This document shows positions 1 to 64,000 of a DNA stretch of 64,000 nt, in pieces. The DNA lies in contig JAWMAR010000181.1 in NCBI GenBank assembly GCA_036785375.1, positions 1-64,000 on the forward strand, given 5' to 3'. The DNA comes from Leucoraja ocellata (taxonomy: Eukaryota). Within the stretch, counting starts at the first letter, position 1. Each line of letters begins with the position of its first letter. A program made the translations under genes and the position numbers. The notes under the pieces are model-generated. The model worked only from the letters and a program-made list of their open reading frames with translations. It made no database searches and had not been told where the DNA came from.

Positions 1-364
1 CCCATTGATGCTGCCCAACCTTTGGAGTGCTTCCAGCATTGTCTGTGTTTGTCTTTTATTTCCTGCATCTGCGGTTTCCAAATACTAACCAAGCGTGCAA
101 ATTTCCCCTTGCACAGCTCCATTGGCATTGGGTCAAAATCCTTGAAAATCCTGCTAAATGGAATGGTATCATTACAAGCACAAATATTTTCATATCTTCA
201 TTACAAATATTGTCAAGTATCTATATCACCTTCCTAAGTCAATAGGTGGTGGCTATTAAATGTCATACTGTCGATGATATACATATTCCACTAGTAAAAA
301 TAAATAAGGAAACATAATTTCCACATTCCTTAAAAGTTCCACTGCACTGTAGATTGGTTAGTTT

Positions 365-576
365 AAAGCCTCTTCCAAGAGCTCTCCTGAGTTTTAAAAA
401 AATCAAACTTGTGGTGAGCGTGGAGAATGAACTTAGCGGGTATTTTCAACATGTTGAAAAATGTCCACGAGAGCCCCGAGTACCGACGAGTGGCCATTAC
501 CGTAAATCTCTGAGTTCGAATCAGGGCAAACTCGGGAGAGCTCCTGGAATGAACTCGTACCGTGGGACAGGGCTTT
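365..576. mobile_element. Harbinger/PIF-type MITE, degenerate left TIR
   Basis: Right end GTGGGACAGGGCTTT matches the TIR core of the intact MITEs at 16115 and 46878. Left end AAAGCC. Internal palindrome TTTTCAACATGTTGAAAA at about 443-460. Confidence 0.6.
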
Positions 577-837
577 TACTTACTAACCAATGTAGTGCTT
601 TATTATCAGAAGCTCCACCTACTACCACACTGTTCCTATTATCGCAACCCAACATGTGCAGCCAGTCTATGCTGCTGCACAGTAGACGTCTATCTGATTA
701 CAATTAATTCACCCAAAATTAAATCAATGAGTATACCAAATCAAATGAATACATTAATTTGAGAGGGAAAGCATGAAAATATCAATAAATCTTAGTCATA
801 CAGCGCAGAATCAAACCCTTTGGTCTAACTTGTCCAC

Positions 838-1505
838 GACAAGAAAGCGAATGGCATGTTAGCTTTCATAGCAAAAGGATTTGAGTATTGGAGCAGGGAG
901 GTTCTACTGCAGTTGTACAGGGTCTTGGTGAGACCACACCTGGAATATTGCGTACAGTTTTGGTCTCCAAATCTGAGGAAGGACATTCTTGCCATAGAGG
1001 GAGTGCAGAGAAGGTTCACCAGACTGATTCCTGGGATGTCAGGACTGTCTTATGAAGAAAGACTGCATAGACTTGGTTTATAGTCTCTAGAATTTAGGAG
1101 ACTGAGAGGGGATCTTATAGAAACTTACAAAATTCTTAAGGGGTTGGACAGGCTAGATGCAGGAAGATTGCTCCCGATGTTGGGGAAGTCTGGGACAAGG
1201 GGTCACAGCTTAAGGATAAGGGGGAAATCCTTTAAAACCGAGATGAGAATAACTTTTTTCACACAGAGAGTGGTGAATCTCTAGAACTCTCTGCCACAGA
1301 GGGTAGTCGAGGCCAGTTCATTGGCTATATTTAAGAGGGAGTTAGATGTGGCCCTTGTGGCTAAGGGGATCAGGGGGTATGGGGAGAAGGCAGGTACGGG
1401 ATACTGAGTTGGATGATCAGCCATGATCATATTGAATGGCGGTGCAGGCTTGAAGGGCCGAATGGCCTACACCTGCACCTAATTTCTGTGTTTCTATGTT
1501 TCTAT
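838..1505 (+). mobile_element. CR1-clade (HER1-like) LINE, 5'-truncated 3' end
   Basis: Encodes the ORF2 C-terminus ([19 protein letters not shown]...SYEERL). Has the 3'UTR hairpin GGGCCGAATGGCCT and a (TTTCTATG)n tail. Confidence 0.95.
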
Positions 1506-1943
1506 CACCATCGGACATTCCTTTGGTGTCTGTCTTACAAGTGCTCAACAAAGTGCTCCTTCTATTGCTATAGGATGGCTGCTGAAAGTCTATTAACCTT
1601 CACTGGAGATGTCAGCTCTTGATCTAGCTGAATGATTGCACAAAGCTCTGGGCCTGCGTGGCATGGCATCAAACTGTGCCATCTTCTCATGAATTGCCTG
1701 CTGGACAACAGGAAGGGCACTGTTGCTGTCCAAAAGTAATTCACTGCCATACAACCACTGCTGGAACTAAGAATCCATCGATCTGAGATTGAGCAGTCAA
1801 TTAATATGCTACAGAGTCCCTGGCTCTCCTCTGGGCCGAGACTCAGCATCCTCAGTGATTTACTGCAGGGTCATAACACTTCCATTCCCCTTTCAAAAAT
1901 AATCCCCAAAGTCATGCTGCCATGGTATGTTTCGCAATAGATC

Positions 1944-2257
1944 CTGGCTTAGCAGTAGAGTTGCTGCCTTACAGCACTTGCAGCGTTAGAGACCCAGGTT
2001 CAATCCTGACTATGGGTGTTGTCTGTACGGAGTTTGTACGTTCTCCCCGTGACCGCGTGGGTTTTCTCCGGGTGCTCCGATTTCAACCCACACTACAAAG
2101 ACGTACAGGTTTGTAGTTTAATTGACTTGGTATAAGTGTAAAATAATAGTTCCTAGTGTATGCAGTGTAGTGATAATGTGCGGGGATCGCTGGTTGGTGC
2201 GGACTTGGTTGGCCGACGGGCCTGTTTCCGCGCTGAATCTCTAAACTAAAACTAAAA
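1944..2257 (+). mobile_element. tRNA-derived V-SINE (HE1-like)
   Basis: A box TGGCTTAGCAGTAG, B box GGTTCAATCC (1997-2006), V-domain core GGAGTTTGTACGTTCTCCCCGTGACCGCGTGGGTTTTCTCCGGGTGCTCC, CR1-type 3' tail ending (CTAAA)n. Confidence 0.9.
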
Positions 2258-2304
2258 CATCAGCCATGCTATTTAACATTCACAAATGTTGAAATGGAAC
2301 TACA

Positions 2305-2410
2305 TACACACAAAAAAGAAACAAGAGCTGCTCGATGAACTAAGCAGGGCAGGCAGTATCTGTGTAGGGAAATGGACAGACAATGTTTTGGGATGAGACC
2401 CTTCATCTTT
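2305..2410 (-). mobile_element. Old Penelope-like terminal-repeat fragment
   Basis: Reverse complement ATGAAGGGTCTCATCCCAAAACATTG...CAGATACTGCCTG resembles the PLE terminal repeat at 45990-46124. Confidence 0.6.
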
Positions 2411-2669
2411 ATGTTTGCTTCTGGTTCCAACATCGGCAGTCTCTTCTGATTCTGTTTTCATGCAAATTTAGAAATTCCACCTTCTCCTTGACATTTCAGG
2501 CAAGCCATCATACAAGCCTGAGTCCCAGTATAATCATTCGGACACCCGCAGACTATGGCAAGGTCTGAATACTATAACTGGCTGTAAGGCATTCAGGCAA
2601 TGTCGCAGGTGACAGTGCTGCTCTACCTGATGAAAATGCAGTCTATGCATTAACAAGTTTGTTAAACTG

Positions 2670-3260
2670 CAGAAAAGGGAAAGGTTGTTGTCTTGGCACC
2701 AGGCTATGAGGTTCTTAACCTCCTTCCTGTACTCTGTCTCATCATGATTTGATATCCACCCACTATGGTGGTGTCCACCATGAATTTGTAAATTGGATTG
2801 GTTTTTGGCTACACAGTTGTGTGTGTATAAAAAGTCAATAGGAGGGCTGAGAACACATCCTTGAAGGGCACCATTGTTGAGAATTATCGTAGAGGATGAT
2901 TTATCACCTATCCTCACTGATTGGGGTCTGTTGATCAGGAGGTCGTGGATCAAGTTGCACAGATAAGTGCTGATTCCAAGATCCACGAATTTGGGGATGA
3001 GCTTGGATGGGTTAATGGTATTGAAAGCAGAGCTGTAGTCTATGGATAGAAGTCTGGCGTAGGTGTCTCTCTTATCCAGGTGTTCCATGGATGAGTTTAG
3101 GGCCAGAGTGAAGGCATCAGCCATCGACCTGTTGTAGTGAAAAGCAAACGGCAGTGGATCAAGGTTGCTTGGTTGTCTTGGTTTAACGCATTCCATAACC
3201 AGCATCTCAAAGCACTTCATGATGGTAGATGCCCTCTGCCTGTCTGTTTCAGATTTCCAC
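2670..3260 (-). pseudogene. Rex1/Babar-clade LINE reverse transcriptase fragment
   Basis: ORF 2534..3310 has MKCFEMLV...LDPL.FA...DYSSAFNTI.P..L...GALQGCVLSP, typical RT motifs of Rex1/Babar. Frameshifted before the YADD motif. Confidence 0.9.
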
Positions 3261-3369
3261 CAAGTAACTAGCATCTTCCCTTTAAGGGGTGCAGGCATGG
3301 CTTTGATCAATGCTAGACAGCTTCTGCTGATTCAAGGCACTCATAATTGAATTGCACGGATATACACCA

Positions 3370-4077
3370 CCATGCGTCTGTCTCTTATTATTTTTGACCC
3401 GTTGGATGTATGTTTTTGGTTTTAATTTTTATTATTTTTTAGCTGTGTATATGTGTGTGTGGGGGGGGGGGGGGGGGGGAAACCATCGGGTCTCCAGTGT
3501 CGTTGGGCCTAACATCGTGGAGCGGGCAGTGGCCTCCAACCGGAACCAACCTGAGGGCTCCAGTTGCGGAGCCTGCGGACTCGCCATCACGGAGCTGTTG
3601 TGGCGCGCGGCTGCGACCCGACGTCGGAGCTTTTGAGGCTCCGGCCGCAGGCCCGGTGGACAGGAACATCGGAAGCTCGCTGGTCCCTGGTGGAAGACCG
3701 CATTTCCGTGCTCCCGCAACGGCAACTTCTCCCGACGGAATCGTGGGGTTTAAATGATCCGGAGCGGGGCCTAACATCTCCTGGCGTGGCTTAAAACGGC
3801 CGCGGGACTTACCCTCGCCCGCTGGGGGCTTTAACATCATGAGCCCCAGTTGCCTCAACGTTGCAGTTGGACTGCTGGACCGCGGGAGAAGAACAAAGGG
3901 AAAATATAAGACTTTTGCCTTCCATCACAGTGAGGAGGTGTTGGAGATGCACTGTGATTGATGTTTGTGCAAATTGTGTTAAGTGTGTGTCTTGGTTTTT
4001 CTTGTAATGTCATGACTGTAGGAATGAAATTTCGTTCAAACCTTGTATATTTGAATGACAACAAAAGGCATTCTATT
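3370..4077 (+). mobile_element. GC-rich non-autonomous retroposon with Rex1-like 3' tail (copy 1)
   Basis: Homologous to 10898-11497 and 11498-12283. Has a poly-G tract, repeated GGGC(C/T)TAACATC motifs, a CATCACAGTG/CACTGTGAT hairpin and a 3' end TTCAAAC..TTTGAATGACAA plus microsatellite tail. Confidence 0.75.
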
Positions 4078-4173
4078 AGAAACATAGAAACATAGAAAAT
4101 AGGTGCAGGAGTTGGCCATTTGGCCCTTCGAGCCTGCACCGCCATTCAATATGATCATGGCTGATCATTCAAC

Positions 4174-7136
4174 TCAATATCCCATCCCTGCCTTCTCTCC
4201 ATACCCCCTGATCCTTTTAGCCACAAGGGCCACATCTAACTCCCTCTTAAATATAGCCAATGAACTGGCCTCAACTACCTTCTGTGGCAGAGAATTCCAC
4301 AGATTCACCACTGTGAAAAAAATGATTTTCTCATCTCGGTCCTAAAATACTTCCCTCTTATCCTTAAACTGTGACCCCTAGTTCTGGACTTCCCCAACAT
4401 CGGGAACAATCTTCCTGCATGTAGCCTGTTCAACCCCTTAAGAATTTTGTAAGTTTCTATAAGAACCCCCCTAAATGTTCTGAATTCCAGCGAGTACAAG
4501 CCAAGTCTATCCAGTCTTTCTTCATATGAAAGTCCTGCCATCCCAGGAATCAGTCTGGTGAACCTTCTCTGTACTCCCTGTATGGCAAGAATGTATTTCC
4601 TCAGATTAGGAGATCAAAACTGTACGCAATACTCCAGGTGTGGTCTCACCAAGACCCTGTACAACTGCAGTAGAACCTCCCTGCTCTTATACTCAAATCC
4701 TTTTGCTATGAATGCTAACCTACCATTTACTTTCATCACTGCCTGCTGCACCTGCATTCCTACTTTCAATGGCTGGTGTACCATGACACCCAGGTCTCGT
4801 TGCATCTCCCCCTTTCCTATTCGGCCACCATTCAGATAATAGTCTACTTTCCTGTTTTTGCCACCAAAGTGGATAACCTCACATTTATCCACATTATACT
4901 GCATCTGCCATGCATTTTGCCACTCACCCAACCTATCCAAGTCGCCTTGCAGCCTCCTAGCATCCTCCTCACAGCTAACACTGCCCCCCAGATTCGTGTC
5001 ATCCGCAAACTTGGAGATGTTGCATTCAATTCCCTCATCCAAATTATTAATATATATTGTAAATAGCTGGGGTCTCAGCACTGAGCCTTGCGGCACCCCG
5101 CTAGTCACTGCCTGCCATTGTAAAAAGGACCCGTTTACTCCTACACTTTGCTTCCCGTCTGCCAGCCAGTTCTCTATCCACATCGATACTGAACCCCCAA
5201 TACCATGTGCTTTATGTTTGTATACTAATCTCTTATGTAGGACCTTGTCGAAAGCCTTCTGAAAGTCCAGATATAACACATCCACTCTACTAGTTACATC
5301 ATCGAAAAATTCTATAAGATTCATCAGACAGGATTTACCTTTCATAAATTCATGCTGACTTTGTCGAATGAATTAACCACTTTCCAAATGTGCTGCTATC
5401 CCATCTTAATAACTGACTCCAGAATTTTCCCCACCACCGATGTTAGACTAACTGGTCTGTAATTCCCCATTTTCTCTCTCCCTCCCTTTTTAAAAAGTGG
5501 GGTTACATTAGCTACCCTCCAGTCCTCAGGAACTACTCCAGAATCTAAAGAGTTTTGAAAAATTCTCACTAATGCATCCACTATTTCTGCTGCTACTTCC
5601 TTAAATACTCGGGGATGCAACTTATCTGGCCCTGGGGATTTATCGGCCTTTAATCCATTCAATTTACCTAACACCACTTCCCGGCTAAACTGGATTTCAC
5701 TCAGTTCCTCCATCTCATTTAACCCCCGTCCCTTGCTATTTCCGGCAGATTATTTATGTCTTCCTTAGTGAAGACAGAACCAAAGTAGTTATTCAATTGG
5801 TCTGCCATGTCCTTGTTCCCCATGATCATTTCGCCTGTTTCTGACTGCAAGGGAACTACATTTGTTTTAACAAATCTTTTCCTCTTCACATATCTATAAA
5901 AACTTTTGCAGTCAGTTTTTATGTACCCTACCAGTTTTCTTCCATAATCTATTTTCCCTTTCCTAATTAAGCCTTTTGTCCTCCTCTGCTGGACTCTGAA
6001 TTTCTCCCAGTCCTCTGGTAGGCTGCTTGTTCTGGCTAATTTGAACGCTGCATCTTTGGTTTTTGATACTATCCCTGATTTCCCTTGTTATCCACGGATG
6101 CACTACCTTCCCTGATTTATTCTTTTGCCAAACTGGGATGAACACCTCTTGTAGTTCATCCATGCAGTTTTTAAATGCCTTCCATTGCATATCCACTGTC
6201 AACCCTTTAAGAATCATTTGCCAGTCTATCTTGGCCAATTCACGTCTCATACTCTCAAAGTCACCTTTCTTTAAGTTCAGGACCCTTGTTTCTGAATTAA
6301 CAATGTCACGCTCCATCCTAATGAAGAACTCAACCATATTATGGTCACTCTTGCCCAAGGGGCCGCGCACAACAAAAACTGCTAACTAACCCTTCCTCAT
6401 TACTCAATACCAAGTCTAGAATAGCCTGCTCTCTCGTTGGTTCTTCTACATGTTCGTTTAGAAAACTATCCCGCATACATTCCAAGAAATCCTCTTCCTC
6501 AGCACACCTGCCAATTTGATTCACCCAATCTATATGCAGATTGATGTCACCCATTATAATTGTTTTACCTTTGTTGCATGCGTTTCTAATTTCCTGTTTG
6601 ATGCCACCCCCAACTCCGTTACTACTGTTAGGTGGCCGGTACACCACTCCCACTAGCATTTTCTGCCCCTTAGTGTTTTGCAGATCTACCCATATCGATT
6701 CCACATCCTCCAAGCTAATGTCCTTCCTTTCTATTGCGTTAATCTGCTCTCTAACCAGCAACGCTACCCCGCCTCCTTTTCCTTTCTGTCTATCCCTCCT
6801 GAATATTGAATATCCCTGGATGTTCAGCTCCCAGCCTTGGTCACCCTGGAGCCACGTCTCCGTGATCCCAACTATATCATATTCATTAATTACTATCTGC
6901 ACATTCAACTCATCCACCTTATTACGAATGCTCCTTGCATTAAGATACAAAGCATTCAGGCTTGTCTTTACAACACTCTTACCCCTTATATAATTATGTT
7001 GAAAAGTGGCCCTGTTTGATTTTTGCCCTGGATTTGTCTGCCTGCCACTTTTACTTTTCACCTTGCTACCTATTGCTTCTACCCTCATTTTACACCCCTC
7101 TGCCTCTCTGCTCTTGCACCCATCCCCCTGCCACAT
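4174..7136 (-). pseudogene. CR1 ORF2 (APE endonuclease + reverse transcriptase), frameshifted
   Basis: APE motifs LNARS, ITETWL, GGGVAL, YRPP, MGDIN and ILDLVL; RT motifs LDFQKAFD, PQGSVL and FADD. Split over ORFs 6345..7235, 5963..6370, 5396..5713, 4614..5345 and 4305..4541. Small deletion near 5285. Confidence 0.95.
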
Positions 7137-8082
7137 TAGTTTAAATCCTCCCCGACAGCACTCGCAAACACTCCCCCAAGGACATTGGTTCCATTCCAGC
7201 CCAGGTGCAGACAGTCCTGTTTGTACTGGTCCCACCTCCCCAGAACTGGTTCCAATGCCCTAAAAGTTTGAATCCCTCCCCCTTGCACCATTTTTCAAGC
7301 CACGTATTAATCTGCAATATCCTCCTATTTCTACTCTGACTAGCCCGTGGCACTGGTAGTGATCCAGAGATTATTACCTTTGAGGTCCTACTTTTAAGTT
7401 TATCTCCTAGCTCCCTAAATTCATCTTGTAGGACCTCATCCCTTTTTTTACCTATATCGTTGGTGCCAATATGCACCACGACAACTGGCTGTTCACCCTC
7501 CCCCTCCAGAATGTTCTGCAGCCGTTCAGTGACATCCCTGACCCTTGCACCAGGGAGGCAACATACCATCCAGGAGTCTCGTTTGCAGCCGCAGAAATGC
7601 CTATCTATTCCCCTTACATTTGAATCCCCTATTACTATTGCCCATCCACTCTTTTTTCTCCCTTCCTGTGCCGCAGAGCCACCCATGGTGCTATGAACTT
7701 GGCTGCTGCTGCCTTCCCCTGATGAGCAATCTCCCCCAACAGTATCCAAAATGGTATACCTGTTTAGGAGGGAGATGACCGCAGGGGACTCCTGCACTAC
7801 CTGCCTACTGCTTTGCTGACTATTGGCCACCCGTTCCCTTTCTGTCCTCTTACCTTTTACCTGCGGTGTGACCAACTCACTGTACGTGCTATCCACGACT
7901 TTCTCAGCATCGTGGATGCTCCAGTATGAATCCAGCCGCAGTTCCAATCGTTCAATGCGGTCTGCCAGGAGCTGCAACTGGACACACTTCCTGCAAACGT
8001 AGTCACCAGGGACACCGACCATATCCCTGATCTCCCACATGTTGCAGGCTGAGCAAACCACGGGGCCAATCTCCATTGACAT
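7136..8082 (-). pseudogene. CR1 ORF1: CxxC-CxxC zinc finger, coiled coil and SGNH/GDSL-type esterase; 1-nt frameshift near 7240
   Basis: CSAC...CRKC, then LQLLADRIERLELRL, then IVIGDS, CLPGARV and HIGTND. Restoring one G at about 7240 gives WGRWDQYKQDCLHLGWNG...EDLN* (DxxH block). Confidence 0.9.
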
Positions 8083-8165
8083 AGCTTACTCCCAAATTAA
8101 CTCAACTCCCTCACACTATAAAAATCTTTATCCTTTAAACTGTACCTTTACTAATAAATACTGTA

Positions 8166-8590
8166 CCCTTAACTCACAGATCCCTTAACTCACAGATCCC
8201 TTAACTCACAGGTCCCTTAACTCACTGATCCCTTAACTCACTGATCCCTTAACTCACTGATCCCTTAACTCACTGATCCCTTAACTCAAAGAACCCTCAA
8301 CTCACAGATCCCTTAACTCACTGATCCCTTATCTCACTGAACCCTTAACTCAAAGAACCCTCAACTCACAGATCCCTTACCTCACTGAACCCTTACCTCA
8401 CTGAACCCTTACCTCACTGAACCCTTACCTCACTGAACCCTTACCTCACTGAACCCTTATCTCACTGAACCCTTATCTCACTGAACCCTTACCTCACTGA
8501 ACCCTTAACTCACAGAACCCTTATCTCACTGAACCCTTATCTCACTGAACCCTCAACTCACAGAACCCTCAACTCACAAAACCCTTAACC
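8166..8590. repeat. 16-bp minisatellite (CCCTTAACTCACTGAT variants), about 26 copies, in the CR1 5'UTR
   Basis: Period 16 read directly from the sequence (units start at 8166, 8182...). Confidence 0.95.
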
Positions 8591-8712
8591 TGAAAGCAGA
8601 AATGTAAACCTGGGGTTGCACCAAATCAGTTGCTTCCTCTGGTCCTCTCCCACCAATCAGAGGCTTCCACCAGACTCTTTCTCTGGAAGTGAGATGGAGC
8701 GCTGCAGATTTT

Positions 8713-8832
8713 GGTAACTCCTCCTCTCACCAATGGCTCCCCGGGCCTCTGTGAAGGTAAGCCCCGCGCTCGATTTTTAAACTCACTGCTCAGGTAACTC
8801 CTCCTCTCACCAGCGGCTCCCCGGGCCTCTGT
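8713..8832. repeat. 40-bp direct repeat (80-bp period) at the CR1 5' terminus
   Basis: GGTAACTCCTCCTCTCACCA..GGCTCCCCGGGCCTCTGT at 8713-8752 and 8793-8832. Confidence 0.9.
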
Positions 8833-9491
8833 CTATCCTATTATATTCTATTCATTCTTGACACTGATATCAGGCTATGAGGAGGGAGTATGCAATTTAT
8901 ATGTGGGGAATGACCTGCTGAGTGTCAACAAGTTCCGGAGTTTTAGTTCAGCATTCCACCATCTGAATTGTTTGTATCTCTGTCTGTCAAGTCATTGCAA
9001 TGGTGTTCAAACTGAAATCCACATTCACCCACATAGCAGCAGTGAATCTCAGTCACATTGCCACGGCGTTTGGAAGGTCTTCAGGGCTTGAAAGGAGTAT
9101 ATAAATTCAGATTCCATTTTTCCTGAAGCTTTTACATCACTTCCAACACCAATTGATGGCTTCTGGCATGATCTTCTTTGAAGATTCATTACTTCTTCAG
9201 CAGTTGGAACAGTGAACATGCTGCCAAACTCTAGCTTGAGGCTACGACAGCAAATACTTATGGAGTTGTGAAATACAAAAAATACCTTACATGATTGGTT
9301 CAATCAAAATATAACCTGATGGTTGTAATTACTATCACAAATGGAGATGGACATACTAACCACTTAAAGCTTCATAGTCAATTTAAAAATATATAACATT
9401 GCATATTTCTGTGATAAGATTGTTTTAAACAAACTATGAAAACTATATTTGAAGTTCAATGACAATTTGGTTTACTTTGAACAAAATATTA

Positions 9492-10002
9492 CATAGAAAC
9501 ATGGAAACATAGAAAATATGTGCAGGAGTAGGCCATTCAGCCCATCGAGCCTGCACCGCCATTCAATATGATCATGGCTGATTATCCAACTCAGTATCCT
9601 GTACCTGCCTTCTCTCCATACCCCCTGATCTCTTTAGCCACAGGAGCCACATCTAACTCCCTCTTAAATATAGCCAATGAACTGGCCTCAACTACCTTCT
9701 GTGGCAGAGAATTCCACAGATTCACCACTCTCTGTGTGAAAAATGTTTTTCTCATCTCGGTTCTAAAGATTTCCCCCTTATCCTTAAGCTGTGACCCCTT
9801 GTTCTGGATTCCCCAACATCGGGAACAATCTTCCTGCATCTAGCCTGTCCAACCCCTTAAGAATTTTGTAAGTTTCTATAAGATCCCCCCTCAATCTTCT
9901 AAATTATAGCGAGTACAAGCCGAGTCTATCCAGTCTTTCTTCATATGAAAGTTCTGACATCCAAGGAATCAGTCTGGTGAACCTTCTGTGTACTCCCTCT
10001 AT
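9492..10002 (-). mobile_element. CR1 LINE 3' fragment
   Basis: (CATAGAAA)n tail; ORF2 C-terminus RTEMRKTFFTQRVVNLWNSLP. Confidence 0.95.
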
Positions 10003-10499
10003 ATTAGAAGATAGAACAGTGCAGCACTGAAATATGTCCTTCCCAGGACCCCAGAGTCTTGGCAAAAACATGATACCAAGCCCAACTCTTATCTGTTGGC
10101 ACATAATCCATATCTGTCCATTCCCTTTCCTATCAAAAGTCTCCTTAAATGGCACTATTGTAACTGCCTCCATTACCATTCATGACATGCAGAAACAACC
10201 GCTGGAAATGTAAAATGTAATTTCATTTACTTTTCAGCACTTCTTGATTTCATTTCAGTTTTGAGATCTGAAAATTGCTAGCAGAGCAAAATTGTATTAT
10301 GCAACCCTAATTGCCTTTGGAGAGGTTGTGGTGAGCTACTTTCTTGATACACATCAGTCTTTCCAGTGAAGGCAGTGCTGTTGTGCAGTGTTCCAAACAT
10401 TCAACAACATTCAACAACTGGCAATCTATTTCCAAGTCAGAATGATATGGGACATTCAGCTGATTGTGTTCCCATGCACAATGCGCATGTGGTAGGGGT

Positions 10500-10670
10500 T
10501 GTATAGGGGAATCATTTAAAAATAAATTGGATCGGCATATGGATGAGAAGGGAATGGAAGGTTATGGTATGAGTGCAGGCAGGTGGGGCTAAGGGAAAAA
10601 AGTTGTTTGGCACGGACCTGTAGGGCCGAGATGGCCTGTTTCCGTGCTGTAATTGTTATATGGTTATATG
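10500..10670 (+). mobile_element. CR1 lineage B 3' end, (TTATATGG)n tail
   Basis: Matches 48697-49012 and 63640-63913. Confidence 0.8.
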
Positions 10671-10897
10671 GTAAGTTTGAGAAGTGTTTTTGGAATAGTT
10701 AGGGTAATTGCAGTGCATTTTGTAGATGGTATACCTTGAGCCATGATGTGCCGGTGATGGAAGGTTCAAATGTTTAGAGTGGTGAATGGGGTACAAAGCA
10801 AGTGAGTCTCTTTGTCCTGGTTGAAGTGTAACTTCTTGAGAATTTAGGAGCAACATCATACAATTGATACAATGATACAACACATTACAATTTATTT

Positions 10898-11497
10898 GGT
10901 GTCACTTCCCGTGGACGGCGCGACTCACGGCCTCTGCAGTCTGTCTGTCTTTTTATTATTTGTTTGTCTCGTTTGAATGTAGTTTTTATTTTTTTTTTAC
11001 TGGGTATGTGTATGGGGGGCGGGGGGTGGGGGGGGGGGGGGGGAGGGGGGTGGGAAAACTTTTAAAATCTATCCCCTGCACGGAGAACCCGACCTTTTCT
11101 CTGTCGGGTCTCCATTGTCGTTGGGGCCGAGCACCGTGGAGCGGCCTCCAGCAGGAATGACCTGGGGCTCCAGTCGCGGAGCCTGCGGACCTACTTACTA
11201 TCGTGGAGTTGGCCGAGTTCGGAGCGGGAGCAGCTGTGGTGGCGCGCTGCTGAGACCTGACCACGGCGATTCGGAACTCCAACCGCAGGTCTGGTGGACA
11301 GTGACACCAGGAGCCCGCGGGTCCCTGCTGGGAGACCGTTTTTCAAGGCTTCCGCAACGGCGACTTCACCCGCCCGAGTTGCGGGGTTGAAGAGTACCTG
11401 GAGCGGGGCCTTAAATCATCGCCCAGCGCGGCTTGGAACGGCTGTTGGACTTTGCTAGGTTCAAATGACAAATAAATTGTATTGAATTGTATTGTAT
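10898..11497 (+). mobile_element. GC-rich non-autonomous retroposon (copy 2, internally deleted)
   Basis: Homologous to 3370-4077. Ends GGTTCAAATGACAAATAAA(TTGTA)n. Confidence 0.75.
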
Positions 11498-12283
11498 TTG
11501 AACCATTGAGATTCAAACAAAATTTGGTTTCTGCAGTCATACAAACAAGAAAAAGAACCAAGACACACACCAACATAATTTACACAAACATCCATCACAG
11601 CGAATCTCCTCCTCACTGTGATGGAAGGCAAAGTCTTATCTCTTCCCTGCACTCCCCATTCTTCTCCCGATGTCAAAGTCAAAGACCCCGGCGGGCGATG
11701 GTGAAGTGATGGGTGATGGCCGTGCTCCGGGTCTTGATGTTGGAGCCCCCGGCGGGTGCTAGCAAGTCCTGCGGCCATTAAAGCCACGCTGGGTGATGTA
11801 AAGCCCCGCTCCAGGTCAATTTCAACCCCAAAACTCGGGCAGGAGAAGTTGCCGTTGCGGAAGCTCCGAAAAGCGGTCTCCCAGCAGGGACCCGCGAGCT
11901 CCCGATGTCACCGTCCACCAGACCTGCGGCTGAAGCCTCCGAATCTCCGGGGTTGAGCCGCAGCCGCGCCGCCACCATAGCTCCTCCCACTCCGAACTCG
12001 GTCAGCTCCGATGGTAAGTAGTCCGCAGGCTCCGCAACTGGAGCCCCAGGTCGTCCCGGTTGGAGGCCGCACCACGGTGCTAGGCCCCAACGACAACGGA
12101 GACCTGACAGGGAAAAGGTCGGGTCCTCCTTACAGGGAAAATATTTTTTAAGTTTCCCCGCCCCCCCACACACATACCCAGTTAAAAATACACTATATAC
12201 TACACTCAAACAAAACAAGAAAATAAAAAATGTCTGACAGTCTGCAGAGGCTGCTGCGATGTTGTTCGCACAGCCCACCATTG
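11498..12283 (-). mobile_element. GC-rich non-autonomous retroposon (copy 3; its tail is displaced to about 10858-10897)
   Basis: Reverse-complement homology to copies 1 and 2; tail remnant TACAATTTATTTG at about 10885-10897. Confidence 0.75.
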
Positions 12284-12949
12284 CATTCATCCATGCAAGG
12301 GGATTTTATTCTATCACATCTGATTTGTGCCTTGTAGATGGTGAAAATGCTTTGAGGTGACTCATTCATGAGAGAATACGCAGCCTCTGGTCTGCTGTGG
12401 CAGCCATTGCATTTATATAGCTAGCACAAGTCAGCTCGTCAATGGTGACCCTCAGGATGTTGATTGCGAAGGACTCAGTCAATGGTAATACTACTAAATG
12501 TTAAGGGTAGGTAGTTTTGCTGGCTTTACCTTGCACTAAACGTTATTCCCTTATCATGTATCTATACACTGTGAATGGCTCAATTGTAACCACGTGTTGT
12601 CTTTCTGCTGACTGGATAGCACACAACAAAAGCTTTTCACTGTACCTCGGTACACGTGACAATAAACTAAGCTGAACAAGACTCTCTCTTGTTGGAGATG
12701 GTCATAGTCGTGTGGCGCAAATATTACCTGCCACTTATCAGCACATGCATCTCTGTTGTCCAGGCACTGTCTGTGAGGAGGACAGCAAGATGACCTGGGC
12801 TTGGAGTAACTTTCCATGTCCATGTCTGGTGCCCAGGCTGATGCATGATACACCTCCTCCAGTTGTATTCTTACTCTGTTTGAATGTAATGACAATGGTG
12901 CACGTGAGTGACTTGCCTTAGTATTTCAGAGGGTTAATTCTCTGCCATC

Positions 12950-13125
12950 CATCTACACAAGGGAAAATTTACAGTAACCAATTAACATCCTAATCAACAT
13001 ATCATTGGAATGTGTTAAGAGACTGAAGCATCAGGTGGAAACCCATGTGGTCACAGGAAGACATGCAAACTCCACACAGACAGGGTAGGAAATCAGTGTA
13101 GAACAAGAATCATTGGAGCTGTGTC
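12950..13125 (-). mobile_element. Diverged V-SINE fragment
   Basis: GGAAACCCATGTGGTCACAGGAAGACATGCAAACTCCACACAGAC is the reverse complement of the V-domain core. Confidence 0.7.
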
Positions 13126-13199
13126 AAGGCTGTGCATTCCACAGTTAGTTAAAGGGTGATACAGCATGGAAACAGTTTCTTCAGCCCTAGACTATGATG

Positions 13200-13533
13200 A
13201 AGACTGTCTACAACTACCCTTGGCTTCCTTCAACTACCCTCGATTACCTAGGACTAACATGCCGACCTACTACGACCTATTACGACTAAACCTACGAGTA
13301 AAAAAAGTATCGATTTTTTCCATGGCGACCTTTTTTTACTCGTGGGCATTTTTTAACATATTGAGAAAACCGCCACGATCTAGCTGAGGCCTCGAGTACG
13401 CAGAGACCACTCTCGAGCGTGAAGGAGAGTTACAAAGACCTTCTACGACCTCGTGTCGACCATGCTGCGAGTATGAATCAAGGGCAAACTAGCCAGAACT
13501 CGCGGATTAGGTCGCCCAAGTGGGACAGGCTCT
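13200..13533. mobile_element. Harbinger/PIF-type MITE fragment (one TIR)
   Basis: Ends CAAGTGGGACAGGCTCT followed by TAA. Internal similarity to 365-576 and 46878-47679. Confidence 0.65.
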
Positions 13534-14699
13534 TAACTCTTCTCTGCACCCTTTCCAGCTAGTAACTCCTTGGGAAGTCCCTTGGGGCTCAGGATGTCTT
13601 ACAGTTAATATACAAAATTGTTGCACGTCAGGTTTAAATTGTTGAATGTTACAGTACATCTCATATCAAAGTTGATCTTCACCATGATTTCCACTATAAA
13701 ACAGATCAGGTTGTGAAACTGATTGAATGCAAAGAAATAGCTGCCAAGTAGCCGAACATAGAATATATATATATATGGAAATGCAATTCCAAATAGTTTC
13801 ATTTAGGATAAGTTGAGCCAGATTTCACTGACTTATGCCAGCTGTTCCTTTCAAACCTTCCGTTCAACCATTGAACCTGAGGTAGGATCCTGACTTTTGC
13901 AAGCAAGCTATGAAGTACAGAGGTTCAATGCATACCAACTGATTAAAAGGGTCAAACCTGTCACTTTGTACCACTGCTGGACTCCATCAGGAGTTCTGTG
14001 CTGGGTCAGAGTCTTTTTGACATTTCCCAGAATTGCATTGGGGATCTGAACTCGGTTCCCCTTGGGTCTAATGGGGATTGTTTGGCAAAGATTTAGGAGG
14101 CAAATGTTTTGAATTATTTATGCTCTTTTTATGCATTTTAATTACTGAAATTTATTACTAATCTTTACAAAATATTTTTCCAATTAGTTACTTCATTTTA
14201 ATAGCTTTTAAACATCGCCGTATGCCAGGAACATTAAAACCAATCAGTAACATATTTTAAAGTCAACAAGGGCCCAACCCCCAGCATTGGAAGTTGTCAA
14301 AGGATCTTATGGTTGCTTCAGAGGTGAAGCCAGCAAGGCAGACCTTCCAAATCCATGCGCAATCAATGGCAGTCACAAGCAGGGTACTCGGCCAGCACAT
14401 TCGAACAAAAGTGGTATTACTCTGCAATATTTCAACAATGGCTGAATTGTAATTCTTGTGCCAAAACTAATCATTAAGTCAAGTTAAGTGGTAGGTCTAT
14501 GGAAGAAGCTATTAGAGGAGGTAGTTGAGGCAGGTACTATCACAATGTTTAAGAAACATTTGGACAGGTTCATGGATAGAATAGGTTTAGAGGGATATGG
14601 GCCAAACGCAGGCAGGTGGGGCTAGTGTTAATGGAGCATGTTTGTCGGCGTGGATAAATCGGGATGAAGGGACTGCTGCTGCACTGTGTGACTCTACGA

Positions 14700-15260
14700 G
14701 TGTCATATTTATTGCCATATGCACAATAATAGAAGGTGCAGGTACAATGAAATACATACATTTAACATATTCTATGAAACAGTGAAAAGAAAAAAAGAAT
14801 GTGCAAAAATATAGACATACACAATTAGAAAACACTGCAGTGTAAGAGATGGTGCGTACTATTATATTACAGAGCTAGGATTAGGATTGTGTAGGTCGGT
14901 TCAAGAACTGCTAGTCATAGATAAGTAGGTGTTGCCATAGGACTTCTGTACCTCCTGCTCGGCAGAAGCAGTGAGAAGAGGGCATGGCTACATGGTGGGG
15001 GTCCTTGATGATATATGCCATCTTCTTGAGGTCTAATATGATTGTTTTGATGGTGGGGAGTGTTCTGGCCATGATGGATTGGGCTGAATCCACTGCTCCC
15101 AGCAGCCTCCTGCTTTCCTGGTTATTGGAACAGCCATACCAGGTAATAATGAAATTAGTCAGGATACAGTCCACAGTGCAGAGGTTTGGTAGAGTATTCT
15201 GTGATGTGCAAAAATCCTTTAAACTTCTAAGAAAGTAGAGGCATGTTAAAAGGTTGTGAT
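14700..15260 (-). mobile_element. Old Rex1/Babar LINE 3' fragment
   Basis: ORF 14911..15282 has LYFLRSLK...ILT..IT.WYG...IIKDPHH; 3' motif GCAATAAA..TGAC. Confidence 0.75.
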
Positions 15261-16114
15261 GTGATTTTGAATGCAGAATCATTGAATCATTGAAGTAGCT
15301 TATTCAAGGTATAATGCATCAGAAAAACATACCATATGTATTGGAAGAAGGAGGAGAGCTTGCATGGTGCATTTATTTCTTGTTATTCTTAAAACATACA
15401 TAAAAATTTGTGATTGAACAAATGCAAAAGTGGAAAAGAGGCTGGATCGAAACGTTCCCAATATCAAAACAATTAGTGATCTATTTGTTATTAGAAACCA
15501 TAAAGCTTTAATGAAGTACAAAACCTGCTTCAACAACCATCGCTAGCCATAAGGAAGGACATTTGCTTATTTGCTCTCCGCTTCCAGAATGAAGGATAGG
15601 TTCACACAATTAAAATAATTCTCGTCACTTGAGTTAATGGTAAGTGTTTGAAAAATATTATTAGGCTTTGTGGAAGGCTATTATAAGACAAGGCCTCAGA
15701 AAATCTAGTTTACATTTTAATGAAAGCAAACTATATATTTATGAAGCAAAATATGTATTTATGGGTACAAAAGCATCAGGAGAAAAGATTTTCAGTTGGG
15801 CCACATGGGAAGTAATCTGCAAAGGAGATTATGTAGATTTCACCAAATTCCATTCATTGATGTAAGCAGATTCTACATCATTTAGCATCTTCATTGTAGC
15901 AGCAGAAAAATAAGTCTTATCTATAACTTCACAGCAATTATACTCGGGACATGGTCAATTACTTGCTTGCATTTGGCCCATATTCCTCCAAACCTTTCCT
16001 ATCCATGTACCTGTCCAAGCCCCTTTTAAATGTCATGATGTCACCTCCATCCACCACTTCCTGTGAGAGCTCATTTCCTACATGCAATTTTCTCTGTGAG
16101 AAAGTTGCTTCTTA

Positions 16115-16352
16115 TGCCCCTGTCCCACTTAGGAAACCTGAACGGAAACCTCTCTGGAGACTTTGCGCCCCACCCAAGGTTTCCGTGCGGTTCCCGGAGG
16201 TTCCCAGAGGTTTTTGTCAGTCTCCCTACCTGCTTCCACTACCTGCAACCTCCGGCAACCACCTGCAACCTCCGGGAACCACACGGAAACCTTGGGTGGG
16301 GCGCAAAGTCTCCAGAGGTTTCCGTTCAGGTTTCCTAAGTGGGACAGGGGCA
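16115..16352. mobile_element. Harbinger/PIF-type fold-back MITE with TTA TSD
   Basis: Long TIRs (about 85 bp) starting TGCCCCTGTCCCACTTAGGAAACC; TTA at 16112-16114 and 16353-16355. Confidence 0.92.
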
Positions 16353-16978
16353 TTAGGCCCCTTTCAAATCTTTATCACCACTCGGCTTCTAGGTTCTCCT
16401 TATAACTCAAACTTTCCAGACCCAGTAACATCCTCATAAATCGTTTATGTATCCTTTCCAATTCAGTAGTTATTTTTCTCATTGTTATATATGAGGCATG
16501 GAAATGACCAAATTACCTTGCATGTGAATCCCAGGAAACACATATTAACCTTTGAATAGAGGCACTGCTGAATTACACTGTGGTGTAACTTCTCCACTTA
16601 TGATGACAGGTTTCATAAACCTGACCTGAAACTTCATCTCCATTTCTCGCTCTGCAAATTCTGCATGACTTGCTGAATATTTCCAAACTATGATTAATTT
16701 ACTGGATTTATTTCAGAGTTCCAGTAACTGCAAGTCTTGTTTTTTTCTTTTTGTATTAAGTTGGTTGCATAAAAATTCCTGGCTTGCTGGTCATTTAAAT
16801 TTGGTGTAGACCACAGTGTCTTGTCTATGGTCTTTGTTTGTTCTTTTGCACTATGTATTGTTGGTGAGATTTGTGATTTGTGATGTGGTATGGATGCACT
16901 TTATTACGGTGATCTGTGTTATTAGTGGTATGTAACTAAAGCAGTGTACCATCATGTAACGAACCCAAATACCACCAA

Positions 16979-17072
16979 GTTTGAAGAAGGGTTTCGGCCT
17001 GAAACATTGCCTATTTCCTTCGCTCCATAGATGCTGCTGCACCCGCTGAGTTTCTCCAGCATTTTTGTGTAA
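16979..17072 (+). mobile_element. 94-bp Penelope terminal-repeat insertion with hammerhead-like core and 14-bp TSD
   Basis: CCAAATACCACCAA at 16965-16978 and 17073-17086; the insert matches about 45994-46088. Confidence 0.85.
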
Positions 17073-17109
17073 CCAAATACCACCAACCCATGTTGCGTGG
17101 CAAATAAAG

Positions 17110-17262
17110 NNNNNNNNNNNNNNNNNNNNNNNNNNNNNNNNNNNNNNNNNNNNNNNNNNNNNNNNNNNNNNNNNNNNNNNNNNNNNNNNNNNNNNNNNNN
17201 NNNNNNNNNNNNNNNNNNNNNNNNNNNNNNNNNNNNNNNNNNNNNNNNNNNNNNNNNNNNNN
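17110..17262. other. N gap
   Basis: Run of N. Confidence 1.
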
Positions 17263-18069
17263 TGGGATCCATTGACCTCAGTGTGACTGATCTCAATGAA
17301 TTTCAACACAGGTTTGCATTTCTTGCACTATCAAGTGGAATTGATGATTTCATTGAAGTGTTAAAAACAATAAAGGGCTTCACGAAAAAACTATTCAGAA
17401 ACTATTTCCTTTTTTGAAATAATCCAAGAAAATGAGCATCATAATAAAATGCTATTATTGGCAGGCTATTTTGCACAGTATTTCCACCCACAAAGGTTAG
17501 CCACAGAGTCATACAGCATTGAAACAGCCCTTCGGGCCAACATGTCCATGCAAACCATGTTGCCTCATCTACACCAGTCCCACATCCACATTTGTCCCAT
17601 ATCCCTCTAAACCTGCTCCTATCCATGCACTTGTCCAAATTTCTTTCAATTTTGTCATAGTACCTGTGTACTACGACAATATTCTGGAATGTTTGGCAAA
17701 AGGGAAGAATGCTGTTTGACGTGAATGTTTCAAACTGAGTTTAAAGCGCTTCCTATGTCAAGGTATGCAGAGAGGGTGATTAAGGCATGCCAATTGCATT
17801 CATATAGACAGAAGCTCTGTAACTGATTGTTAGGCAGGCCTGAGAAGCCAAATCAACTACTCAAGTTTCAAAATTTTCACTGGGTATAGTGTGATTTCCT
17901 GATGCGATGTAAGGAACTGTATAAAAGATAATTCCAGTATACATTTGGCCATATGTCAAATTAAACATGGCCTTCTTAATGCATCAGAGAAAGTTTTGCC
18001 TGCTAGTGGCAAACTATGTTGTTACTAAACACAATTAGCTTTTGCTTTATTGCTAATGCCCTGGTTTTT

Positions 18070-18372
18070 AGCATTATCACAGGAGATTCTCTTCCTTCAA
18101 TCCGGGACATCGCGTGCAACTGTTACTTGTCCAAGGCCAACAGCATTATAAAAGACGCCACACATCTCCAACATGGACTGTTCACTCTGCTGCCCTCGGG
18201 CAAGAGGTATCGCAGTATAAGGAGCAGAACGGCCAGGTTTAGCAACAGCTCCTTCCCCCGAGCCATCAGACTCTTGTTTTCCATCTAATGTGCCGCCACT
18301 ATTATCTATTTTATCTTTTTATCTATTTTATCCTTTTGTTATTTTATGTTGCACGGTGAGCCAGATGCAACA
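18070..18372 (+). mobile_element. Rex1/Babar LINE 3' fragment; 3'UTR resumes at about 19427-19500 after a CR1 insertion
   Basis: IIKDATHLQHGLFTLLPSGKRYRSIRSRTARFSNSSFPRAIRLL; the tail GAATGACGATAAA(TTGA)n lies beyond the CR1. Confidence 0.85.
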
Positions 18373-19425
18373 ACATAGAAACATAGAAACATAGAAATTA
18401 GGTGCAGGAGTAGGCCATTCGGCCCTTCGAGCCTGCACTGCCATTCAATATGATCATGGCTGATCATCCAACTCAGTATCCCGTACCTGCCTTCTCTCCA
18501 TACCCCGTGATCCCCTTAGCCACAAGGGCCACATCGAACTCCCTCTTAAATATAGCCAATGAACTGGCCTCAACTACCCTCTGTGGCAGAGAGTTCCAGA
18601 GATTCACCACTGTGTGAAAAAAGTTCTTCTCATCTCGGTTTTAAAGGATTTCCCCCTTATCCTTAAGCTGTGACCCCCTTGTCCTGGACTTCCCTAACAT
18701 CGGGAACAATCTTCCTGCATCTAGCCTGTCCAACCCCTTAAGAATGTTGTACGTTTCTATAAGATCCCCTCTCAATCTCCTAAATTCTAGAGAGTATAAA
18801 CCAAGTCTATCCAGTCTTTCTTCATAAGACAGTCCTGACATCCCAGGAATCAGTCTGGTGAACCGTCTCTGCACTCCCTCTATGGCAATAATGTCCTTCC
18901 TCAGATTTGGAGACCAAAACTGTATGCAATACTCCAGGTGTGATCTCACCAAGACCCTGTACAACTGCAGTAGAACCTCCCTGCTCCTATACTCAAATCC
19001 TTTTCCATTGAAAGTTAACATACCATTCGCTTTCTTTACTGCCTGCTGCACCTGCATGCCTACCTTCAATGACTGGTGTACCATGACACCCAGGTCTCGC
19101 TGCATCTCCCCCTTTCCCAATCGGCCATCATTTAGATAATAGTCTGCTTTCCCGTTGTTGCCACCAAAATGGATAACCTCACATTTATCCACATTATACT
19201 GCATCTGCCAAACATTTGCCCACTCACCCAGCCTATCCAAGTCACCTTGCAGTCTCCTAGCATCCTCCTCACAGCTAACACTGCCCACCAGCTTACTGTC
19301 ATCCGCAAACTTGGAGATATTGCCTTCAATTCCCTCATCCAGATCATTAATATATATTGTAAATAGCTGGGGTCCCAGCACTGAGCCTTGCGGTACCCCA
19401 CTAGTCACTGCCTGCCATTGTGAAA
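18373..19425 (-). mobile_element. CR1 LINE 3' 1-kb fragment with RT C-half
   Basis: [21 protein letters not shown]...FADD...; (CATAGAAA)n tail. Confidence 0.95.
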
Positions 19426-20429
19426 ACATTTTGTTCAGACTTGCCTTTGTTGGTGTATTTTTGAATGACGATAAAGTATTTGATTGATTGATTGATTGAT
19501 AAAAAATGTCACTTTCCTTCCTGATAAATAAAAATATTAATACAAAATTGTCACGTGGAATGAGAATTGATTGCCCCATTAAGGACAGCAAAAAAAGCAA
19601 AGGTAAGTATGAAGAGCAGTATTCACCCGGTTTTCTTTGTAATTCTCCTTACAAAGGTCATAGCATAAAAATTGTTTCCAAAACTTAGCAGTTCCTGATT
19701 CAGTCCAGATGAATGAATGTCAAGCTCCCACAAGTTACACCTGCTATCAGTGTGTTACCAGGAATTGATGGCAAGAACACTTCCATAGGGGTTGGTTTTG
19801 ACATCTTAGCTCCACAGCCAAACCTAAGGAATTCCAAGAGAGGATTTTACATAATGTGGCCTTTGTCCCAAGGCAATAACACTTTTAATTGTTTTTAATT
19901 TACAACAGAATTTATAACATTTTTATTTTCAATATTTGTAATGCTTTTATATAAATAGTACTAACTTGAACCCTTGTGGAAATTGTGTCTGCTTCCTGCA
20001 GAAGCCCAGAAGATTAAGATGTTCAAAAACAAGGTCGCAATGAGATATCCAGCATCTTTGGAGCAGTCACTTTAAGCTCAGCAAGTTCCATGAATAATAA
20101 TCAGAGACAGTAATTTGGACAAATATGGATTAATGAGAGAAAACCAACATGGATTGTTAATGGCAAATCATGTCTAACTGACAAAGTAATAACGGGAGAT
20201 GATAATGGAGTAGTAGTTGATGTCTTAAACGGTATATTTACTGCCAAAAGGTGTTTGAACAAATTCCACAAAAATAGGCTTTTCATCAGGATTGGAAACA
20301 ACAGAATAAAAATGGCTATGGTTGCACTAATGATTTGGACTTCGGTGTATAGGTACAATTTCTAAATTTGCTAATGACACAGACTTGTCCTAAACAAAGC
20401 TAGCCATGGAATCATCAGGGAAACAGGCC

Positions 20430-21070
20430 GTTCAGCCAAACATGTGCACACCAGACAGTCGGCACCCATCCATAATGATCCCCTCTTCCACGACCGATTC
20501 TAGTGGAACACTACATGTCACAGGCGTTCTGTTACAAAAATAACTCTCTACCAACAATCTCTGGTTCCAATGACCAAGCCAATGTTGGATCCAATTTACC
20601 CTGGAATTCCATAGGCCCTGACCATTCCAATGAGGCACCTTATTATGGGCCTTACTGAAGTCCATGTAAACCACATCTACTGCACTGTCTTCACCAATAT
20701 TATTTGTGACTGCTTGAAATATTGAGTCATATTAGTCAGATAGGATCTACCCTTGACAAAGCAGACTAGTTCTGATTCGTCCCTGCCTTTCTAAGTGATT
20801 GTTAATCCTGTCCCTCGGATTTTTTTCCAATAACTTTCCTGCGACTGATGTTTTGTTGTCGGGTCTGTGAATAGTAGGGTTTTTCCTGGTGCCCTTCGTC
20901 AAAAGAGTGACCACATTTGTCATTCGCCAGCTATCTGGTATTTCCCTTGTGGCCAGCAAAGGTTTATAAATCTCAGAATTCCCCAGCCCCAGCAAACTGT
21001 TCTCTTGCCTCCCATAGCACCTTGAGATAAATCCCACCCAGCCCTGGGGATCTATCCACTTTTAAGGCAA
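20430..21070 (-). mobile_element. Old, decayed CR1 ORF2 fragment
   Basis: VYMDFSKA; IPDSWRMTNVVTLLTKG...RP..TSVAGKLLE. Confidence 0.75.
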
Positions 21071-21619
21071 CTGGATTAACAGGTGCCTCCTTTTAACCTA
21101 TGGGGTTTTGCATTAGAATTCATTTTCCCCTTCCATGAATCTCCAAGCTACAAAGCTGCAGCCATAATGAACAGCGAGGTGGATGGCAATAGACTTCAAA
21201 GGACATGTTGGCTAGTGTGGGCAATTTGGGCCGAAGGGCCTTTTTCCACACTAAATCACTGTGCCAATGACTCTAAAGAGAAATAGGCAAGCTGGGAGAA
21301 TGGGTGGATTAGAGGCTGATGAAATTTAATCTTTGAGAGATGTGAAGAGAGTGTAATAGTAACTAAGAGGCACAATTGTAAGAGGTTCAAGAGTAGAGAA
21401 ATCTAAGGTTAAATTTGTAAGGTGTCTTGAAGGTCGAGTTAATTGTTAAAGAAGGAAACTGAGTCTTGGGCTTTATAAATGAAAGCACAAAGTATAAAAG
21501 CAACAACATCATAGAATAGAAAATACTATTATGTTCTTTGGTTAATTTCCACTTATTTTCTTGCAGGAAATCAATCATCTCCACCCCATTGCAGACATTG
21601 GACTTTGTCTCTGAAAATA

Positions 21620-22420
21620 ATAGAAACATAGAAACTTAGAAAATAGGTGCAGGAGGAGGCCATTCGGCCCTTCGAGCCTGCACCGCCATTCAATATGATC
21701 ATGGCTGATCATCCAACGCAATGTCCCATCCCTGCCTTCTCTCCATACCCCCTGATCCCTTTAGCCACAAGGGCCACATCTAACTCCCTCTTAAAGATAG
21801 CCAATGAACTGGCCTCAACTACCTTCTGTGGCAGAGAATTCCACAGATTCACCACTCTCTGTGTAAAAAATGATTTTCTCATCTCGGTCCTAAAAGACTT
21901 CCCTCTTATCCTTAAACTGTGACCCCTTGTTCTGGACTTCCCCAACATCGGGAATAATCTTCCTGCATCTAGCCCGTCCAACCCATTAAGAATGTTGTAG
22001 GTTTCTATAAGATCCCCCCCAATCTTCTAAATTCTAGCGAGTACAAGCTGAGTCTATCCAGTCTTTCTTCATATGAAAGTCCTGCCATCCCAGGAATCAA
22101 TCTAGTGAACCTTCTCTGTACTTCCTCTATGGCAAGAATGTCTTTCCTCAGATTAGGAGACCAAAACTGTACGCAATACTTCAGGTGTGGTCTCACTAAA
22201 ACCCTGTACAACTGCAGTAGAACCTCCCTGCTCCTATACACAAATCCTTTTGCTATGAATACTAACATACCATTCGCTTTCTTCACTGCCTGCTGCACCT
22301 GCATGCCTACTTTCAATGACTAGTGTACCATGACACCCAGGTCTCGTTGTATCTCCCTTTTTCATAATCGGCCACCATTCAGATAATAGTCTGCTTTCCT
22401 GTTTTTGTCACCAAAGTGGC
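21620..22420 (-). mobile_element. CR1 LINE 3' fragment
   Basis: ORFs 22005..22316 and 21709..21981; tail present. Confidence 0.95.
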
Positions 22421-22774
22421 AATAATGTGCTGCAATGCTGAGAACTATTTTACACTCTATCTTTCCCCTTTGCTCTACCTAATGCACTTGAGTTTGGCGT
22501 GACTGTATTAATGTATAGTGTTATCTGATTTGTTGGATAGCATGCAAAATAAAGTGTTTCCTTGTACTTCAGTCCAAGTCATAATGATAAACTTAAACAT
22601 AAAGATAATTATCAGCCTAGCAAATGAAGAAATGTTGGAGAAATAGAAATTCCGAATTATTACTCATATCTATGTCATGGAAGTTTTTATTTTGGAATAT
22701 CCTTGAAAGAGTGTCACATAATGAAATTTGTTGATGCAAAAATACTTTCCGGTGAATGCCACAATTATGTTATT

Positions 22775-23100
22775 CTTGGGCGAGTCCAGAACCAGGGGCT
22801 TTATTCTAAGTCACAGTCTAAGAATAAAGGGGAGGTCATTTAAGACTGAGGTGAGAAAAAACATTTTCACCCAGAAAGTTGTGAATTTATGGAATTCCCT
22901 GCCACAGAGGGCAGTGGAGGCCAAGTCACTGGATGGATTTAAGAGAGAGTTAAATGGAGCTCTAGGGGCTAGTGGAGTCAAGGGATATGGGGAGAAGGCA
23001 GGCACGGGCTATTGATTGGGGACGATCAGCCATGATCACAATGAATGGCGATGCAGGGTCGAAGGGCCGAATGGCCTCCCCTACATCTATTTTCTACGTA
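22775..23100 (+). mobile_element. CR1 LINE 3' fragment
   Basis: FKTEVRKNIFTQKVVNLWNSLP; 3'UTR hairpin. Confidence 0.9.
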
Positions 23101-24799
23101 ACATGCGGGAGAATGGCAGTGTTTTCGTACACCTTGGGGTGAACCAGACCAGGCAGGGTGCAAGATGTGTAAAAATAATCAGGACTTTATGACACAAATT
23201 AGTATTAATAGCTAACCTGTCCTGAAATTCCCTTACTTGTGCAACACATATAAACAGCTCTCTGGCTTTGTCTGGTTGTTTTTCAACCAAGTAACAGTGT
23301 TGCCCAATATCAGCTGTAGTTTTAGATCCTTGAAAATGCTGTTCCCACAGGATATAGAAATTCAAGTACAAGAAAGCAGGTGGACAAGGGCATCTGAACT
23401 GTAGCAGGAAATCTAGCTATCAACTTCCACGGTCACATAATCCTCTAGTTCACAGCAGGAATAGCACAAGGGCAGGTCAACAGAACAAGCTGCCGTACTT
23501 TATACATCGCCAGGCAGCAGCTGGCCTCGAACAGAATCAATTGCTAACAGGTTTCAAAGACTTGCTTCAGCTTCAGCTTCTGCCCTACATTTAATCTGCT
23601 TCTCCTTTCAGAATCAATGGAAACCATGGGAATATAAAGATTAATTTATCAGGGAGGACCATCTCCTTTCAGCATTTCAGCAACACCTCAGCACAGAGAT
23701 TCAACAGCCTATCAACATGATACAGCAAGACCAAGAATCTAATTACCTATTGCAACTTTAGACAAACCCTGTCAGCAGTAACAAGAGTTAATAAGCTTTT
23801 TTGCCATGCTATTGAGATGTCAGTTAGTTTGCTGATAATTATCCAGCAGAAACTCTGGTAAAGTGGCTGGGAAAAGTAACACCCATTACTCAAAAAAGGA
23901 TTGCTACTTGTAAGATCATTTAGTTTTGTCTTGTTTATTGCCACGTGTCCAGCGGGGGAAAACCATTGTTGTGTGCTATCAAGACAGCAGAAAGACTCTA
24001 CATGATTACAATTAAGCTATCCACAGTGTGCAGGTATGCTGCAGATATGGCCCATGGAATTATGAAATATTAAACAAGTATTATAGAAGACCATAGTGCC
24101 CATGCCAGTCAAAATGGTGCTTCCCAGCTGGATTCTATCTTCCAGAAACAGGTCCAGAGCCTCACAGATCTTGATTAGTGCACATCCTAGGAATTGTTTA
24201 ATGTGGTTCCTGCCTCTACCAATCTTCAAGGATGAACCAGAACTCAACCAGGGGATAGATTTTTTCCCTCAAACTTCACTACATTCCTTTGGTCAATTAT
24301 TTGAAACCTACAACCTTCAGGTTTTGGCCAAGGGAAATGAATCTTTCCAATTTACACATTCTAGCCCGCTCACTATTTTTTATATATTCTCTCTTAACTC
24401 CTGAAAGCATCCAAAACAATCAATTTGCTGCAGGGCACGGGGCCAATTTTGGATCCAATTTGCTTTGCCTGTTGGATCCGTCTGACAATTGGACTTTGTC
24501 AAAAGCCTTGATGAAATTCAAATTAGTCTGACACAGTCTTAACAAATCCATATGTACTGGCCAATAATAATATGCACCTTTTTACATGAAGCTGTTAATC
24601 ATCCCACTGAATGGATTCCAATAATTTGCCCACCATTGATATTAAACTAAATGGCATATAATTACTAGCTTTATGTCAACTTATCTTTTCAAACAATGAT
24701 ATAATGCCAGTCCTCTGGCACTACTGCTGAGAGCAGAGAGTGGGTCAAATTTGCTGTCAGAACTGCAATATTTTTTCTATTGCATCTTTAATAGCTGAG

Positions 24800-25545
24800 G
24801 ACATAGATACATAGAGAATAGGTGCAGGAGTAAGCCATTCAGCCTTTTGAGCCATTCAATGTGATCATCCCCGATCAGTACCCCGTTTCTGCATTCTCCC
24901 AATATCCCTTGATTCCACTAGCTCTATCTAACTCTTTTGAATGCATCCAGTGATTCGGCCTCCACTGCCTTCTGAGGCAGAGAATTTCCCTGGGTAAAAA
25001 AAGTGTTCCTCATCTCAGTTCTAAATGGCCTACCCCTTATTCTTAAACTGTGGCCCCTGGTTCTGGACTCCCCAAACATTGGGAACATGTTTCCTGCATC
25101 TACCCTGTCCAATCCCTTAATCTATATATTACTAAAAGTTTGATCTTGACCACTTCCTGATTTTCTGTTTCATGATTTTAGAAAAAAACGCTGCCACTTA
25201 CTCAGAGTCCCCCTCCGCTGCGCAGGACAAGATGATTCTTCCCTTTGGAAAGAAATTATCTTGCACCTTCCGGATTATTCTCAGAAATACCTGCCATTGC
25301 TGTTCCACCGTCATTCCTGCTCGGGTCCCTTTCTTTGGTCCAACTTTGGCCAGCTCCTCCCTCATGCACCCATAGTCCCCTTTGTTCAAGTGCAATACTT
25401 ATACTTCCAGTTTTACTTTCTCCCTCTCAAATTACAGATTAAAACTTATCATATTATGGTCACTACTTCCTAATGGTTCCTTTACCTTCAGTTCTCTTAT
25501 CAAATCCGGTTCATTACACATCAAATCCAGTTCATTACACATGTT
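24800..25545 (-). mobile_element. CR1 remnant: 3' end (24800-25120) and post-APE linker (25235-25545), joined through a Helitron 5' fragment
   Basis: ORF 24924..25112 is the ORF2 C-terminus. EPLGSSDHNMISF and LNKGDY..MREELAKV lie much further upstream in ORF2. Confidence 0.8.
25121..25232 (+). mobile_element. Helitron 5'-terminal fragment
   Basis: A|TCTATATATTACTAAAAGTTTGATCTTGACCACTTCCTG matches the 5' end at 38259. Confidence 0.7.
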
Positions 25546-25550
25546 TTGCA

Positions 25551-25624
25551 TGGGTCTGTGAATAATCCTAGTTGCCGACAGTCGCCTGAAAAATCGGCAA
25601 TTGGAACGGCGACTGTCAGAGTGG

Positions 25625-25710
<86 letters not shown>

Positions 25711-26265
25711 TCGCTTCCTTCACCAGCCCATTATGTAGCGGGGGGAGCGCTGTCTGAGTGAAATTCACACGGTGCAAAGCCAAGGTGATACAGGCACACA
25801 CCGCGATGAACAGGAAGGTTGGCGCTGTAATTAAGAAGCTAAAAAGCACAGTGTACGATACGTCCTTTAAAAGAGTGGGGGAGAAGGTGGAGTAGAGGAG
25901 GGGGAGAAGGGGGGAGAAGGAGTGGAGACAACTTTTAAGGAGCCAGATATACACGGCTGTGAAGCTCGGCGTACATTAACATTACCGGTCGGTTATCCTT
26001 GGTTCTGAAAACTACAGCTTATGTTTTTTGTTCCCAATGAGCCAATGAAATTCACCGCTCAGCACCGGCTACAAACTACTAGTACCTAAGAGAACCTCCT
26101 GACAACCCACTAGGACATCCTGAAGACCCACCTACGGCACGAGAACTCTCGCTGTTCTCCATGGCAGCTTCATTCTCATCGCACATGTTGAAACATTTGC
26201 GGCGACCATAATGAGGGCGCAACTAGTTCCCATTCTCCTGCAGTCGCCTAAGTGAGACAGGCCCA
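25551..26265. mobile_element. Harbinger/PIF-type non-autonomous element related to 46878-47679 (opposite orientation), containing (CA)n
   Basis: Right TIR CGCCTAAGTGAGACAGGCCCA; internal reverse-complement homology. Confidence 0.8.
25627..25703. repeat. (CA)n microsatellite
   Basis: Read directly from the sequence. Confidence 0.98.
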
Positions 26266-26454
26266 TTGGGCAGTTATAATCTTATTACATTTCTGTATAT
26301 TCAGCCATATTCAATGGGTTGAATCATGTTGAAATGAATGGACAAAACATGGGTCTGCTCCACAATGGGCACATGATGATCATTCCCCCTTGTTCTGCTC
26401 AATGTTCAACCCAAGTGATGCATAAAGCACTGGGGCTGCACAGCGGAAGGGGAG

Positions 26455-26770
26455 CAGCACACTGGCACAACTAATAGTGGTTGTTGCCTTGCAATGCTGA
26501 CCTTAGCTGCTGTCTATGTGGAGTTCACATGGTTTCCCTGTGACTCCATGGGTTCCCCCAGATTCCTCCAACATTTGCAAAAATATCATGGTTTGGTAAA
26601 TCAATTGGCCATTGTAATTTAGCCCTAGTATGTGGATGAGAGTGGAATCTGGGGAGAGGGGTGTTGAGTACAATGATGGCTATGCACGGAGAAGAGGTTA
26701 CAGGGAATATTGGTGGAGAATGGAATTATTCTGTGAACCAGCATGGGCTCAATGGGTCAAAATGGCTCTT
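26455..26770 (+). mobile_element. Diverged V-SINE
   Basis: GCTGTCTATGTGGAGTTCACATGGTTTCCCTGTGACTCCATGGGTT core; CR1-like 3' end. Confidence 0.65.
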
Positions 26771-27499
26771 TTCGTGTCAAAAGAAAATATGGAAACGATT
26801 AGTCTGGGCGTTTTCAATAAATGACATCTTGAGAACAGACCAGACCAAGCATCTTGTGACATAATTCAACAATATTTGCAGTTCTACTCACAACAGGAAA
26901 TATGCGTTTAATCTAGAGAGGGGACAAAAGATTCACAAGGATTCCTGGATGGGGGGTGGGGGTTGAGTTGGTTTTACCTGGTGCAATGAAGACTGAGAAT
27001 GACACGATGGAGGTATATAAATTTATGGGAGGCAGAGATATGGTAGATAGCCAGAGTCCGTTTCTCATGGCAGAGATTCTTCAAACAAGGTTTAAGGCAT
27101 GAGGGAGGAAAATTAAAGAGTATAGAGGGGCAAATTCTTTGAACAATGAATAGTTGGTATCCCGTATATGCTTCCAGAGATGGTGATGAAGGCAGCACCA
27201 GTAACAACATTTACGAGACTTCCAATTGTATTATATGAACAAGGCATCGAAGAATATGGAATTAATGTGGGCCAGTGTTAATTTAGTTTAGTTTAATTTA
27301 ATTTATTTTAGTTTAGTTTAAAGGGCCTGTGGCCACACCGTATCTCCAAACTAAAACTAAGATACAATGTGGAAACAGGCCCCTCAACCCACCGAGTCCA
27401 TGACGACCAACAATCACATGGGCTGTCCATTCTAGTTCCATCTAGTTCCATCTTGCCATTTACCTAGAACAATTTACAGACACCAATTAACTTATCATC

Positions 27500-27763
27500 T
27501 CGACGAGGGGGCCAGAACATCTGTAGCAGCGACTGCGGAGGGTTCAAGGCCCCGACCACGGGTGAACAATGGAGGAAGATGACTGAGCTTCATTGCCTTC
27601 CATCACAGTGAAGAATGCTGATTCCACTGTGGTGGATGTTTATGTTAAATTCTATTGTGTATTGTGTTATTTTTTTATTGTATGGCTGTATGGTAACTCA
27701 AATATCATTGTGTCTTAATTGGTTCATGTGACAATAAATGTGAATATGAACTTGAACTTGAAC
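27500..27763 (+). mobile_element. 3' part of a GC-rich retroposon relative
   Basis: TTGCCTTCCATCACAGTG...CACTGTGGTGGATG hairpin; GTGACAATAAA with (CTTGAA)n tail. Confidence 0.7.
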
Positions 27764-27887
27764 ATACAAACCAACATGTCCTTGGAATGTGGGAGGTGCA
27801 CCCAGAGAAAATCCAGGCGGTTACGGGGAGAATAGACAAACTCTTTAATAACAGCACCCGTAGCCAGGATTGAACCCAGGTCTCTGG

Positions 27888-28509
27888 TATAGGAGCAGGG
27901 AGGTTCTACTGCAGTTGTACAGGGTCTTGGTGAGACCACACCTGGAGTATTGCATACAGTTTTGGTCTCCAAATCTGAGGAAGGAAATTATTGCCATAGA
28001 GGGAGTGCAGAGACGGTTCACCAGACTGATTCCTGGGATGTCAGGACTGTCTTATGAAGAAAGACTGGATAGACTTGGTTTATACTCTCTAGAATTTAGG
28101 AGATTGAGAGGGGATCTTATAGAAACTTACAAAATTCTTAAGGGATTGGACAGGCTAGATGCAGGAAGATTGTTCTAGCTGTTGGGGAAGTCCAGGACAA
28201 GGGGTCACAGCTTAAGGATAAGGGGGAAATCCTTTAAAACCGAGATGAGAAGAACTTTTTTCACACAGAGAGTGGTGAATCTCTGGAACTCTCTGCCACA
28301 GAGGGTAGTTGAGGCCAGTTCATTGGCTATATTTAAGAGGGAGTTAGATGTGGCCCTTCTGGCTAAGGGGATCAGGGGGTATGGAGAGAAGGCAGGTATG
28401 GGATACTGAGTTGGATGATCAGCCATGATCATATTGAATGGCGGTGCGGGCTCGAAGGGCCGAATGGCCTACTCCTGCACCTAATTTCTATGTTTCTATG
28501 TTTCTATGT
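27888..28509 (+). mobile_element. CR1 LINE 3' fragment
   Basis: ORFs 27870..28178 and 28182..28409; (TTTCTATG)n tail. Confidence 0.95.
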
Positions 28510-29086
28510 ACTGTAAGGCAGAAACTCTACCACTGTGCTGCTCTAAACCCAGTGAGATTAGTATAGATAGATATGTCTAATAGTCAGCATTGCACAGTAG
28601 GCTAAGGAACAGTTTATATGCTGTACATCCCTGACTCTGTAACCTGCAAATGAAGTGATGTTAATATTATATGAGCGTGGCAGTTTATTTCTCTCCGGAG
28701 GCAGGAGTTCTTTTTCTTTTGCCACTGAAACTTCATGACTCGACTTCAATGTGAAGAAATACAACAACTATGCAGTATGAAAGAAAATACATTGGAAGTC
28801 CCCATGCTAAGCAATTGCATTCTTTTCTCAACAGAAATTAGGAAACATAGAAATATAGGAGGGCTGTCTTGACCTTTAAGCCTGTTTCAGCATTCAATGC
28901 AACATACAATATTGTATGTTAATGCAATATCCCTGTGCTCTCCCTAAACCACGGACTTCCTCCACTGACTTCTGTTCCAGAGAATTCTATTCATTTACAA
29001 ACCTCTGGGTGAGATATTTCTCCTTATCCCAGTCCTAACTGTCTTAATCCATCCTAGCAAATTGAGACCATCAGTAGAAACATCCT

Positions 29087-29497
29087 GTTCAAGAAGGAAC
29101 TGCAGATGCTGGAAAATCGAAGGTACACAAAAATGCTGGAGAAACTCAGCGGGTGCAGCAGCATCTATGGAGCGAAGGAAATAGGTAACGTTTCGTGCCG
29201 AAACCCTTCTTCAGACTGATAGGGGGTGGGGGCAGGGGGTGGGGGAAAGGAAGAAAAAAGGAGGAGGAGGAGCCCAAGGACTGGGGGATGGGATGAGACA
29301 GCCTGAGGGCTGAGGAAGGGGAGGAGACAGCAAGGGCTAACAAAATTGGGAGAATTCAATGTTCATGCCCGCAGGATGCAGACTCCCCAAGCGGAATATG
29401 AGGTGCTGTTCCTCCAATTTCCAGTGTTGCTCACTCTGGCAATGGAGGAGACCCAGGACAGAGAGGTCGGATTGGGAATGGGAGGTGGAGTTGAAGT
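29087..29497 (-). mobile_element. Penelope-like element 3' fragment (GIY-YIG C-terminus + terminal repeat), 13-bp TSD
   Basis: HFNSTSHSQSDLSVLGLLHCQSEQHWKLEEQHLIFRLGSLHPAGMNIEF; TSD GTAGAAACATCCT at 29074-29086 and 29498-29510. Confidence 0.9.
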
Positions 29498-29914
29498 GTA
29501 GAAACATCCTCCCTGGATCCAATCTTTCCAGCTCTGTGTGAAATGCGTACACATCCATATGATCCCCTCTCATTCTTCTAAACTATACTGTATGAAGGCC
29601 TAGTCAAACCTGCCTCTCCTCATACAGAAGTCCTTCCATCTCAGGGATCAGTCTTGTGAACTTGCATAGCAATTGTATCCTTTCTTGGGCGAGGAGACCA
29701 ACATTGCACACAATACTCCAGCCTCTATATAATTGCTACGAGACACCCTTTCTCCTGTACTCAAACCCCTTACAATGAAGGCCAACATACATTATTTTAG
29801 TTCTGACAAAAGGTCTTGGACCTGATATATTAACTCTATGTCGCTTTCCACAGATGCTGCCTGATATACTGACCAGCATTTTCTGTTTTATACCATGCTA
29901 CCCACCATCTGCAG

Positions 29915-30140
29915 GCTGGGGGCTTTGACTTTGACATCGGGAGGAGAATGGGGAGAGATAAGACTTTGCCTTCCATCACAGTGAGGAGGAGATTCGCTGT
30001 GATGGATGTTTGTGTAAATTGTGTTGTGTCTTGGTTCTTCTACTTGTTTGTACGACTGCAGAAACCAAATTTCGTTTGAACCTCAATGGGAATGACAACA
30101 ACTCAAATGACAACAAATAAATTGTATTGTATTGTATTGT
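29915..30140 (+). mobile_element. GC-rich retroposon 3' fragment
   Basis: TCCATCACAGTGA/TCGCTGTGATGGA hairpin; (TTGTA)n tail. Confidence 0.75.
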
Positions 30141-31959
30141 ATCTGCATGTTTGCTCCCAGTGATGGCGAGCCATTTTGTTTTACTGCCCAATCCGATTGG
30201 GATTTATATGTTGCAAAAAAGAGCAACAAAAAACTACAGATGCTGAAAATCAGCAATAAAATCAGAAAATACTGGAAATACAAAGCAAGGCATACTACAT
30301 CCATGGAGCGAGACACAGAGAGAGAGAGATTTAATATCTGTTTCTTTCCCAATGTCTTCTCTGTCCTACTGATTATTTCCAGCATTTTCTGGTTTTATTT
30401 TGAATTGATCGGGTTTTTTTTGCTCATTATTTCTCTCGCAAATTTCGTCCTTCTCCATTTCCTTCATTGCCAATGCTAATGGCTCCTATGACTTCTGCTT
30501 TACCTCTGCAAGCTCCATACACGTCAGCCCAGCTCTTTAAATGCACAATTAACTGCTTTGTGTCTCTCAGCTTATTTTATTCTGTCAGACTGAAGCGTTC
30601 ACTTATCGGTTCTTTATTTATTCTCGTCTTTGTACATACTCTCAAGCACTTAAAGTGACTCTGACGAATGAAATAACATAGATTGAAATCCTTTCACTTT
30701 TTCTCACATTTGTTCATTCTTTCCTCCACTTTGCCAAAAACGAATAGGCTAATGGGAAGATGCCACAGGATTTCGGGAGCAGAACACATTACTCAGCAAA
30801 GGTCTGTAATTTATGCAAGAAAGTCAGCAGTTCCATGTCAGGCAGCTGGCATTTACCTCCATAGTTGGGACTTCTATGCAATCGCCCACAAAGGCAGTAT
30901 TTGCAAAAACCGAGGCTGATATTCAGCCCAACATGCTCTGGCACAAAATCCATGGGATCCAATGGAGAACTGCGACTTTCCTGTGGTTTCCCAGCAGTAA
31001 CTCTATAAAATCAACCCAGTGAATGAACACAGATTCAGTGACTCCATTAATCTCACTGGATGCATTGGTTTGAGGGAGAGTGGTATGTTTCTGGTAATAA
31101 GCATTTTTTTTGTACATAATGTTAATTTAAAGGTTCAATTGCTTTATTTTAGATTTCTCAATAATGTTTAATAAATACCAAAAGTATGTGTAATTTTTTA
31201 ACAATTTTTCAGCATGAATATCAGGAGGTCAGATATTCTAGCTATTTGACAGCTTTGGCAAATGGTTCACCTTGACTGTGCAGCTGTCAGGCCCCAACCA
31301 TGGAAAAGTCCCGCACTGCACAGGTCCTTGATGGACTAATGCGAACAACCTTCATAAGATCAGTCTGGGGCTTGTTGGTCAATGACCAGGTGACTGGAGG
31401 CCAGAGGGTCAGAAGTCCCTCATCATTAAGTTTGTCATATGCACCAATTCAGAAGTTGTTGACATGAAGCCAAGGAAAACACCAAAATACCAATGTTACT
31501 TAATTCATATTACATGTTTAAACTGATAAAACATCTGGAATTATGAAGGATATTTTGCTGAAAACAGGAAACTATTATTAAAAAAAGCTGGACTATATTT
31601 TCAGATAGATCGGGCCATGCCTCTGTGAGGACAGTGGTTCCAAAGGAAACCACCAACCATCTTCCCACTCTGCTGTTAAACACATCTTCATCCTTTCCCT
31701 CGTCTACTCCATTGAGTCTATTGGTAGCTCCAAACTGTACTAAAGCAAGGAGCTAGATGTGTTTCCGATCTCACACCTCAGCTAGGCCTATCATGGCCCT
31801 ATTCATATAGTGAGGCATTAGCACTGAAACAAGCTCTTTGGCCCAGCCCGCCCATGCTGATCAAGACGCCCGATCTAAGTTAGTCCTGTTTGGTCCATAT
31901 CCCTCGAAACCTTTCCCATCATTTAGAGCAGAAATTGAATTTAATTTAGAGCAGAAATG

Positions 31960-32185
31960 GACTGGTGAGTCTGTGGAATTCTCTGCCTCAGAGGGCAATG
32001 GAGGCAGGTTCTCTGGATGCTTTCAAGAGAGAGCTAGATAGGGCTCTTAAAACTAGCGGAGTCAGGGGATATGGGGAGAAGGCAGGAACGGGGTACTGAT
32101 TGGGGATGATCAGCCATGATCACATAGAATGGCGGTGCTGGCTCGAAGGGCCGAATGGCCTACTCCTGCACCTATTGTCTATTGT
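31960..32185 (+). mobile_element. CR1 3' end with (CTATTGT)n tail
   Basis: 3'UTR ...GAAGGGCCGAATGGCCTACTCCTGCACCTATTGTCTATTGT. Confidence 0.9.
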
Positions 32186-32380
32186 CAATTGAAGTGAAGA
32201 ATGAATTGCAGAAAGTTGTGAATGTAGCCCTCTCCATTACAGCAACCAGCCTCCCCTTTCACCAATCCCAGCTATGCTTCACATTGCCTTTGGAAAACTT
32301 TATCAAGGACCTCCCACACTGCAGTCACTTTCTCTTCTCTCCTCTCTCATTGGGCGGTAGATATAAAAGCTCGAAAGCGT

Positions 32381-32852
32381 AGAAACATAGAAACATAGAA
32401 AATAGGTGCAGGAGTAGGCCATTCGGCCCTTCGAGCCTGCACCGCCATTCAACATGATCATGACTGATCATCCAACTCAGTATCCTGTACCTTGTATCCT
32501 CTCCATACCCCCTGATACCTTTAGCAACAAGGGCCTCATCTAACTCCCTCTTAAATATAGCCAATGAACTGGCCTCAACTACCTTCTGTGGCAGAGAATT
32601 CCACAGATTCACCACTCTCTGTGTGAAAAATGTTTTTCTCATCTCGGTCCTAAAAGACTTCCACCTTATCCTTAAACTGTGACCCCTTGTTCTGGACTTC
32701 CCCAACATCGGGAACAATCTTCCTGCATCTAGCCTATCCAACCCCTTAAGAAGTTTGTAAGTTTCTATAAGATCCCCCCTCAATCTTCTAAATTCTAGCG
32801 AGTACAAGCCGAGTCTATCCAGTCTTTCTTCATATGCAAGTCCTGACATCCA
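32381..32852 (-). mobile_element. CR1 3' fragment nested in an old Rex1 3' fragment (about 32200-33135, +)
   Basis: ORF 32325..32858; the flanks read as continuous Rex1 (IKDLPH..H.LFSPL..G.RY.S). Confidence 0.9.
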
Positions 32853-33219
32853 AACCATGTGTTACAAGATTTAAGGACACATTTTCCCTGCTGTTATCAG
32901 ATTCTTGAATAAACCCTATCACATGTTGTCCTGTTCTTCCAATCTACCTCGTTGCAGATTTCACTTTCTTTCATCATCATTTTCTCTGTAGTTGTAAGAC
33001 AATATTCTCCACTCTGTTTATTTTTTTTCACTCCCTGTTGTACTCATATATGGTAAGATTTGCTTACAAACATACAAAACAAATATTCTCACTGTATTTC
33101 AGAATAGGTGACAATGATAAACCAATACCAATACAAGAGATAATGCATAAGAAACAAAGCTAAGTATATGACGTACTTTTTAAAAATAGCCAAATTCTTC
33201 AATTTGGTTAAAGACATTT

Positions 33220-34495
33220 ATTTTTGGATAGTAGATTAGCTGACTGGCAGAAGGCAAAGAATGAAAATAAATGGGGCCTTTTCTGGTTGGCTGCCAGCGT
33301 TCAGCATGGGTCAGTACTGGGTCCACTATTTTTCACGTTATATGCTAATGATCTGGATGATGAAATTGATAGCTTTGTGGCCACGTTTGCGGATGATACG
33401 AAGATAGGTGGAGGGGCAGATAGTGAGGAAGTAGAGGATCTGCAGTAAGACTTGGACAGGTTGGGAGTGTGGGCAATGAAGTGGCAGATGGAATGCAGCA
33501 GAGCAAAGTGTATGGTCATGCACTTTGGTAAGAGGAATAAGGGTGGGGTCACCAATGTAGTGCATGGGTCTCAAAAGGAAGCGCGAAGTCCAGTGTTTTG
33601 AGAGGCACCTTTTATTATGTTCCTCCCAGTTGTAGGGAAGACCAAACGAGAGGAAGATGGTACCCAAACCCCTGCCTTTAAAGCCTCCGGCTAAGGGCCG
33701 CGTCCGGACTGAACCACTCCTGTGCCGAGGGGTTCGACACTATGATGGCACGACCCTTGGGAGCCGCCACAGTAGACTATTTTCTAAACAGGGCCATGAT
33801 TTGGAAAACAAAGTTGGTGTGGGATTCCCAAAGTATTAATTTGCAGGTTGAGTCAGTAGCAAGGAAGGCAAATGCAATATTAGATTTTATTTAGAGGGGA
33901 ATATAATATAACTGCAAGGGTGTAATGCTCAGGCTCTATAAGGTGTTGGTCAGGCCCACATTTGGAATATGGTGAACAGTTGTAGGGCCCATATCTGAGG
34001 AGGGATATGCTGGCATTTGAGAATATCCTGAGACGGGTTATGAGGATCATCCTGGGATTGATTAGGTTAATGTAAGAAGAACGTTTGAAGGCACTGGGCC
34101 TGTACTCGCTGGAGTTTAGAAGGATGAGGGGAGATCTCATTGAAACCTATTGAATAACTAATGTGGTGAGGGTGTTTTCACTAATGGGAAGTCCAGGACT
34201 AGAGGGCACAGCCTCAGAATAAAAGGATGCACTTTAAGAATGGAGATGAAGAGGATTTGCTTTGGCCAGACAGTGGTGAATTAGTGGAATTCATTCCCTC
34301 AGACGATGGTGGAGGCCACGTCATTGGGCATTTTTAAAGCAAAGATTAATAGTTTCTTAATTAGTAACAGTGTCAAAGATTACGGGAAGGAGGCAGGAGA
34401 ACAGGGTTGAGAATGAAAAATAGTTTAGAGCTGATCAAATGGCTGAGCAGACTTGATGGGCTGAATGGCTTAATTTACTCTTATGTCTTATGGTC
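33220..34495 (+). mobile_element. Older CR1 ORF2/3'UTR fragment, interrupted by an LTR
   Basis: QHGSVLGPLFFTLYANDL...FADDTKIGG; continues after 33772 to the 3'UTR. Confidence 0.85.
33545..33771 (-). mobile_element. Gypsy-type LTR (216 bp, TGT...ACA) followed by a tRNA-Trp primer-binding site
   Basis: Minus strand TGTGGCGG...AATAAA...CACTACA, 1-nt spacer, then TGGTGACCCC, complementary to the 3' end of tRNA-Trp (GGGGUCACCA). Confidence 0.8.
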
Positions 34496-35631
34496 TTTTA
34501 CAGCATATTCAGTTAGCAATCTGATAGAGTCATTCATCACTAGTGACTAGACTGCACTACCACCAGATGTTATACCTCCACCATAGGATGAAGTAACTGA
34601 ATGCCACAAACTATGATGCTTTTACTCGAAAAACAGGCTTATTCAGTTTTCATCTTCAAAAATGTCAAACTGCTTGAAATTTCTTATTCCAGTGCATTAG
34701 ATATCTAGAATAGCAAATGTACCATATAATAGATGCAGACGCACGAACCAATTATAACTCGGGTTGATACTGATAATATAGATATTTTCCTTTTTTCCCT
34801 GGCATTAAAAATAACAAACATGTGTGCGGATGATTTTGAATATTAATTTTAGAGAAAGTACCAGGAAATTTGCTGAAGCAAACACAACATTTTCATGCAA
34901 GTTCATCATCTCTTTGCTCATGGCTGAAGCAGCACGTATACATTGTGTCTGGCCTTTGCAGAAGTGGAATTTGTGTCAGAGATGTCTCCACCATATTTGT
35001 ATCAAACACAGGATGAGATGATTTGGTCCACAGTTTGAGCCGCTCATCACATTTACACACAGAGTTTGATTTGTCACTTATGCACTGAGCAGGTTGCTCA
35101 TATGCCGCTTGGATCTGCTCACAGCCACACACATTCTCTGAAGCTGGTGCAAAGCTGGGGCTTTGCTGTTGAGCCTTGAATAAGTTCCTTATTTTGGGCC
35201 GTGTTTTCTATCCAGGCTTTATTCCATTTGACCTCACTGCTGAAATTTAACAAGGCAGGGCCAAACGCATGCATGAAAACATCAAAATCTGTCAGCTGCT
35301 GTCAGTGATTTGCCAGTAGCAGCCAATTACATCGATACTGCGACTCAGTATGCGAGCAGAAACCTGGGCAAATTGTCCAAAGTTGCAAAAGAAGAGATGC
35401 AAGTGGCTTTGGTCTGTTGTTTTGAAAAGAAAGCAGTGAATGTGGGAGCCTCAGGTAAGTTGTTCATAAACGTACAATGATTTTGGGGTAAATTCCTTGT
35501 ATGAAACTACTCCCAGGCCTTCAAAAAATGTATTTTAATTGATTGTCAATTATTTTTATTTTAAGATTTAAGTTTGAACGTTTTAAGTGACTTCAATTAT
35601 TTTAGTATTGTTTTGTTGTAGAAGTCCTTTA

Positions 35632-36270
35632 GTCCTCCAGTTTGATGACCTGGAAAAGATCATCCACACATTCATCTCCTCCCGCCTAGATTACTGCAAC
35701 TCCCTTTACACTGGCATCAGCCAATCTTCCCTGTCCCGCCTGCAACTGGTCCAAAACGCCGCAGCGAGACTCCTGACGGGCACCCGAAAAAGGGACCACA
35801 TCACCCCGATCCTGGCCTCTCTCCACTGGCTCCCTGTGCGGTTCCGTATAAACTTCAAGATCCTCCTTCATGTCTACAAAGCCCCCAATGGGCTTTCCCC
35901 CACCTACATAAAAAGTCTTCTCACCCACCACTCCACCTCCAGGCCCCTCAGATCGGCCGACTTGGGGTTGCTGAATATCCCGCGGTCTAGGCATAGGCTT
36001 AGGGGCGACCGCGCCTTTGCGGTTGCAGCCCCTAGACTGTGAAACAGCATCCCACTTCCCATCAGAACTGCCCCCTCCATCGACTCTTTTAAGTCAAGAC
36101 TAAAGACTTATCTATACTCCCAAGCCTTTCCTGATGTCCTCTGAGTGAGGGCTACATGTATATATGTATGTAGTTTGTTTTGTTGTGCTATTCTTATAAC
36201 AAATGTAAAGCACTTTGGCCAACGAGAGTTGTTTTTTAAATGTGCTATATAAATAAATGTGACTTGACTT
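35632..36270 (+). mobile_element. L2-clade LINE 3' fragment
   Basis: SRLDYCNSL...LQLVQNAAARLLT...HITPILASLHWLPVRFRINFK; 3' end GTAAAGCACTTTG...TGCTATATAAATAAA(TGACT)n. Confidence 0.92.
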
Positions 36271-36289
36271 TAGAGTTATAGATTCATAA

Positions 36290-37850
36290 TGTCACACAGC
36301 ATGGAAACAGGCCCTTCAACCTAACTTGCCCATGCCATCCAACTTGTGCCATCTGCACTGGACATGCCTGCCCGTGTTTGGCTTATTTCCCTCTAAAGCT
36401 ATCCTGTCCATGTGCCCAACCAAATATCTCCTAAATGTCGTTATAGTACTTGCCTCAGGAAGATCATTCCATATACCCACCACTCTTATGTGAAAATTAT
36501 GAGTTTATAAGTTGCCTCTTAGGGAGGTAAATTATGAGTTTGTGATTTGCCTCTGAGATCTTCAAGTCCTGGCAACATCCTCGTAAATTTTCTTTGTGCT
36601 TTTTCCAACTTAACAACATCCATCCGAGAGCAGGGTGACCCAAATTGAATACAATATTCTGAATGCGGCCTCGTCAACGTCTTGTACAACCGTAACATAA
36701 CATCTCAAATCTATAGTCAACACCCTGAGTCATGAAGGGCAATGTACCAAAGGTTTTCTTTACCACTCTATCCTACACAGGCCTCCATTGCGAAAAATAA
36801 CTTTCCACCAGCTGTTATCGGGCAACTGAATCATCCTACTACAACCAAAGAGCAGTGCTGAACTACAATCTACCTCTTTGATGTCTCTTGAACTATCCTT
36901 GATCGGACTTTGCTGGCTTTACCTTGCACTAAACGTCATTCCCTTATCGTGTGTATCTATGCACTGTAAATGGATCGATTGTAAACATTTATTGTCTTTC
37001 TGCTAACTGATCAACACGCAACAAAAAGCTTTTCACTGTACCTCAGTGTACGTAACAATAAACTAAACTGATAAACCTGTGCTGCCAATTTCAAAGAACT
37101 ATGTACCTGAACTAGATCGCTCTGCTCAATGGCACTCCCTAGGGCCCTGCCATTCACTGTGAAGATCCTAACCTGGTTTGAATTCCCTAAATGCAACACC
37201 TCAGGATATTGGCTTTAAACTCAGTTGACCATTCCTCGGTCCACAGCCCAACTGATCAAGATCCTGTTGTAATTTTTGATAACCAACTTTGCTATCTATG
37301 ATACAACCCACTTTAGAGTTATCTGCAAACTTACTAATCTTGCCTTCTATAATCGGACCCATTCATTAATATAAGCCACAAACAACAATGTGCCCTGCAC
37401 CATTCCCTAAAGCACACCACTAGTCACTGGTCTTCATTCCGAAAAATAACCTTGCATCATCACTCCTTCCATGAAGCCTATTCTCTCTCCAGTCAGCTAG
37501 CTTTCCCAGGATCTCATTTGATCTAACATTCCAGATAAGACTATAATGCAGAACCTTATCAAAGGGTTTGTTGAAAACAACATCTATGGCTTTGCCCTCA
37601 TTAATATTTTTGGTTACTTATTCAAAAAACTCACAGATTTGTTAGACATGATCTCCCATGTACAAAACCATGCTGATCATCCTTAATCAGCCCCACTTTA
37701 TCCAAATTCACATATATATAAAATCTCTCAGAATCCTCTCCAGTAACTTGCCTACCCCACAGATAATAGGCTCACAGGCCAATAGTTCTCAGCTTTTTCC
37801 CTGCAGCCCCTCTTAAATAGAAGCAAAACATTAGCCAACCTCTGATCCCC
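36290..37850 (-). mobile_element. Old CR1 fragment with a nested Rex1 3' tail (about 36790-37070, +)
   Basis: Decayed CR1 ORF2 (LHLGNSNQ.R..TVNGRALGS). Insert ends AAAAGCTTTTCACTGTACCTC...ACAATAAACTAAACT. Confidence 0.75.
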
Positions 37851-38258
37851 CAATACAATTATCTTGATTTTCAGTCTTCCCTCTTTTAGGTTAATAGCAA
37901 AGCTCCAGCTGTACACCAGCTTCAGAAATACGTGTGGATCCGAAAGGAACCATCCAATTCTTAAGTGTTAAAATTTCATGTTTTTGAATGTTTTGAGACG
38001 TCTAACTAACGTGGGCCAAACGCAGGCAGGTGGGACTAGAGTAACTTGGACATGTTGGGAGGCGTGGGCAAGTTGGGCCGAAGGGCCTGTTTCCACGCTG
38101 CATGACTCTATTGATCACAATTTTTTCTTGTTAGTGAATAAAACTTTGGCTTTGACCATTTCATTTATGCAGCTCAACGCCCATTCGAGAGGAAGAACTT
38201 TGGTATTATTATAAGGCAACATAAATTAAATATTTATACATCCATGTACCTGCCCAAG

Positions 38259-38615
38259 TCTATAGAACTAAAAGTCTCATCTCGACCACTTCCTGTCTGC
38301 GCTGTATATTGATTTTGGAAAAACGCTACCCTATATTGCTATGATTTTTGGCCATCTTACTCACAGTCCTCCTCTGCTGAGGAAGCCCCAAGGATTTTTC
38401 CGATCGATGAAAAAAACAAAAAAATGAGTGTTTAAAAAATCTTGAGATCAGCTGATTGGTCCTCTCGCCTGTCAATCACCATGATGAAGGTAACGCCCCT
38501 TCTGGGGAGCCAGGTGTATAAAGCCTAAATGGTATGAAATTGCATTTGAATTTGATAGCCTGCACTCTGCTTGAAATGGTATGAAATTGCATTTTAATTT
38601 GGTGGCCTGCACTCT

Positions 38616-38684
<69 letters not shown>

Positions 38685-39602
38685 TATTTTATTGTCATTG
38701 CACAGCGAAACAAGATTTGGTATGCAGCTTCCATCTGATGTCATAACAAATAACTAATAACATTTAGATTTAGATACCCCGAGAACATGGTTTGTAAAAA
38801 GAACATTACAACAGTAAAATAGTCAAAACAGTTCAAACAGACTAAAGTGCAGATGTGTCTGTGTGACGTGACCATCCGAGGGAGACAGTCCAGGGGGGAT
38901 GGGGGGCACTCAGCAGGGCCGGTTCAGAGCCGCTATAGCTCTGGGAATAAAGCTGTTCCTGAGTCTGCAGGTTCGGGCGTAGAAGGCCTTGTAACGTCTG
39001 CCAGAGGGAAGTAGTTTGAACAGTCTATTACAAGGGTGTGAGGAGTCTTTATGGATGCTGACGGCCTTCCTGAGGCACCGTGTGTGGTAGCGGTGTCCCA
39101 ATAATCTTTTGCGCTCTGTGGACGACACGCTGAAGAGCTCTCCTCTCCACCTCCGTGCAGCTGAGATACCACGCAGAGATGCCATACGTTAATATGCTCT
39201 CTGTGGTGCAGCGGTAGAAGTTTGTCAGCAGCTGTTGGGGCAGACCAGTCTTTTTTAATGTTCTCAGGAAGAACAGTGAATTTGGTGATATGAAATGAAT
39301 TTGGTGGCCTGCACTCTGCTTGTAATGGAATTTCAAGGAATAGCTGTGTGAACTGCCAGCCCACCAGGCCTGAGTAACTGAGCTGCCAGCCCATGAATCC
39401 ATTCGGCCCACAATGTTCCTACTAGCCCCCTGGAAACAAGTCCCTTCGGCCCACAAGACCCATACTAGCGCTCCAAATGCCCCCCCCCCCCCCCCCCCCC
39501 CCACTGGCCACCAATATTGGAGTTGGTGGAGAGGTGGAATATTGTGTTGAGGGACCAGCCCTCCTGTGTGAACATGGGACCCAATGGGCCCTTTTAGTCT
39601 AG
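38259..39602 (+). mobile_element. Non-autonomous Helitron with a nested Rex1 fragment
   Basis: 5' TC, 3' hairpin GGGACCCAATGGGCCC (39576-39591), terminal CTAG followed by T, no TSD; flanks rejoin as a CR1 snippet. Confidence 0.8.
38617..39277 (-). mobile_element. Rex1/Babar LINE 3' fragment with (TTA)n tail (38617-38682)
   Basis: FFLRTLKK..L...LL.NFYRCTTESILTYGISAWY; LLPSGRRYKAFYARTCRLRNSFIPRAI. Confidence 0.9.
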
Positions 39603-39769
39603 TGTCCTTTAAATTCTAAACTTCTGCTTATAGCATATTTGGGAGCTGATAATAATTAAATAAGTGTCCTGTGTAACAGATAGAAAAAGTAGATTCAGTC
39701 CTGGTGCAGTTTGTCAAAGTTCAATACATGAGTCCAAAGCAAAAAATCCAACTGCAATATGTTCATTGC

Positions 39770-40130
39770 AAGGGCCAGGAAGCGAGCGGGCAAGATCATC
39801 TCTGACCCCTCTCACCCTGGCCACAAACTCTTTGAATCACTTACCTCTGGACGGCGACTCCGGATTGTCAAAGTTTCCAAGCCAGACATAAAAACAGTTT
39901 TTATCCACGAGTAGTTGCTCTACTCAAAAGCCAAAAATCTGTAGCCTCACTTTGATCTGGTATTTTGTTGATTCACATGCTTGATCAATGGTGTTTTATC
40001 ATTAATGTTATATTATAATTTTTCTGAGATTCGTAACTGTCACTATATGTTATGTTATTACTTGTGGGCAGAGCACCAAGGCAAATTACTTGTATGTGAA
40101 TATTTGACCAATAAACGTACTTACTTATAC
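39770..40130 (+). mobile_element. Rex1/Babar 3' fragment
   Basis: AAGATCATCTCTGACCCCTCTCACCCTGGCCACAAACTCTTTG (KIISDPSHPGHKLF); ends CAATAAA(CTTA)n. Confidence 0.75.
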
Positions 40131-40269
40131 TTACCATAAAGAATCTATAACAATTTTCAGTAACTTACATTTAATAAATAATAAATCTTTTCTTGACGAA
40201 TAATATGTGCAATACCATGGCTTGTTACCGATAAACTATACAGAATTATACAGAATTATACAGAATTTA

Positions 40270-42027
40270 TAATGGGATACAAGCAAATGGCACAACAGTT
40301 AAACAAGTACTTTGGTTCTGTCTTCACCAAGGAACAAACAAACAATCTCCCAGAAATACTAGGGGACCAAGGATCTAGTGGGAGGGAGGAACTGAAGGGA
40401 ATCCACATTAGTCAGGAAATTGTGTTAGCTAAACTGTTGGGACTAAAGGCAGATAAATCACCAGGACCTGATGGTCGTCATCCCAGGGTACTCAAGGAAG
40501 TGGCCCTAGAAATCGTGGATGCATTGATGATCATTTTCCAATGTTCTCTCGACTCTAGATCAGTTCCAGTGGACTAGGGGGTAGCTAATGTAACCCCACT
40601 TTTTAAGAAAGGAGGGAGAGAGAAAATGGAGAATTATAGACCAGTTAGTCTTACATTGGTAGTGGGGAAGATGCTTGAGTCGATTATTAAAGATATTATA
40701 GCAACGCATTTGGATAGCAGTGACAGGATCAGTCAAAGTCAGCATGGATTTATGAAGAGGAAATCATGCTTGACTAATCTTCTGGAATTTTTTGAGGATG
40801 TAACAAGTAGAATGGATAAGGGAGAGTCAGTGGATGTGGCGTATCTGGACCTTCAAAAAGCCTTTGACAAGGTCCCACACAAGAGATTAGTGTGAAAAAT
40901 TAGAGCACATGGTATTGGGGGTAGGGTATTGACATGGATATAGAACTGGTTGGCAGACAGGAAGCAAAGAATAGGAATTAACAGGTCCTTTTCAGAATGG
41001 CAGGCAGTGACTAGTGGGGCACCACAAGGCTCGGTGCTGGGACCCCAGTTATTTACAATATATATTAACGATTTAGATGAGGGAATGTGACATCTCCAAG
41101 TTTGCGGATGAAACAAAGCTGGGGGGCAGTGTTCGCTGTGAGGAGGATGCTATGAGGCTGCAGGGTGACTTGGATAGGTTGGGTGAGTGGGCAGATGCAT
41201 GGCAGATGCAGTATATTGTGGAGAAATGTGAGATTATCCACTTTGGTGGCAAGAACAGGAAGGCAGATTGTAATATGAATGGTGTCAGATTAGGAAAAGG
41301 GGAGGTGCAACAAGACCTGGGTGTCCTTGTACATCAGTCACTGAAAGTAAATATGCAGGTACAGCAGGCAGTAAAGAAAGCCAATGGCATGTTGCCCTTC
41401 ATTGCGAAAAGATTTGAGGAGGTCCTACTGCATTTGTACGGAGCCCTGGTGAGACCGCTCCTGGAGTATTTTGTGCAATTTTGGTCTTCTAATAGGAGGA
41501 CAGACATTATTGCTATTTTAGGAATGCAGTGTAGGTTCTCCAGGTTAATTCCTGGGATGACAGGACTGACATATGATGAAATAATGGCTCGACTGGGCTT
41601 GTATTCAGTGGAATTTAGAAAGATGAGAGGGGACCTTATGGAAACATTTAAAATTGTTAAAGGATTGGACACGCTAGATACAGGAAAAATGTTCCCCATG
41701 TTGGGGGAGTCCAGAACCAGGGATCACAGTTTATGAATAAGGGGTAGGCCATTTAGGACTGAGATGAGGAAAAACATCTTCACCCAGAGTTGTGAATCTG
41801 TGAAATTCTCTGCAGATTCTCACAGAATGCAGTGGAGGCCAATTCACTGGATGTTTTCAAGCGAGAGTTAGATATAGCTCTTATGACTAAAGGAATCAAG
41901 GGATATGGAGAAAAAGTAGGAACGGGGTACTGATTTTAGATGATCAGCCTTGATCATATTGAATGGTGGTGCTCGCTCGAAGGGCTGAATGGCCTACTCC
42001 TGCATCTATTTTTCTATGTTTCTATGT
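40270..42027 (+). mobile_element. CR1 LINE, 1.75-kb 3' portion with degenerate RT
   Basis: ORFs 40272..40577, 40626..40895 and 41077..41736 (KSPGPDG, NYRPVSL, FADE); tail present. Confidence 0.95.
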
Positions 42028-42029
42028 TT

Positions 42030-42458
42030 ACATAGAAACATAGAAACATAGAAAATAGGTGCAGGTGTAGGCCATTCGGCCCTTCGAGCCTGCACCGCAA
42101 TTCAATATGATCATGGCTGATCATCCAACTCAGTATCCCGTACCTGCCTTCTCTCCATACCCTCTGATCCCCTTAGCCACAAGGGCCACATCTAACTCCC
42201 TCTTAAATATAGCCAATGAACTGGCTTCGACTACCCTCTGTGGCAGAGAGTTCCAGAGATTCACCACTCTCTGTGTGAAAAAAGTTCTTCTCATCTCGGT
42301 TTTAAAGGATTTCCCCCTTATCCTTAAGCTGTGACCCCTTGTCCTGGACTTCCCCAACATCGGGAACAATCTTCCTGCATCTAGCTTGTCCAACCCCTTA
42401 AGAATTTTGTACGTTTCTATAAGATCCCCTCCCAATCTCCTAAATTCTAGAGTATATA
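42030..42458 (-). mobile_element. CR1 3' fragment, tail-to-tail with the preceding copy
   Basis: ORF 42130..42435; (CATAGAAA)3. Confidence 0.95.
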
Positions 42459-43227
42459 AGGGGTTTCTATTAAAACCATCTAAATATCAATGTACAAAGC
42501 AAGCCGTAATACCAGGAAAACAGTACCAACGATTGCATTCATATTTATAGCATGCACAGTAGTTAAGATTGTTGCTGGGGCATGAATTTAGTCTTCCGGT
42601 TGCAGCATGTACTTCTCCAGATAGGAATCCTTTTCCGTTTAATATTCCCCTGTGATCTCCTATCCAAGAATTGAGAAGCTCTGAGACTGCACGACAAGAT
42701 AATCTCAGGGTACAAGACACAGTTCCATCATTTCCCATTCTATTCAGCAAGCACTCTCCATGATTTGTTGATTAAGGATTGAAGTTGTGGGGACCAGTAA
42801 ATCACATGTCTGTGCCCAAACAACTGATTTTAACTGAGAGCTGTTAAGGTCCCCATAATATCATAGATTAAAGAGAAAACATTGACAGAGGATCACTATT
42901 CAATGACCTACTGAAAATCAGATGATGAAATCAGTATCATACAGTACCTTTGCCATCAGGTAGCATGTGGACATGTGTTGCCAAGCCACAAACACAGGTC
43001 ACACAAGAAAATGTCCACCATAAGCAGTGCTTGGGGAGAAATGATTTTTAAATCACAAGAGAAATTTAATATAGAGTCAAAGAATAAATGAAAGATTCGT
43101 ACTTATAAAAAAATAAACACTTTGGAGTGGATTGTATTACTTGGAGCCATTGTAAACCACAACTGAGCATAAAGGGTACTATCCTATATTTATGAATTAA
43201 TCATTTTATGTAATCTCAGTGCTTATA

Positions 43228-43928
43228 ATATATAACAATTACAGCACAGAAACAGGCCATCTCGGCCCTACAAGTCCGTGCCGAACAAATTTTTTTCCCC
43301 CTTAGTCCCACCTGCCTGCACTCATACCATAACCCTCCATTCCCTTCTCATCCATATGCCTATCCAATTTATTTTTAAATTTGAGTTGGATGATCAGCCA
43401 TGATCATATTGAATGGCGGTGCAGGCTCGAAGGGCCGAATGGCCTACTCCTGCACCTAATTTCTATGTTTCTAATTTCTATACCAATGAACCTGCCTCCA
43501 CCACTTCCACTGGAAGCTCATTCCACACCGATACCACTCTCTGAGTAAAGAAGTTCCCCCTCATATTACCCCTAAACTTCTGTCCCTTAATTCTGAAGTC
43601 ATGTCCTCTTGTTTGAATCTTCCCTATTCTCAAAGGGAAAAGCTTGTCCACATCAACTCTGTCTATCCCTCTCATCATTTTAAAGACCTCTATCAAGTCC
43701 CCCCTTAACCTTCTGCGCTCTAGAGAATAAAGACCTAACTTATTCAACCTATCTCTGTAACTTAGTTGCTGAAACCCAGGCAACATTCTAGTAAATCTCC
43801 TCTGTACTCTCTCTATTTTGTTGACATCCTTCCTATAATTGGGCGACCAAAATTGTACACCATACTCCAGATTTGGTCTCACCAATGCCTTGTACAATTT
43901 TAACATTACATCCCAGCTTCTATACTCA
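43228..43928 (-). mobile_element. CR1 lineage B 3' fragment with a nested 100-bp lineage A tail (43381-43480, +)
   Basis: LYKALVRPNLEYGVQFWSP...FFTQRVVSVWNELP. Confidence 0.9.
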
Positions 43929-45455
43929 TAATGCTTACATTATGTAATTCATTGCTTACATTATGCTAGGATATTATGTAATAGTGAGCCCACTTTCAAG
44001 TTCCATAGTGGTGAGCCCACTTTCAAGTTCCATAATTCCATCAGCAATTATATTAATAAGTCTATCTAATGGAATCCCATGTGATTTTTACCTTCTCTCA
44101 TGTCACGGTAAGTATCAATCCCCATCTAAAATTGTGATTGTCTAATGCACCACAGTTCCGCAGCTTCATCAAATCTTCTGTGAGTTTTAAACAGAATTGC
44201 AATGCCACTTCCGTTGACACTTTAATAAGCCAACCAAATTTTATATAGAAAAAGAAAAGTACCCAGACAGTAAAACAAATTGCACTGGATAAGCCATTTT
44301 TGAAAGAATTGCGTAATAAAAATTTAAGGTATTGCAAATTAAAAATGATCAAGGATGGAAGAATTATTTATGGTATCCTGAAATGGTCTAGCGGTCTACA
44401 ATGCAACAAATGTTATTTTACTATGGAGGATTTAAAAAGTCAAAAGTTAACACATTTGTGAGCAAAGCAGCTCCACCTGGTGTCAGATTTGAAATCACTG
44501 CAAGGTGGATGGATTGTTCCCAAAATCACAGATCGTGGCTGCTATTTCCTTATTACATCCATTCACTGAATACGTGTGTTACTAGTAGAGTTAACAATTA
44601 TTACCTATCCATAATTGTTCCTCAAACTGTGTGGTGTAGAAGGCCATCCTTGACGATAATTATTAGTAAACAAAAGACGGGCCAAACCAGACAAAGATGA
44701 CTTTAAGACACCAGTTACAGTTGTTTTGTCTTAACACAATTCAGTAATTTTAAGTTTACCATTGCTGGTATTAATTCAGATTCATCTAATTACTCTAAAT
44801 TTCCAAGCTGTAAAATAAGTCCATGTTCTTTGTTTATAAATATATGTCTGAATAGAAATACAAGGCAATTGGGCAAACTCAATGTGGCCGTGTGAACAGG
44901 AAAGCATGTTTGACAAATTATTTCAAGTAGTGGCCTGTACAGTGGATATAGGGCAACTAGTGGATGTACTATACCTAGACTTCAGGATGTACTATACCTA
45001 GACTTCAGGTGTGCATTGGACAAGATGCCACCCCAACGTTTATTGATGGAAGTAAAAGCATGAAGTAGAAGGTAAAATGTTGGTGTGGGTAGAAGATTAG
45101 ATAGCAAACAGGGAAGAAAATGTTATATATATACATTTTTTTTCTGATTGACAAACGTAATGAATGAAGTGCCCCTGGGATGGGTGCTGAGGTTTCAACT
45201 ATTTATAGTACACATAAGTGATTTTGATTAAAGTACCAGCAAATCGGTCGGTAAATTTGCTGATGGGCTCTTAAAAATAGCAGAGTCAGGGGATGATCAG
45301 CCATGATCACATTGAATGGCAGTGCTGACTCGAAGGGCCGAATGGCCTACTCCTGCACCTGCACCTATTGTCTATTGTCTACATGCAGAGTTAGTAAAGT
45401 GAGTTGTGAAGATGCCATAGGAAGCTATAAAAAGATATGGCAAAGATTTGGAAAA

Positions 45456-46124
45456 TGTAGATGAGGTTGGAGGAGATACAGGTGAACCTTTGTCGCACCT
45501 GGAACGACTGCTTGGGACCTTGAATGGAGTCGAGGGGGGAGGTGAAGGGACAGGTGTTGCATTTCTTGCAACCTCCAACCTCCAACCTCATCTACTGCAT
45601 CCGCTGCTCTAGATGTCAGCTGATTTATGTCGGGTTGACTAAGCGGCGGTTGGGCGATCGTTTCGCCGAACACCTCCGCTCAGTCCACAATAACCAACCT
45701 GAACTACCGGTGGCTCAGCACTTCAACTCCCCCTCCCATTCCCAATCCGACCTCTCTGTCCTGGGTCTCTTCCATTGCCAGAGTGAGCAACACCGGAAAT
45801 TGGAGGAACAGCACCTCATATTCCGCCTGGGCAGCTTGCATCCTGATGGCATGTATGTTGAATTCTCCCAATTTTGCTAGCCCTTGCTGTCTCCTCCCCT
45901 TCCTTAACCCTCGAGCTGTCTCCTCCCATCCCCCCGCCCTCGGGCTCCTCCTCCTCCCCTTTTTCCTTCCTTCTCCCCTCCCACCCCCCATCAGTCTGAA
46001 GAAGGGTTTTGGCCCAAAACATTGCCTATTTTCTTCGCTCCATAGATGCTGCTGCACCCGCTGAGTTTCTCCAGCAATTTTGTGTACCTTCGATCTTCCA
46101 GCATCTGCAGTTCCTTCTTGAACA
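45456..46124 (+). mobile_element. Penelope-like element (Neptune-type): GIY-YIG endonuclease + terminal repeat, with an inverted 5' segment
   Basis: SNLIYCIRCSRCQLIYVGLTKRRLGDRFAEH...PVAQHFN...RKLEEQHLIFRL (GIY-YIG with CCHH). The Cys-rich linker CKKCNTCP...FTCISSNLIY lies on the minus strand at 45456-45572. Confidence 0.92.
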
Positions 46125-46877
46125 AAGTATGTAATGGTCTTTGATGGTAATGGCCATGTTCATTCAGAAAGTACATTTGGGCCATTAACCAAAGGATACA
46201 AGCAGACTTAGTGCTCAACTAGGTTGATAGCTCTCAATGACTGACAATGCATCATGTACTTGTAATAATGAGATATGCACAATTACTGAGAACAATACTG
46301 GAGAAGGACACATTCAAAGATAATTATAGCTGAAAGTGTTTTGAGAAGAAACCTATCTTGTGGTTGTGGTTTGGAAGGACAACATCATCTTATTTGCAGA
46401 AGATATTACAGATACGCAAGAATATCATCTTGGTCTTCATATATCAAAAATATGAAGAGAAGTACAGATGTCAGCATACAAAATGGGTAAAGGCATCAAG
46501 CAATTGAAAGCAATGAAAGATTTTGGTGACGAAGATGTAAGCTTGAATATTTTAAATATTTAACTCCTAATCACTTAATAATGAGTCCACTGAGAGTCCT
46601 AGTTTCCAAAATGTCTGCAATACATTCTCTCCTGTCACCATCAGTTCCCAGCCGTTCCCTGTGCAACACCAGCGGACACATTGTGCAGAGCAAACCAACT
46701 CAACTTACCCAGTATAGACACAAAAAACCGGAGTAACTCAACGGGACAGGCAGCATCTCACAGCTCCACTTACCCAGTTGCATAATGAGTCTGAAGCAGG
46801 TTAAAGCAACTGTATATACTGGTCTCAATTCAAATGAATGAATAAAATAAGTTACGGGTGGGTTTTGATTTTACTTA

Positions 46878-47679
46878 TGGGCCTGTCCCGCTTAGGCGAC
46901 TTTTTAGGCGCGTGCAGGAGACTCTGTGCTCGCCACATGTTCGCTGGTGGTCTCTGGTGAGTCTCCTTCATGGTCGCGAGGAGTTCCCGCATTCTGGGAA
47001 CTAGTTGTGGCCTCAGTATGGGCGCCGTAAATCTTTTAACATGTTGAAAAAATTTCTGCGTCCAAAATTTGGTCGCCATGGAGACAATTGATAATCCTGT
47101 AGTTGTAGGTAGTTTTATTGGGGTCGCTATGTAGTTGTAGATAGTCGAGGTAGTCCTAGGTAGTTTTAGTTCATCGCCTTTTCATTGGCTCATTGGGGGA
47201 AAAAAACGTAAGCAGTAGTTTTCAGAACCAAGGATAACCGACCGGTAATGTTAAATGTCTGCCGAACTTCATAGCTGTGTATCTCTGACTTATTAAATGT
47301 TGTCTGGCTTCTTAAAAGTTGTCTCTACTCCTTCTCCCCCTTCTTCCCCCCCCCCCCCCCCTCCTCCCCTCTCTCCCCCCCCCCCCCCCCCCCTCTTTTA
47401 AAGGACATACCGTACACTGTGCTACCTTTAATTACAGTGCCCTTTACTTTAATTAAAGTGTACAGTGTACACTTTAATTACAGCGCCAACCTTCCTGGTC
47501 ATCGAGGTTTGTGTCTGTATCACCGTGGCTTTGTACCGTGTGAATTTCAGACAGCGCTCCCCCCGCTTGCCCTGGCCCCCGCCTTTGCGATGTGTTGTGT
47601 GCGTGTTCCACTCTGACAGTCGCCGTTCCAGTTCCCAGTTTTCCAGGCGCTGAAAAATCACCTAAGTGGGACAGGCCCA
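46878..47679. mobile_element. Harbinger/PIF-type non-autonomous DNA transposon with TTA TSD
   Basis: TIRs TGGGCCTGTCCCGCTTAGG / CCTAAGTGGGACAGGCCCA; TTA at 46875-46877 and 47680-47682. Confidence 0.9.
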
Positions 47680-47709
47680 TTAGCTTCATTGTTTCTAATT
47701 GTTTAGTTT

Positions 47710-48580
47710 GAGTCACAGAGTCATCCAGCTGTACAACATGGAACCAGGCATTCGGTCCATCTTGCCCATACTGAGTTAGTCTTATTTGCCTGCATTTAGC
47801 CCAGAACCCTCTAAACTCTTCCTGACTATTTATCAGTCCAAATCTCTCATGAAAGTTGCAATTGTATCTGCTCCTATAGCTTCCTCTGGCAGCTCTATCC
47901 AGATACAAACCTCCAGGTAAAGAGATTGCCCTTGCAGCTCCTCTTAAATCTCTCCCCTCTCACCTAAAGCCTATGCCTTTTAACTGTAGAATCCTCGATG
48001 CTGGGAAAAGACTATCAGCATTAATTTTATTCATGTCCCTCATGATTTTGTGCACTCCAATAAGGTCACCCCTCAGCCTTTTATGTTCCAAAGGGAAAAG
48101 GCCTGGCCAATTCAACCTCCCCCTAGAACTAAAGTTCACGTTCAGGTAACGTCTTGGTCAGTCTCTTTGCACACTTTCCAACTTAATGCTTCCTTCCCAC
48201 AGCTAGGTTCCCACACAGCACCCCAAGTGTGGTCTCACCAACAGCTTGTACAGCTGCATCATGATGTTGCAACTTTTGAACTCAATACCATTCCCAATGA
48301 ATGCAAGAATGTCAAAGGTTTCTTCACCACGCTATCCTCCTGACTCACCACTTTCAGGAAACTATGAACCTGTACTCCCAGATTTCTCTGTTCTGCAACA
48401 CTCTCCAAGGCTCTACTTTTAACTGTGTCAACTAAGAGCTCTACTTTTAACAAGTCTTGTCATAGTATGTCAGACCAAATTGCAACATCTCACACTTGTC
48501 AGAGGTAAATGCTATTTGCCATTCCTTGGCCTACCTTCAAAACTAATCTAGATCATGTTCTAAACTTAAATATCTCTGGC
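47710..48580 (-). mobile_element. Old CR1 fragment
   Basis: Decayed ORF2 (ALESVAEQRNLGVQVHSFLKV) and CR1 3'UTR. Confidence 0.7.
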
Positions 48581-48696
48581 CTTTCAGGGCAACCATCTGC
48601 CTATCAAAACCCCCACACCTATGTTGATCTACTGCCTGCCATCTCATGCTTAGTCCTGCTTTTCCCCTTTTCCAGCTTTCTTCTCTCCCCCCCCAT

Positions 48697-49012
48697 TGAG
48701 AATAGGGAAGATTCAAACAAGAGGACATGATTTGAGAATTAAGGGACAGAAGTTTAGGGGTAACATGAGGGGGAACTTCATTACTCAGAGAGTGGTTGCG
48801 GTGTGGAATGAGCTTCCAGTGGAAGTGGTGGAGGCAGGTTCGATTTTATCATTTAAAAATAAATTGGATAGGTATATGGACGGGAAAGGAATGGAGGGTT
48901 ATGGTCTGAGTGCAGGTAGATGGGACTAGGGGAGAATAAGTGTTCGGCACGGACTAGAAGGGCCGAGATGGCCTGTTTCTGTGCTGTAATTGTTATATGT
49001 TATATGTTATAT
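48697..49012 (+). mobile_element. CR1 lineage B 3' end
   Basis: ORF 48696..48929; (TTATATG)n tail. Confidence 0.9.
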
Positions 49013-52000
49013 GAAACATCAGCTATCCATGTTCTCCAGTTACTCCAGCACTTTTTGTCCATTAATACAATCTATAGAACTTCACAAAGAGTTTGCTATT
49101 ACGTGAGCTTGCCACATTTGTTGATAATGAGGTACTTGTTTCCTCAACATCCTCATGGTAAGCAGTTTGGAGATTTCTGCAGGTTGATTTGAAGGCATTA
49201 ATGCACACGTTGGAAAAAACATCCGCCAAGCCTTCAGAATTTGGGAAGTGATGAATGATAAACGTTAGTTCGAGGAATGGCATTGAATGCAGTCTGGGAA
49301 TGGGTGAACAGATATGCTGAGCAAATAGATCTCACTAAGATCAACCAAGGAATGTGGCTGAGTGAATCACAATTTATTTCCATTTATTAGATAATGTTGT
49401 GGCTGATAGGTTCATCAAATCATGCACTATCATGAAAAGGCCATTCACTAAGATTGCCTTATGGGTTTGGACTTTTTTTTTCATTCTCTATTTTTATCCC
49501 AAGAACCACAGGTGCTCAAATTCTTCAACCAAGTAGAGCAAAAAATTGTATTTGACAAGCTGATTTTGTTGAAAGAAAATCTCATTCTCATTAGGCTACT
49601 GCATTAGCTGTGTGTAAACTCATTTCAGAATCCTGACAGTCCACATCATAACACCTACAATAATTTACATTTCAATGCAGATTGTGAGAGTGAAATATCA
49701 CGGCCTGTTGAAATGGTCTTCGAGGCACTTGAACACCTGAAGAAGCAAATTGAAGAGCTTCCCTGCATCACCGTGCATCATATCTTTCTATTAAAGACAG
49801 ATCCTTTCTACTACTTACACATGGCATTTCTTTCTCAATAATATACTTATTTCCATATTCAAGGTCTAACAAACAACTGTAACATAGTGGACAGGAAAGA
49901 CCTTTAACCCTTTAGCAGCTGTGTCCCCTAGGCAATTCAATTTACGAGCACAGTTAAAAGTTTTGATTGAAATATATTCATAAATAAGCTTGCACTAGCA
50001 TCTCATTTACACTCACTCTCTTTGTAATTCCATACTTTATAATTCTATAATTTCTTATGCATAGGTCTTGCATGAAGGAATTGTTTGATTTTCACATAAT
50101 CAGACGACCAACATGGTCAGACACGTGCACATTAATTCAATCTTTATCCCATTGCTGTTTTGATTACTATTGCAGAGTTACCTCACAATGAAGGCTTTAT
50201 ATTTCATGAAGAATATGATAGAAATTATTCCGGAACGTCAAAAATCTATTCTTTTTACATGGCAACATATAACAAAAAATTACTGTGTGCAGTCTTAACT
50301 TATGAAACATTAAACATGTCATTGGACTTTATTTTAATAGGAGATTGAGCTATGTATGTATAAACATTGGTGCACCAATACCACAGAATAATTTTAACAT
50401 TTTTGCTTTCATGAGAAAATCTAAACTAAATACGATAGACATTCTCCTACTGGAGTTAAATGAAAGCAAGTTCATCTGAGTCAGGATTATGTATTGTGGG
50501 GGTTCAACCTGTGGGTTAGATTTGATCCAGTCTATGGAAAATAATGGAAACTCATGCATCAATTACAAGGTTGGATTCTATTCAAATTGTCCAGATGGAA
50601 TCATAAACTAAGAATGAAGCTCAAAAACTTTATATAAAATTATTTAAATTCATATATTACACAGCAACCTTGACCTCACTCTTTTGCATATTATCACGTG
50701 CATTTTTACATATTTCCTTTTGGTTTTCTCTTCTGTTCGGAGCTGGTTTTACAGATTGAGAAAGCAATGCTCTAATAGCTAACATTTCTGACATTGATAT
50801 AAGACGACTAACTAGTCATAACCTTCAATAGATTTACCATTCAAAGTGCGTTATAAAGTACATACTTTGCAATTATATCTCCCTTATGTTATTGTAGAGA
50901 GAAGTAGTTTTCCTGGCCATACCAAACGAAAGCAAAATAAACTGCTTCCCAAAATAATCAATCTTCTTGAAGTAAATGATCAATAAATAAAAGCTTTAAT
51001 TAGAGGACAATTCCAGTGCCATCTTCTAACACTCAATAATACTCCCTGTGAAGTAATCCAGCAGCTTCAACAGTGGCAGCTATCAGATAGATATCTAAAC
51101 CTTTAACGTAGCTATTCTTTAAATTTAACACACAAAAAAAATCTTCGTCATTGGCAACAAAGAGGAATTGTTAAGCTGAGCTGTTTTATTGTTCTAATTA
51201 AAATATGTATTATAGAATTCAAGTATCAAATGCGTTATAATATTTCCACAATTCTCAAAATGATGTTGAAAAGCTGCCATTGATTTTTCTGTTACATGTG
51301 CAATTATAAAGTTTACATCTTATTCACTACAATCCATAGTCTTACTTGATTATATCTATCCCTCTTTAAATAGTGATGGAACAACATTTATTACACTGAG
51401 GTTCATATGTATTTCATTTAAGTAAAACAATATTGACATACAGTATGATGTGTGACTTATAGTAAATACAGTAGTAACAGGATTCTTATTAGCATTTAGA
51501 TTACTGGGTGACTAAATTCAAATGAGCTTGTTAACAGGAGATTATTTTTGTGACTTCTGTGCTGAATTTCCTTCTGCCGCTTGAAGCATTGCAGAAAATA
51601 ATTCAGTAGCTAATATTGGAACTTTATAAATGTTCTATTGTGAACATAATAAAGATTTGCATGAATACATACACTGCACATTAATGGCCCAGAATAAATC
51701 AAATAAGTAGCTTCATAGGAATCCAAAAGATTATGTATTAATATTTTTGCTTTGCAACATTAAAAAACATCATTGACATCAATAGAAACCATGGCTGTCT
51801 TATTTTGGCATACCCTCACAACATATTAATTCATTTAAAGGGGGTTGAAAAATGTCTGAAAGCTGGGGGGTTTTTTTTGGAAAGAACATTAAATTATTTG
51901 ATAGTTAATGGTGTTAAGACAGTGATTTGCAGATAAATTATCCTTAATATCTTCCAATTAAAAAATAAACTAAATGTATTTTGTTCCTTGCTAAAAGCTG

Positions 52001-54517
52001 AAGCCTGTTTGGCAGCCCACAGTGATCTCATTTTCCATGTATATTTTGATTAATACTTTGCTGGATAATCTGCACCGCGTGGTCTAGGTTCACTAACCTT
52101 CCCGTAAAATAATGAGCTTTCAAGAATAAAAAATATGCCAGATATATAGTTGTACATTCTGAGCAGCTCTGAACATATTCAAATGAAATGGGGAAATGAA
52201 GTCTTCACAGAGTAAATTTGCTAGAAAGCGAAACTTGCTGCTCTCAATTTGTATTTAGCTGTCAGTGTCTGGTGCTAATGATTGGACAAGCCATCAACCT
52301 TTTGCATATGTTTTCTATAAATACCTGATCTTCTGTGACTCAGCTGACATATAACTATGCAGCAACATTGGTCTCGGGGGACTGAAGCAGCAAATTGGGA
52401 TACAGCCAATACCAGTTCAAATGCCCACAGTGCATTTGCCAAATAATATCCTCGGGATAACAATAGGCGTTACTACTAAAATGATCTCAAATATTTTGGA
52501 AAACATCTCTTGATTTACCTGCTAATGTCAGGAGAATAACATTTCAGTCGAAACCTGGGTAACACATAGCAATAATTGTTGCATATATTTGACACATAAC
52601 CCTTGGCATTTCAAAAGGAAAAAAAAATGAAACAATCAAAAGGATCCTACTTAAGCTATCTGCAGTATTGAAGACTGATGAAATTTCCTCCTGGCTAGGA
52701 GAATTATCTTTTCTTTGACTTCCTTTATTAGAATTAAAAAGGCAACCCGATCTTCTATTTAAATACCATATGTAATATTTTGTTCTAACAAACACTGACA
52801 TCATTTTACATTCTGGGCAAATAATATCTTTCAGTGAGACCGGCCTCAAGATGACAAAACAGTATTCTGATTAAACATTAATCTGAATTAAAAAAATGTT
52901 GCCTGCTCTAGGTTATATAGTGTTCATTTACTTGGTAACAAAATTCTCAATTTCACCATTTAATTTCATAGATTAAGCCGCTACATACAATTAGAACAAA
53001 AATATACAATGCCATTAGGGACTTAGAATGTCATCATGTCATAAAGTTAATTGAACACTGTTGGTTGAGGGTTTTATTTTTTTCTAGCATTTATATATCT
53101 GGTTTTAGGATATTTACTTGTAAACCTCTGTCAAAATTTTACACGTTTCAATGAGATTACTTCTCATTCTTTGAAACTCAAAGGCCCACTTCCCTCAGGA
53201 GAAAAATCTCACAATCTAAGAATCAATCTGATAAACCACAGCGACACTGTCTTTATCACATGTATGTTCTTCCTTCACTAAGCACAAAATGCTGGAGTAA
53301 CTCAGACTGCAGGAGGACCCTGAAACACTGCCTATCCCTTCCTTCCACAGATGCTGCCTGCCCCACTGAGTTACTTCACCACTTTGTGTCTTACTCAAGA
53401 TTCCAGCATTTGCGGTTCCTTGTGCCACTATGTCCTTCATTAGGATTGACGACAAGACCTGTACAAAATGTTCCAAATCTAATCTGATCAAGTCATATAG
53501 ATGTGCACTATGATGTCTTTATTCCTGTATTGAAAAACTCTTGCAAAAAGACCGATAATAATTGTATGCCAGAACCGCATGCTAACTTTCAGTATCATTT
53601 GCTGGATATTTTACATAGATTTTCAGATCTTCATTAGGACATTTAGTCATCCATTTGGAATTTTAATTATATTCCTTTCTCCATGCTGCCGAGGCAACTG
53701 AATATTGCTCCATTTCAGTTTTCCCGCATAGGTGTTATTTTGCATTTGCCCTGCTGTTACCTTCATCCTTGGTGCAGCCCTCTCATACCTAAATGTTTTG
53801 CTTGTGCAGACCCTCCATCTAAGACCCCCTCTGCTGCACTGACTTCCAGAATCTGAACTGGTGACTGGACCTCCTTGACTCTTTTGTTCTACAACAGCCT
53901 GCAGTTATTGGTACGAGTCCTTGCTAAGTGACAAGCGTATTGTCATGGCAATGGTGAGGACAGATAGGGGGCACTTTAAATAAGGAAATATCGCATCAGC
54001 TCAGTGTACATTTTGTTCCAAAATTCTCCAACTTAACCCCCATTTTATCTCCTTTTCACTTTCACTCTCTATGTGCATGGTCTTCACAAATAACGTTTGA
54101 ATAAGACATGCTTCAAAATGCCTATATACCTTGACACGCTTGGCTTTTGTGTGTCACAACTACTTATATATACAAGGCTCACAACTGGATTTCCAATGGC
54201 AAAACTAAGCCTGGCTTTGGGAGGGACACATCATTTTAACATCAGGTGGACAAGAGGTAAAATTAAAGAACAAACGAGTACATAATAACGTGGCAGGGAA
54301 GTTAATGCTACACCTTGAAGTGAGGTTAAACCCTTTCCTTTGAGGACAAAGAATGAAATTCCCATTCTAAAGTCCTTTCCCTCCAAAACTCTACAGGAGT
54401 CCCATCAGCTCCTGTTGATCACTGCAGTCAACAGTGAAGACGGCAGAAAATTCATTGGTTTTCCTGATCCTGCCTCCCACCATCATCTAACATACGCCAG
54501 GATTTCAATGGAGAAGT

Positions 54518-54860
54518 CATAGAAACATGGAAACATAGAAATTAGGTACAGGAGTAGGCCATTCGGCCCTTCGAGCCTGCACCGCCATTCAATATGACCA
54601 TGGCTGATCATCCAACTGAGTATCCCATCCCTGCATTCTCTCCATACCCCCTGATCCCTTTAGCCACAAGGGCCACATCTAACTCCCTCTTAAATATAGC
54701 CAATGAACTGGCCTCAAATACCTTCTGTGGCAGAGAATTCCACAGATTCAACACTCTCTGTGTAAAAAATGATTTTCTCATCTCAGTCCTAAAAGACTTC
54801 CCTCTTATCCTTAAACTGTGACCCCGAGTTCTGGACTTGCCCAACATCGGGAATAATCTT
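54518..54860 (-). mobile_element. CR1 3' fragment
   Basis: ORF 54608..54847; tail present. Confidence 0.95.
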
Positions 54861-55834
54861 TTGTCATAGTTTTGCAGGAGAAATTATAAAATTCCACACT
54901 GGGACAGGAACAGTCATCTCAGCCAATGTTCTTACATTTGCCTCTGCGGCAAAACTCCTTTATATATCTGTCTCACTCGCTGTCTGATGAGGACTGAAAA
55001 AGACACAGCTGCTGCAAATCTGAAGTACAACCAGACATGCAGGAAAACTCAGCAGGTCAGGCAGCATTCATGGAAAGAAAAACGGAATGACATCAGAGAC
55101 CTTTCAATAGAACTTTCCTGGATGCTGCCTGACTTGCTGAATGTTTCTATCTTTTTGTGTTTCCGTTCATCTCTCGTTGCCTTTCTGTTTCTTCAGGTTC
55201 CATTTGGTTATTTTCTTCTTTCTAAATGCATCGTTGCCTACCTCTTAAGCCTCTTAACACATTTTGTTCATTCAACCACCACATTTGGGTTAATGTGGAA
55301 TATGCTTTGCCTTTTCACGAAAAAAAAGCAATGTTGTCCTTTGTCCCTTGGCCTTTTTTTTTTAAAATGACATTCAAGTACAGACTATTTTTTATTCTTG
55401 GATGAGAAACTCAAGCGAATTTCTGCATTTGCTGGTCAGAATTAATGATCATTGAGATTGTTCAACCAGAAACAAAAAGCAGGAGCAAGAAAAAATATTG
55501 TAAACATAAGTGGAAGCAAGGAGGCAAAACTAAAATAAAGGGAATCAATACTGAGGACAAGTAAGCTGTGCTGACAGTCAGGGAGCTCCCAGGTCATAAC
55601 CACATAAGGGAGAACTTTATGGTTAAAAGACTTTCTCGAGGAACTAAAGGAACAGAAGGCCCTCCGGTATTTGCACATCAAAACAATTCCTTGAGCAAAT
55701 CCTTCCAGCATCTGCACACTGGTGCTGGATTCCCCAAGCAGGACAAATAGTTTCTGTCACAGGGCCAAATTGTGCTGGATCCAGCCTAACACCATACTCA
55801 TTGCTCCCTCCCTCCGCCTGCACCTATTTTCCTT

Positions 55835-56608
55835 GTCCACCATCGGCTCTGACCTTCCTTCCATCAAGGGGATTTATCGCAGCCACTGCTTCAAAAAGGC
55901 TGGCAGTATCATCAAAGACCCACACCATCCTGGCCACACACTCATCTCCCTGCTACCTTCAGAAGGTACAGGAGCCTGAAGACTGCCAGGTCCAGGAATA
56001 GCTACTTCCCCACAGCCATCAGGCTATTAAACCTGGCTCGGACAAAACTCTGATTATTAATAACCCATTATCTGTTATTTGCACTAATAAATTTTAATAA
56101 TAATAAATTATATTTTGTGCACCTTTCAGACATCTCAAGGCACCTTACAAAGGGTAACAGGAATAAAAAAACATATAATCAGAATAAAATAAATAATAAA
56201 GACCACACAGAAACACAAATTAAAAACATAATTCAGTCCGAAAACAAAAAATCAAAAACACAATGTGAAGAGAGAGCAGCGGCTGCCAAAGCGCGCCAGC
56301 GTCCACTCTCCCTTCACGGCAGCCATCGGACAAGGACTAACAGGATTATGTAGAGACAGAAAATCATCGCCCCACAATGGTTGCCACTGTGGGGGAAGGC
56401 ACAATGTCAAAACCCCAACCCCAAGTTCACCCAAAGTCTATCAGTTTATTTATTCATGTATTTATATTTATATTATGGTATATGGATACACTGATCTGTT
56501 TTGTAGTAAATGCCTACTATGTTCTGTGTGCTGAAGCAAAGCAAGAATTTCATTGTCCTATCAGGGACACATGACAATAAACTCACTTGAACTTGAACTT
56601 GAACTTGA
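55835..56608 (+). mobile_element. Rex1/Babar 3' fragment interrupted by an L2-like 3'UTR (about 56085-56430, -)
   Basis: LPSIKGIYRSHCFKKAGSIIKDPHHPGHTLISLLPS; tail GACAATAAA(CTTGAA)n. Confidence 0.8.
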
Positions 56609-57310
56609 TTTTATCTGGACACTGCGGTTCAAACAAGCTATGGCACTACACTTGACCAGTGGTCAGCTAGGTAGAGCAGGCTGAATTTCAGAAGACCGTC
56701 AACAGTGGTAAAAATCTTTATCAATAACGAAGAGGTTTAAATTACTAGCAATAGAAAAGATTAGATTTTAGTTAAAGATTATTTAGTGAACATTTAAGAT
56801 TTAATGGGATTAAGGAAATGTTAATAGTGGAAAAAATGTAATAAGAATCTGAGGGGCAACATTCTCTCATTTTACAGAGCATCTGGAACGAGTTGCAGGA
56901 GGAGGTAGTTGAATCAGAACTATAACACCATCTAAAATACATTTGGATAAGTACAAGGATCGGAAAGGCTTAGAGGAGTATGGGCCAAATGTGGGTATGC
57001 GGAGCTAGTGTAGATGGGGAACCTTGGTTGGTATGGACAAGCTAGGCAGAAGGGTCTGTTTCCATGTTGTATGACTGTATGACAATATTATCCCATGTTC
57101 CCTGGTACAGTGGAAAGCTTTGTTCTGCATGCTATCCAATCAGATCAATTCATAATATCCATGAATCCAATCAAGTCAAACTCAAGTTTAATAAGTAGAG
57201 CAAAGGGGAACATACAAAGTGTAGAATATAGTTCTTAGAATTGTAGTGCAGCAGCTCCATCAGCAAAGGTAATTAAAGGATTATATGCAATAAAATGGGT
57301 CAGATACTAA

Positions 57311-57546
57311 TGCCCCTGTCCCACTTAGGAAACCTGAATGGAAACCTCTGGAGACTTTGCGCCCCACCCATGGTTTCCGTGTGGTTCCCGGAGGTTGCAG
57401 GTGGGTGCCAGAGGTTGCCAGAGGTTGTAGGTAGTGGAAGGAGGTAGGGAGACTGCCAAAAACCTCCGGGAACCGCACAGAAATCTTGGGTGCAGCACAA
57501 AGTCTCCAGAGGTTTCCGTTAAGGTTTCCTAAGTGGGACAGGGGCA
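57311..57546. mobile_element. Harbinger/PIF fold-back MITE, second copy in opposite orientation to 16115
   Basis: Same TIRs; flanks TAA / TTA. Confidence 0.9.
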
Positions 57547-58253
57547 TTAGAGTCATTTGTATTTTCCATATACCAAGTACATCTCTCTGCATGTTTTCAA
57601 AGAATAACAAATTTAGCCTACAAACTATTTCCCCTTGTATTTCATGGTGTATAGTGCTGGGAGTGCTTTGAACATATGTATACAATATCATTGATCCATT
57701 AATCCAAGTGCCAGCATTACAAGTACAGTCATTTAGTCAGTCCCATCATCCACATCTCATGCTCTAGCATAATTATGTTGGGATGTTAACACCTTCCCCA
57801 CTAGGTTCTCAACAACTCTTATGTAACAAATACATTGTGAGTGCCCTTTAAACAACCTAGACAGAGCTCCCAACTCAACACCAGAAAAGCTATTTCATAA
57901 GCTTATTAATGATCACTCACCTCTACTGCTTGTATAATCTCATTGCTGTCTGTGCAACCATGAGCTTACAAATAGCAGATTTTATATTGGACTTTTCCAT
58001 TCTTTGCAAAGGCTCTATCGATGGTGAAGGAACTTAAGATCAATTCTCAATGCAACGGGAGAAGCCAGTTCGTAGCAGATACAGGAAGGTGAGCATAAAT
58101 TAGGGAGAGGCTCGAATATTTATCGTATAAAGAGTAGTGCCACCTGCAACTCAGAGCTGGCACACTTTAGATCTGCAGACAAGAGAGCAGGAAGACAGAT
58201 CAACGGTGGGTATGCAACACTACTAGAGCTTTCGATTGAATATAAATGAACAG

Positions 58254-58394
58254 NNNNNNNNNNNNNNNNNNNNNNNNNNNNNNNNNNNNNNNNNNNNNNN
58301 NNNNNNNNNNNNNNNNNNNNNNNNNNNNNNNNNNNNNNNNNNNNNNNNNNNNNNNNNNNNNNNNNNNNNNNNNNNNNNNNNNNNNNNNNNNNNN
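58254..58394. other. N gap
   Basis: Run of N. Confidence 1.
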
Positions 58395-58754
58395 GTGGCT
58401 GCCAGCCTTTGATTCGTTGCTACGCCAATACCCGACCCACAAACGCCCTGATTTTTTCCATTTCGGTAGAAATTTCACTTTTCATTCCAAGTATCCACTC
58501 CTCATTAAATTTAGTCATGTTTATGTGCACATTTTTTAAATAAAATCCTTCTCCCCCCCCCCTCCCCACTCACTCATTTTGTCGCCTCCTGCTGGCCAGC
58601 GAGCAAAACGGCTGCTGGCGCCCGCATCGTGCCTCAAAGACGACATTTAAAAACAGCCGCACTGCTGATTCCTGAGCAGCTTGAATTGGAGGACCACGTC
58701 TCCCGTGGGGGCTACGGGTAGGGAACGGCTGCATTGGGGGGAGCATACCCAACG
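58395..58754 (+). mobile_element. Probable Helitron-family fragment bounded by gaps
   Basis: 3' part GGCTGCATTGGGGGGAGCATACCCAACG resembles the subterminal region at 59860-59906 and 39540-39590. Confidence 0.55.
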
Positions 58755-58893
58755 NNNNNNNNNNNNNNNNNNNNNNNNNNNNNNNNNNNNNNNNNNNNNN
58801 NNNNNNNNNNNNNNNNNNNNNNNNNNNNNNNNNNNNNNNNNNNNNNNNNNNNNNNNNNNNNNNNNNNNNNNNNNNNNNNNNNNNNNNNNNNNN
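58755..58893. other. N gap
   Basis: Run of N. Confidence 1.
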
Positions 58894-58923
58894 ATGTATG
58901 TACTGTATATACCTGCATATATA

Positions 58924-59906
58924 TATATACAACTAAAAACATGATCTTGTTATCTTCCAGTTTGGCGGTCTTTCTATTTGTGCAAAAATGGTTCACAATA
59001 GCACTACGATTTTTCGCCATTCACTCACCGTTCTCCTGTGCTGCTAGTGCACCAAGTTTTGTTCCGATCCGTTGAATGTCGTAAAAGTTAGTGAGGTTTA
59101 AAAATCTTAAAAACCGCGCATGCGCAGATCGATATCTTCTACTACAGTCAGTGCCACGTGGATTAGTCTCTTACCCTGTCACTCCCTGGGATGGTCCGGC
59201 CCTTCCGGCGCCATTGCCTTTACTGGAGCTAGTGGCCGGCGGAGGTTTCCAACCGAACTTTCGGAGGCACCCGAAACAGCTCAGCCCCAAACAGCAGCCC
59301 CGCCCCAAACAGCAGCCCTGCCCCCAGCAGCAGCCCTGCCCCAAGCAGCAGCCCCGCCCCAAACAGCAGCCCCACCCCAAGCAGCAGCCCCGCCCCAAAC
59401 AGCAGCCCCGCTCCAAGCAGCAGCCCCGCCTCAAGCAGCAGCCCAGCCCCGACCTAGCCCAGAGTCGGAGACAAAGTCCAGCCCCGCCGGAGATGTCCCA
59501 CCCACACACCTCTCTACCCCACAACTCCCCCTCCCCCACAACCTCCCCACCCCCACAGCCCACCGCCCCCACATCCCCCTCTTCCACAACCCCCCTCCCT
59601 CGCAACCCCCCAATGGACCCCCCCTCCCCACAACCCCCCACCCACTAACCCCCCCTCCCCCACAACCCCCCATCCACCGCAACACCCCCACAAAACCCCC
59701 TGCCCCACACTCCCCCCCCCTCCCCCCTCACCCACAACACTCCTCCCCACATCCCACCACAACCCTTCCCCCTTCGCAGCCCCCCTCCCCCACAGCAACA
59801 ACCCCACACAATATTGCATTGGGGGATCGGGTGTGTGGTGGAATATTGTGTTGGGGAATGGGTTGCATTGGGGGACCAGGCCTCCCATTGACTGGGACCC
59901 AACGGG
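58924..59906 (+). mobile_element. Non-autonomous Helitron with internal 18-bp minisatellite and C-rich tract; 3' end lost in a gap
   Basis: 5' TATATACAACTAAAAACATGATCTTG resembles 38259; 3' GGGACCAGGCCTCCC...GGGACCCAACGGG matches 39551-39590. Confidence 0.75.
59281..59450. repeat. 18-bp minisatellite (CCCAAACAGCAGCCCCGC), about 9 copies
   Basis: Read directly from the sequence. Confidence 0.92.
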
Positions 59907-60068
59907 NNNNNNNNNNNNNNNNNNNNNNNNNNNNNNNNNNNNNNNNNNNNNNNNNNNNNNNNNNNNNNNNNNNNNNNNNNNNNNNNNNNNNNNNNNNNNN
60001 NNNNNNNNNNNNNNNNNNNNNNNNNNNNNNNNNNNNNNNNNNNNNNNNNNNNNNNNNNNNNNNNNNNN
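59907..60068. other. N gap
   Basis: Run of N. Confidence 1.
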
Positions 60069-61309
60069 GTGAATGAAGTAGGATGATGGAAGTAACAATA
60101 GAAATATCATATATAAGCAATAAAATAGGTCAGGAATGGTTGCAGCTGGCAAGAGCTTTGCATTCTGGAAGTTCCAATCCAAAACAAACCTGATACAACA
60201 AAGTGTAAATTAAACCCACAAATCCATGGCTGTAAAGTTAGATTAAAAGGTTATCTGAGCTTTGGAATCCATTTCACAAACCAATCGATTTTGTCGTGCG
60301 ACTGCCTTTTACTTGTTGTAAAAGGTGACATATGAATTATGAAATAAGATGACGATATACATTACACTTTTCATAAATCACAGACTATGCTCATAGTCTG
60401 ACTACAAATCCCTTTAAAACATCGCCCAGCTGGACAGAAAAAAAATCCAGAATATCCTGTAAATATTAAGATAAAAGTTATGACACTCAGCCCTATCGGT
60501 GTGCAGCGGCTTTAGTTAGAGGTAAGGAGAGGTGAGGTGGGGATACAATGAATTTCCCATATCTGTAGTTTGCCTGGCCATTCTATCATTAACTCGAAAT
60601 AAGTTTATCACTATCTGTTTGCAGGGGAATATAAGAAGTAGTAGCAGGCATAGGCCTCATAATCCCTCATGCCTGCTTTGCCATTCAATAAGATTATGGG
60701 TGGGTTGATCTTCTGCTGAACTGTACTTTTCAGTCAAATCCCCATAACCCTTGAATCCCCGCTGGTTAAAAAAATCCATCTCTCCCAGCCTTGAATATAT
60801 TTGCTGACTCAGCATTGGCAGCTCTGTGGGATCGAAAATTCCAAAGATTGAAAACTCCACATCCCTCTATAGGCTCCTTGCAGCAGCCTCCACATAACTT
60901 AGTTTCCCATCTACTTTTGAATTATTACCAAACTTTGATACATTACATTTAAATCTCCTCATCGAGTGCATTAAAAGTCATGCTGCTGTTTCTTTGCATG
61001 GAACCGACAGAGTACAACCACTCCAGATAATCAGGAATCATAATTAGTGGTGGATGCAACCTTCATGATTATGGCTATGTAACCACTGGATGTGCTGTTT
61101 CAGCAACTTACATTTTTTCATGTATGCATTAGTTTTATTTTTCAAATGAGGCTATAATTAAGAAAAAATAAATAGTATTCACAGGTAATATTTAGATAAG
61201 ACATATAGATGAGAAATTAGATTATGGGCAGAAAACAGAGTCATCAGATTGTTCCTTTTCAAATTTCCTTTTCCCCAGATGACCACTGCTTTTGCTGATT
61301 TTCGTGAAC

Positions 61310-61482
61310 ATACACAATACACAACACACAATACAATTTATTTGTCACTTGAACCTCATAGAGGCTCAAATGAAATGTTGTTTCTGCAGTCATACACACG
61401 TGAAAAAAAAGACCCAAGACACAACACAATTTACACAGACATCCATCACAGCGCATCTCCTCCTCGTTGTGTGGAAGGCAAC
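61310..61482 (-). mobile_element. GC-rich retroposon 3' fragment
   Basis: TACAATTTATTTGTCACTTGAACC...ATCCATCACAGCG...GGAAGGCAA. Confidence 0.75.
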
Positions 61483-61567
61483 ACATTTACTGATGACACA
61501 AAACTTGAAGAAATGGTGAATATTGGGAAGATAATGCAAGAAGACATAAATAGGCCACTAATGACGG

Positions 61568-61722
61568 AAGTTAGAGCTCTTAAAGATAGTGGAGTCAGGG
61601 ATATGGAGAGAAGGCAGGAACGGGGTACTGATTGTGGCTGATCAGCCATGATCACATTGAATGGTGGTGCTGGCTCGAAGGGCCGAATGACCTACTCCTG
61701 CACCTTTTGTCTATTGTCTATT
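61568..61722 (+). mobile_element. CR1 3' end with (CTATTGT)n tail
   Basis: 3'UTR homology. Confidence 0.88.
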
Positions 61723-62599
61723 GAAATTTACTACAAAGTATGATGGAATACCTTTTAGAAGAAGAAATGAGGGGAGATTAAATGGCACATTTTGAGGTAT
61801 GTATGTATGAACAGAAAGGTCAGAGTATGTATATTAATCTTTGAAAATGCTAGCACATTCTGAAGAAGGGTCTCGACATGAAATATCATCTACCTGTGTT
61901 CTCTAGAGATTCTGCATCTCTCCAGCACCTTGTGTCCTTTTTAGCAAATTCTGAATGCAGTTGATAAAACATATGGGATCATTGAATACAAAAGCAAGAA
62001 GGTTATGTTGAAAGTTGATAACACAAACTTAGAAAATACAAACAGGACCTGTGGTGATGTGGAAAACAAGAAACACTACAACAGCAATTGATCAGATGAA
62101 AAGTTGGACAGAGAATTGGCAGATGGAATTTAATTGTTACAAATATGAGGTGATACATTTTGGGAAATCATATTGGACCAAATGCAGTAATTTGTAGGAT
62201 GCAAAGGAATATTGATAAACAGAGGAACCTTGGAACTGAAAATTACCCTCATTGAAAATGTTGACACATATAGATAGGATGGAAAAGGCATGTGGAATGT
62301 TTGCCTTCACAGTTTGGGGTGTAAGTTATTTCTTTAAATGGTGTGTTAAGTTTCACATTAGTGGAATACTGGTTGGACTGGTCTTAGTACATTGTGCACA
62401 ATCCTGGTTGCAACATAATTGCACTGGACACAAACCAAATGAGATTCATTGTTAGGGTCACAATGAATGGATCATTAAATCTCACGCTGCCAGTGACATC
62501 AACTATTTGCGAACAAATAAAATAATTGAAACATTTACTATTTCTATATATATAAATGATAAGTGATGATGATAACTTGTTTATTTGTTTCATAAACTA

Positions 62600-63025
62600 G
62601 TATGCCCCTCTCGGTCATGACTGACCATGGGTGATGCATCCTGGTCAGATGCAAGCCTGGGCGATGTCATATAGAGGACGGACTGTTGCCCATGCAACAC
62701 GTCCCCCCTCTCCACGTCGCTGATCGATCCAAAGGAACAGCAGGGCCGTTACAGTTTGGCACCAGCGTTGTCGCAGGAGCTGCCAGAGCGCGGTTGTAGA
62801 CAACGACGAATTGCCTTAGGGGCTCCGACTCCGGATTTTCTTGAGGTTTACTCCTGGAGCCTTTTCCATGACTGGATATGGCCACAAGGCAGTGGAGGTT
62901 TTAAATCAGAGTTTTCCCTCTCCTAGATGAACTGCCTTCCCAGGCTGACGAGCCCCATCTGCCTGAGACTCATGGGGGCGGGAGCGTCTACCTTCCCGTG
63001 CAGGTCTATAGCACCTGCCCACTGC
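62600..63025 (-). mobile_element. Non-autonomous retroposon, probably derived from RTE/Vingi UTRs, with 10-bp TSD
   Basis: TCATAAACTA at 62590-62599 and 63026-63035. Minus-strand CATCTAGGAGAGGGAAAACTCTGATTTAAAACC resembles RTE/Vingi 5'UTR motifs (from memory). No A/B boxes seen. Confidence 0.6.
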
Positions 63026-63639
63026 TCATAAACTAATTATTACTTAAATACCTCAAATTTGCTTTGTGCACCATTTTGTGTGTCTGTGTTTCTTAGTCCC
63101 TATAAGCCCGTTGGTTCGAATGTTTACAACTATCCAGCTAAATATTTTAAACTATCTGTTTGCTTTCAGAATTCAATGCAATATTTATAACATTAGGATA
63201 AAGAGAGCCAATTTATTTATGCACATTAACATAACTTCATTGCCCCGAAAGCCATTTGAGACATTGCAAGTTTATGAAAGGCATCATTAAATGCAAGTTT
63301 TTTTACTATGGTTATTGAAGTTATGGAGTTTCTAATCAGAAATCCATAAAACAGCAAGAGGTGTGTTGTTAACTGCATTTTATTTTCTCCATCTGCTCTG
63401 TGTGCACACATGCACTAATATTTTCCTCTGTATATGGCACTTTAATTTAATGTTGCTTCAAGGAATCCTATTTAGGAAAAAAATACTTCAGATCTGAAGA
63501 TAAACAAAATAATCTGTTACCTAGCTAGTTAAATACTAATTACATTAAATTTGAAATTCTGCACATCACACTTGCTGAGATTACAAGATGTGCAGAATTC
63601 GTTTTACTGTTGCCTAAGTAATGTCCAACTCATAGTTTT

Positions 63640-63913
63640 GGGACAGAAGTTTAGGGGTAACATGAGGGGGAACTTCTTTACTCAGAGAGTGGTGGCTGTG
63701 TGGAATGAGCTTCCAGTGAAGGTGGTGGAGGCAGGTTCGTTTTTATCATTTAAAAATAAATTGGATAGTTATATGGACCGGAAAGGTATGGAGGGTTATG
63801 GTCTGAACGCAGGTGTATGGGACTAGGGGAGAATACATGTTTCGCACGGACTAGAAGGGTCGAGATGGCCTGTTTCCGTGCTGTAATTGTTATATGGTTA
63901 TATGGTTATATGG
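63640..63913 (+). mobile_element. CR1 lineage B 3' end
   Basis: GQKFRGNMRGNFFTQRVVAVWNELP; (TTATATGG)n tail. Confidence 0.92.
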
Positions 63914-64000
63914 TTTTTGAATGGTTGAAGAATTGAAGTAAAAGTTAGTACATAATGTGACAATCCAATTGATAAAATCAATAATATTTTCAAACAAGCC

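Follow-up and report, generated by a model that had tools for sequence, protein, structure and literature searches.

A mutated minimal type I hammerhead motif in the pLTR of a highly abundant Penelope-like element of the skate Leucoraja ocellata

Introduction

Minimal hammerheads (min-HHRs) of metazoan Penelope-like elements (PLEs) consist of a short helix I, a CUGANGAH box, a G...C helix II, GAAAN, a palindrome and NUH (PMC4209133). In Fig. S3 of that work one consensus recurs, in an unchanged position, in PLEs that range from cnidarians to reptiles, and a helix I of 2 bp is found in the Drosophila, Culex and Oikopleura rows; the min-HHR monomer is described there as uncut, and dimers as cutting weakly. 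PAc, a Poseidon element of Anolis carolinensis, has a hammerhead that needs the element's protein for cutting; the main template of this element is uncut RNA, catalytic mutants insert normally in vitro, and the signature of its tail is explained by two reverse-transcription start sites (PMC11167929). PLE clades without hammerheads spread well, and what PLE hammerheads do is described as unclear (PMC8557442). Hammerhead retrozymes have furthermore been described in one chondrichthyan (bioRxiv 10.64898/2026.07.22.740005). Our search of the literature on hammerheads, Penelope-like and Neptune elements, sharks, skates and pLTR transcription start found no paper on the family treated here.

The insertion at 29087-29497 and its sister copies

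The DNA analysed, called the window below, is a stretch of 64,000 nucleotides from one contig of Leucoraja ocellata (JAWMAR010000181.1). A preliminary description, made from its letters, had read a hammerhead-like core on the minus strand at 29216-29185, and the readout returned the same sequence. This motif (the 29184 copy) has a 2-bp stem I, the CUGANGA box, an extra A, a 4-bp stem II, the GAAA box and half of a helix III without a loop; all core letters are kept, and stem II carries a G.A mismatch at 29196 (C11.2A). The cut is predicted between 29187 and 29186. Stem III had been described as the palindrome AACGUU, of which the four bases 15.1-15.2-16.2-16.1 stand, the outer A14 and U17 being core positions. 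The endonuclease remnant of the insertion holds the last 53 codons of the element's frame, and the motif lies 120 nt behind its stop; a pyrimidine-rich stretch follows the stop, and then come the motif, about 60 nt of pLTR and the tail (Table 1). The TCAGT at the front edge of the motif is initiator-like.

Table 1. Features of the insertion at 29087-29497 and other copies of the motif in the window
Feature	Position	Strand	Basis or remark
Minimal type I hammerhead motif	29185..29216	-	Sequence readout, core-pattern match, folding
5′-truncated Penelope-like insertion (endonuclease 3′ end, pyrimidine-rich 3′ UTR, hammerhead, pLTR, tail)	29087..29497	-	
GIY-YIG endonuclease C-terminus remnant with stop codon	29337..29498	-	Frame end same as in the 1246-aa element frame
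13-bp target-site duplication, 5′ copy	29498..29510	-	
13-bp target-site duplication, 3′ copy	29074..29086	-	
TCAGT motif	29215..29219	-	A (29217, position -3) and G (-2) are the commonest short-copy starts
Optional tail between two preferred 3′ ends	29087..29124	-	Copy boundaries (3′ ends preferred at about +91 to +97 and +125 to +132 from C3); compare PMC11167929
Solo short copy from the motif's front edge, no tail, 14-bp target duplication	16978..17074	+	Core mutated
Longer truncated copy: 5′ inversion (45458-45562), endonuclease remnant, motif 45994-46025, tail	45458..46124	+	
Older, more decayed motif copy	61860..61887	+	Absent from the preliminary description

The sister copies announced near 16979 and 45994 are present, and every named copy is mutated as had been said: besides C11.2A in the 29184 copy, C3U, C11.1U and G16.2A are found in the 16979 copy (C3 position at 16981), and a loop change of C to U, G12A and G16.2A in the 45994 copy (C3 position at 45996). 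A degenerate core pattern gives four matches in the window as against 0.01 expected, a number reached by none of 100 shuffles.

Other repeats also occur in the window. Positions 41977-42087 form a long inverted repeat, a head-to-head pair of another abundant repeat that we take to be a LINE 3′ end; a microRNA was considered there and rejected, the Rfam microRNA matches being below threshold and the sequence being that inverted repeat pair. The stretches 8086-8677 and 59259-59800 hold repeats in tandem (16 and 18 bp) as well as a low-complexity tract rich in C.

Identity and copy number of the element

A very young full-length tandem array, with an intact 1246-aa frame that has a long proline-rich N-terminal part, lies elsewhere in the genome at G000:C1:8664400-8677800. 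Its period is 3985 bp and its units are identical at 3880 of 3881 aligned bases; the motif stands at each junction on the coding strand, one unit has the 1246-aa frame open, and the first ATG is 164 nt behind C3. The frame matches RVT_1 with E 1.5e-6 and 28.5 bits (Pfam cut-off 29.6), and a second copy reaches 30.2 bits, above the cut-off; the GIY-YIG matches are weak and under the cut-off in both copies (E 0.013 and 0.0011). The protein has DKG, YIDD, a CX5CXXC linker (residues 1113-1121) and a GIY-YIG domain with CXXC, HF and GMN; a search of solved structures with it gave no match. With RT, followed at the C-terminus by GIY-YIG, in a single frame, tandem and inverted 5′-truncated copies, a pLTR and a tail, the element is a Penelope-like retrotransposon (EN+), and the attribution of the motif to a Penelope terminal repeat holds.

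The one character that points to the Neptune type is the CX2-5CXXC linker motif. As described in PMC8557442, the Neptune clade shares with the skate element this linker, the C-terminal GIY-YIG, partial tandems, inverted 5′-truncated copies and a tail of 30-40 bp; the skate element differs from it in the long low-complexity N-terminal extension of its 1246-aa frame. PAc differs from the skate element, whose protein has this linker of Neptune-type elements, and the PAc frame, as reported in PMC11167929, starts inside the hammerhead instead of behind it.

The intact consensus that the preliminary description had implied from the mutated copies is abundant: its 28-base core has 28,189 exact matches across the 3.44-Gb genome, and 27 bases taken from just past the predicted cut site have 90,683, the reversed control giving 0 in both cases. 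A structural min-HHR descriptor, which is independent of the stem letters of the Leucoraja Penelope family, found 15 matches in 427.5 kb (45 randomly placed genome stretches), as against 1 in 10 shuffles. Extrapolation from these 15 matches gives about 120,000 descriptor-intact copies genome-wide, and 108 of 108 matches in 1.4 Mb of fetched DNA are from this one clan.

Fit to the published minimal hammerhead

The family consensus fits that of PMC4209133 (Fig. S3) letter for letter, the extra base after A9 included. The core boxes, G10.1-C11.1, the loopless palindromic 15.2/16.2, the location in the pLTR and the strand of the frame all agree, and the 4-bp helix II is intact in the family. Compared with the min-HHRs of PMC4209133, the CUGANGA box with its extra base, G10.1-C11.1, GAAA, loopless palindromic helix III, NUH, short helix I, position in a pLTR behind an RT-EN frame and occurrence mostly as single truncated copies are alike, whereas the stem II of 4 bp and stem I of 2 bp lie at the short end of the published range. 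Chondrichthyans are absent from Table S1 and Fig. S3 of that work, whose highest vertebrate counts are about 4,000 and 9,000, compared with 28,189 exact or about 120,000 descriptor-intact copies here.

Judged by its letters, the motif is of a known kind, the Penelope minimal hammerhead, here in an added lineage, the cartilaginous fish, and the identity as a minimal type I hammerhead proposed earlier agrees with the metazoan PLE consensus (PMC4209133). The Rfam score proposed with it failed: neither the window nor an intact young copy matches any hammerhead family at E<=10. Rfam hammerhead models expect a helix III.

The non-LTR retrozymes of bioRxiv 10.64898/2026.07.22.740005 resemble the short skate copies as hammerhead-bearing, non-coding derivatives of PLE pLTRs. 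As described there they form tandem arrays with units of 170-400 nt, whereas the skate copies are scattered singly and flanked by target duplications, or else stand head to head in pairs.

Conservation and covariation among subfamilies

Copies were anchored on a block behind the motif, which yielded 403, of which 279 have an ungapped motif. Across six subfamily groups of 17-83 copies, the majority letter varies only at loop 2, 11.4, 17 and 1.1; the changes (A/G opposite U at 11.4 and at 1.1, C/U at 17) are all tolerated or wobble-compatible, and several of those in young subfamilies are also of the CpG type. In two very small groups, of 4 and 1 copies, 15.2/16.2 has undergone CpG decay, and single copies decay neutrally, mostly at CpG (G12 11%, 15.2/16.2 11-13%). 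Raw RNA reads from a related organism vary at the same five places and at G12A (15%, CpG), no other place in the motif differing in 12 or more of 100 reads.

Stem I is paired in nearly all of the 166 young copies (164 and 165). Stem II gave no two-sided change among the young subfamily consensuses, where a one-sided U-A/U.G change is all that occurs. A formal pair count did not beat column shuffles (313/500) on 16 hand-picked rows (8 young and 8 of the 29 old, chosen after viewing), and counts from unselected copies were used for the stem I figures instead of this alignment.

An old subfamily has 116 matches to a pattern tolerant of CpG decay, a tight pattern recovering only 2 copies. The tolerant pattern fixed only the 5′ strand of stem I (G-U-C), and 29 distinct copies of 30 fetched were examined. 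Their stem I has 3 bp, with the 3′ strand mostly G/A-A-C, so that letters have changed on both strands: pair 2.2-1.2 forms in 23/29, 2.3-1.3 in 27/29 and 2.1-1.1 in 13/29, the last being C.A in 12 more copies, as CpG decay would give. A at 1.2 is found in 18 of the 29 old copies and in 1 of the 166 young ones. The old subfamily thus shows an apparent compensatory change in stem I, to be counted as one event and not many because the copies are related. In 28 of the 29, C replaces A9, which may be a natural variant of the core or a sign of lost catalysis. The check by conservation and covariation over the family that the preliminary description had called for was largely passed, with no two-sided change in stem II seen among the young consensuses.

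A search for 10.2-11.2 double variants gave 1,245 matches (control 16), mostly from a single derived family in which both stem I and stem II are broken. Among 30 fetched, 17 belong to one element of about 690 bp, and 14 of these 17 have at least one terminal inverted repeat (exact match). This element is non-coding, with TTAA/TTTA-like flanks (e.g. G000:C2:21172623-21175650), and likely has hundreds of copies. It carries a head-to-head pLTR pair in which stem I is broken, and stem II too in nearly all. It looks like a DNA-type mini-transposon that captured the pLTR pair, and also like a natural control, in which the ribozyme would not be needed and hence was lost.

Predicted folding

In the young family a 6-bp hairpin that pairs the loop side with GAAAC, hiding GAAA, is predicted at -5.0 kcal/mol as against -5.1 for stem II, and the pair probabilities are 0.55 for this hairpin and 0.05 for stem II; in the type with a CUCG loop, stem II wins with a probability of 0.81. 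The energy of stem II falls from -5.1 kcal/mol in the intact motif to -1.4 in the 29184 copy. A double-hammerhead fold has -7.1 kcal/mol in an intact copy (dimer minimum -25.0) and +0.9 in the 29184 copy (dimer minimum -20.9), and none of the regions tested folds better than shuffles (z -0.6 to +0.6). In these predictions the hammerhead fold is not favoured by minimum energy, and help would be required for intact copies to fold, as the Anolis element depends on its protein (PMC11167929). The 29184 copy is probably dead, that is, unable to cut, because of the G.A mismatch in stem II and its poor predicted fold.

Copy boundaries and the cut site

Boundaries were surveyed in 92 distinct contexts from the first 100 matches listed, all on one contig and including some segmental duplicates, with the anchor behind the cut site. 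On the 5′ side 32 reach further upstream; starts lie at -6..+3 from C3 in 40 (18 of them at -3/-2), at +6..+24 in 14, and at the cut site and at +30 in 3 each, so that 40 of the 60 starts inside -6..+30 fall at -6..+3. The 3′ ends lie at +88..+97 from C3 in 47/92 and at +124..+136 in 30/92. PAc, as reported in PMC11167929, likewise has a tail, given by two favoured 3′ ends in AC-rich sequence some 35-40 nt from each other, uses uncut RNA as its main template and lacks RNA-seq ends at the cut site. Genome-wide, three foreign bases stand just before -3 in 2,780 of 28,189 intact cores, or about 24% after correction, and about 19 of 30 fetched copies with -3/-2 starts have target duplications (automatic call). 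About a quarter of the copies with an intact core thus start at -2/-3, before the core, and the template RNA was therefore uncut: in most insertions the template held the whole uncut motif, often ending just before it.

Six foreign bases stand before the cut site in 217 of 90,683 copies (2.1% corrected), compared with 39 (0.55%) at a control place four bases on. This raw excess was considered as a footprint of cleavage and rejected, since it consists mostly of 12-base deletions and inversion joints. The 27 distinct cut-site loci comprise 12 inversions, 11 deletions or duplications and 4 direct starts (5 with one misclassed), and the 26 distinct control-place loci 14 inversions, 2 deletions or duplications and 10 direct starts. 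Direct starts at the cut site show no clear enrichment, being about 0.3-0.4% as against 0.2% at the control place. The 12-base deletion recurs inside the motif, and many head-to-head inversion joints lie at its palindromes; by their letters the deletions arise between two short direct repeats, and the complementarity of stem I would give the inversion joints their microhomology. Inversion joints are in threefold excess at the cut site over the control. In two single copies, downstream sequence of the element (about +150..+205, or the tail) is joined before the exact predicted cut site, which could reflect template jumps or circular templates.

In three raw RNA runs from a related organism read ends do not pile up at the cut site, though such libraries would show a pile-up poorly. 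Their reads show the same front edge, with loose ends at -2, -3 and -5 in 877, 1,183 and 876 reads. These runs were chosen by species label, with library strand not given, and 93% of placed reads continue into unlike sequence; they are mostly host read-through, and so uninformative on the element's own transcription. Among indexed datasets holding the sequence, none is recorded as RNA.

Discussion

The motif is most probably a mutated minimal type I hammerhead in the pLTR of a highly abundant PLE; the copy in the window is likely dead, and intact master elements would carry a slow, conditional ribozyme, cutting after U/C17. Cutting would likely need a second copy, helix III being built from the four-base palindrome, and folding would probably need the element's own protein. 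Such cutting may trim tandem read-through transcripts or remove the RNA 5′ end. The RNA would be made from an internal pLTR promoter, plausibly starting in TCAGT, and the element's RT would set out from either of two AC-rich sites, 95 or 130 nt farther along; short stubs would result where RT runs to the RNA 5′ end, and longer truncated copies, 29497-29087 among them, where it goes on back through a tandem unit. We infer catalysis and its dependence on dimer and protein, as well as an uncut RNA 5′ end 2-3 bases before the core in most insertions.

For the bias of starts, the main alternative is that RT stops or switches template at the edge of the motif. A splice acceptor, formed by a pyrimidine tract and CAG, was also considered behind the -3/-2 starts, and spliced RNA may play a part; however, the copies that begin there abut target duplications and not a constant upstream exon.

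It is rather unlikely that a former hammerhead is now kept mainly as a non-catalytic signal, be it an internal promoter start, a point of RT stop or template switch, or a protein-binding site. Starts gather at the front edge of the motif (about 24% at -3/-2) and make up at most 2.1% at the cut site, where 23 of 27 loci are inversions or deletions/duplications; the competing hairpin and the spread of the old subfamily with C at position 9 argue the same way, as do the Anolis mutants that insert normally in vitro (PMC11167929) and the success of hammerhead-less PLE clades (PMC8557442). However, all core letters are fixed in the well-sampled young consensuses, even at the fast-decaying CpG of 15.2/16.2 that is lost in 11-13% of copies, position 17 keeps to C or U, stem I covaries, and a homologous kind of motif does cut in Anolis (PMC11167929). 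An accidental likeness or an unselected frozen relic, the sameness of copies being due to recent amplification of a few masters, is very improbable: the few differing places in young subfamilies, which limit the power of the tests, the neutral decay of copies with CpG hot spots and the missing Rfam score would suit it, but it is largely refuted by position and by a consensus that PLEs of hosts from cnidarians to reptiles share in the same position (PMC4209133, Fig. S3), and 15 descriptor matches against 0.1 expected, the single clan behind 108 of 108 matches in 1.4 Mb, the compensatory stem I of the old subfamily and the broken stems of motifs riding in a DNA-type element also speak against it.

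Within the reading as a hammerhead, we tentatively raise a more specific possibility, although we would not wager on it. RNA may start at the A of TCAGT, so that the hammerhead would be its first 31 bases, acting as a self-decapping switch gated by protein or dimer and repressed by the hairpin; the uncut front end would be on record in tens of thousands of stubs across the genome. If true, this would explain a stem I of only 2-3 bp, and the role of PLE hammerheads would become directly testable.

To a known class of ribozymes the skate family adds a lineage, the cartilaginous fish, that the tables of the 2014 survey lack, together with a very high number of copies. Its value lies in a fossil record of the poorly understood copying cycle of PLEs: the family includes young full-length tandems, and more than 90,000 copies with sharp starts and ends constrain the starting points of the RNA and of reverse transcription, as well as the question of whether the ribozyme cuts the template.
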